Below are positions 1-63,879 of a stretch of DNA of 63,879 bases, piece by piece (position 1 is the stretch's first letter; each line of letters starts with the position of its first letter). Below the pieces are notes generated by a model, which did no database searches, was not told the DNA's origin, and saw only the letters and a program-made list of their open reading frames with translations. The DNA lies in the NCBI RefSeq assembly GCF_036321535.1, contig NC_087447.1:6696001-6759879 (forward strand), read 5' to 3'. A program made the translations under genes and the position numbers. The stretch comes from Camelus dromedarius (lineage: Eukaryota).

Positions 1-80
1 CCTTACCCTCATTTCATCCACAGGGAAAAACAAGGCTCAGAGAGGTTAAGGTGCTTGTCCAAAGTCACACAGCAAGTGAA
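1..80 (-). mobile_element. MIR fragment
   Basis: AAGGCTCAGAGAGGTTAAG...CCAAAGTCACACAGC core. Confidence 0.75.
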
Positions 81-389
81 AGGGGGTCAGGGTCGAGACA
101 GAGCCAGCCTCTGACTATCCGCTACAGTGCCCAGGTGGGCTGGAGCTGAGAGGCTGTGACAGATGGAAGGTGCTGGGGGTTGCGGCACAGATGGTCCCAG
201 TACTGCATTAGGAAGTAGAGCCCAAAGCTGGTTACTGAGGCTCAAAGGCCCAAGGGACTGTTCACCCCTTCTTCTGGCATTGCCTGGGCCTCTCCCTTTA
301 CAGCCCCCACCCCAGCATCTCCCCTGGGGACTCCAGCTGACCTCCAAGCTCTCTGCCTCCATGGCCTCCAGGCCCCATGCCATCCGGCT

Positions 390-720
390 GCTTCATTGTA
401 TTTCCTTCTCACTCCCTCTCCCACTCTGCTCCTGCCATGCCAGTCCTCTTCAATTGCTTGAACAGTCCCTGCTAGTTTGTGCCTCAGGGCCTTTGCACAG
501 GCAGTTACTCCTGCCTCCAACAGCCTTCCCCCAGATCCTCATATGGCTGCTAGCTTCAGGGATCACATTCCCCAGACCCCTAGCTAAGGCAGCCCCTTCC
601 TGTCACTTATCCCACCAACTGCACCCTCTTTTTGGTTGCCGTTACAGCGTTTACCACTATCTGATGTCACCTGTCTCGGCCCCCACTAGACAGTGAGAGC
701 CAGGACTGAGTGCACCACTT
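390..720 (+). mobile_element. L2 3' fragment
   Basis: CTCAGGGCCTTTGCACAGGCAGTT...CCCACTAGAC L2a pattern. Confidence 0.75.
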
Positions 721-3272
721 GCAGCCCCTCGTCTCTGGGCTGTCAGCCAGCCCCAGACTCAACACCCTAGGCCAGGAACGAGAAAGTGGTTTCATCTCAA
801 GGGCCAGTGACCCTGGTCTTTGAGAGTCTGAGATGACTCTCAAAGCCCATCAGGTGATGAATGAGGATAACTGCTGGGGGTGCAGGAGGAGGGAAGGCAA
901 TATCCACGCCTTGTACCAGCTACACCTACCCCCTTACCCCTGCCATCAGAGGGACAAGCCCTTTGTCCTGCCAGCCTGATGCCAATGGTCCTCATCTCTG
1001 TTCTTTGAGCTTCCATTTGGACCCTGACTTTAGCCCAAAACAGTAGCCACAGCCTCCAAACTGGCCTTCCTCCCTGCCTATTGCCTCTTCCATCCAACCC
1101 CGGCATTCATCTTCCTCACACCCCTTTCTTCCATCATTTTTCTGATCCATATTTCCCAGTAGCCCTCATTTCTAACCAAGATCCTTGGCCACCATCTGCC
1201 ACCCTCCTTGCCTAACCACTCCCAGGAGGGGACACTGCCGTTTGTGCGCTCTCTCTATCTGGACACTCACAGGACTCCAGGGTCGGGAGGCTGTGAGGAT
1301 CACCCACTTTACAGATGGGAAAACAAAGCCCAAAAAGGGACAGTGCCTGAGGCCACCAGAATCAGTGGTTCCACCTGCCAAGTCTCCCGACTCTCGTACC
1401 ACACTAGACCTCGAGTCCTCTGAGGGCAGGGACAATAGTCTCGTTCCCCACCAGACCCCTAGCATCTGGATCTCTGCCCAGCACAAGGCGGGGGTGCTCT
1501 GCACATACTGGTGAGATGAATGAGGTAACTGGCTAGCTGGGACCCCTGGGACACTGTAGGGGAGGCGGGTGTGGGACAAGTGTTCCTTCCTTCTGCCAAT
1601 GGCCCAGCCCCAACCAGCCTTAAACCCTGGGTCCCAGCAGCTTAGAGGACTCCTGTTGTCAGGACGGGATTACGCTGACCCTGCAGTCCCACACTTCCAG
1701 ACGGGGCCTTCCTGCCTGGAGGCTGCCACCCAAACGAGACTGACAATCCTGGGAGCCCTGTTCCATGTAGAGCGACAATGGCACTGAGAAGGTCAAACTT
1801 TCCCAAACACCCAGCTTGAAGGGCGGCTCCAGCAGACGGTACCCCCTCCCTGCCTCACGGCCCCAGGGCATCTGTCACTGCTTCACCCACTCTGGGGGTG
1901 GTGTGGGGCCAAGAGTTCCAAGTCAAAGCTGAAGTGGCCTTTCAGCCTCCTGAACCCGGCCTGGGAACAAAGTGGGTGCTGACTCTGTGCTGGGGCCTCC
2001 TGGACAGTGCAGTGCCCCAGAGTGACCCACCGGCCACACAGGCAACCCATTCATGTTCTTACAAAGGGGGAGCAGGAATGTGACGAGTAGGGAGTGGGGG
2101 AAGAAACAAGCTGCCCAACTGCAAGGACAGGGAGCCTGAGGCAGGGCAGGGGCCGGACACATGAAACCACCCCACCCCACCTCACCCCCTCGGCCAGCTT
2201 TCCCAAGAACAAGCCAAGGGGCCCACAGTCCTGACCAACAGTCAGAAGGGGTAAGGAGGGGCAGCTGAGCTGGGTGGGGAGCGGCCAAAAGAGACCGGTC
2301 AGCAGGAAGCGGGTGGGCGAGAACAGCAGCTGGGCAGGAAGCTCCCACTGGTGGGTGGGGGTGGGGAGACGGGCAAGCCTCTCCCACCAGGCCAGCGACG
2401 CCCTTCTTGCCCTATTCCTCTATAAGGGAGGAGACTATTTAAGCTCAGAAAACATGCCTGGCCCCCGCACGAGCTGGGGCATCCTCTCCCCTGGCCCCTT
2501 CCCGTCCAAGCTAGCAAGCTAATGGCTCTGAGATCCCAGGGAGCACCTCGCCCTCCCTGTCCCCCAGGTCTGAGAGTCTGGAGACCCCCCTCCACTGCCT
2601 CGACTCCCATGCCACCCCTGCCTTGGGATCTCAGCCTGAAGGGGCATGGCAGGGCGATCACTGGCCAGAAACCAGCCAGGGCTGGAGGCGCCCTGCAGAG
2701 AAGTTGGGTTCCCACTTATCCTGCCCTCCCCACCCTCAGGGGAGGCTGCTTCCTGGGCCAGGTCCCACCTTCCTCCATGGCCCGATGGAGCAGGACACAG
2801 TTCAAAGAGGCTGGCTGGGGGCCACCCAAGCTGCCCTTCTGATCTTGGTCCTACTACTCACTGGTCCCACCACTCCAAACCTCAATTTCTTCATCTGAAA
2901 ACCAGGCTGGGCCATGAGGATAAGGTAAAGTTCTGCTTGTAAAATGTCAGTTCAGGCTGTGGCACAGAACACGTGCTCAGTGAACGTGGTCCCCTTCCCT
3001 GCTCCTCCTGACGCTCAGGTCCAGGAGCACTGAGGCTGAGGGGCAGGCTCAGCCCCTCCTCTGTCTCACCAGAAAGAAAGGAGGTGGGAGCAGAGGGGCC
3101 AGGCACCCTCTCAGGTCTCTGGGTCCTGAAAGCCATGGATGGCTCCTGGACATACACAAGTCCCCCCTTTCCCTAATGTATAGTGGCCAGAGGTTCTGGT
3201 AGCTGCCCCCTCCTTCCCACTGGTCAGAGCCTTCCAACTCTCCGGCCTGGGCTTCTCACTGCTAAGCCTTAC

Positions 3273-3440
3273 CCAGCAGCGGGGAGGCGAGCCAGAGGGC
3301 GAAGGCATCCAGGGCGATGTCCGAGAGCTGCAGGACCTCACGGACAGCACGATGCAGCTCGTGGGCACTGAGTGAGGGCAGGTTCTCCACAGCCAGGGGC
3401 ACCATCTTGTCATCCGCCAGGTACACCAGCACATCAGCTG
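3273..3440 (-). CDS. FRMD8: FRMD8 second coding exon (168 nt)
   Basis: Acceptor CTGCAG|CAGCTG, donor TGG|GTAAGG; phase 1-1 is consistent with the previous exon. Confidence 0.93.
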
Positions 3441-4975
3441 CTGCAGTGGAGGCCAGGCAGGGTCAGCTGGGCCCGCTGCCCAGGCACAGGCATGCCAACA
3501 AGGCACCCTCCACTACCCAACCCTACACCCCTTGGGGTGACCAAGGCTACATGCCAAAGGCAGAGCCCCAGCGTCCCCAAAGGATCCTGTGAAAAGTGCT
3601 GTCTGTTAGGACTTACTGGAGACCCTCAAATCACCCAGAAGCCCAGCAACTCTGGCCCAGGGAGCAGCCTAGCCCCACCTTAATCCCACAGGTTCAAATT
3701 AGGGCTGGCCACTGCCCCTCTACACAGTCCCCTGGCAGCCCCAAGGACTCTGGGGTGCTTCTCCCCTGAAGGAGAACATACCACAGGAGGGACTGAGGCA
3801 GAGACAGGCTGAACCTATCCTGAGGTCAGAAAAGTTAGTATATCAAGCAGGGAGTGGGGGAGGGCTAGTAATCCACTGTTATCCTTCGGTAGGCCGCTGT
3901 CTCTCTCTGGCCCAAGCTAACATGGGAACAGAGGATTCTCAAGGCCACCCTAGGGTAAAACAAGTTCCAGGGCTCAGCTTCCTTAGGACTCCTCAAGCTT
4001 CAGGACTCACACTATGGCCTTTCAGGACAGCCTTGAACAGGTAGGAGAAATACAACCCAGAAAATTGAGTGTTCCATTGTGACAGCCTGTGGGGTGCCTG
4101 TCTGAAGCCTAGAGCCAAAGGGAGACCCTTGGAAGAGCAGCCAGATTCAAATCTCTTTCGCTGGACCTGCAGGTACAGGGGGGGAGCACTGAGCCTGGAG
4201 GTGGATATGCTCCGGTCCCAATCCGAGCCTGGCCTATCTAGTTGACTGACTTCAGCAAGTCAGTGTGTCAGTTGCCTCATATGCAGAGTAGGGCTAATAC
4301 CCCTCCCCTCACAGAGTGGCTGTGAATCAAATGAGGTGAAGCCTATGAAAGGCAAAGGCATAGTTTATTATTCATATAAGTAAACGTGCTTTGGGGGATC
4401 CCTAGACTGTTCTGCTCTAAGAGCTACTTTCTTCAGAGATCATAAAATAATATCCAAGAGGCTGAAATTCAGATTCACTTTTCAGGCAGGGAAATCTGGG
4501 GCAGTGAAGTCTCCAGTATCCTGTGACTTAACCTCTCTAAGGCCCAGTTTCCTTCCTATAAAATGTAGATAATGATCCTTGTTTTCAAAAGGCCACTTAA
4601 CAAACAAAGAAAGTGAATGTATCCTCTTTCATTCAGGAGATTTCGCTTGAATTTCATGGTTAGGTAAAATTTTACAAGTGAGGAAACAAGTTAGATTGAA
4701 GAAAAGTACTCAACTTGCAGTGACAGATCCCAGGTCCTGATTGACCTGTCATTTTTCCACACCTCAAAATACTTTGTTAACTAATAAATAAGATTCTCTT
4801 TAATCAAAGAGATGACAAGCCAGGGCCACTTCCTTAGGGCTTGGGCCCTAGAAGGGAATGGCAAGGAAGGGACTGGGGACAGGGACTCACCTCGGGCTCC
4901 TACGGAAGACACACTGCTTCTATGGGATCGATCAGCGGGGGCAGGCTGCCCAGCATTGCCTTCTGTCCCGTCCAT
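3273..4975 (-). CDS. FRMD8: FERM domain-containing protein 8 (iTAP), 5' part only: coding exons 4891-4975 and 3273-3440; gene continues beyond the window's left edge
   Basis: The spliced translation [84 protein letters not shown] matches the recalled FRMD8 N-terminus. Splice sites are canonical GT/AG and the gene sits in its syntenic position next to SLC25A45. Confidence 0.95.
4190..4385 (+). mobile_element. MIR
   Basis: CAGTTGCCTCATATGCAGAGTAGGGCTAATA...GTGAATCAAATGAG core. Confidence 0.65.
4891..4975 (-). CDS. FRMD8: FRMD8 first coding exon (85 nt)
   Basis: Acceptor CAG directly before the ATG at 4975; donor GAG|GTGAGT at 4890. Confidence 0.93.
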
Positions 4976-5149
4976 CTGTAGAGGGAAAGAGAAAAAGCAG
5001 TTACTGGAGGGTCCAGGGATCGGGGTGCTGGAGCCCTTCAAGCTCTCACTGAGGAAGGGAGGGGTCCCGAGTTGATCTATGAAGGTGAACAATCAGGGCT
5101 GGCAGCACTGGTGTGCAGACTAGCGGGGTGGGGGGCTGAAGGTTCTCAG

Positions 5150-5900
5150 CCTACTGGAGGTCGGGGCTGGAGGAGCGAGTAGGGCCGTGGTGGTCAGGAG
5201 AGGGGTCAAGCTCCGCTCGCTGGGATGCTCAGGCACCGCACGGCGCACCCCCGTCCCGGGTGGGGGCCCGTATAGGGCTTCGCGGCGCTCTCACCTCACA
5301 GGGACACAGTGCTTGCAGCCTCAGCCCAGGTTCCTGCTCTGACCCGGCCCCGGGCTGCCGCTCCCGCCCCACAGCCAACCGGGACTAGGGATCCTGCTCG
5401 GGTTCCAGCTCCGGGGTCTGCGACGCGGAAGCTGAGGCGGAGGAAGCGGGGCGCTCACGGCCACGCCTCCCCGGCCCGCGGGTGCCAATTGGAGCCCGGG
5501 ACTGCCGCGCACGCGCGCTGCTTGGAGCCCGCGCACTTACGACTCCATCCCCGCGGGCCCGCGCATGACCGTGACGTCCTGGCCTCACGCCTCCCGCTTC
5601 TGGCTGCCGCATTACAAAACCGTCCAGCCACCTATCCGAGTGACTGGGGACGAGTGACCCAAATACACAGGCCCCAACTGTTGGCCTGCAACGGGGTGTG
5701 GCGAGGGTTCAAGGCAATCGGGGAGAGGGGCGCGAGCTCTGGCGTTCACACGCGTGTGACTTTGGGATGGTCCCCTCACCTGTGAAAGGGAGATGCTTCT
5801 TGGGGGCGTGTCAGGGATCCACACTGGGTTGGGCGCTAGGTGAAGGTGACGTAGGCAGCCGCCTGTACTGCAGGGCCTCGAGACCGAGAGGGGTGATGGG
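5150..5900. promoter_or_regulatory. CpG island / FRMD8 promoter
   Basis: High CpG density, ETS-like CGGAAG (~5426), CCAAT (5485-5489), CRE-like TGACGTC (5572-5578). Confidence 0.85.
5295..5450 (-). other. FRMD8: FRMD8 probable non-coding exon 1 (5' end approximate)
   Basis: Strong donor GAG|GTGAGA at 5294 inside a CpG island; TSS not determinable from sequence. Confidence 0.65.
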
Positions 5901-6617
5901 CTTTACGCGGTGATCAAGAGATATGGTGCCTGTCCGGACTCATCCTAGACAAGCCCCTTCCCCTCGAGGCCTCAGTTACCATCTGCAAAATGAGGAGGTT
6001 AGACTCGATGACCTCCAAAGATCCTCAAGTTATATGTCAGAATCCAGGCTAGGCACACTTATTCCAGGGAGCAGTCACATGAGCCTTCACTATCTTAGAC
6101 ACACAGCCCTGGACACCTTGCGGCATTCCCAGGCTGGGGAGAGGCGTTGGGGCCCCAAAGAGGCAGGTGTGAAACAGCTTATCCCCAGGGTCATGTCACC
6201 AACATGTCCTGGCAAGGCTAGCCTATGTGTGCCTGAGGGGTAGGTCTCAGGGAGAAAAACAGGTCCATGGGGTGCCTTCCTGAGCTAGAGGAGCCAGAGG
6301 TTGTTTGAAGTGACAATGGGCTGGGTGATCAGGAAGGTGGGGGAGGGGCGGGGCAGTGGACTCTCCCTGCCCCGATTCCCCAGCGTTGGAAGGCAGCTCC
6401 GGCTCCTAACCCAGTCCAAGTTTTCTCAGTATTTGAAACAGCTCTTTGCTTGCCCTCCAGGACCCACACTGCCCCATAATTGGCCCATTACAACATGTCT
6501 TTCTTCCTAGCAAGACCTAGGGATTCAAGGAAGCTCAGATGCGAGCAGTGGGAACAGACATCTCCCTCCAGGTTCCCCACTCTGGGACCAGGTGGGAGGC
6601 TTGGTGTCCTCCCTAAA

Positions 6618-6752
6618 CCGGCAGCTGGCCCTGGGTCTCCAGTTCTCTCTCTCCATCTCCAAAGGGCCCCAAAGAACGTAAAGTTCCCCAAATACCCTCA
6701 GCCTGCCCCTCCAGATCTCATTGCTGCTTTTAAGTTTCCCATCAGATGCCCA
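6618..6752 (+). repeat. 135-bp unique-looking sequence, arm 1 of an inverted repeat
   Basis: Reverse complement of 7919-8053 with 7 mismatches in 135 nt and no indels (hand alignment). Confidence 0.95.
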
Positions 6753-7039
6753 CATAAAGTGTTCAGGGGTCCTTGAGAGTCACGGCCCTGCCCTCAGGAA
6801 GTTTATGTTCTGGTTTCGTTGGGCACTGGAGGGAAAGAGGAGAAAGAAACCCAGGAGAAATTCATATTTAAAGCTACATAATGTGTCAGAATTGCCTTAA
6901 GAGCTATAAAATGCCACAACAGGAAGAGCAGGGTCCTCAGTTCCTAAGCACCTACTATGTGCTACGCCCTTTCCCACGTGTTTCCCTGTGTCGTCCTCAG
7001 GGACCCTGTGAGTGGAAGTGAAAGTAACAGTAGCTGCCA

Positions 7040-7215
7040 TTTGTGGAGCATGTGCAGTGTCCAGACCCTAAGTGCTTTAGTCCTGGCAACATTACGAGGT
7101 AAGTATTATCTCTCCATTTTACGACGAGAAAACAAGATCAGAAAGGTTCAGTAACAAAACTGACATGTGGCAGTGTGTGTGGTGATGGTGAGGAGCCTGG
7201 AACCCAGGTCCAGTG
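7040..7215 (-). mobile_element. MIR within the inverted-repeat spacer
   Basis: GAGGTAAGTATTATCTCTCCATTTTAC...GAACCCAGGTC. Confidence 0.7.
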
Positions 7216-7918
7216 AGAAGGGGCACTGGGAGAGATTCCTGAAGCCATTCCAGGTCTCGGGAGCTGCAGGAGCACTGTTAGGACACGAGGGAAACCCTGG
7301 GCACTCAGAGCACAGCAGGTGGGAAGGTGGGTGGCACCCACGGCAGGGGGAGGGCGCATGAACACCAGGCGGAGAGGGGTGTGGTGGGTTTGGCAGGCAC
7401 TGAGGACATTTTGGAGGCTGTGAGCTAGAGAGTGACAAGATCAGAGCTCTACTCTGCCAGGTAGAGGGTTAACCTGGTGAAACTTGCAGGAGGATTGGAG
7501 AAGAGCTGGCTCAGGGTGGGGCTGCCCTCCTGCAAGGCTGGGAGTGGCAATGGATTTCCCTTGAACTCAGGAGGTGTGATGGGACTAGAGAGGAGCGTGG
7601 GGTCCATTCTGAAGTGACAGGGCAGACTGAAGGCCTTTAGAGCCAAGAGGCCTCAGACTCAGCACCTGCTGGGCTGGCCCCTTCTGTGAACAATAAAGGC
7701 CCACAGAAGGGCTCGCCCAGCATCACTCAGGGGGAAACGGCACTGGGACGGTAGCCCAGCCCTCTGTGAGAGACCAGGCTCTGGAAGGTCTTCAGGGCAG
7801 CTCCAGGGGGAGGGAGTCAGAGATGAACCCTGCTTCTTAGAGCCTGTCCACCCACAAGTGGGGTGAGTGTGTGCTGCTTTGGCAGCAGCGGGAGAGAAGG
7901 ATCAGCAGGACTCGTCCT

Positions 7919-8053
7919 TGGGCATCTGATGGGAAACTTAAAAGCAGCAATGAGATCTGGAGGGGCAAGCTGGGGGTATTTGGGGAACTTCATGTTCTTT
8001 GGGGCCCTTTGGAGATGGGGAAAGAGAACTGGAGACCCAGGGACAGCTGCCGG
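7919..8053 (-). repeat. 135-bp sequence, arm 2 of the inverted repeat
   Basis: Reverse complement of 6618-6752, about 95% identity. Confidence 0.95.
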
Positions 8054-8081
8054 GCGGCCCACTAATGCTGCTCCCTGACTC

Positions 8082-8790
8082 GTCCACTCATTCATTGCTT
8101 CAGTGAGTATCCATTGAGTGCCTACTCTGTGCCACATGCTATTCTAAGCCTTCAAAATAGCATCAGTGAACAAAACAGCTAGAGATCCCTGCCCAGACAG
8201 ACAACATTAATTGCACAATGTGTCAGAAGTTGATGAGTGAAAGACAAGGTTGGGCCAGGGAAGGGGAACCAGCAATGCTGGGCGGGTGGGGCAGATGGCA
8301 AAATTCAGTGAGCCAGTTAGGGTGGGCTCACTGTGTGGGTGACGTTGGAGCCCAGGCCAGAGGAGGCCACCTGCAGGCGGGAAGAAGAGAAGGAGGTCAG
8401 AGGCTACGGGGACACCTCGAGGGCACCAGAGCCTAGGAAGGCTTTGGTTGACTCTAAACAGGATGGGGCATTGCAGGGTGTGGAGTAGGGAAGAGATAGG
8501 GTCTGACTTACATTTCAACCGCATCATCTGGTTGCTGTGGAGAACAGACAGGCAGATGGCAGAGGGGCAGGGAGGCCAGTTGGGGACAGGAATCCAAGTG
8601 GAGGTGACAGTGGCTTTGGGTCAGGACAGTAGCAGTGGAGGAAATGAGGAGGGGGTGGACTCAGGATCTGTCTTGAAAGTAATAGTAACACGGGCTGGAC
8701 CTCATGGAATGGTGAGGTGAAGGGAAAGGAGGGATTAAGGTGATTCCAGGGGTTGGCGCCAAGTCTGGGGCTTTCACAGCTTTCTCTGGG
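8082..8790 (-). mobile_element. L2 fragment
   Basis: CATTCATT tail, ATTGAGTGCCTACTCTGTGCCA, GGGCATTGCAGG..TTTGACTT pattern. Confidence 0.75.
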
Positions 8791-9130
8791 CAATGGCGCC
8801 TGAGCCCTGGATCTCCATGCCCTTAAAAGAAGACCCCCTCCTTCTCAACCTCCCTCTGCCAAGCCCCCACTTCCCAGCATTCCTGAGAATAGAAATCTGA
8901 CAGTATATTTATGGCTGTTGATGTCAAGAACGGGTTACATCTGTGCCACCAGGCTCTCCTAACGCCCCCTTCCTCCTTGTTTGCAGCCCACCTTGCAGTT
9001 GGCACTTTGTCTGCAGCCACAGGTCTGCTGCCATGCTCTGCCCCACCTTCTGGTAGCATGAGTGCAGCCTAGCCTGCCTCCACGTCCCCACTGCTGCCAT
9101 CCTCCGGGCCTTACCTCAAAGGCATCCACG

Positions 9131-9686
9131 TGAGTTTAACAGAAAAAGTCAGAAATGTGGCCCTGGAGGATGTGATCCTGAACGTGGACACTGATAAAAG
9201 AAATTTTCACATATTGAGTAATGGGGAAGTCATTCTGGCTTATACATGAGTTAATTTGAATTTTATGCTAACTAGAACAGCCTATCAAACATACATTGTA
9301 CATCTGCTTTAATTATTACAAAAAAGGGTGCATTGACCAGAAGTAAAGAATCTCTATGTTGCAAATAAAGACCAAATTCCTCCCTTCCTGGGATGCCAAT
9401 GCCAGTGCCCCTTTGGTGATAAGACTCTCCTCCCAGGTTCCAAGGCCACACTGACTCACAGTGTACATGCTGATCTGTTTTTCTTTAAACTTGAAGGAAT
9501 ATATCCTTGACTTGTTTGATGTTCTTTGTTCTGACAAGATATAAAACTGTGCTGAAAATCTTGCTTCTCCAGAGCAGTTCCACAGTTATCTGAGAGGCTG
9601 TCTTCCAGGGTACAGTCTCAGTTTGGCTCAAATAAAACTTGTTTTTATCTCTATGATAGAATGTTTGTTGATTGCTTTCGTCAACA
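9131..9686 (+). mobile_element. Solo ERV LTR (probably ERV1 class; 5' boundary approximate)
   Basis: About 550-bp AT-richer island with TATAAAA (9540-9546), AATAAA (9631-9636) and a 3' terminus ...TTTCGTCAACA, matching U3-R-U5 layout. Confidence 0.75.
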
Positions 9687-10149
9687 ACATCAACACCTGG
9701 AAACCTCCTCTGATGACCTCCCAAACCTCCCAAATAATGTGAGAGCAAAGAGTCTCAGAAAGCGCGGGCCTGGCCGCAGATCATACAGCTGGCCGAGGCA
9801 GGGCTGAGATGGAGCCCGGTTTAGACTAGGCCAAAGCCCACGTTGTTTCCATTCCATGTACACTGGCCCCTCTGAGGCAGAGAGAAAGAGATGACAGAGT
9901 AGGAAAAATGAAAGTACCAGACACTTGTGCAGCACACAACACATGAGCAAAGTCTGATTTATAAAAAGATGTAACAAACTTTCAAAAGATACAAAATATC
10001 ATTTTCAAAACAAAGGGTGAGTGTACTTAACTGTACTCTGCTCAGAACAGAGCAAGAGGGTAATTGAAATAACCATTCATGCTATAGCAGGTTTAATGGG
10101 CCAGCAGCAGCGATAGTTGGTCGAAGGAAGCAGAGAGGAAGAGAGCGGT

Positions 10150-10379
10150 TCGGGTCCCTGCCCCATCAGTTTGGGTTGTTGTCCAAAGAGAAACGAGCAG
10201 TCATAGCCCGGTCACCCCGCAGCAGAGACACACCACCCTTTATACACCAAGTTCCAGCTTTCCCCTGGGAAAGAGGCAAGGAGAGGAAGAGGCAGAAAAG
10301 GAGGCTGTTTATGACAGGCGCGGGGGAGTCACTCGTAAACAACCCCACAACCCCGGGAGAAGACGAGCTTCCGGCCCTG
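10150..10379 (+). promoter_or_regulatory. SLC25A45: SLC25A45 probable promoter and non-coding exon 1
   Basis: Donor CTG|GTGAGT at 10380; forkhead-type TGTTTAT (10306) and GTAAACAA (10335); candidate acceptors for the next exon give starts at 10947 or 10963. Confidence 0.5.
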
Positions 10380-10965
10380 GTGAGTCACTCCTCTCTGCTT
10401 CTTCCTTCTTCCCACCCTGCGCCTGGGCGCCTGGCTGCGCCTGGCTGCCTCAGGCTGGACCTGCCCCCTGATGGCCGGGCCCAACCTCCGCTGGCCTTGC
10501 AGCCATCCTGGGGTGAGCGGGCTGCCTGCCCCTGCCCGTGTGGTGCTGTGGGGATGAACGGGAGCTTGGGCAGGGCAGGGCCGGGCCGGGCAGGCAGGGC
10601 CTGGCCCTGAGTAGGCTCCTTCAACCCTTGCTGACCGAGGAAGCCCTGGAGGGGCCCGACCGGGGCCTGGGCCCAGCTGTGGCCCTGGTCACGCTGCAAG
10701 GCTGTTGCTGGCTGCCGGGGGGGTCAGGCCACCTTGGGCCACCCTCCCTGCCCCTTGAGATTTCATACTCTGCAGGTCTCCAGCTCACCAGGCCACTTAA
10801 GTTGGCTGATTCTGTGTCCTGGTGCCCGAGGCCTTGGCACCGGGCCTTCACCCAGGGTTAAACATTAGTAGCAGATTATCAGTCCCGGGGCCGTAGGAGG
10901 GGTGGAATTACACTTTCACCAGCGTCTCCTCTGCTGGAGCCACCAGTGCCCGCCTCTGCCAGACA

Positions 10966-11002
10966 ATGCCCGCGGAGGAGTTTGTGGCAGGCTGGATCTC
11001 CG
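10966..11002 (+). CDS. SLC25A45: SLC25A45 coding exon 1 (37 nt)
   Basis: [12 protein letters not shown]; donor CCG|GTGAGA. Confidence 0.95.
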
Positions 11003-12820
11003 GTGAGACATTTTTCTTCCTTCTGTCACATCAACCCCAATTAGGGATCACTTCCTGGAGAAGGTGGGTGACAAAGGAGAAGCTGAAGCTAAAATCCCGG
11101 TGGCCCTGGACCTCCCAGAGCCTCCTGGGAGTTGCCTGTGGGGAGGAGAGGAAGGTGCGGGTGGGTGGGTGCTACTGCCCAGAGAGGAGCCAAGGTGAGC
11201 GCCCGCCCAGGCCCACCTGCAGCGCCTGCACCGCCAGCACCACTCTCTGCAGCTCGGACAGGAATTTCACCTTTGACCTCACCTGCTGTCCTGCCTTCCC
11301 CTTTGGGCCTGTGCCCTAGCTGGCAATGGGCTGCATGCCCTGAGGCGGTTGTGCTGTGGACCCAGCTCAACTTCTGGGTGACATTTCTCTTTGGGCAAAG
11401 AGACACTCCCAACCTGCTTCCCAGGGCTGTGACCTCACCCAAAGCTTCAGGACCAGCATCTGCTGTGTAGGGCAAGACCAGGAGGTGGGCCCTCCTCCCC
11501 TGGGGCCAGTGAGACTCCCCTGAGGGCCCCCAGCTCTGCACAGCTGGCTGCAGGGCAGAGCGCTAGGAGGGCAGCGCCTGGATGGAAGCCCTGCGCAGCA
11601 ACTGTGAGCTGAAGGTAGGAAGGAGAAGAGCGGGCCGGGAGCAGGAGCACTAGGGCCACACGGTTAGATAAGTCAGCAAGATGCTCAGGTATCAGGTCCC
11701 GGGGCAGACACGGTGCGTCTGTGGTTGGCTCCTCCTCTCTGCATGTGCGTCCTCCAGGGAGGGCCAGGGCTCTCTCCACTGACTCCTTGTTCCCACACCT
11801 CCTTAGCCTCGCCTGGAGGAGCCTGCAAGGGGATCAGCTGGCATTTCTTTGGAGCCTGGCAGGAAGGCCCCCCTTCCTCCTACCTGAATCCCGCTCCCCT
11901 CTGGGCAGACTTGCTTCCTTAGCCTGGCCCAAGGAGCCTCACTCATGGTACATTTTTGTCACCACAGGAGCTCTGGGCTTGGTCCTGGGACACCCCTTTG
12001 ACACTGTAAAGGTGAGTCTAGGGGAGGCACCCAAGGAATGAAAGGCGTTGCCTGAACCAGACATCAGGGTGCCCTGAGGGCAGGGCCTGGCTGACGGAGG
12101 CTCTTCCCATGTCTCTTTCCTGGCTGGCATCCCACTCAGGGGGGCAGAGGGATGAGCTGGCTGGATGCCCAGCCTACCACCCTGCTCTGTCCTCCCTGTC
12201 CAGGTGCGGCTGCAGACCCAGACCACATACCAGGGCATTATTGATTGTATGGTCAAGACTTACCGCCATGAGTCGGTGGGTGGCCTGCTTCTTCAAGGTT
12301 TTGGGGTGGGAGCCCTCTGGGCAGTTGGTGCCAGCTTTATTCTTCCACGACAAGGCTCTGCCCTGGAAGAGAGAAAGGAGACCCGAGTCTGAGCCACTGG
12401 GGGGCTGAGTGGTAGCTTAGTGCCCCAAAGGTGGAGTTGAGGCCGTCCCCAGCCTTAGCCTGCCTCCACCTCCCTGCAGCCAGAGTGATTTCCAGCCAGC
12501 AGAAGCCCTGCCAGGACTGGAAAGGGCAAAGGTGAGGCCTCTAAATCCCCCATCCCCTTGCCTAGCATCCCCGTGTCTCTCTGCAGCTCCTGGGCTTCTT
12601 CAAGGGAATGAGCTTCCCCATCGTGAGCATAGCTGTGGTCAACTCTGTCCTGTTCGGGGTCTACAGCAATGCCCTGCTGGCCCTGACAGCAACCTCCCAC
12701 CAGGAGCGGAGGGCCCAGGCGCCCAGTTACACACACGTCTTCATAGCTGGCTGCACCGGGGGGTTCCTGCAGGTGAGGGGGCGTTGTGGGGGCACGTGCA
12801 CACAGGGGCAAGTGCGCGCG

Positions 12821-12869
<49 letters not shown>

Positions 12870-15814
12870 GTGCAGTGATGGTCAGTTCACTCCTTTCCCT
12901 CCCAGCCCCCTGTGGCGACCCACAGATGCAGACCCCAGGCCCTGCTAAGGGGAACACGGGGAGCTGTGGGGAAATGGCCTGCTCCCTGTGACCTGGCCTG
13001 GCTGAATCTGGATGGGACAGTCATGGAGAACAGAGTGGGCAAAAGGTAGGGAGACCTGGGATGGTGGGGAGACAGTGCCAAGGGGACATCATGGAGAAGC
13101 AGTTGGTGCCCCAGTCTGGGGCGACAGGGCTTGCCCACCTTTGGAGGGGTCTGCCAGCCTCCAGCTGTGGGAAGACCTCTCTCCAAGATGACCTTTCACC
13201 CTGGAGAACGGACAGTCCCCACAGAGCTCTGAGTCCAGCTCCTCCTGTCCTGCCATGGTCCTGTCCCCTCCCCCAGCCCTGCCCCGCTCAGCCCCTCTGC
13301 CTGGTGGCTGCGATCTATAAGCGTCACCCGGAGGGCCAGGGGCCCATCCACAGATACTGCTGGTAGAGGTCCAGAGTGTTAATCATTAAGTGACTCTAAT
13401 CATTGGGTTTTGGTCTTTGTTCTCAGCACTTAAGTACCAGGCTTTTGAGGAGGGGGTGGAGGAAAGAGGCCTCCAGGCAGCAGGACCAACTTCGGCTAAA
13501 TGGGAGGCCTGAGCATAGAGGCAGAGGGCGTGCACCCAGTTCCTCCCCACACCCTAGCCAGGGCCTTAGGTCACCGTCTACTCGACACCTGCCCTGATGC
13601 TCCTAACACTTCTCAGGGCTGAGAGCGAGGACACGGGAGAGGGTCAGGGGCTCACTGAGTGAATTAATGATTCACGAGACCCGAAGTCCTAGCTTTTTTC
13701 CTACCCCTTATGCGGGGTTCATGCTTGCATGTTTCCCAAGCCCTGAGACCCGCACCCCCAAAAAACAAAGAAGAGGATGAGCCCCCAGGCCAAGTGGCCT
13801 GATTTAGGCTCAGCCAGGCCCAGCTCCTCAGTCTCTCCCCTCCAGCTCTTCGGAAAGCAGAACAGATGGCAGAACTGGGATCACTCACTGATGGGGATGG
13901 GGTCCAGGGACCAACTGGAGCCCAGGTTTGCCATCACGCCCGGGTCTTGGAGTGGAAAATGTATTTGAGTGTGGAAAAGAGGAGGAAGAAGTGGGGAGTG
14001 ACCCTGGTTAGCACTGGGCAGGGAATGGCAACCTCAGATGTGCACAAAAGTTACTTTTGACTAGGCTAAGGCTGCCACGGTCAAACTGAGCAGCAATGTC
14101 TGAGGTCCCCACTGCCCTGTGGGCACAGGATGGGGAGGGGAGGGGCCCTAGCCCACCTCTGCCTGCCCCTGCCTTTGGCCCAGCCACTTCCTCACCCCCA
14201 GGAGCCCAGGGCTTAGGACCCCACCCCTGGAGAATCCCTCAGCTCAGCACTGCTCTGGAGGGTGACATTAGGGTGAAATCTCACAGGGAGGGACCCCAGC
14301 CCCCTGGCCTTCCTGCAAGGGAGGAAGTAAGCAAACTGTCACCCTCTAAATATCATCGCCAGAGCCAGCCGCAAGACTTTTCTGCCATCAGCCATCTCCA
14401 GGGCTGAGGAATTGAGCTTGTGTACCTCCCATGAAAGAACGAAACGAACAAAAAACACATAAGCCCATAAATGATACGCCAACCTCAGTTTGGACCTCAA
14501 TTCTCACCTGAACTTTCACAGCTGATCTTGACCTAGCTGCATCCCTGACCCACACTCTAGCCCCTCCCCTCAACCTCCCTCCACATCTCCCAGCACCAAT
14601 ATGACCCCAAATCCCTGTGCCCCTGGCCTCAGCCAAGTGATAAGAGTTCAGGGACCCGCAGATCCCACGCTGTCACCCACCTTCTGTTGGGACAATAGTA
14701 CTCGGGGTTTGCAAGATGTACTTCCCTACCCAGGGGCCTCTGAGAGGTGTCCTGCAGGAGGTGAGGGAGGGAGAATCTATGAAGTTGAGTCCCCAGCACA
14801 ATCGAGGTGACCTCCTTAACCCTGGGGAGGGTCAGTTCTCTGCTGTTACGTGGCACAGACTGAATCCTTTCTTCAAGGCAACGTGTCCATGTGAGTACCC
14901 TTAAGTTCAGCTGAAGGGTGGGGCGGTGCCGCTGGCTGTCAGGGGCCTGATGCTAAGGGGGGGCCCTGGCCCATTCCCACTGCGAGTGCAGGAGGCTGAG
15001 AGCTGGCAGTGGGAGCCACCAAGGTCCTGAAGGAAGACGCTGCCCTCTCTGCCCCTGCCCTCCTCCTGTCAAAATGAGAGGAAGGGACTGTTCCTGCCAA
15101 AGTCCCACCTGGGTCCTTCCTGCTTCCTTCCCTACAGGCCTACTGCTTGGCTCCTTTTGACCTCATCAAAGTCCGGCTACAAAACCAGACAGAACCCAGG
15201 GCTCAGCCAGGGAGCCCCCCGCCCCGGTACCGGGGCCCCGTGCACTGTGCAGCCTCCATCTTCCAGGCTGAGGGTCCCCGGGGTCTGTTCCGGGGAGCCT
15301 GGGCCCTGACGCTGAGGGACACCCCCACCCTGGGAATCTATTTTGTCACCTACGAATGGCTCTGTCACCAATCCACACCGGATGGCCAGAACCCCAGTAA
15401 GTGAAGTGGCGTGAGAGGGTGAAGGACCGAGAGGAGTCAGGGAGGGGAGCTGGCCTGTGTCTGGAGGGAGGGGAGGGAGACTATGGATGGGGAAGTTTGC
15501 TTTGTTCCCCAGTGTGACTCCCGCCCTGGGCTTCCTCTACCCCAGGCTCAGCCACAGTGCTGGTGGCTGGGGGTTTTGCTGGCATCACCTCCTGGGTCAC
15601 AGCCACCCCCTTAGACGTGATCAAGTCCCGGATGCAGATGGCCGGGCTGGAGCAGAGGGCGTACCGGGGGCTGCTGGACTGCATGGTAAGCAGCGTCCGG
15701 CAGGAAGGACTGGGGGTCTTCTTCCGAGGGCTCACCATCAACAGTGCCCGTGCCTTTCCGGTCAACGCTGTCACCTTCCTCAGCTATGAGTACCTCCTCC
15801 ACTCCTGGGGATGA
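10966..15814 (+). CDS. SLC25A45: Solute carrier family 25 member 45 (mitochondrial carrier), 288 aa; exons 10966-11002, 11968-12011, 12204-12275, 12587-12772, 15138-15396, 15546-15814
   Basis: Exon lengths sum to 867 nt (288 aa + TGA) and all introns are GT-AG. Three carrier signatures PX[DE]XX[KR]X[RK] are present: [24 protein letters not shown]. Matches recalled SLC25A45. Confidence 0.97.
11968..12011 (+). CDS. SLC25A45: SLC25A45 coding exon 2 (44 nt)
   Basis: [15 protein letters not shown]; CACAG| and |GTGAGT. Confidence 0.95.
12204..12275 (+). CDS. SLC25A45: SLC25A45 coding exon 3 (72 nt)
   Basis: [24 protein letters not shown]; CCAG| and |GTGGGT. Confidence 0.95.
12587..12772 (+). CDS. 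SLC25A45: SLC25A45 coding exon 4 (186 nt)
   Basis: [11 protein letters not shown]...GCTGGFLQ; GCAG| and |GTGAGG. Confidence 0.95.
12812..12868. repeat. Compound microsatellite (GC)8(AC)19
   Basis: Read directly; 57 nt of uninterrupted purine-pyrimidine alternation. Confidence 0.97.
15138..15396 (+). CDS. SLC25A45: SLC25A45 coding exon 5 (259 nt)
   Basis: [13 protein letters not shown]...DGQNP; ACAG| and |GTAAGT. Confidence 0.95.
15546..15814 (+). CDS. SLC25A45: SLC25A45 coding exon 6 (269 nt, stop TGA)
   Basis: [12 protein letters not shown]...YEYLLHSWG*; CCAG|. Confidence 0.95.
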
Positions 15815-16960
15815 GCCTGGGCAGGCCAGCTGGCAGCCCCCCAGCGAGACCACCGCCCAACTAACTGCCCAGATTGGAGGCCAAGTTGAAAGCACCAGCT
15901 TGTGATGCTGATTCAAGAAGCTGAACTTTCTTTACCAAGGCCCCTCCAACTCACAGACAGGGCTGGGGAGACAGCGTGGGGAGCAGGAGGCCAGGGGTCC
16001 TGGACTCTGCCCAGAATCTAAGGCTGGCCTTGGCCTCCCAGCTACACACACCTTGATTCTTTTGCTTCCTGAGTCTGTGAAGTAAACTTACAGCCAGTGG
16101 TGCTGGTGACATTCCATCCCTACCCCTGTGACTCCACCCCTGTAAGAGCTCTCAGCGCCTCCACTTGGCTGCCTGAGCTAACCACCTCCCTGGATTCCAG
16201 TGATGACATCCTCACCTGCCTCCCACCTCACCTCCTTTCAAGCCTCTCCCCTCAGGACTTGAGAGTAGCCCTTAGTCTCCTCTCATCCAGAATCTTCTTC
16301 AGTAGCTCCCATCACCTTCAGGAAAAAGTCCAAACTCCCCTCTTCCCAGGCCCTCCTTACCCACCAGCTTTCCTCTTCCTGGGTCCCTAGCGGCAGCCCA
16401 GTCCTGCTTGAGGTCCACAATGGGCAGGGCCTGCAGGGTGACTCCATCACCTGGCGGGCTGAGCCCGCTCTGACCCAGGCTGAGTGCTGTCTCCTGAAGT
16501 CCTCCCTCTGCTGGCCTCCGCCTGCCTGGAACTGACTTTGGGGTTTGCAGACCTCTCTGCTCTCCCGTGTGCCTTGATCATAGCCTTCACCTGTGCTTAA
16601 TCGTGGTTGTGTGTTTGCTTCTCAGCTCCCCAGTTAGACTGGGCACTCCTTGAGGTCAGGGGTCATGTCGTACTTCTGACTGTTTCCCAGCACTGAGCCT
16701 GATGCTTGAAGCAACTCAACAAGTGCCCGTTAAGTGAAGCGCACTCCGGACCTCCGCCCCCGACTCCAACCTCCGCACCTGCTTCCTTGGTCCTGACCCC
16801 CACCCCTCCCTGAGCTGTCTGCTGCCCAGGCCCCTCCCGGGTGGTCTCCAGTGGAGCAGTGTCTGCCTCACCCACTCCCATCTCTGGTACTGGTTTTCTT
16901 TACCTATCTCAATCACTAAGTGGGAATTGAAAACTGGCTGAAAGGGTTCACTTAATTGGT

Positions 16961-16966
16961 AATAAA
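16961..16966 (+). terminator. Candidate SLC25A45 polyadenylation signal AATAAA
   Basis: AATAAA about 1.15 kb downstream of the stop codon. Confidence 0.55.
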
Positions 16967-17759
16967 GTGAGCAGATTTGTATCCACTAATGTCCTGATTT
17001 GGTCTGAGATCAACCGGGGCCCCCTCATGGTGACCTGATCCCTGGAATTCCTGCCACTTTCTGGGGCTCCCTACAGAAACAAGCACAGTATTATCACAGT
17101 TTACAGAGGAGGTGGCCTTGGCTCAGGGACAGTATGTAACCAGTCCCAGGTCACGCGGCTGGTATCCCACAGCTTGTCTGGGCACATCCGAGCCTCCACC
17201 TCCAGAGCCGGTTACTCTGCCACTCCTGCTGTACCTGGGGCTTGTGACGGTCTCCCATGAGTCACCTAAGTTCACACTCACCTCAGCTCGACCTATGGCA
17301 CCAGATTCCCCCTGTGCTCCTTGGAGCTCTTGTTTACTGGGTGGTGTGCCACAGATGGCAGGTGGTACCCTAAATCCTCCCCTCCTCCATCGTCATAGCG
17401 TGGCTGCAGGGCACCTTGGTCACTGAGCAAGGCTATGTTCCCCTCGATGGGGACTTGCGCTTGGGTTCTTGCTAGAGAAATGTGAGCAGAAGTGATGTGT
17501 GCAAATTGCCCATCACTTGCTTGAAAGAAGATTCCTCACTGTTGGCTGAAAATGGTGGCCCTGGGGGTCATCACTGAGGATCCAGGAGGCGTCTGGAACC
17601 TAGGGACTCTGGGAGCACAGCCCACCTGCCCACCTGCTGGACATTCTGGCATCTCTTTAGCTTTCACCCAAAATAACATTGTAGGTAAGGGTCTGCATGT
17701 TTCGAGGTCAGGGGCGACCTCAGCGTGGTCTGTGGAGCAGCAGGAGCATTAGTACTTCC

Positions 17760-17890
17760 TGGAGGGGGTCAAAAATGCAGAATCCCAGGCCTCTCCCCAG
17801 ACTGACAGAATCAAAATCCCTGAGGGTGGGGCCCAGGAATCTGTGTCGTACAAAGCTCTCCCTGTGACATTTACACACACTAAAGTTTAA
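17760..17890. mobile_element. MER5-family (hAT-Charlie) fragment
   Basis: AAAATGCAGAATCCCAGGCC...GGGGTGGGGCCCAGGAATCTG-like pattern. Confidence 0.7.
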
Positions 17891-19239
17891 GAACTGTGTT
17901 CTGGATGTTTCTAACAGCAGAAATGCACTGCCTGTTCAAGCTCAGAAAGTTGTGAATCTGGTGGCAGTGACTTGAACTCCTAGTTCTGTGGCCTCCACTC
18001 CTGCAGATTCAGGAAGCCTGTGTTCCTGGTGTGGAAAAGCAGAGTCTGTCTGAGACAGTCATTGCCATTTCTGTGCCCCAGTTTCTGCTGAGATCCCTTC
18101 CTACTGGTCAGTCTGGGAGCCCCAGTGGCCAGTCCAGGGCCACCACAGTGCCAGAGATTTTCAGGTTGGACACAGCAGTGTCAGGAAGCAGTCACTGGAA
18201 CCCCTGAGGTTGGGGGAGTCAGTGGCTGGCTCAAAGGGAGTAAACAGTGTGCATGTGAAAGAGGAGGCGGTTCTAATAAACAGGGCAAGGAAAGAGCAGG
18301 AGGTCAGAGTGGTCCTCTGTAGTTTGTCATTTCTCACCACATCACCAGTTACAAAGAGAATAAAATTAAAAAGTCCGTTTATGGTTTTGTTTTAAGGAAA
18401 TCCTTTTTGGGGGCAGTAATTATGCCTGTCAACCTGCCTTTGCACAGCTGTGCATGGGTTTCTGTTTCCTGCTCCTCATTAGAACCAGAAAGAGAGGCAG
18501 GCCTCCCTCGGGCCCTGCAGTCCCAGCTCGGGGTTCCTTCCATTGGCCCAAGGCCAGGGCTGCTGGCTGGGCCGGGAGTACGGTGCTGCAGTGAGGTGAG
18601 GGTTAAGCACGGCGTGGTTAGTGAGAAAACAACTCACTCCTCTTGGAAAGGAGGGTGGAAACAAAAACAAAGATCAGGCAGGAAATGGCTGAAGATATTT
18701 TAAAAAGGCAGATGTTTTTATGTCACAGGGTCTCAGAAAATGCATGTTAAATTCCTTAGGGAATTAACAGATGTTATTAGAGGTCGTCATTATTTGAGAC
18801 TTATTTAGATAAAAGGAGTCCCTAAGAACTAGGAGAGAGTAAATGAACCTGCTTTGAGGTTAAAAACGGGGATGGTGTCTGAGGGTCACATGTAAAGGGT
18901 TTATAAGTTGGGCAGACATGTTAACTAGTGTCTCATTGGACTAGCGTTGTCAAATGTCATACCTATGTTTACAGCACTGATCACAGTCAGAGAAATAGCA
19001 AGAGACTAGTTTATGTGTATAGTGACACTCCAGCTACATGTGCAGGTAAAGGGGGAAATGCCATCACCTTTGGATGATTCTGGCTTAAATCACTTTTGCC
19101 AAACTCACTAAACCAAGAGGACTCACTCTATTTTTTTTTTTAGCTTATTATTTTTAAAAATTGTAGTATAGTCAGTTTACAATGTTGTAAATAAATTTCT
19201 GTCATTTGGGGTTTTTTGGGGGGAGTAGGGGGGTGGAGG

Positions 19240-20158
19240 AGTCACTTTTAATTGGTATCTCTGGTCTGACCCCTTCCTGAGCTCCAGGCCCACACCACCA
19301 GTGTCCCTGATCACGGATCCTTGAGAATCCCAAAGAATCCCCAAGTCTCCCTGAGGCCAGCCGTCTCAGAGTAGCCCTTCTCTCTTTCTCCCACTTCAGC
19401 AGGAGTCCCCAGCACCTGTTAATCCTGCTTCTAAAGTTTTCTAGGACTTACTCTCTCTTTTCCAATCTTAATATCACAGCCCTGGTCCTGTCTGGAATCC
19501 CGACAAATAACTCAACTTTTCAAATGCAATCTGATCAGGTCACTCTCTTCCTCTTGTTCCCCTCGATGGCTTCCCACTGCTCTGAGGAATCAGGGCAGTT
19601 TCCTTCCCACAGCCTCCAAAGTGCTTGGACATTCTTAGAACCTCTCTTGGTTCCTTAAATATATCGGCCCCCCACACCCCACAGGACATTCACACATGTT
19701 ATTCTCACTGCCTGTGTGCCTCCTGTCTCTCAGTTCATCACTTCCTTAGTGAAACTTTCCTTAGCCCCTCTGTCTAGGTCCGGTTCCTTTGACTTATGCC
19801 AGAGATTTAGAATCACTTGGAGGGCTTGCTAAAATACAGATTCTTGGGCCCCACTTCAGCTTCTCATTCAGTAGGTTTGGGAAGGGTCTCAGAACCTGTG
19901 TTTCAGTACATTCCCAGATGCTGCTGGTGCCGGCCACAGTTCAAGAACCACTGGCTTGTGCTTTCATGTCATTTCCCCCTTCCAGTCTGTAATCACATCC
20001 TTTCATCTGTGTGACTCTTTGATTATAATTGTCTCTCTAAACTATGGGCTCCATGAAGCAGAGACCTTGGCTCTTTTGCTCATCAAAACTCTAGCTGGCA
20101 TACAGAAGCACTCAATAAATAGTTGTTGAAAGAATGAATGAATGAATGGATGAATGAA
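19240..20158 (+). mobile_element. L2 fragment ending in (GAAT)n tail
   Basis: L2 3' motifs, GCACTCAATAAATAGTTGTTGAA(AGAAT)(GAAT)n. Confidence 0.75.
19805..19955. mobile_element. MER5A inserted in an L2
   Basis: AGAATCACTTGGAGGGCTTGCTAAAATACAGATT...CAAGAACCACTGG. Confidence 0.78.
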
Positions 20159-20206
20159 AACTAGTCTTCCCGACTTCCCCACTGGCAGGCTGGTGCTCTA
20201 GATTTT

Positions 20207-20279
20207 TTCTTTTTTAATGGAGGTACTGAGGATTGAACCCAGGACCTTGTGCATGTTAAGCATGCACTACCACCCCCGG
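20207..20279 (-). mobile_element. Short tRNA-derived SINE (camelid-type), 5'-shortened, with TSD
   Basis: GTGGTAGTGCATGCTTAACATGCACAAGGTCCTGGGTTCAATCC plus A-tail; TSD GCTCTAGATTTT at 20195-20206 and 20280-20291. Confidence 0.9.
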
Positions 20280-20479
20280 GCTCTAGATTTTACGTAGAGC
20301 CCTCCCTATGATAAAACAACTTGATTCCAGATCCATTATAACAAACATGACTTTGAAACCATTGCTAACTTTGCAAGGAGTAAGAGAATTTCCCAAAGAC
20401 ACCTTCAAAACAAGGATGTGAGTGTAAAGCATGTGTTGGAACTGTGTTGCTTTTGGGGCAAATGCTAACACTGCAACCT

Positions 20480-21190
20480 TAAAAATTAAGGAAACACACA
20501 GAACAGAAGACTAGACTTTGGCACAGTCAGGGAGCAGAACTCATAAATTAAGTCAAGATCCTAGAAGGGGCTACCCCTTAGTGAAAGAGTAGACCAGAAA
20601 GCCTCCACCCACCAGTAAAGAGAACCTTCAAAGAAACCTGCCTCCCCTGTGGGGGGAAAAATTAAGAATAAGATGAGCCCCCTGTGAACCAGGAACCATG
20701 GTACCTGCTGCTAGACTATCCTTCAGGTCTTGGACACCTTGTTTCCAAAAATTGATTTATCATGATGGTAGTGCCCCCTTGTGCCTAGCTGGAGTAACTA
20801 CAGGTTCTTCTAGAGGAGAGGCCCCAAACCAGGATCTTCAGGTTTTCCAGGGATTAAATGTAACCAATAAAAAAATTTCCAAGACAAAGATTACCAGACC
20901 CCCAAGGAAAAAAGCCACCATGAATCAAGGCATTAAGAGAAACAAAAGCAACAGATTTAGCCCCCCAAGGATTTCAGAAACTAGATTTATCAGGTACAGA
21001 ATATAAAAAAAAACCATGCATGAAATGTCTAAATATACAAAGGAGTTAAAAGAGAAGAAACAAGAGAGTATAAAAATGATTATGCATATTTGGGGAAAAA
21101 AAAGAATTGTCACAGCTGAAGAGAACTGGAAGGCGGATGGGGAGAAATTACTCAGAGAGCAATGCAGGGATATAAGAAGATGCGGAACCA
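20480..21190 (+). mobile_element. Old L1 5'/ORF1-region fragment
   Basis: A-rich, lysine-rich broken reading frames of L1M ORF1 type. Confidence 0.55.
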
Positions 21191-21689
21191 ACCTTTCTGC
21201 CTTGGGCCCTCTGGGTCCTGTTCACCATCTCTTCAAGATTGATGCTTATGATGAATATAACAACAACAATACTAACAATATCTAACATACATACGTAGTG
21301 CTTAAAATAGTACCTGACAAGTAGTAAACATTTTGTAAACATTCATTTGTTTAATCCTCACAACTGACCTGTATTGCTTCTCCTGCTAGTTTGTGAGCAT
21401 TTTAGGAACAGGGACTGCATCTAATTCATCTTTGCTGCCCTGGAGCCTCCTATGCCTCCTGGACAGAGAGGCTTGTAAATAAACTGAAATAATGCACATA
21501 GTTTCTTTGCGTGCCCTCCCTACCCCTCATTACTTTGCATGTGGCAACACTTGCAAACTCAGATAGGACTGCCTGACCTTGACACAAAATTAGGTCTGTC
21601 AGGAATAGCAGACGTCCTCTTTGCTACACCTCACTCCTTCACACCTTACGGCCCATCCATGAGGAAGTCGCACCAACCACAGTAGCTTC

Positions 21690-22310
21690 CTAACTTACTT
21701 AGTTGTCCGGTTTATACCTTTGCTCCTCATCTCCCTGTATGTTCTTCACACAGCAACTAGGATTCGATTTTTAAAACATAAAACATACCACATTCCTCCT
21801 TTGTCTACATATCTCCCCCCTCCCCTCCCTCCAAAAGAAACTTCCTGTCTTGCTTACAATGAAATTTAAATGCTGCCCAGTCAAAGGCTCCTACCCACCT
21901 CTCTACCCTCCTCCTCTGCTTGAGCCTCTCTCATTTTCTGTTTCTTAAACCTGTCAAGCTGTTTCTAAACTTAGATATTTGTACCTACTGTTCCCTTTGC
22001 AGAGGACACTCTTCCTTTGGAAGAATGGGTGTTTCCTTCTTAGCAGTCACAACTCTGCCCAAAGGACACTTCCCTGACTCCCCTCTCCCAGTCACTCTCT
22101 GGGACATCGTTATTTTATTTTCATCTTTGCGCTGATTGCTATCTAAAATGACTCCTTATGTGTTTACTTGTCTCTTCTTTATCTCCTCTACCAGAAAGGT
22201 AGGGCTTAGCAAGGAGGATCCCCTCTGCCTCGTTCAGCACTAGCTTCAGGGTCCCAGAGTAGGGCCTGCTCCACAAGCAAAGCGTTCAGTAAATACTGCT
22301 TGAATGAGCA
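21690..22310 (+). mobile_element. L2 fragment
   Basis: TCAGTAAATACTGCTTGAATGA tail and L2a internal motifs. Confidence 0.7.
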
Positions 22311-24228
22311 CGAGAAGTCACCTAAGAGGCCAAGTATGATACATGCTATCAGTGCAAGACAGGAAGATAAACAAAAAAGAGAAATAAAAACAGCTCTGGA
22401 GAGAAGTCAGCGCTGAAACCCTACGCTCCCCCGGGCTACCCCACTGGAAGCGCGCCACTCGGGCCAGGGCTCAGCTGCCCTCCAACCGCCCTCATTGCTT
22501 TGGCCAGGACTTTAGAGCCTGTATACTTTTGGGCTTAAAAGGAGATATGTCAGCACGGAATGATTTCGGAAAAAAAGACAATTTAAATGAATATAGGTAG
22601 GGAAATAGAATCTGTTGGGGAAAGGCTAAATGATTTGGGATCTTAGGTGAGAAATGGAAAGCCGGCAGGCAGCTTCAAGAACTGTTCAAAAGTGAGTCAA
22701 CAATGACACACCTGTCTCATTGTTGGGCTGCCAGGGGCGGTCAGTGAGGACAACGAGCTGAACTGAAAGAACAGCCGGTCTTTATTCACTATGACAGTGG
22801 CAGAGGCAGAGAGGCACCAGCTCCCCAGTGGTCCATTTTCCCCAACAGAACAGCACCAGTGAGGGTCCGATGACATGTTGCAGATGGGAACTGTCCCCAG
22901 TAAAAGGCTCCTGCCTCTTTGTGGACTGTGGGGGTAGGTGGGAGCATAGGAGAGAGCGCAGGGCTAGCAGTGAAAGGCACTGCATCTAAGTGGAGAAGGT
23001 GTCTCAGTCAACGCCCCCACTCAGGAAGTCCTGGCAGAAGCACCCGGGAAGTGCCTGAGCTGAGGTCCCAGAGGGAGGTGCCTGGCTAGAAACAGCCCAG
23101 CTGGCCTGGGTGGCCTTGACTGCAATGCCCCCCAGAAAGCCGCATTGCCCTGTGATTCCTGTGGTTGGCCTGAAAAGTCACGTGTAGGATTCTGGCCTGG
23201 ACCTGGACTCCTCACCAGCCAGAGTCGGTCTGCGTCCAGGGTAACCATCCTCTTCCCCTCCTGCGCCCATGATCTGGCACAGGCTTTACCATTTCTCACT
23301 GGGACCAGTGGGAGTCTCCTACCTCTACGTCTCATATCCATTTTTTTTGAGGTTTTTTTTTATTATTATGATTGAGGTATAGCTGATATACCATATTATA
23401 TAAGTTACAGGTGTTACAACATACAGGTTAGGTTTCACATCTTTGACCCACACTCCGAGTTTCAGTTTTCAAGAACCTGACAAATGGCCTGTCCCCACCC
23501 TGACCAAAACCCCATGGGGGTGCCCCACTACCAAGCTTGGGGGTCTACAGGCCCCTCCTGCTCCCTGGGCCTCTCCATGCACTCTCTTGGGACTGCAGTC
23601 TCCACACCTGTGCCCCTTGGCCAGGACTATCCTTCCCACTCTGTCTGTCCTTCAAGCTGCAGCTCAAAACTCACCTTGTGCAGTCTCGCCAGGCTTTCCA
23701 GGGCCACAGCACTGGGCACTTGCCTTTATGATGACCCTTAGTCACATTCCACCATCACTGTCTGAAAGGTCCTGCCCAGCAGGGACACCATCTTTGCAAC
23801 CTCATCACACAGGAGGCCTTGCTGAAGAGATGTTGTGAAATGATCAATAAATGAAAAAAAAAAAAAAAAGAATGAATGACTATTCCAAATTCTGTCTCCT
23901 TTTTTTTCCCCTAGAATGTCCCTAGCCTGCCCCACTCCTTCCTCAGACACCACCCCCACCACCGTAATCTGAGAAGGAAATTATCAGGGCAGAAGCAAGT
24001 CGTGGGCAATACTTGGAATCTGTCTGTTAGCCCATGAGGAGTCCCCATTCTCTGGGAGTCGTTCCTGCTGGAATTCCGGAAAAAGAGGATCAGTGCTGGT
24101 CATCCACACACAGATCCAGACAGCTGCACCGCAGCAACCCTCAACAATCAATTTAAAAACTCTGAATTAAATGTTTCTCACCCTTCTCCCATGAAATTAA
24201 TACCCTGGCCTCTTTTCTGATTAAAAAC

Positions 24229-24234
24229 TTTATT
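24229..24234 (-). terminator. Candidate TIGD3 polyadenylation signal
   Basis: TTTATT on + (AATAAA on -) about 330 nt past the stop. Confidence 0.6.
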
Positions 24235-24562
24235 TCCAGAAGCAGAATTGTTTTTAACACAGAGTTCAAGGGATTGGCCTGTCTATAAAGCTCAAATTCC
24301 ACCTTCCCAAGTCCCCACATCCAGAGAGGCTCAGAAACTATGCAGCCTCACTTCACTGCCCTGATGCCCTTTCTCCTAGACCTTCTCGGGGCTTGGACAA
24401 CTTTCGCTCAGAGCTTAGACTTGGTCTCCCAACTTGTCTCCCTTCAAAACCTCTCACAAAAGCTCCATTTCCATGGGAAAGAGACCAGCCCTCAATCTGC
24501 TGTCTAGAGAGGGCGTTTCCATGGGAAACAGGAGAGGAGGGGGCTCCAGCAGGAAGGGCCCT

Positions 24563-25978
24563 TCACAGGCAGCAGAGCCTCTCCACCTCCTCCTCACAGG
24601 CATAGAAATTCTCAAATAACTCAGGGGAGGTGCCATTGCACTCAAACCACCTCCTCAATGTGCCCAGGGCCCGGAGGGCATCAGCTTTGCTGGGCAGAGG
24701 GTCAAAGCCATCCCCTCCGACCCTCTCCTCGTCTCCAGTGCCCATCTCTTCTTTGCACACTCCAGACACAGGCTCCTCGCCCTCCAGGTCCACAAAGCGG
24801 GAAAACTCCTCAGGGCTCAGCCCACCGGGGACTTGCGGCATCTCAGAGGCTTTGTCCCAGGCCAGCGGCGTTTTGCCAGGAGCCAGCCCTTCCTGAACGA
24901 AGCTGCTTACAATAAGCTGGAGAGGCACCTTGGCCCAGGCCGCAGCTGCTATGTGCAGAGCATCCAGCACTGTGATGCCTGCCCCGGCCTCCACCAATGA
25001 GGTGCCAGCCCTCTCGTTCTGGGCAGCAGCCAGCTTGCCCAACAGACGGTACCGGTAATGGGCCTTGAAGGCCCGGACCACGGAGCTGGGCAGGGAAGGC
25101 GTGTTGCCAGCAGCTGACAGAGGTAAGAGCCTCACGTGGCAGAGCCCGGGAAGGCCTGCCAACTCCTCCACCACTTGGGCAGCCAGCAGCAAGGCTACCT
25201 GTCGGCCCTGCCGCCCCATGTCCCGGTCAAACTGTGCCAACCACTGTGACCAGGGGATGCCCAGGTCAGGGTGGTAGGAGGCAGGCAGAGCCTCGCTGCT
25301 GACCCCAAAGAAGCACCTTGGGGCAGCCTGGCGCCCACTGACCAACACCCGCCGTTTCTCTGTGCCCTTGCTGTTGGCACACAGCAGCACCTGCACACGA
25401 TCACAGGCACCCACTCTGCCGGGCACTGCCCGATAGAGCAAGGGCACTTCTGCACAGCCAAAGATGTCCTCTGGGGAGAAATCTTTAAGGGAAAGAGGCA
25501 GCTGGGCCTGGGATGTAGGAGCTGGGGGAGGCGGCTCAGAGGGGAACGGAGGCACCAGTACATGGCGGGCGCCGAAGCCCACATTGTTTCGGCGTTTCCA
25601 GCGGACCAGCCAGCCGATGCTGGGCACAAAATCTTGACCCATGATGTCGGCCAGCTCCTTGGCTTTGTGGAGCAGCATGGGCCCCGTCACGTCCCAGGCC
25701 TTGGCCCGGGCAATGTGGTACCAGCAGAGCAGTGCCTCGTCGATCCCACTGTACTTGGACTCCCGCTTGCGTTTGCGCTCCCGGTTGGCTGTGCCGCTGC
25801 ACCAGTCCGCTAGCAACTTCTCCTTATTCTTGCAGATGCGTGAGATCTGGGGCTGGGAGACCTGGAAGCGCCGGGCCACCTCCGACTGGGACATCTTGGA
25901 CTCATCCAGGAGTTCCAGCACCTGGATCTTCTCAGCCAGGGACAGGGCATGAAGCTTCTTCTTGCTGCACAGTTCCAT
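24563..25978 (-). CDS. TIGD3: Tigger transposable element-derived protein 3, 471 aa, single coding exon (domesticated pogo/Tigger transposase)
   Basis: Intact ORF with N-terminal psq-like and CENP-B-type HTH motifs and a degenerate DDE_1 region; matches recalled human TIGD3 end to end (ends EEVERLCCL). Confidence 0.97.
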   Translation of the reverse strand: MELCSKKKLHALSLAEKIQVLELLDESKMSQSEVARRFQVSQPQISRICKNKEKLLADWCSGTANRERKRKRESKYSGIDEALLCWYHIARAKAWDVTGPMLLHKAKELADIMGQDFVPSIGWLVRWKRRNNVGFGARHVLVPPFPSEPPPPAPTSQAQLPLSLKDFSPEDIFGCAEVPLLYRAVPGRVGACDRVQVLLCANSKGTEKRRVLVSGRQAAPRCFFGVSSEALPASYHPDLGIPWSQWLAQFDRDMGRQGRQVALLLAAQVVEELAGLPGLCHVRLLPLSAAGNTPSLPSSVVRAFKAHYRYRLLGKLAAAQNERAGTSLVEAGAGITVLDALHIAAAAWAKVPLQLIVSSFVQEGLAPGKTPLAWDKASEMPQVPGGLSPEEFSRFVDLEGEEPVSGVCKEEMGTGDEERVGGDGFDPLPSKADALRALGTLRRWFECNGTSPELFENFYACEEEVERLCCL

Positions 25979-26689
25979 GGCGCCACCTCAGCACCTGTCA
26001 GGGGAGGACTATTGAAGGGGGACAGACGGCTGGGGCCAGGTGGGTTGGGAGAGGAGCGCAGTCAGGAAAAGAGAATGTATGCGGCAGGGAAACAGGCTGG
26101 TGTAGGGGAGAGACCGAGGAAGACTGGACCAGCTGGAAGAGGGTGAGGGCACACTGGGTAGGAGGTGAGAGGACTGGGCTGAAAGGAAGGGAAATGGCCA
26201 GGCTGGGTGAGCAGTTGGCCAGGCTCTGATCCTGAGGAACACCAGAACAGAGCTGGGGAGAGGGCGGCCCCCTGGTCAGAGGGAGAAGGGAGTCTGGGCT
26301 GGGGTTTGGGGGAGAAGGATGAATAGAGCAGAGGGGACAGCTGCAGAGACAACAAAGAAGCGTGGTTGGGGGAGGACAGGGGGCTAGGGCTGAGTGGGGC
26401 CAGTGTAGGGGATAATCAGAGCTGGCAGGAGGACTCCCTGGAGGGGGAGAGGGATGATGGCCTAGGCTGGACTTAGATGGAGATGTTGGGGCAGGATGGT
26501 GGAGTGAATGAACAGAGTTGAGATGACAGGTGTACAAATGACAAAGAGGGACGGACTGGGGGCTGAAGGAGCAAGTCTAATTTGGTGCTGCGTCCTGAGC
26601 AGGTAAGGCTGGGCCGGGATCTCGCCTGGAGGGGGAGTGGGAGACAAGGCCCAAAGGGCAGGTGCACAGGCGACAAAGGGCAACAGGGG

Positions 26690-27420
26690 TTATGAGGCCG
26701 CGGGCAGAGAGAGAGAGGCGGGGTGTCCTCAGCGGGGAGGGTCGTGGCCTGGGAGGGGTACCACGGCGCGGGGACGGGAGTCCGGGACCGTGGTAGGCCG
26801 GAAGCCAGGCTCGGCAACCTGGACGGCCTCTTCCCACCGTGACCCGGGGTCCGTCGGCGGGGCGGACCCAGTCATCCGCCAGCCCGGCCACCCAGCCTCC
26901 CAGCCTCCAGCTCCGCACCCACCTCAGGCGCTCGTCCCGCGGTTCTCGCCCCGGCCCCGGCCCGGCTCCCAAGCCCCTGTCCCGGCAGCGACCAGAGGGC
27001 AGGGGAGAGACGCGCGGAGCGGACCGAGGGGCTGCGCGGGCGTCGAGCAGCGGGAGCGTGCACAGCAGGACCCGGTGCGCGCCGCCCGCGCCGGCCTCTC
27101 TCGGGGCTAGGAAGACCGCGGTCAGCCGCTCAGCTCCCACCGCCGCAGCCCCGCCCCGGCACAATCAGATTGGCTCTCAGTGGCGTCCTGTTCCGCCCCC
27201 GGCTAAGTCTCATTGGACGTCACGAAAGTGGCGGGTCCTTGGGTCCTCCCGCGGACCAAGCTTCCAGCTCCAGGAGACTGCGAGGCGGAGCCCGGGCGGG
27301 GCAGGAGTCCTAGAGGCGCCGCCGGCCCCAGAGGACCTGGCTCTCGGGAAATAGCCTGTCGACCCTCGCGGGCAGCGTGGAGGCCGTAGAGCAGACTACG
27401 CGCCCCAGGGTCTTCCTGGC
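26690..27420. promoter_or_regulatory. CpG island / TIGD3 promoter
   Basis: CpG-rich; two ATTGG (CCAAT on -) at 27169 and 27212, GACGTCA at 27216, ZNF143-like ACTACGCGCCCCAG at 27395. Confidence 0.85.
26923..27150 (-). other. TIGD3: TIGD3 probable non-coding exon 1 (5' end approximate); splices to an acceptor at 25994, 16 nt before the ATG
   Basis: Donor GAG|GTGGGT at 26922; acceptor CCCCTGACAG|GTGCTG at 25995. Confidence 0.7.
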
Positions 27421-28890
27421 CGTGTCCCTAGGCAGCCTCAGCTTCCTCATCTACCAAGAAGGACTAATACTTCTCACCTAGTGGTTTCGAAAAAATGGAT
27501 GCAAGTTTTAAGCTACACAAAAGATGTTACCATGGACAGCACTGGTCTCACGTCGATCAGCCCTGCTACAATAAACTACTTACTCTGATTTAGGGCGAAT
27601 AAAGACTACTTTTTATTAATTTTGGTAGGCAACTTGGCAAGATTCAAGTTCCTACACTCAAGAGCTATTATCATTCCCTTTCTTGGTAACCTTCAAGTTC
27701 TTTGCGATCAAATGTGGACTTCTCAGCCTAGGGTCTAGTGCTCCCCATCCTCAACTCCAGCCTACTTTTCTCCTCCCCTCACAGCTCTGATTGGAAGGCT
27801 GGGGCCCCACATGAGTTCCCTTTCTCTTAGGCTTCCCTCCCCATCCCAGTTCTACCAGGTAACCCCTCTTCCAGCCTTGCATGTCCCATTCTAAGTACAT
27901 CTCCTGCAGTTTCAACATTTCCTCACTTCTGCCTGCTACAGTGTTCTCATCAGCATTCTCATTTTTTACATTTGTTTTATCTTTTCTGGCCTTAACACTG
28001 CTCAACTACCAAGGATCATTGTTTTTCTCCCTCTACTCCAGGTCTACTTCCACATATAAACAAGAGGACAGGGGCTGGGCTCTGTTCCTAACAGTTCCCA
28101 ACCTAGAGCACCCTGCTTGCTTATTGAACACAAGGACCCAGACCACTGCCTTCCGGTAGGAGACAGTGGCTTTCAGACTGCCCCAGAAAACCCTAAGGAT
28201 ATTCAGGGTGTTCATAAATGACTGACTTAAATCTTTGAAACAATGGATGCAAGAAAAGGAAACTAATTTTTGTGCACGTAAATATGCCCAGAGGAAGGCT
28301 GCAGTGCCGCACTGCAGGCTGAGTTCACACACACTGCACCCAATTCAACAAATGAATGCCAGGCAAGCAAAGTGGATGTGCCTCTGCTCATTCATTACTT
28401 GTGCAAAAAGCTTTCACGTGTCTCATCGTAATATCATTAGTTTTCCTGTCATTAATTCTTCATATTTATGTAAGTCAAGCTTCTGGACCTACTTTAAGTA
28501 TCCAAAATTGTAAGTCAACTTTTATAAACCTGTCACCACTTGTATATAGAAATCCTGCAGAATTTCCTCCAAGCCAACCAAAATTCAGAAGTAAACAGGA
28601 TGTTAAAGTTGATTTTAACCCAAATTTTTTTTATCAAAACAACTTCACTGTTCTTTATAACAAAGAATTGTTTTAACTTAATTTACATAAGAAATTAAGA
28701 CAAAGTACCCAATTTTGTAACAACTTAACATACTGAAGTTAAGCAAAACATTTAATCTTGGAGAAAAAACTATGCTTCAAAACATTTCAAAACCACTGTC
28801 TTAAGGAAGTAAGGTTTAGGATGAAGTGGCCTCAACCAGGAAAGGGAGTCAAGTGATAAGCAATCCAGCAGAGGGCTCTGTGTAAAAATG

Positions 28891-28896
28891 TTTATT
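28891..28896 (-). terminator. Candidate DPF2 polyadenylation signal
   Basis: AATAAA on - about 1.17 kb after the stop, followed by U/GU-rich sequence. Confidence 0.7.
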
Positions 28897-30060
28897 TGTA
28901 CTAATACTTAGAATACAGGAACTAAAGAAAGAAAAAAAAGACACCTCAACTCCAAAGCGACAGTGAATTAGGGCCTGCCCACAGCCAAGGGGAAGCACAC
29001 TCCAGGATGTCCTGGCATGGATTGTCCCCCCACTACTTAATGTGTCACCAGGCAGAAAATTGAAGAATCAGGGTGTGAAGACCTTAGCAGCTGCTAGTGA
29101 GCGTGCAAGGGAATAAAGGGATGTCTCTGGCTTCCCACGACCCAGGAGCCAGGATACACAGAACAGGAGGCAGAGGCTCCCAATTCAGTTAAGGGCAGGA
29201 GCTGAACGCCCAGGTCCAGGAAGAACAAAAAGGGGATTTCGGAGGTAGGCTTTTTCATCGAGTTAAAAAACAGGCACATTATCCAACATCTCCCTGTGGC
29301 CCCCAAGCTGCTGGCCTGGCCCCCTGATGCTTCCCCTCTCCCCATAAAACCAAAAGGAATAAGGAGGGGAGGCAGAAGATAGGAAATAACAAGGGTGGGG
29401 AATGCTTCAGTCACTAGAAACCACCTGTGAGCGGGAGCCAGGCGAGCACAAGAATGAATCAGGGTGAAGCTGCTATGCCCCGGGGGTGGGGCAGCGGGAA
29501 AAGGGCAGAGCCAAGAGCGTCCTGGCTCAGGCAAGGATCCTGGGTATCAGGAACAGAGGGCCACAGGGAGCCACTCTGGGGAGAGGAGGCGGTGAGGCTA
29601 AGCAGCACGAAGGGCACGGGAAGCTCCTTGCCAGCGCCACCTAAGCCCGTGCAGCTCACTCCCAGCTGCTCCTGGCAGAGGCCCCAACCTGGTGGCAGAG
29701 CTAGAGGAGTGAGCTGCTCTCCACCCTTTCTCGGAGGACACTGTTTGAACCCTGTGATCACCAGAGCAGGGGCCCAAGGCAGACAGAGTGAATGCACTTC
29801 ATGGATTCATGGAGAGCAGTGAGAAGCAGGGCCCACAGGTACGCCTTGGGGCAGTGTGCTGCTCCGTTCTCCCTGAGGGCCTGGGGCCAGAGGCGGTCAA
29901 GAGCTGCCACCTCAGCTTGCTGCTGCCAAAGGCAGGTTGGCACGACCACCCCGAGGTTCTCTGGACTTGTGAAAGAGAGGAGGGAGGGAAAGGGGGTATG
30001 AAAAACAAGAAAGGAGGAGAGAAACAGCTCTAGATGTATGAGGGGTTGGGGGTGGCCACA

Positions 30061-41476
<11,416 letters not shown>

Positions 41477-42385
41477 CTTCCCAGCTCTTCTCCCGCAGGC
41501 CGGGAGGCCCGGAGCCCGCAGTGCGCAGGCGCCGGGACCGCACTGGGAACCAGGTTCCTCGTCCTTCTGCGCAGGCGCCGTCCAGGCGCGCGCGCACAAG
41601 AGCGAGCGGCGGAGAACAAGCTTCGTGTCTGCTCTCGGGGCCAGGGCGCTGAGGGACGAATGCGCAGGCGCGACGGAGACGGGTAGAGTTGGGGGCCGCG
41701 AGGGCCTCCCCGAGGCTACTGCTCCATCTCTGCATCTTCCCTTAAGTGGAGCGGGATGTGATAGGGAGGATCGGGCCTGGTCTCGAAACGAGAAGGTGAG
41801 AAGTTAGTGAAAATTGGCAGACCCAGTGGTGGTCTAGATGGAGCTAGTGCGCCCTGCTACCTCACCGACCTTTAACCTTGTGGTTAACTCTTTGCCCTCA
41901 CTTACGGGTCAGGAGTTGGTGAGAACCCGAAGGTAAGCGTACAGTCTACTTGGCTTGCCAAACATGTGCCCATTTTAGGGAGAGGAAAATTTGCTCCCAG
42001 AACCTGGCAGTTCTTTGGCCAGAGTATTGGGATCTGACAAAATTCCCCCACCTTCCTGCCCCCAAACCCAGCCACCAGCTTGATTGGTGCCCACCTCTTC
42101 TCCCCTACTTCCTACTCCTAAACTCGTTCCCTCCACCAAAGAACTTCCCTCCTGCAGCTATTCCTCTCTCTTCTGTACCATTTATTTCTCCTTCACTATT
42201 GAATCATGCAAATTCTCGCCTACAGACTTGGCTTAATAGCCTCTACCGTTAACACAACGTTGTAAATTAACTATATGTCAATAAAATAAATAAAATAAAT
42301 GGGATTAAAGCATCAGAGCCCCTCCTTAGGCCCATATCTGCCTTTATCACCCCATTTCTTCTCACTCTTTTAAAGCAAATACTCA

Positions 42386-42573
42386 AACAAGTTTATACTG
42401 TAGAGCACAGGGAACCATATTCAATATCTTGTAGTAACCTGTGGTGAAGAAAAATATGAGAATGAATGTATGTATGTTGCTATGTGACTGAAGTATTGTG
42501 CTGTACACCAGAAATTGACACATTGTAAACTGACCGTACTTCAATAAAAATATATTTTAAAAAATTTAAAAAA
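42386..42573 (+). mobile_element. 5'-truncated L1 3' end with 15-bp TSD
   Basis: L1 3'UTR-type sequence ending CTTCAATAAAAA; TSD TAAAGCAAATACTCA at 42371-42385 and 42574-42588. Confidence 0.88.
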
Positions 42574-42759
42574 TAAAGCAAATACTCATTTCATACTCCC
42601 TACATATATCTATATTCACACGTATGACTGAATCACTATGCTGTACACCAGAAACTAACACAACATTGTAAGTCAACTATACTTCAATTTTAAAAAATGC
42701 TCCATCAATGAACAATAGATACTCTACATGATCTGAACCAGTGACTGCTATGTATAGTG

Positions 42760-43150
42760 TTTCTCTCACAGACAGGAACCAAGGAGTGGAAATTGGGGTG
42801 CAGCCTCTTGCAATCTCAACTACTGACTCTTTTCCAAACTGTTTTCTGTCCCTGCCACTCTGGGCTCTGGTTGATCTAGAACCTTTAGGACTCAAGGAAA
42901 GAAAACTTCCACCAGGGGGTGCAATAATGATTTCTCTAAATTAGGAGCTGAGACTGTCAAAGGGCTATTTTGAGTTTCACCTGCCACTGGGCAAGAAAGT
43001 AAAAAGGGGGTACCATTGTCAGCTGGGGTGATTGATCCTAATTGTCTAGGGTAAATAGGGTTGCTGTTACCCAGTGGGGGCAAGGATAAGTGTAAACAAA
43101 CCCCAGGGGATCTTCTTAATATTACATTCAGGTGATTTATGGGAGACACT
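42760..43150 (+). mobile_element. ERVL internal fragment (dUTPase-like region), degenerate
   Basis: Resembles recalled ERVL-int sequence (...CTTCCACCAGG...GCTGGGGTGATTGATCCT...); no open ORF. Confidence 0.6.
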
Positions 43151-43659
43151 CTTGGTTGGGCATTTAAGACCAACCCTCCCACTGAATACAAACTAAAAAA
43201 CAGAGGAAGTGAAAAAAATCTTAAAAGCATTGAAAAGCTAAGTAATATGGTGAAGAATTACTAGGCCAACATTTAGGAGGTTGAAACCCAGGGCAGAAAG
43301 CCCAGAATTCAAGGCAATTTTTGTCCTAGGGACATTTACTGATCTGGAAGATATAACTGCGAAGCTGAGCTGTTGTTTGGCAGTCTTTGGTGGGGAGGGT
43401 CAAAATAAAAACCCAGAACCTGCTCAAGGTAGGAAGTCAGATACTCCACTACCAACACATACACACTTTAAGATTGGATCCCAACTTCTATGGACTAATA
43501 GCCCAGAATCATATGATCTGGGTAGTAGAAAAGCTCAAGCCTTGAACTTGGATTTAAGCGTACTCATTCTTAGAATGCCCTTGGTCACCTGGCAGAGGGG
43601 CAGAGACCAAGCAATACCCTTTCTGAAGGAATGTACTGTCATTCAGGGCCTCCAATTAT

Positions 43660-44420
43660 TTCTAAAAATATTTTTTCAGATACAATATCTGGCTCTTAGT
43701 CAAAGATAATCCAGCACAAAAAGAAAAAAGAAACCTTGCATAAGAACCAATTGCAAACAGTAGAAAACACAGATTGACCCACAAAGATTTAAGATACTGA
43801 AATAATCTGACACTGACCATAAAATGACAATGATTACCATGTTTAAAGAAGATAAAGACAAGCATAAAAAAATCGGCAGGCAACAAGTCTCTATTAAGAA
43901 GTGCCACAACAGAATTTTTAGAGAACCACATAGAATTTCTCCAACTGAAGAACACAATAACCAAAATTAAGAACACAATGAGCTGGTTAAAAAGCAAATT
44001 AGACATAGCTGAAGAGAGAATGAGTGAACAAGAAGATACCTAGGAAGACATAGTCCTTAATATAGCATGAAAGACAAAAGAACAGAAAATACAGAATTGG
44101 AGGATATTGAAACATAGAAGATACACACTGAGGTCTAAAATACATTTAATTGGAGTCCCAGAGAGTAAGGAGAAAGAAAGGGATAGAGGTAATATTTAAA
44201 AGAGAAAATGGTAATTTTCCAAAAATGATGAAATACATTATTTCACACTTTGAAGAAGCCAGATAAAGCCTGAGCAAGCTAAATACTTAATGGAAATAAA
44301 TACTGAAGTGTTTACAAATACAAAATGGTAATAATTGGCAGATCTAGATGAAGGTGTATAGAGTGTACATTGTACCTTTCAGTATTTCTGTAGGTTTGAA
44401 ATGTTTCAAAATTAAAAGTT
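43660..44420 (+). mobile_element. Old L1 ORF1/3' fragments
   Basis: AGACATAGCTGAAGAGAGAATGAGTGAAC..., ATTGGAGTCCCAGAG motifs typical of L1 ORF1. Confidence 0.7.
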
Positions 44421-45469
44421 TGGGGGAAACATCAGTCCTATATAGGGAGATCCACCAAGGGCTCAGATTCTTTAAAAAGAAGGTGTGGGACATGTCACCT
44501 GGTAGAGATCCCTGAACGGGTAAAATGCAGGCTGAAGGCAAAGGGAACATGAACTGGGGAGTGAAGAAGGGAGGATATTCCCACCAGCCACAGTTCTGTC
44601 GTAGAAAAAGTCTGTAGCTTCTACATTTATTTCTTTTCTTGCTGTGTCAAGTATATATTTTATATATTTTAATTCTCCCATTCTCTTTCTCTCCACTCTT
44701 GTATATATGGTATATTGGTGGTAGTTAACTTTACAGTATAGTTCACAATTTACCAAATTTTGAGATGGGCTGCTAAAGGAATTGCAGGAGGAATGAGCAC
44801 CATCTAGAAATCCTGGACTTGGAAGTGGATGTGATAATTGAGAAGATTTTGAGATGTCTCCCTTTGGAAAATGAGTAGATGTCCAACAACAATATCTCTT
44901 CCTATCTTGGGGAATTCCTTGTGTGGGTAGTATTAGGATATATATGGCACTATACAAGCTGAAGAGGGAGGGTCCCTCACTCCACCTCTGGCTACCTTGG
45001 TGAAGCAGGTCTCCCGAGTATAGTTAGTCTAATGCTTTGGCTTCCCTGTCTAGTCTCCTTTCTCCACTCAGACATGGCAGCCCCACCTGGTTTCCCAGGG
45101 CCCTTGGGCTGGTACCTGATGCAGGGAAGGTGGGGAGCAGTTCCTGGGACCCAGGACAAGAATGTCCCCCTTTCCTGGCCACTCTGCCATGAACTTCAGC
45201 ACCAGGGTGAGGCGCTGCTTTTCAGCTGGGTGAAGCTATAAGGAAGATGTCTTTTTCTTGTCTTCCCCTCCCGGACAGGTGGGGACAAACCACCCAAGCA
45301 CTGAGGGGAAGCCTGCAGGTGTAGGTGCTGGCCTTCGGCTCCCCACCTTTTGCCTTTACACTTTCCCAGGGTCTGAAGCTGAACCTCTGTGGGAATAGAG
45401 GGTTGCAGTTGAGGACAGGCTTTGCGGTCTCACAGACCTGGGTTCAAATCCCACTACAGATAGTGCAAC

Positions 45470-46170
45470 TCCTACTCTCTAAATGATGGCAAAAATTTCA
45501 GATTAAAAACAAAAAGTTTGGTGGGAATGGAAAATGATACAGCTCCTAGGGAAAACAGCAGTTCCTCAAGAAATTAAATATAGAATGACCACATGATTCA
45601 GCTGTTCCACTTCTGTGTATATACCCAAAGAATTGAAAGCAGGGACTCAAAATATGTGTACACTCATGTTCACAGCAGCACTTTTCACAATTGTANNNNN
45701 NNNNNNNNNNNNNNNNNNNNNNNNNNNNNNNNNNNNNNNNNNNNNNNNNNNNNNNNNNNNNNNNNNNNNNNNNNNNNNNNNNNNNNNNNNNNNNNNNNNN
45801 NNNNNNNNNNNNNNNNNNNNNNNNNNNNNNNNNNNNNNNNNNNNNNNNNNNNNNNNNNNNNNNNNNNNNNNNNNNNNNNNNNNNNNNNNNNNNNNNNNNN
45901 NNNNNNNNNNNNNNNNNNNNNNNNNNNNNNNNNNNNNNGTTNNNNNNNNNNNNNNNNNNNNNNNNNNNNNNNNNNNNNNNNNNNNNNNNNNNNNNNNNNN
46001 NNNNNNNNNNNNNNNNNNNNNNNNNNNNNNNNNNNNNNNNNNNNNNNNNNNNNNNNNNNNNNNNNNNNNTAATGCCGCTGAACCATACACTTAAAAATGT
46101 TTACAATGGTAAATTCTGTGATATATCTATTTTACCACAATTAAAAAACACCTTACAAAAAAAAAAAAAA
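45470..46170 (+). mobile_element. L1M 3' fragment interrupted by N gap 45696-46069
   Basis: ATATACCCAAAGAATTGAAAGCAGGGACTCAA...CACAGCAGCACTTTTCACAAT; CTGAACCATACACTTAAAAATG. Confidence 0.8.
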
Positions 46171-47548
46171 ACTACAACAACAACACAGCAGTGTGGCAAA
46201 ATGTCTCCTGGTCTAATTCTGCCTCTGCTTCTAGTATGAAATCTCTGCCTGGAGGCAGGAAAGGCTAGGGGTGAGGTGGGAGTCTGAAATTTGTAGGGTC
46301 AAAAGGATGGAAAAGAAGCAGCAGAATGGAAGAAGGGGCTCACTGAGGGCAGCAATGGCCTCCAGACACCAAGCCCCACCTCAGCACCTTCCCCTCCTCT
46401 CTGTCCCCACCATCCCCACCAGGGGCCAGTCCTCTTCCCACCCCGGCTTCTTCCTCTTTGATCTTGGGTCCATCTCTCACTCTACCTGGACAGTGACCCT
46501 TCTGAAACCTGGGCTGACCACGTGTCTCTCCTGCTTCAACTCTGTCAGCAGGTCCCCATGGCCTCAGCTTCAGCCTTGCAAGCAAAACTTTTGGAAGCTG
46601 ACTCCAACCTGCTTTTCCAGCTTCACCATCCTGCCCATCCTGAGCCCCTAGTTCCTTTATGTCACACACCATAAACATTTCTGAATACCTTCCATGTGCA
46701 AATGAATAAACCCTGCAAGGTAGGTATCACTGACTCCATTTTAGAGATGGAGAAACTGAGTCTCAACACAGGCTGGGTTGGACTCAGAGACCTATGCTCT
46801 TTTCACCACATGGTGGCTTTTCTCCTCTCTGTCATTCACTCTGGTGCCTCAGTGCCTTTGCTTATGCATGAGCATAAGCCTGTAGGCCTTCAGCTTTGCC
46901 TCAGAATTGCACCTGGTCACCGTAATGTGCCGACACCACCGCACCCCTGCCCCAAGCACTCCCAGTCATGGTATCCAACTAGGTTGGAAATTTATTTGCT
47001 TCCAAATTTGATATCCTTCCCACAACTAGGCTGTGAGCTGCAGGAAAGCAGGGGCCGAGTCTGTCTGGTGCCCCAGCCCCTGCAGCATGTCTGAGGGCGC
47101 GGTGGATGCTCTGATGAGATGGGTCCACTGATGAGCACAGCTGATCCTTCCTGGCCCAGGCCCAGCCCTCCCTCCTGCCTGCTCCCTCAGTCCTCTGACG
47201 CTGGAGAAGCTGTTGGTCCCTTGCACTAGTCCTGTGGTTATCCTCTCACTCTTGGGTCTCCCCTGACAAACCCCCTGAGCCCAGCGCCTGGCCTATGGCA
47301 GTGCTCAGCCACCTCTTGCCAAACACCTGAATCCATGTTGGAATACCCCCAATTGCACTTTATTCCTGCTTCATTCTCACTATGGGCTCAAAATGAGGTA
47401 GTCTTCCAGAGGGCAGGACCCACCCTGCACAAGGCCCCCTGGGGCTGGGGTCTCCCCCAGGGCCAGCCCATGGCTCCCAGGGACTGGCCCGTCTTCAGGA
47501 AGAGCCCTGGGACAGGGTACTGGGAGTGCAACTACCACAGCAGCAAGT

Positions 47549-47554
47549 TTTATT
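47549..47554 (-). terminator. Candidate CDC42EP2 polyadenylation signal
   Basis: AATAAA on - about 490 nt after the stop. Confidence 0.65.
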
Positions 47555-48044
47555 GCAACCAGAATCCCCTGGTCATGTGGGGGGGGGCAGAGGGGCATCA
47601 GTCACTGATACCATGTTCCCAGTCCATGACACAGAGCCACAGGTCCAGCTGGCCGTGCCCCATGTCTTCCCCCGCCCCCCATCAGGGCATCGGCAGGGCT
47701 GAGGCAGAGGGAGGTAAAAAGCAGAGTCCATTTCAGCACAGCCTTCATCCAAGCGATCTGAGGAGAGGTTGGTGGTCGGGGTCCAGGTGGCCCAAGATGC
47801 ACAGGGCCCTCTGAGCTGACTTCGGCACAAGTTCTCATGGAGTTTGGGGGGAAGCAATGAGGCCACCCTGCCCACAGGGAGAGGGTGGGAGGGAGGGAAA
47901 CAAAGGCTCAAAGTGAGAAATCCCTGGCCAGCAACCACACACAGGTAGGACCTTGGGACCCTGACTTCTAGACCAGGGCCGTGTCCATCCCCTGCCTCCA
48001 GCATTCATTCCGGTCTGGGCACCCAGCCTGGCCATTCTCGGGTC

Positions 48045-48686
48045 CTATGTGGGGATCTGCAGGTGGCCCAGGTCCTGGTCCATGATCTGGAGGACGTCGT
48101 CCAGGATGGAAGGCCCCAGGTCCACGTGCAGGGAAAGCAGGGAGCTGGCATGGGACAGCAAGGGCTCCTCGGCCCCTGACTCGGTCAGCCCACTGTGGGC
48201 CGAGCCAGCCTCTGGAATTCTCCAGATGTCCACGCTCCCTGCCTCCTGCAGGGAGGGCTGTGGGGAAGGCTGAGGGGTCTCCAGATGCAGGCGAGGAGGT
48301 TTGGGTGGGGCCTGGGCGGTGGGCAGGGTGAGGGCTTGGGGTCCACCGATGACAGGGAGGGAGATGGCGTTCTTGAGCAGAGGGGACGGCCCGTCGGGGA
48401 GCTCCCGCCCGCACAGCGTGGCAGTGCGGGTGAACTGGAAGGGGAGCTCGAAGCTGCCATCTTCCTCGGCTTCCTCGACCGCTGTTCCCGGCAGGAGGTG
48501 GAACTTGCCCTGCAGGAAGGAGATGTCACCGAACATGTCACTGCCACCTCCACTGCCGATGTGAATGGTGTGTCGGAAGTCCCCCAGTGGCGGGCTGATC
48601 ATGTCTGAGGACAGCAGGTCCCGCAGCTTCTCCTTCTTGCCCTTGCGGCCGCCGCGCTTCAGGTAGATGGGCACCTTGGTGGACAT
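48045..48686 (-). CDS. CDC42EP2: CDC42 effector protein 2 (BORG1), 213 aa, single coding exon
   Basis: Basic N-terminus, CRIB motif ISPPLGDFRHTIHIG and BD3-like C-terminus LLSLHVDLGPSILDDVLQIMD; matches recalled CDC42EP2. Confidence 0.97.
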   Translation of the reverse strand: MSTKVPIYLKRGGRKGKKEKLRDLLSSDMISPPLGDFRHTIHIGSGGGSDMFGDISFLQGKFHLLPGTAVEEAEEDGSFELPFQFTRTATLCGRELPDGPSPLLKNAISLPVIGGPQALTLPTAQAPPKPPRLHLETPQPSPQPSLQEAGSVDIWRIPEAGSAHSGLTESGAEEPLLSHASSLLSLHVDLGPSILDDVLQIMDQDLGHLQIPT

Positions 48687-50256
48687 GGTGATCTCGCCAC
48701 CCAGGCCTGGCTGTCAAGGCCGGGACAGTCCGCTCACCGGGACCACGGCCTCTGCTGCCTCCTCTCACCACCCTCAACCAGCAACGCCCAGAGAGAGCTT
48801 TCCAGACACCAAAATCTTGCCAAAGGTCTAAGACTAGGGTGTGAGGTGTGATTGAAGTTGGCCCAAGGAATTAGGAAAAGAAAGATTAATGATCAACGAA
48901 GTCAGAGGGTCGAGATAACAAAAACCCTCTCTCCCCAAAGGGCTGAAAATTCTTCTGAAAACTGGAAGTAGGAAGGTGCAGAGCTCTTCCACAGTGATGC
49001 TCTCTGGGCTTGTCCTTGCCAATTTCTCTCCGGTTCGTGACTGAGGAGCTGAAATACCAAGGGTAAAGTCAGGGATAGAAGGACAAAAGGCAGAAGCGTC
49101 CTCCAGGAGCCCACATGGGGCCACACTCCCGTGAGGAGCCCTCCTGGCAGAGGCCCGTGTTCACTCACAGGCTTACTGCCCCTCAGGGCCTGGATCACCA
49201 GCGCCAGTTTTTTTTACATCAGCCAACACTGACAAATTTATTCTAAAATATCATTTCTATATGCAAGCATGAGCAACAAAATGCATTACTAATTATCTCC
49301 TAGAAATTAATTTTAGAAAGGAAAAAGCAGTAAAGGAAATATGCAGAAAATGTACCCATAAAGCATTAGGCGTCATGGGGGTGCCTACAAGTGGGGAACC
49401 TGAGTGACAGGCCTGAAGTCATATCCACAGCCCTGGCTCTGGTCTCTTGTCCTGGGTCCCCAGCTCTGCTCATCAGCATTGTCTGGGGGCTTACCCCCTG
49501 TTGCACTCAACTCTGCCCTAAGACATGACCAGTGCTAAATTGTGTGGGGGTCTCACGGATTTGTCTCAGCCCCCTACTTGGCCGAGGATGGAGATCTTGT
49601 AACTTCTGTCTTGCCCACCCAGACCAGATGCACAGCAGGTGTTCAGCCACCAGTGCCTAACGACTGCCACCTCCACCTCCCATTTGGCTCCCTTACATCC
49701 CACCTGGAAGTGAGGTCACTTCAGAGTTTCCCTTTTCTCCTCCTGTGGGTTAGGAGTTTCTCACAGACAGGGGCTGAGTCTTATATAGTTTCTGCCCCTT
49801 CTCCCTGCCCTAGCACCTAAGAGGAAGACGGACTGGGGGTGGGGGGTACAGATACATGGTTGGGGTGCAGGGGAAGGTTCTGCTCCAAGCCTGGAATTTG
49901 CAAACATATCCCATTTAATCACCACAACCATCCTGCTACATTCGCATTTAAAAATTAGAGCTATCGGACATTTTGGAGAGATTCCCACAAGGCGTTGCAG
50001 GAGAGAAGCAAACTGCAAAAATGTAGCCTAGAAGATTCCATGTACTGAAAGCGCTAACCAGCTCCCCTCCCCACCCCCCCACATGTATGTGTGTGTAACT
50101 ACATATCCGGGTCTGCACAGGATTATATCCGATGCTGGAACAGAGAAGAACGTGGAAGGCCAGCACTAGGCTCATATGGCTGCCTAGACTGGTGTGTCGG
50201 GTCAGCAACATGAGAGGAAATTTGTCCTCCACGAAAGTTATCCTTAATATTTGGTC

Positions 50257-50336
50257 CTATTACTAAAAAATGATGTGTGGAAGCTAAATATGAAAGCTAT
50301 TACTAAAAAATGATGTGTAAAAGCTAAATATGAAAG
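50257..50336. repeat. 40-bp tandem duplication (2 copies, 2 mismatches)
   Basis: CTATTACTAAAAAATGATGTGT(GG/AA)AAGCTAAATATGAAAG twice. Confidence 0.95.
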
Positions 50337-51559
50337 GCTGATCACCAAAACGTTGAGAGGAGTTCTCTCCAGGTGGGAGAATTTCAGGTGACTTTCCCTT
50401 TCTTGGTCGTACTTTCATAAGCTCAAATTCTTCATAATAAACATATATTATTTATGAGCACATATTATTCATGTAATCAGAAAAAATCAAAGATATTTTT
50501 AATGTGGAAAAAAGTACATACACTCTGGAAGGGTGTCATACAGGTTTAACAGAAAAAGGAAGTGGAGCGAGCACTCCCTCTGGTTCCCATGTTGGGAGAT
50601 TGGCGCAATATGTAGAATCAGAGCATGAAAGACAGAGAAACCTATCCAAGGTCACCCAGCAGGTAACCAGAGGAGCCCACCCTCCCAGGGGGCAGCAGGG
50701 GCTGAGCAGGAGGGAAATCGTTGGGGAAGGGTGAGCAGCAGCAGGAAGGCCTCTGCCAGTTCCTCTGCCTCAGTCTTCATCCCACGCGGGGTGAGGGAAG
50801 ACTGAGGGGGCTGGCAGGAGGGAGCAGGAAGGAGGATGCAGAAGAGGCAGAATCCCAACTATCCGCTCCCCCTACCCCAGCCCAGGCCCTTACTCAGGAA
50901 ACCCCACCCCAGGACCGGACACTCTGGGTCAGTCGTGCTGAGCCACAGAGACCGGACATCTTGCTCCTCCCAGAGCACCTGCAGCTTAACAGGAAACAAA
51001 GGAATGACTCTCAGGTGGCAGAATTCCAGTTAAGCTTGGAAGGAGCTGGGGGAAGGGCAGGGAGGCAGTGAGTGCTCTGAGGTCTTGGAATCTCATCGCT
51101 TATTTATCCAACAGACATTCATCCCTGCCTGCCATGCCAGGTCTGGGGGGGGCAGGCTGACACACATCCTAACTGTCCCCTTGGCAGACGAGAAGTCCTG
51201 GGGTCGCTTTTCCTTCCTTTTCACTCATGGGGAGGGGAGTTGGCTGGTGGGATTTGCCCAGAACTCGGGCCAACCCCGCCCCCCATCATACAGGGGCGCC
51301 AAGACAGCCTGAGCGTTTCCATAACAGATCCAGCATCCCTGACAGCTCTCTTGCACTGAGCCAGATGTACCCACCCAATTCCAGATGTGGGGAGAACTGA
51401 AGCTGGGGGGAAGGGTTGAGCCAGTGTCAGCCACCAGGGGAGCGCTGGGAATTGCAACCATCAAGCCCCAAGTATTCAGATTTGGCAACCACGAGACCCC
51501 AGGCTCCAGCTATCCTTGCACGGTTTCCATCTTCATGCTCTCAGGCACAGCACGATGGT

Positions 51560-51680
51560 GGGTGGCATTACTAGCCTTTACAGAGGCAGAAGCTGAATCT
51601 CAGAGATGTTAAGTAACTTTGCCAAGGTCACCCAGCTAGTAAGCAGAAAAGTGGGCACTGCTACCCAGCTGGGTCCCTAT
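51560..51680 (-). mobile_element. MIR
   Basis: TTTACAGAGGCAGAAGCTGAATCTCAGAGATGTTAAGTAACTTTGCCAAGGTCACCCAGCTAGTAAG. Confidence 0.8.
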
Positions 51681-52470
51681 GGCTCTGATGCAGGGCGCCA
51701 TGCCAACCTCTGTAAACTGCTTGGGGAGCAGGAGAGAAATAGGCTCCCAACCGGGCTGAAGCCATCAGGCCCCCAAGTCTCCTCCATTTAAGTTTTGCCT
51801 CTTGGCTGCCCCCATCTCTCAGCCTACAGGTGTCCAGAGATACGAGAATGAGCTCTCCATCAGAACAAGGCTCTAGGGGACTGGGATGCATGGCTTCCTG
51901 TAGCTTTGGGAGGAGCAGATGGGAGCCATTCCAGCTCTGTGGGCTTGCGCTGGAAGGAGCCCTGGACCTCCTTCAGAGAAAATGACTTCTTGGAGGCAGA
52001 GCTCCTCCTGTCACAAGGAATACTAGGCCATGCTCCACTTGCGGTGTCCAAAAAGCGGTCCCCTGACCTTGAAATCAGGAGACGGAACTGAAATCCATCT
52101 CCACCTGAGACCCACTCTAACCTTGGGTAAGACACCTTTCCTTTCTGGGCGTCACCTTCCTCATCTATGAAATGGGATGATAATGAAACCATCACCAGGG
52201 GGCTGCTGGAGACCCTAATCCATACTACAAGTAAGAGAGGGCGCCGATGTACAACAAACGACAAAGGGTTAGCAGGTATTTATTCAGCAAATAGCTGTTA
52301 AGGCCTTCCTCGTGCATTTTGGTTCTCCAGGGACAGTGCTCCAAATAAAACCAAAACTAAACAGCCCGTTCGCCTCCTCCTGCCAGCTGCGACGTAGCCT
52401 GCATAGAGTCTCCCTCGCGGGTCGCGGGGTCCCCCTGCGTCGCTGTGCAGAGCGGCGCTCGGCTCCGAGG

Positions 52471-52484
52471 CCGCTAGGTGGCGC
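52471..52484 (+). promoter_or_regulatory. CTCF motif CCGCTAGGTGGCGC
   Basis: Near-ideal match to the CTCF core CC(A/G)(C/G)(C/T)AG(A/G)(G/T)GGC(A/G)(C/G). Confidence 0.6.
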
Positions 52485-53261
52485 GCGCACTCCCACTACT
52501 GCCCCGCGTCCCTGCGGAGTCCCGGGGCGCACAGGGGTCTCCAGCGCGTCTCGCGCTCCAAGCAGGCGCCCCCCAGGGAGCGGCACGTTTGCGTACCAGA
52601 AGCGAATTATCTGCGGGATTGTCTTCTCTTGAAGGGGGTTCTGGTGTCACCACCAGACAATCAGGGGGAAAAGGGAGCGATCGGGGATCCTGCCCTGGTA
52701 TCCAAGCTCTGGGAGGAGCCTCTCCCATGCTTTCCGGCCTGGGCGATGTCTGACTGTCCGCTCGGCGCACGGCCAGAGCTCGGGCCCCCGCCCCTGGCTC
52801 CCACGGGTCCAGCTCTCAGTCTCAGCTCGGGTTCCGGCGCCGACCCTTCCCCGCCCTCTGCCCGAGAGCAGCCCAGCCCAGCCCAGCCCGGATCCGTTTC
52901 AGGACACTAGCAGCCACGGCTAAAGATAGGAGGACACCTCACCATTGACTAAAAATACGACCCCAAGCCTGGACGGGGACGCTGGGCAACTGGAGGGCAC
53001 TCTCGGCTCCCGAGGGGTGGGGCGGGGGTCCTGGCGCAGCGTGGAGAGAGGGACCGGGAAAGTTCGGATTCCGGATGCGCAGCTCCCCGGGACCGAGGCA
53101 CTGGCGGGAAACACCGTGTAGCCTGAGGAACCAGGGAAAAGATCTACGTGGAGGTGAGCTGGGGGTCGGGCGCGAGGTAGGATGGGGTGCCTCCAGAATG
53201 GGCCTCTCGAGGGACTCCCTAGGAGCCGCGGTACGGCTGCAGAGTCCCGGCCTGAACTCAC

Positions 53262-53400
53262 CTCGACGCTCGTAGGCGGCCGACTTGGGGGGCAGCAAAA
53301 GCTCAGGAGCTGGACCGCGCGGCGATGGGACCAACCTAGGCTGTGAACTTACTGTGCGGACCGTGGCCCCTGAATCCCCGCCTCCGACCCGCGGAGCCAA
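53262..53400 (-). other. CDC42EP2: CDC42EP2 probable non-coding exon 1 (5' end approximate); splices to an acceptor at 49040
   Basis: Donor GAG|GTGAGT at 53261 in a CpG island; acceptor CTCCTCAG|TCAC at 49041. Confidence 0.7.
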
Positions 53401-53956
53401 TGTCGGGGCCGCCTCAACCAGGCCCCGCCCACAGCCCCGCCCTGCTCCGGGGCCCTTCGGAGCTCCCCCTTTGGAGGCTCCGCGCCGGGGTCCAGCAGCC
53501 GCGCGCGCCCAAGGGTCCAGTCCAGGTTTGGGCGGCCACTGCCTAGACGGCTTCGGGAGCTCGGGCTGAACTCCGCGAACTCCGGCGGTGCCCGTCGGAG
53601 CCAAAACTCTCGGCTCTAGGAAGGCCGAGAGGGTGGCAGCGGGAAGACCGAATTCTTCAGAATTCGCGGAGTGCCCTTGGACGAATTCCCTCCCTTGAAG
53701 GGCTGGGCCAGGGGAGGCGCCCGCACAAGTGTATTCGGTGACTACAAAGGAAATGAATGAGGGCTTGGAGGCACCTACATTAAAATTTTTCGAACTTCCT
53801 AGAGCTTTCAGGAGTTTGCCGCCCCCTAGAAAAGAGGGCATTGAGGGTGTTTGGGCAAAGGGGCTTGGCCACACCCGTATTTGCTGTCAGACTAGGTGGC
53901 TTCCGGGGCGGGGGTGGGACCCTAAACTCATTCCAACGTTGGTTGTTTGATTGGCT

Positions 53957-53980
53957 GGTTGGTTGGTTGGTTGGTTGGTT
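53957..53980. repeat. (GGTT)6 microsatellite at an L2 tail
   Basis: Read directly. Confidence 0.9.
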
Positions 53981-54452
53981 CATTCATTAGGTACTGGAAA
54001 CATTTGCTGAAAGGCTGGCGATGGACTGAAGAGAACTCTGCTCTTGCTCCTTTCGGCGATCCAGCCGATATTTGTTGAGCATCGATAGGAGCCAGGTGCT
54101 GTTCTTGTGGCCAAGGATTAAGCTCCCTCTGTGGGACAAACTGTCCAATGAACGGAGATGGAGGAAACCCAAGTCCCCAAGCACACAGTGATACCCTTGT
54201 GGGTGGGCAAGTGCTAAGAAGAGTGGGGGCAAAGGAAGAGTGGAGATAATGGGGTGAGGGGACCTTGCTTTCTGGAGAGACAGCCATGACAGCACAATGT
54301 GACCAGGATGGTAAAAGCTTCCATACTGTAAGTGTGGGAGGGACTCCTAGAGAGAGGAGGTCAGGATGGCTACCTGAAGGAGGGAAGGATGCTGGGGGTG
54401 GGAGTGGGGGAGAGCCAAGTCAGGAGGGAATGAAGAATGGGAAGCAGGGAAA

Positions 54453-54935
54453 TGGGTAGGCAGAGGAATGGCCCCCCATAAAGTTGTCCACATCTCAGTT
54501 CTCTGGAACCTGTGAATGTTTTGTTACATGGCAAAGAATAATTAAGTTTGCCAGTGGAATTAGTTACTAATCAACTGACTTTAAAATAGAGAGATTATCC
54601 TGAATTAGATGGGTGGACCTAGTGTAATAAAAATGGTCCTTAAAAGTGGAAGTGAGAGACAGGAGAGTCAGAGAAAGAGGTGTGATAATACAGAAATGCT
54701 CTGTTGCTGCCTTTGATGATGGAAGAAGGGGCCACAAGCAAAGGAATGTGGGCAACCTCTAGAAACTGGAAAAGACAAGGAAACAGATTCTCCCCTAGAG
54801 CCTCCAGAAGGAACATGGCCCTGCTGACCCCAGGTTGGACTTCTAACCCACAGAACCATAAGTGAATACATTTGTATTATTTTAAGCCGCCAAGTTTGTG
54901 ATAATTTGTTACAGCAGAAATAGAAAACTAATACA
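54453..54935 (+). mobile_element. MaLR solo LTR (MLT1D-like) with intact 5-bp TSD
   Basis: Starts TG, ends ...GAAAACTAATACA; GGAAA on both flanks (54448-54452, 54936-54940). Confidence 0.9.
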
Positions 54936-57900
54936 GGAAATCTTCAGGTTTTAACTTTGAGCCTTCCTGGCCCCTCCTTCAACTCCCCAGGGGAATTATC
55001 AGTCAGGTGGATTCCACCAGGGCTGGCCTATTAGCTCAGAAGAAAACTGAGGCCTGGGCAGTGGAGGAAGAGGACCCTTAGCCAAGTTGCAGTGTGGGTG
55101 GGTGAGGGTTATATCTCTCCTCCTTCCTGCCACCCAGGCTCTGCCAGGCACCCACCCACCCAGATCTACCTGTGCCCTTTACCAAGAGCCTTTTTCCTCT
55201 GAGCTCCTCAAATCTTCTGAGAGTCTAGAGAGGGCTCCCCCTTTACAGAAACGGAAACCAAATCTCGGGGCACTAACAGTGATCTGCTTCGCCTGAAAGT
55301 GGCAGGACATGCTGGCTCTAAGCCCTCCTTCCTGTTCAGGCTTCTCACCCAACCATTGTCCCCCCTGCCCTCCCCTCCTTCCCACAACACAGCCAGGTTG
55401 GGGGTACAGCTCAGTGCCAAGCCCTGAGCACTGCCTCTCAGCCACAGATCCAGGTTCTGAGCTGGCTCTGCTGCCAACTTGCTCTGTGGCCACAGGCAAA
55501 GAAAGACAGTCCCTTTCAGAGCCTCCTTGCCTGTGAAGTAGGAGTTACAGGAGTCCCAAACAAGGTGAGGGACTTGAGCATGTTTTGTTGATGGGAACAC
55601 ACAGGCCCCGCAGGCAGCAGTTTCATGGAAACATTATAACAGGAGGTTGAGGGGATGGTGGCTGGCTTTGCCACCTGACCTGGAATGAGTCTCATGATGA
55701 ACAATGACTCCCTGAGCCTGCGGCTGAGGCACAGCCCCCACCCTCTGCCCATCAGCTGAGTGTCCTCCGCTGGGGAAAGGGGCTTGGGGAAGGGTCAGGA
55801 GCCCCATTCAGGGATGGTGACAAAACAGCGACAGGGATAATAGCTTGGAGAGGCAAAGACACTCATCCAAGGCCACTCAAATCCAGTAACCAACTCCAGA
55901 GCATTTTGGAGAGGTTCTGGGTGGGGGACAATTGGGGAGCATTGGGGAATGGATAAAGAGCAGCAGATTTGGACCCCAAGTCTGATCCAACCCCCTGCTT
56001 CCTTCCCTCAGCAACTAGTGGTCTGTCTAGCCTGGCTTTTAGACCAGGGCTCCTGACCAGGACCCAAAGCCACAGGAACCCCCATCTGCGCTGTGGGGCC
56101 TGTTTTAAGCCCACCTGGATGTGACATGGTTCCACCCAGCGCTGGCTCCTGGTGCTGCTGGTACACTCCTGCCATCAGCGAAAGCTCAGCTCCCACAAAG
56201 CCCACATCCGAGGCCCAATTTTGGCCTAGCGGTGGGCTCTGCGCTTTGCAAGCGCTCAGGTAGGCGGTCCATTCTCACCATTCATAGATGCGGTTATGTC
56301 TCTTGGCTGGGGCCCGAGGAATCCCTGGGGAGCCAACTGCTGGCTCTCTCATCTCTGCTGAATGGATGGCCTCTTTGCTCACACACCCAGCATTGCCATG
56401 GCAGCCCTGAAGTTAATGAGCATCTATAAAACAGGATTTCATTGACTAAAATTGGCTTTTTTACACAACTTCTCAGGCCATGTGTAAAGACCTAAGTATG
56501 AGCCATGGGAGGGCTGGGCGGTCCTGCAGCTCTGACCCAATAGACAATCAGGCCAAGTGCCCCCTGCCCAGTCTGACCCCATGTCCAGTGTCTAGTGTCT
56601 CAGCCAGGGCCTGGACTGTTCTTGCTGGAAGGGTTTTTGGACACCCTGGTATCTGAGGGGGTAGGACCCTGAGGGACATTTGGGAGAGGTTAGAGACAAG
56701 GAAGGCTGGATGGAGAAATGCCAAGACTAGAGTATTCAAATTTCTTCTCCTCAGCCTGAGGCCTCACCCTGAGATAGCACCCCTCTGTCCCCCACCCCCT
56801 ACACTCCCACGGCTGCTCCCCCCTAACAGGGACCTGTAATCACCACGCAGGGACTGACTCAGCCCTTCCTTCCTCTCCCAGCCTCTTCTTCCTGGAAATC
56901 ACACACATCAGCAGGCCCAGCCCTCAAGGGCCCTGGGGGATAGAGCTGGAAGCCCCTTCTCCAAAGTTAGCTGGGAGAATGGAGGATCTGACAGCCCAGT
57001 AGGAATCCCAGGCTGGAGCCAGCTCTCCTTGCCACTACTCACCCGGAGACCTAGGGAGGCAGGTGGGACAATGAGGACCAGGAGTCTGGGGACAGGTCTG
57101 GGAATAGGGGGTCCCAAGGAAAGGATAGTGGTACTCTTGGGGGCATCTCAAGGGGCAGTGAGAGGAGACGAGGTCTCTGGAGCTCTCCCCACCCCCATTC
57201 TGTGCCACAGGGAGGCAGTGAGCGGGCCAGGAACTCATCACCGCTAGGAAGCCGTCTCCATCCCAGCTGAGCTCAGCCTGCAGGGCCCCATGGCCTGAGC
57301 CAACCCCAGGCCTGGGTTGGATTTTTCCTCCCCTGGGGTCCTGCCAACTCCAGCCCTGCCCTCCTCGCTCCTCGCTCGCCTTCAGAGAACTGTGACCCAG
57401 CAGAGGCTGGGATTTGAGATGAGAGTCCCTCAAACCTACCCCCAGCCTCTGCCTCTGCCCTGGACCCCTCCTGGGGAGTTAGATGGCAGGGCCTTACTGG
57501 GGGACTTTCCTTTGGGTCTGGATATTTGGCCCCACGCCCGAGGCCATGGGAGTTTCCAGAGTGGTGACAGCCCTGTCCTAGCAGGGACCAGTCCAGGGAC
57601 TTCCTCCTGGAGGTCTCTGGGAGCGTCCAAGCCACATGGCTGTCTTTTGGCCTGTAAGGGGAACACAGAGTCAGCAGGGATTGTCTTCAACACTTCCCAC
57701 CCCTTCAAGGTACTTTGTCGTTATTTGTTTAGAAAACTCATCTGCATCTACCTTGTGCCTGGGGTTGTTCTGACTAGAGAAGACACCGATGACAGAGGCT
57801 GGGCCCCAGCCCTTAGGGAGCAGGTAGCCAAAGTGACACAAATAACTAATTCTAAAACAGCACATTCTGTGCCATAATGGAGGTCCTTGAAAGCAGAGGC

Positions 57901-58269
57901 CAGCTCTGATTTACCTCTTTCTATCCCAAGCAGCATGGATAAAGCTCAGTCAGGGACTGTGGATTGAATGAAGAACCAAAAAGAACAGCAATGAGAAGGA
58001 TTTGTTCTGCTAGATGGGGCGTTGGAGGGGGGAGCAGATGGAAGAATTAGGAAGGCTTCAAGGAGGAGGTGATATCTGAGCAGGTTAGTAATGTATGAGT
58101 AGGAGTTTTCCAGGCAGAGAAAGGAAAGGATATTCTAGGAGAAGCAGGCAGAGGAAAAGTCAAAGGCCAGAAAGAGTGTACTTGGTGTGATCGAGAAACA
58201 AGAGATGTCCAGTAGACCATGGAATAGGAGAAGGGGAGAGACAGAGTGGGTAATGGGTAAGCACTGTTT

Positions 58270-58715
58270 TCCTTGCCCAGCACTCATCCCTCTTATTCTG
58301 GTGACCACTCCTCAATTTTCCAGAGTCTCCAGTGTGACTGACCCCACCCCTAAATTCTAAGAGTAGATTTGAGACCCCAGCCTAGCCAATCTGAGTCATA
58401 AGGATGGTTTAGGGATGAGCATATGTCGCCAGTGAGCTTTAGCCTGAGGACTTGCTGTGACCATTAGGGTTACAAATACTAAGATGTCAACTCAGGCTGC
58501 TGGTGGCCAGCTCTGCCACCTTGAGGGAAGAGCCTGCCTGAGAATAAAGCCAGCACAGGGAAAAGCAGAGCCAAGAGAATGATTCTCAATGACATTACTT
58601 GCACTTATGGATCCAGCCATGCTTGAAGCAGACATCTATTATATGAACGAACAAATGACAGTTTTTGTTTAGTTCAGTTGGAACTGGGTTTCTGTCACTT
58701 GCCACTGAGAATCCT
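58270..58715. mobile_element. Old MLT1-family LTR (approximate)
   Basis: Motifs CCTAGCCAAT, GCCTGCCTGAGAAT, GGATCCAGCCATGCTTGAAG, TGGGTTTCTGTCACTTG. Confidence 0.65.
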
Positions 58716-61068
58716 CCTCATTAAAGAATAATTAAAGGCAGGCAGCAGCTCATGTCAGCTGCTGGATGCCATGGGAGGGAATCAAGGATCTGTGTAGAAG
58801 TGCAACATGATCAGAATTGCTTTTATTTTCATTTAGATTACCTCTTTGACATGGTACTGCTTTCAGGTGGTTCAAAATTTAGAAATCACAAGAGACAATC
58901 CCTGTTCCCCAGGCACCAGTTCTCCCCGAGGACAATCAGTGTTATCAGTTTCTTATAAACACTTCTAGAGATACTCTTTGCACGTACATGCAAAGCCCCT
59001 CCCATCTGTTTTACACAATCGGCAGTACTTAGACAAGCAGATCCCCAGAGTACAGCAGGCCTCGGTGGGAGTAGGGGGAGCACAGGCCCCCTTGCCGGGG
59101 GCGGTGGGCGTGACTGCAGGGGCCGTGGGAAACCACATTTATTGAGCCTCTGCTGTTCCCATTGTTCTACATCTTGCTTTTTCCAGTTAACATTATGTTA
59201 ATGACCATTTCGTATCAGTTCATAGAGTATGTCCTCAGTTTCACCTTCTCACGCTGCATAGTATTCCTAGAGAGGGTCTACCGTAATTTACGGCCTCTCC
59301 GCCTCAAGCCACCTCTCGGCTTCCTGTGTTCCAGATTCCGGCCTTTCATCCCATCAGCCACGCCCATGGTCTCAGCTGACGGACATGTAGGTTGTTCCCA
59401 GCCCTTTCCTGTGACAAGCAGCCCTGCAGTGTGTCATCTTGTACAAATGCTATTTCGCACGTGGGTGAGCACAGCTACAAGATAAGTTCATAGGGACTCA
59501 GGGTCACAGGACACTCATGGTTGTCATTTGGTCAGCTCTGTCTGTTTGCCCTTCTCAGGGGATGTGCCAGGTCCAGGCCCCCAGCCCAGACCACAGGTCC
59601 CATTTTTCCCCAGCCCCACCAGCACCTGATTCTTGACCTTTATGGTTTTTGTCACTCTAATAGGTAAACAATAACCAAAGAAAAGGGAACCTTGGTATGG
59701 TTTTAATTTGCATTTCTCTCATAATAAGTGAGTTTGGCCATCTTTCATAGGTTTCAGGGCCATTTATATTTCCTTTTCTGTGAACTGAGACTTATGTTTG
59801 GGAGGGGGACCCTAATTGGAGGCAGGGGCCACTTTGGGGATAGTTGGCTCAGGAGAGAAACACAACTTTGGCTCTGAGCTGTCGTCTAAAAGCCAGAGCT
59901 CAAGATAATGGGTTCAGAAGATTGGAATGTGGTAACAGATGGACCAAAGAGGGCATGGAGGAAGAAGGGGAGGGTCAGGCCCAGTCCAGGGTGATGATGT
60001 GGGTGATGAGAGGGGGCAGGGGAGGAAAGACAGGGCAGTGGGGCCACCAAGGGAGATGGAGGATCCTGAGGGTTAAGACACCTTGTCATCTGCCCACTCT
60101 CCACCTTACATCGTGACTGAAGCAAAACACCAACCTGACGGCCACGCGCCACTGTCCACACTCTTCAGAGGCCACACACCCTGCAGGGCCCCTGCTGGCC
60201 ACCTCCCAGCCCGCTCTGCTCCAGACCCTGGCCTTGTGCACACCCAGCCTCCAGGGACAGTCACCTTACCCAGCTCCTCCCTTCACCAGGCCGCCTCTTG
60301 CGGTTCCTGCAGCTCTCTGGCCGAGATGCCTCCCCTCGGGGGAGCTTTCCGGATCCCAGTAGATGTCAAGTTCTCTTGGAGAAACTCTAGACCACTGTCC
60401 TCTCTGCTCCATCGTCATCTGATTCCTGTCCACCCTCCGGACTATAATCACTATAGTCTCCCCATAGTCGGTACCCAATGACTGAACGAAGGGCGGGAGG
60501 CCGGGGACAGCAAACAGGGAGCAGGTAGGAGATGAGAGTTTAGGAAGTAGAAGGGCCTGGAGTCGCCGCCTCTGTGAAGCCCGAACAGCCACTCTCGGCA
60601 CCTCCCTGGAGCCCTCTTTCACTTTGGTTTTCTCCGCAGCCTTAGCCTGTCTGCACCCTGGTGATTGCTAGTGTGCAGTCTGTGCACTGCAGCGGGAGCT
60701 GTGGGTGGAGCAGCAGTTCTGTCTGTTTAGTTCATGTCTGTATCCCGACTCGAGCCGGTACTGCTGCAGGTGCCTGACAACTGGAGCAGGCGTGGGAACC
60801 AAAGGGCTCGGGCCCAGGTCTACAGGCAGGAGGCGCTCCTGCTTCCTTCTCTCTGAGAGCCTGTTTCTGCGGATGCAGACAAGGAGGTGTCATGACAAGG
60901 CAGGTGTCTCCTGTGGAGCTACTGTGTTCCAGGCTCTCTACAGGGACAGGACAGTACAGGGTCCCTGCCCTCAGGAAGCAGGTATTCTGAGCATGACTCA
61001 TAGGGAGGGTGTTACAAATGTGACAGGATATGGAGTGCTGAGGAGCCGAAGGGTGGGAAAGTTGTGTG

Positions 61069-61110
61069 TACACACACACACACACACACGTACACACACA
61101 CACACACACA
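61069..61110. repeat. Interrupted (AC)n microsatellite
   Basis: Read directly. Confidence 0.9.
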
Positions 61111-62324
61111 CTCTTTCATTTAAAGTAATCCGTGCACATGATTTCAAAAGATTTCAAAAATGGGAAAAAGATTTCAAATGGGATATGAGAGCGGACATGA
61201 CAGATAATTCGCTGAGCCCTCCAGCCCTGCGACGTCCATCCCCAAAGGTAAACCCCTGTGACCGGAAATACTCTAAGGACAGCACATTTGCAGGGGACTC
61301 CAGACCTCAAGGGCAAGCGGGCCTCGAGAGCAGCGCCCCAGGAATCAGGCATGGCCAAGCCTTCCAGATGCCCCGCTGCTCCTCCAGCTCCCAGAGCAGA
61401 GAGGCTGGAGGCACTGCTGTGGGGCTGCGGGGCTGCCTCGGGGCTGCTCTCCCCCATCCCAGTCCTCAGGGCGGGCTCTCTCAGTCTGCCCTGCAGGCCT
61501 TAGTTCTCTGTCTCAACGTGAAATGCTTCAGACCCTGGGAAGATCTGGGAGCCATGGAGCCGGCAGGAGAGATGTGGCTTGGCTGGGCCCTGCCGGGCTC
61601 TGGGCAGATGCCTGGGTTCTCAGGGAGCCGTGTGCAGGGCCCAGGGGTCAGCGGGGTCACGGGCCAGCAGCTGTCACTGAGACCCCTGAGGGGCCCCAGG
61701 CCCGGGCAGCTGCACAGCGCTCAGCTGTCAGGCTGGCTCTGGGCTGACAGGAGGAGGAGAGTGGGTCTAGGGGGGTGAGGAGGGGATCTGAAGCTGGCCG
61801 TGGGCCCCGGTGGGTCCAAGAGCAGGCCAGCCCCTAGGCCCCTTGGGCCTGGCATTTCCAAGGCAGGCCCACAGGGAGCAGAGATAGGCCTGGCTGCTCA
61901 GGGACAGAAAACCCAGAATGATGGAGGCCAGGGTGACAGAGGGGCCCAAGTGCCTGAGCACAGCTGAGTAAGTGGCTCCCCAGCGAACTCCAGACCTTGA
62001 GGCCAGGTGCCCAAGCGCCCCCTCTGGCCTCTCAGCCAGCCTCCCTGCGCTCCCGGTCCTTCTGAGTGTGAAGAGCTCTACGCAGGTGGCTCCCAGCTGA
62101 GCCTCCCCAACCCCCATACCTCACCAGAGTGCTCTTTCCATCCCTGCTGTCACGGGAACGAGCCCACTCGGGTGCCCGCTTAATCCCAACTTGCCCCTAA
62201 CGGGCCCAGGCACCTCCCCCAGCACCTCTCCTCAAATATCCCTCCTCTCCCAGGCTCCCAGGCACCTGGGCTGCTCCCGGGGGCTCCTCTGGAGTCTGTC
62301 CATGTTGGGTGGCCAAGATGGTCA

Positions 62325-62480
62325 GCATGGCAGGCTGGAGAGACAAGGGGTTTGGAGTTTGAATCCAAGTCCCGCTGCTTACTTAGGCTGGTGATCTTGA
62401 ACCTCTTGGAGCCTGCCCAGAGGGGTGGATGTGATCTCTATGTCAAAGTGCACACAGTAGGTCCTCAGAAATGTTAATTC
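62325..62480 (+). mobile_element. MIR
   Basis: GAGTTTGAATCCAAGTCCCGCTGCTTACTTAGGCTGGTGATCTTGAACCTC. Confidence 0.65.
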
Positions 62481-62561
62481 CCTTTCCTTCCTACCTGACC
62501 TATGTTTTCTCCTCAACTTAAACTTGTTTAAGAAACAAAAAGGGTGGTGTTATTGGTTGTT

Positions 62562-62975
62562 TTTATTTTATTTTATTTTATTTTATTTTAATCGAAGTAC
62601 AGTTGATTAACAGTCAGTTTCAGGTGTAAACACAGTGATTCAATATTTTTAGATTATACACCATTTAAATTTATTACAAAACAATGGTTATAGTTCCCTG
62701 TGCTGTACAACATATCCTTGTTGCTTATCTATATATAGTAGTTTGTATCTCTTAATCCCATACCCCTGTCTTGCCCCTCCTCCCTCCCTCTCCCCACTGG
62801 TAACCACTAGTTTGTTCTCTATATCTCTGAGTCTGTTTCTGTTTTGTTTATACATTCGTTTGTTTTATTTTTCAGATTCCACATATAAGTGATAACCTAG
62901 AATATTTGTCTTTCCCTGACTTACTTCACTAAGCATAATACTTTCTAGGTCTACCCACGTTGTTGCAAACGGGAG
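62562..62975 (-). mobile_element. L1 3' end (artiodactyl-type) with (TTTTA)n tail
   Basis: TTCCCTGTGCTGTACA, CCACTGGTAACCACTAGTTTGTTCTCT, CAGATTCCACATATAAGTGA. Confidence 0.85.
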
Positions 62976-62989
62976 GTTAATATTTGTGG

Positions 62990-63340
62990 TTTAGGTCTTG
63001 GGGCAGCAGGCTAGCTTCACTAGAGCTTAGACAACGTGGCCTGGTGCTGACCTCTCCCCAGCTCCTGGCTCTGTCCTCTGGTTTGAACCATTCTCAGGAG
63101 GGGTTTCCCCTCATGGTGGCAAGATGGCTGCAGCAGCATCACCCTCTTGGCTATGTCTTTTCTCCTACATCCAGCAGAAGCCTTGGAGTCATTGTGTTTG
63201 GACTGTCTTAGGTCATGTCTATCCCTGGTCAATCACTGAGGCCAGGGAAATGTAACATGCTGTTCAGTTTAGGCAACAAAGGAGGTGGAGGAGTGGTTCC
63301 CCCACAGGGAGTCTAGGGTACTGTTTCCATAAGAGTGGAG
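62990..63340. mobile_element. Old MLT1-family LTR fragment (approximate)
   Basis: CATGGTGGCAAGATGGCTGCAGCAGC and TTAGGTCATGT...CCAATCACTG-like motifs. Confidence 0.55.
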
Positions 63341-63654
63341 AGAGGGTGCTCTGTCCTCTGATAGCTCTTAAAGTGTCTCCTGTCTCTGGCCTCTCCCAGC
63401 TTCACTTTGCCCTTCACAGCACTGCTAGTCCTCTCCTGATGCTGGTTGGATGTTGGTCTTCCAACACTCAGGAGCCATCAAAGATTCCCCGAGGTATACA
63501 CGATTGATCCAGACCCCCCTGCAAGGCAGTCTAGACGCCACCATCTGGCTCCAAAGCACCATTCTAGGCCCATCACTTCTTTCTTTCCTTCTTTTCTTTC
63601 TTCCCTTCTCCTTCCCTTCCCCTGCATTCCTTTCCTCTGGAAATCTAAAGCCCC

Positions 63655-63879
63655 TCCCTCTACCAGTCCTGGGTATATACCCATGAGCATTGAAAACACG
63701 TTCACACAAAAACTTGGACACAGTTGTTGATAGCAGCATTACTCACAATAGCCTCAAAGTGGAAACAACTCTAATGCCTATCAACTGATGAATGGATAAA
63801 CAAAATAGTCTACAGTGGACTATTATTCAGCCATAAAAAGGGATGAAACACTGATAATGCTATGTGAATTAACTCTGAA
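63655..63879 (+). mobile_element. L1M 3' fragment running off the window end
   Basis: GATGAATGGATAAACAAAAT...TATTCAGCCATAAAAAGGGATGAA. Confidence 0.8.

What the first reader, a model, noticed from the sequence alone, without database searches (positions are those of the whole stretch)
6618..8053. 135-bp, 95%-identical inverted repeat bracketing 1.17 kb between the FRMD8 and SLC25A45 promoters
Seen: 6618-6752 is the reverse complement of 7919-8053, with 7 substitutions, no indels and sharp edges; the spacer is 1166 bp. I do not recognise the arm as a known TE, and neighbouring MIR/L2 relics are far more decayed. Inference: either a recent inverted duplication, or an older pair kept similar by gene conversion. 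Such arms can mediate flip-flop inversion of the spacer by intrachromatid recombination, or form a long dsRNA stem in transcripts crossing the region, which lies between two head-to-head promoters.
Basis: partly seen in the sequence, partly recalled or inferred. Interest (0 to 1): 0.7.

Follow-up and report, generated by a model that had tools for sequence, protein, structure and literature searches.

The report
Camel-specific templated inverted duplication
A 135-base stretch between the camel FRMD8 and SLC25A45 genes was copied once, backwards, to a spot 1.2 kb away in the camel lineage, which is a clean fossil of a replication or repair template switch and most likely has no function.

Summary
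The inverted repeat is real. The arms are 6618-6752 and 7919-8053: 135 nt, 7 substitutions, no indels, 1166-nt spacer. The own genome holds only these two copies. Independent read sets and two other Camelus assemblies also carry it.

Orthologous loci settle the origin. Pig, cow, gray whale, horseshoe bat and zebra each have one copy, at the right-arm position, collinear with its flanks. At the left-arm position they carry about 86 nt of unrelated sequence. The left arm is therefore a derived, reverse-complement copy of the right arm, which replaced roughly 60-75 bp. The outer junction has a 5-nt microhomology (CCGGC). This matches the "1-4-3-2" template-switch type, but the copy is 130 nt long and the jump is 1.3-1.4 kb.

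The seven differences are private substitutions, five on the right arm and two on the left, so gene conversion is not needed. My estimate of the age is about 24 My (range 9-44), older than the Camelus species split.

The spacer has the ancestral orientation in all four assemblies, so there is no sign of flip-flop inversion.

A spliced plus-strand RNA puts the right arm in an intron. The left arm lies in transcribed sequence upstream of it. A pre-mRNA stem is therefore possible, but no editing or function was shown. I could not reach alpaca or llama.

The parts
6618..6752 (+). Left arm: the derived copy, a reverse complement of the right arm. About 130 nt (6623-6752) were newly synthesised.
   Evidence: In pig, cow, whale, bat and zebra it matches only in reverse, to the right-arm ortholog. 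Collinear alignment of all five stops at 6622 and resumes near 6777.
6618..6622 (.). CCGGC microhomology at the outer junction, present both in the ancestral target site and at the end of the source.
   Evidence: Target in outgroups reads ...CCCTAAAC(C/T)(G/A)GC followed by TGGAC...; source reads ...GCCGC CCGGC AGCTG.
6753..6776 (.). Inner junction: about 13-24 nt that align poorly or not at all to the outgroups. The return point of the switch is not resolved.
   Evidence: Alignments. No nearby template for this stretch was found.
6753..7918 (.). Spacer of 1166 nt: old single-copy intergenic sequence in the ancestral orientation.
   Evidence: Collinear with pig, whale, cow and bat at 72-80% identity. 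Single copy in the own genome.
7919..8053 (+). Right arm: the ancestral source sequence.
   Evidence: Orthologs with conserved flanks on both sides sit in the collinear block: pig L008 5282-5413, whale L010 7698-7830, cow L011 4852-4966, bat L013 7663-7790, and part of it in zebra L014 8266-8314.
6980..7098 (+). 3' part of an upstream exon inside the spacer, ending at a GAG|GTAAGT donor.
   Evidence: An RNA contig of run X16 covers 6980-7098 and then continues with sequence found at 8987. The donor is also present in whale, cow and bat.
7099..8986 (+). Intron (GT...AG) of that plus-strand transcript. It contains the right arm.
   Evidence: The junction is in RNA only, not in the DNA runs. A polypyrimidine tract plus CAG precedes 8987. 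X16 gives no RNA cover over 7111-8322. Transcriptomic runs hold a share of 0.10 or less of 7150-8320.
8987..9130 (+). Next exon of the same transcript. Its end is inferred from a GTGAGT donor at 9131.
   Evidence: The exon end is read from the sequence, not shown by reads.
5200..6000 (.). CpG island, the presumed FRMD8 promoter, 0.6-1.4 kb left of the left arm.
   Evidence: GC 0.60-0.73 and CpG observed/expected 0.63-0.91. The FRMD8 coding range ends about 200 nt to its left in the annotated Camelus loci.

Best explanation
This is the footprint of one mutational event on the camel lineage. A growing DNA 3' end ending in ...AAACCGGC (window 6622) left its template and annealed through the 5-nt microhomology CCGGC/GCCGG to the opposite strand 1.4 kb away (8049-8053). 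It copied about 130 nt of it (8048 down to 7919), then returned about 60-75 nt downstream of where it had left. The result is a reverse-complement copy (left arm) of an old intergenic sequence (right arm) that replaces a short stretch of ancestral DNA. In the four-point template-switch model this is type 1-4-3-2. It could equally be a microhomology-primed templated insertion during break repair (the MMBIR/FoSTeS family); the two cannot be told apart from sequence. The two arms then drifted apart by ordinary substitutions. The repeat is fixed in Camelus, sits in non-coding DNA between FRMD8 and SLC25A45, and most likely has no selected function. Shown here: derived versus ancestral arm, the empty site, the outer microhomology, and private substitutions on both arms. 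Inferred: the molecular pathway and neutrality.
For: There are two copies only in the genome, and both are confirmed in independent read sets and in the C. ferus and C. bactrianus assemblies. Pig, whale, cow, bat and zebra each have one copy, at the right-arm position, with conserved flanks. At the left-arm position they have about 86 nt of unrelated sequence, and every collinear alignment breaks at exactly 6622. CCGGC is shared by target and source. The copy is contiguous with no indel. There is no target-site duplication around the left arm or the whole unit. Polarised by outgroups, 5 of the 7 differences are changes on the right arm and 2 on the left, while 6 substitutions and a 1-nt insertion are shared by both arms. 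This is as expected for a copy made partway along the camel branch and then left alone. The source is no more conserved than its surroundings: 0.78 against 0.75, with 21% of windows as high. The event type and its consequences are described in PMC5453318.
Against: The copied fragment (130 nt) and the jump (1.3-1.4 kb) are far larger than the 'few tens of base pairs' events for which the four-point model was validated. The inner junction shows no clear microhomology and has about 13 nt that I cannot align or template. All 7 differences lie in the outer 87 nt (chance about 0.046), so a small gene-conversion patch over the inner 49 nt is not excluded. Neutrality is assumed, not tested. The left arm lies in transcribed sequence.
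Confidence: 0.8

Rival explanations
1. The pair is an old inverted repeat present since before the camel lineage and kept 95% alike by gene conversion between the arms (concerted evolution).
For: All 7 differences lie in the outer 87 nt and the inner 48-49 nt are identical. Another locus in the same genome was reported by this scan as a conversion-maintained palindrome (not checked by me).
Against: Five outgroups from four orders have a single copy and an unrelated sequence at the left-arm site. Both arms carry private substitutions.
Confidence: 0.02
2. The arms are terminal inverted repeats of a DNA transposon, or two insertions of one repeat family in opposite orientation.
For: The edges are sharp and the 1.4-kb unit has inverted ends.
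Against: The genome holds only two copies and the spacer is unique. The spacer and right arm are ancestral and collinear in the outgroups, so the 'element' did not arrive as a unit. There is no target-site duplication around the left arm or the unit. A 9-nt direct repeat around the right arm is chance, because that arm is the ancestral one.
Confidence: 0.02
3. The repeat has been co-opted. In plus-strand transcripts that start near the FRMD8 CpG island, the arms pair into a 135-bp RNA stem that loops out the 5' splice site at 7098. This changes splicing, editing or stability of upstream SLC25A45-direction RNAs.
For: A spliced plus-strand RNA (7098 to 8987) has the right arm in its intron, and RNA contigs cover 6221-6571, 6647-6877 and 6980-7098. 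A random-primed library holds 0.70 of the intron stretch. The arms pair over their full length in the minimum-energy fold of 6598-8073.
Against: RNA depth is 2-5 in one run, the strand of the unspliced contigs is unknown, and DNA carry-over is not excluded. No A-to-G change lies in the arms. The three differences seen (6524, 6818, 8673) lie outside the arms and may be alleles. Both arms evolve at about the neutral local rate. The raw-read RNA run gave no reads at all.
Confidence: 0.07
4. The arms drive recurrent flip-flop inversion of the 1.17-kb spacer by intrachromatid recombination.
For: Inverted orientation and 95% identity make it formally possible. Short-read graph contigs cannot fix the spacer orientation, because they break in the shared 49-mer.
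Against: The window, C. ferus and C. bactrianus assemblies all have the same orientation, which is the ancestral one seen in pig, cow, whale and bat. The longest uninterrupted identity is 49 nt. From general knowledge, this is well below the roughly 200 nt needed for efficient homologous recombination in mammalian cells.
Confidence: 0.03
5. The second arm is an assembly artefact.
For: None was found.
Against: Independent runs of two organism labels give both arm-specific variants joined to their own flanks, and double depth on the shared 49-mer. Two other assemblies carry the same structure.
Confidence: 0.01

Closest known systems
Template-switch mutations, four-point model type 1-4-3-2 (Loytynoja and Goldman 2017, PMC5453318)
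   Same: The novel sequence is a reverse-complement copy of nearby DNA. It replaces the ancestral stretch between the leave and return points, creates an inverted repeat in one step, and has the switch points in the order 1 < 4 < 3 < 2 along the reference.
   Different: The catalogued events involve a few tens of bases within one replication fork. Here the copied fragment is about 130 nt and the template lies 1.3-1.4 kb away. The authors state that their model was not meant for long-range switches.
Microhomology-mediated break-induced replication / fork stalling and template switching (MMBIR/FoSTeS), and templated inverted insertions at double-strand breaks (for example PMC11724301, listed; abstract only read)
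   Same: There is microhomology (5 nt) at a junction, an inverted templated copy, and loss of some original sequence at the site.
   Different: Those mechanisms are usually invoked for kb-to-Mb rearrangements, or for very short (5-34 bp) foldback insertions in yeast. This event lies between the two scales. Only one of its two junctions shows clear microhomology.
De novo RNA hairpins and miRNA precursors made by template switching (PMC10710096, PMC8794818; seen, abstracts only)
   Same: One mutation creates a perfect stem in a transcribed region.
   Different: The stem here is 135 bp with a 1166-nt loop, nothing like a miRNA hairpin. Rfam finds no RNA family in it.
Inverted Alu pairs in primate transcripts (ADAR substrates, circular-RNA promoters; from general knowledge)
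   Same: It is a long near-perfect intramolecular duplex between an arm in transcribed upstream sequence and an arm in the following intron.
   Different: The arms are a unique two-copy sequence, not a repeat family. No editing or back-splicing was observed.

Membership tests
Template-switch mutation, type 1-4-3-2 | The derived sequence is a contiguous reverse-complement copy of nearby sequence in the same region. | tested here: met
   135 nt, 95% identity, no indel. With outgroups, the 7 differences resolve into later substitutions.
Template-switch mutation, type 1-4-3-2 | The ancestral state lacks the copy and has other sequence between the leave point and the return point. | tested here: met
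   Pig, cow, whale, bat and zebra have about 86 nt of unrelated sequence where the camel has 154 nt.
Template-switch mutation, type 1-4-3-2 | Order of the switch points is 1 < 4 < 3 < 2, so an inverted repeat is made without inverting the spacer. | tested here: met
   Point 1 = 6622, point 4 about 60-75 nt further in the ancestor, point 3 = 7919, point 2 = 8048-8053. The spacer is collinear with the outgroups.
Template-switch mutation, type 1-4-3-2 | Short range (tens of bases, within one fork). | tested here: not met
MMBIR/FoSTeS-type templated insertion | Microhomology at the breakpoint junctions. | tested here: inconclusive
   The outer junction has CCGGC, 5 nt. The inner junction has at most 2 nt (CA) and about 13 nt of unexplained sequence.
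DNA transposon with terminal inverted repeats | Target-site duplication and further copies in the genome. | tested here: not met
   No direct repeat of 6 nt or more abuts the unit; only scattered 6-mers occur within 60 nt of its ends. No further copies exist.
Inverted repeat homogenised by gene conversion | Both arms present in outgroup lineages, with arms grouping by species. | tested here: not met
   There is a single copy in five outgroups. Alpaca and llama could not be examined.
Recombination-driven invertible segment | Both spacer orientations exist among individuals or species. | tested here: not met
   One orientation, the ancestral one, is seen in the window, C. ferus and C. bactrianus. 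Short-read contigs are uninformative, and population long reads were not available.
ADAR-edited inverted-repeat RNA duplex | Both arms lie in one transcript, with clustered A-to-G differences between RNA and DNA in the arms. | tested here: inconclusive
   The right arm is intronic and the left arm is covered by an RNA contig. No A-to-G change lies in the arms, but depth is 2-5 and contigs drop rare variants.

The most novel reading that the evidence does not exclude
The camel-specific copy created a 135-bp stem in pre-mRNAs that start near the FRMD8 CpG island and run towards SLC25A45. The stem encloses the 5' splice site of a MIR-like upstream exon (donor at 7098). It might therefore act as a lineage-specific RNA switch, through splice-site masking, ADAR editing or back-splicing, on a mitochondrial carrier gene.
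Probability: 0.06. Interest if true: 0.5.

Novelty: new member of a known kind. Interest (0 to 1): 0.27.

Why it matters
This is a well-resolved natural example of a mid-sized templated inverted insertion. The source, the empty target site, a 5-nt junction microhomology and the later substitutions are all visible. It falls in the poorly documented gap between short template-switch mutations (tens of bases) and kilobase-scale MMBIR/FoSTeS rearrangements. It shows how a long perfect RNA or DNA stem can appear in one step near promoters. It could also serve as a rare genomic change marking camels, and perhaps all camelids. Beyond that it is an ordinary neutral structural mutation. Nothing here points to a new kind of system.

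Tried and rejected
1. A 9-nt direct repeat (GACTCGTCC at 7909 and 8077) around the right arm looked like a target-site duplication. I rejected it because the outgroups show the right arm is the ancestral copy.

2. Rfam over the whole window found no family in the region.

3. The dog locus (L012) was uninformative. Window 6881-8866 has no counterpart there.

4. I could not reach alpaca or llama.
- The cluster listings show only 15 of 116 members, none a lamine.
- Ranking by a camel query surfaced no lamine representative.
- Exact look-up of ten ORFs near the repeat found nothing. Five of these began with GTG or TTG, so that part of the test was not valid.
- A homolog search with the 158-aa ORF in the CpG island was blank.
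- Two metagenome scans, with a flank pattern and an arm pattern, were blank.

5. The dromedary protein P0267 is not on record for contig look-up.

6. The raw-read RNA run X23 laid no reads, so it gave no test of strand or editing.

7. I searched for a nearby template for the unaligned bases at the inner junction and found only chance 8-mers.

8. I tested whether the source arm is an unusually conserved element. It is not.

9. Runs labelled organism D hold about 0.2 of the words, as a relative about 5% diverged would.

Full report
**Observation.**
The repeat is exactly as described. The arms are 6618-6752 and 7919-8053: 135 nt, 95% complementary, 1166 nt apart. Aligning the arms with 50 nt of flank shows 7 substitutions (6 transitions, 1 transversion) and no indel. 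Similarity ends abruptly on both sides. All seven differences lie in the outer 87 nt, and the inner 48-49 nt are identical. The chance of that under a uniform rate is about 0.046. This is the only inverted repeat of 60 nt or more within 10 kb in the 64-kb window.

**Not a repeat family, not an artefact.**
A search of the window's own 2.3-Gb assembly with the arm finds only the two arms. The spacer finds only itself. Logan contigs of two independent DNA runs were laid on 6000-9000. One is organism A from a study not flagged as the source; the other is organism B. They gave, with zero mismatches:
- a contig ending at 6733 that carries the left-arm variants;
- a 49-nt unitig (6704-6752) at about twice the local depth;
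- a 1226-nt contig covering 6723-7948;
- a contig starting at 7938 that carries the right-arm variants.

That is what two true copies sharing a 49-nt perfect core give in a k=31 graph. The same graph cannot fix the orientation of the spacer.

**Where it lies.**
- The 471-aa ORF at 24563-25978 (minus) has the CENP-B_N, HTH_Tnp_Tc5 and DDE_1 domains.
- Its exact sequence is encoded in a dromedary assembly next to a DPF-type gene and a Mito_carr gene.
- Annotated loci of C. ferus and C. bactrianus (L006, L007) show FRMD8 (minus) and SLC25A45 (plus) head to head around the repeat.
- A CpG island at 5200-6000 lies 0.6-1.4 kb left of the left arm.
- SLC25A45 coding exons are readable from about 10960 onwards.

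**How I reached orthologs.**
I searched a 62-aa SLC25A45 exon (12587-12772) against the representative library. A full-length representative then seeded a homolog search. Cluster listings gave named orthologs. Exact-protein look-ups returned each gene with 10 kb of upstream DNA:
- C. ferus and C. bactrianus;
- pig;
- gray whale;
- cow;
- dog;
- greater horseshoe bat;
- plains zebra.

**Within Camelus.**
L006 and L007 align to window 6000-9200 end to end at 99.7% identity, with the same spacer orientation. The left arm is identical to the window's, and the arms again differ at seven positions. The structure therefore predates the divergence of these camels. Three assemblies agree on one orientation.

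**Outgroups settle polarity.**
In pig, whale, cow, bat and zebra, the collinear alignment with the window runs up to exactly 6622 and resumes near 6777-6870. It continues through the spacer and through the right arm. In zebra only the outer 49 nt of the right arm survive a local deletion. The left arm finds a match only in reverse, and that match is the ortholog of the right arm. The right arm aligns to these orthologs together with both of its flanks. At the left-arm position the outgroups share about 86 nt of unrelated sequence, where the camel has 154 nt. Dog lacks the counterpart of 6881-8866 and is uninformative. Hence the right arm is ancestral, at least as old as the common ancestor of bats, horses and artiodactyls. 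The left arm is a derived reverse-complement copy that replaced roughly 60-75 nt.

**Junctions and mechanism.**
At the outer junction the ancestral target reads ...CCCTAAAC-CGGC followed by TGGAC. The CpG has decayed to TG or CA in several outgroups. The source reads ...GCCGC-CCGGC-AGCTG. Five bases (CCGGC, 6618-6622) are therefore common to target and source.

A nascent 3' end ...AAACCGGC could anneal to GCCGG at 8049-8053 on the other strand and copy down to 7919. The inner junction (6752/6753) shows at most a 2-nt overlap. It is followed by about 13 nt that I can neither align to the outgroups nor find a template for nearby.

In the four-point description of template switching, the points fall in the order 1 (6622), 4 (about 60-75 nt on), 3 (7919), 2 (8048-8053). 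This is type 1-4-3-2, which creates an inverted repeat without inverting the spacer. That type made up 31% of the high-confidence human-chimpanzee events (PMC5453318). The scale differs: those events involve a few tens of bases, and the authors exclude long-range switches from their model.

Sequence alone cannot tell a replicative switch from microhomology-primed synthesis during break repair. I treat both as one class. No target-site duplication flanks the left arm or the unit, and there is no poly(A), so transposition and retroposition are rejected.

**Age, and whether conversion is needed.**
With four or five outgroups, the seven arm differences polarise as follows:
- five changes on the right arm (positions 11, 32, 61, 63 and 86 of the arm, one at a CpG);
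- two changes on the left arm (positions 35 and 81).

Six substitutions and a 1-nt insertion are shared by both arms and absent from all outgroups. These are changes on the camel branch before the copy was made.

I modelled the counts as Poisson with one rate: 6 before the copy on one lineage, 7 after it on two lineages. I took about 64 My for the camel branch, a figure from general knowledge. This gives an age near 0.37 of the branch, about 24 My, with a binomial 95% range of roughly 9-44 My. This is my own calculation.

Private changes on both arms, at about the local neutral rate, mean gene conversion is not required. A small conversion patch over the identical inner 49 nt cannot be excluded. 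The source arm is not a special conserved element. Its mean identity to four outgroups is 0.78 against 0.75 for the region, and 21% of 135-nt windows score as high.

**Inversion.**
The spacer is collinear with pig, cow, whale and bat in the window and in both other Camelus assemblies. The only orientation seen is therefore the ancestral one. With 49 nt as the longest perfect tract, efficient homologous exchange is not expected in mammalian cells (general knowledge). Population long reads were not available.

**RNA.**
In a transcriptomic run (X16), contigs cover 6221-6571, 6647-6877 (most of the left arm and its inner junction) and 6980-7098. The last contig then continues with sequence that lies at 8987, with one mismatch. 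The skipped stretch, 7099-8986, starts with GTAAGT and ends with a pyrimidine tract plus CAG. This is a plus-strand intron, and it contains the right arm.

The joined form is absent from the DNA runs. X16 has no cover over 7111-8322. Transcriptomic libraries hold 0.10 or less of 7150-8320. One random-primed library holds 0.70, which could be pre-mRNA or DNA. The donor at 7098 also exists in whale, cow and bat. From memory it sits in a MIR-like relic, which I did not test.

Folding 6598-8073 as RNA pairs the arms over their whole length. In the plus-strand RNA, three of the seven differences become G-U pairs. A pre-mRNA stem enclosing the 7098 splice site is thus plausible.

The evidence is weak, though. 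Depth is 2-5 and the strand of the unspliced contigs is unknown. The three RNA-DNA differences (6524, 6818, 8673) lie outside the arms and may be alleles. The raw-read run gave nothing.

**Verdict.**
It is a single, camel-lineage, microhomology-associated templated inverted insertion, copied from the right arm. It is older than the Camelus radiation and probably 10-40 My old. The gene-conversion alternative is refuted. Inversion is unsupported. The dsRNA idea is possible but unshown.

It is a new member of a known kind of mutation, of unusual size, and most likely neutral. The main gap is the missing alpaca/llama locus.

I did not check it, and it concerns different DNA.

Noticed in passing
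window 6980-7098, 7099-8986, 8987-9130: A plus-strand spliced RNA uses a GAG|GTAAGT donor at 7098 and an acceptor at 8987. It looks like an upstream non-coding exon pair of SLC25A45-direction transcripts. The donor lies in a MIR-like relic (my recollection, untested) and is also present in whale, cow and bat but not in pig.
   Followed up: partly
window 30505-30584 (minus): A tRNA-Ala (AGC) call by ARAGORN and Rfam (38.3 bits). It could be a real tRNA gene or a tRNA-derived SINE head.
   Followed up: no
L012 (dog) 7765-8089 against window 6881-8866; L014 (zebra) 8235-8266 against window 7334-8005: Independent deletions in other lineages. Dog lacks the whole spacer and right-arm region, and zebra lacks 670 nt including most of the right-arm ortholog. 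This argues that the region is dispensable.
   Followed up: partly
window 7909-7917 and 8077-8085: A 9-nt direct repeat, GACTCGTCC, flanks the right arm. It looked like a target-site duplication but is chance, because that arm is ancestral.
   Followed up: yes
window 24563-25978 (minus): An intact 471-aa TIGD3-type domesticated transposase ORF (CENP-B_N, HTH_Tnp_Tc5, DDE_1). An identical protein is encoded in a dromedary assembly.
   Followed up: partly
window about 12800-12870: A CA-type microsatellite lies just downstream of the SLC25A45 exon that ends at 12772. It is seen as a THTHTH run in the open frame.
   Followed up: no
   Followed up: no
runs X19 and X25 (organism D): These runs hold about 0.2 of the sampled words of both query stretches, as a relative about 5% diverged would (possibly a New World camelid).
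   Followed up: no
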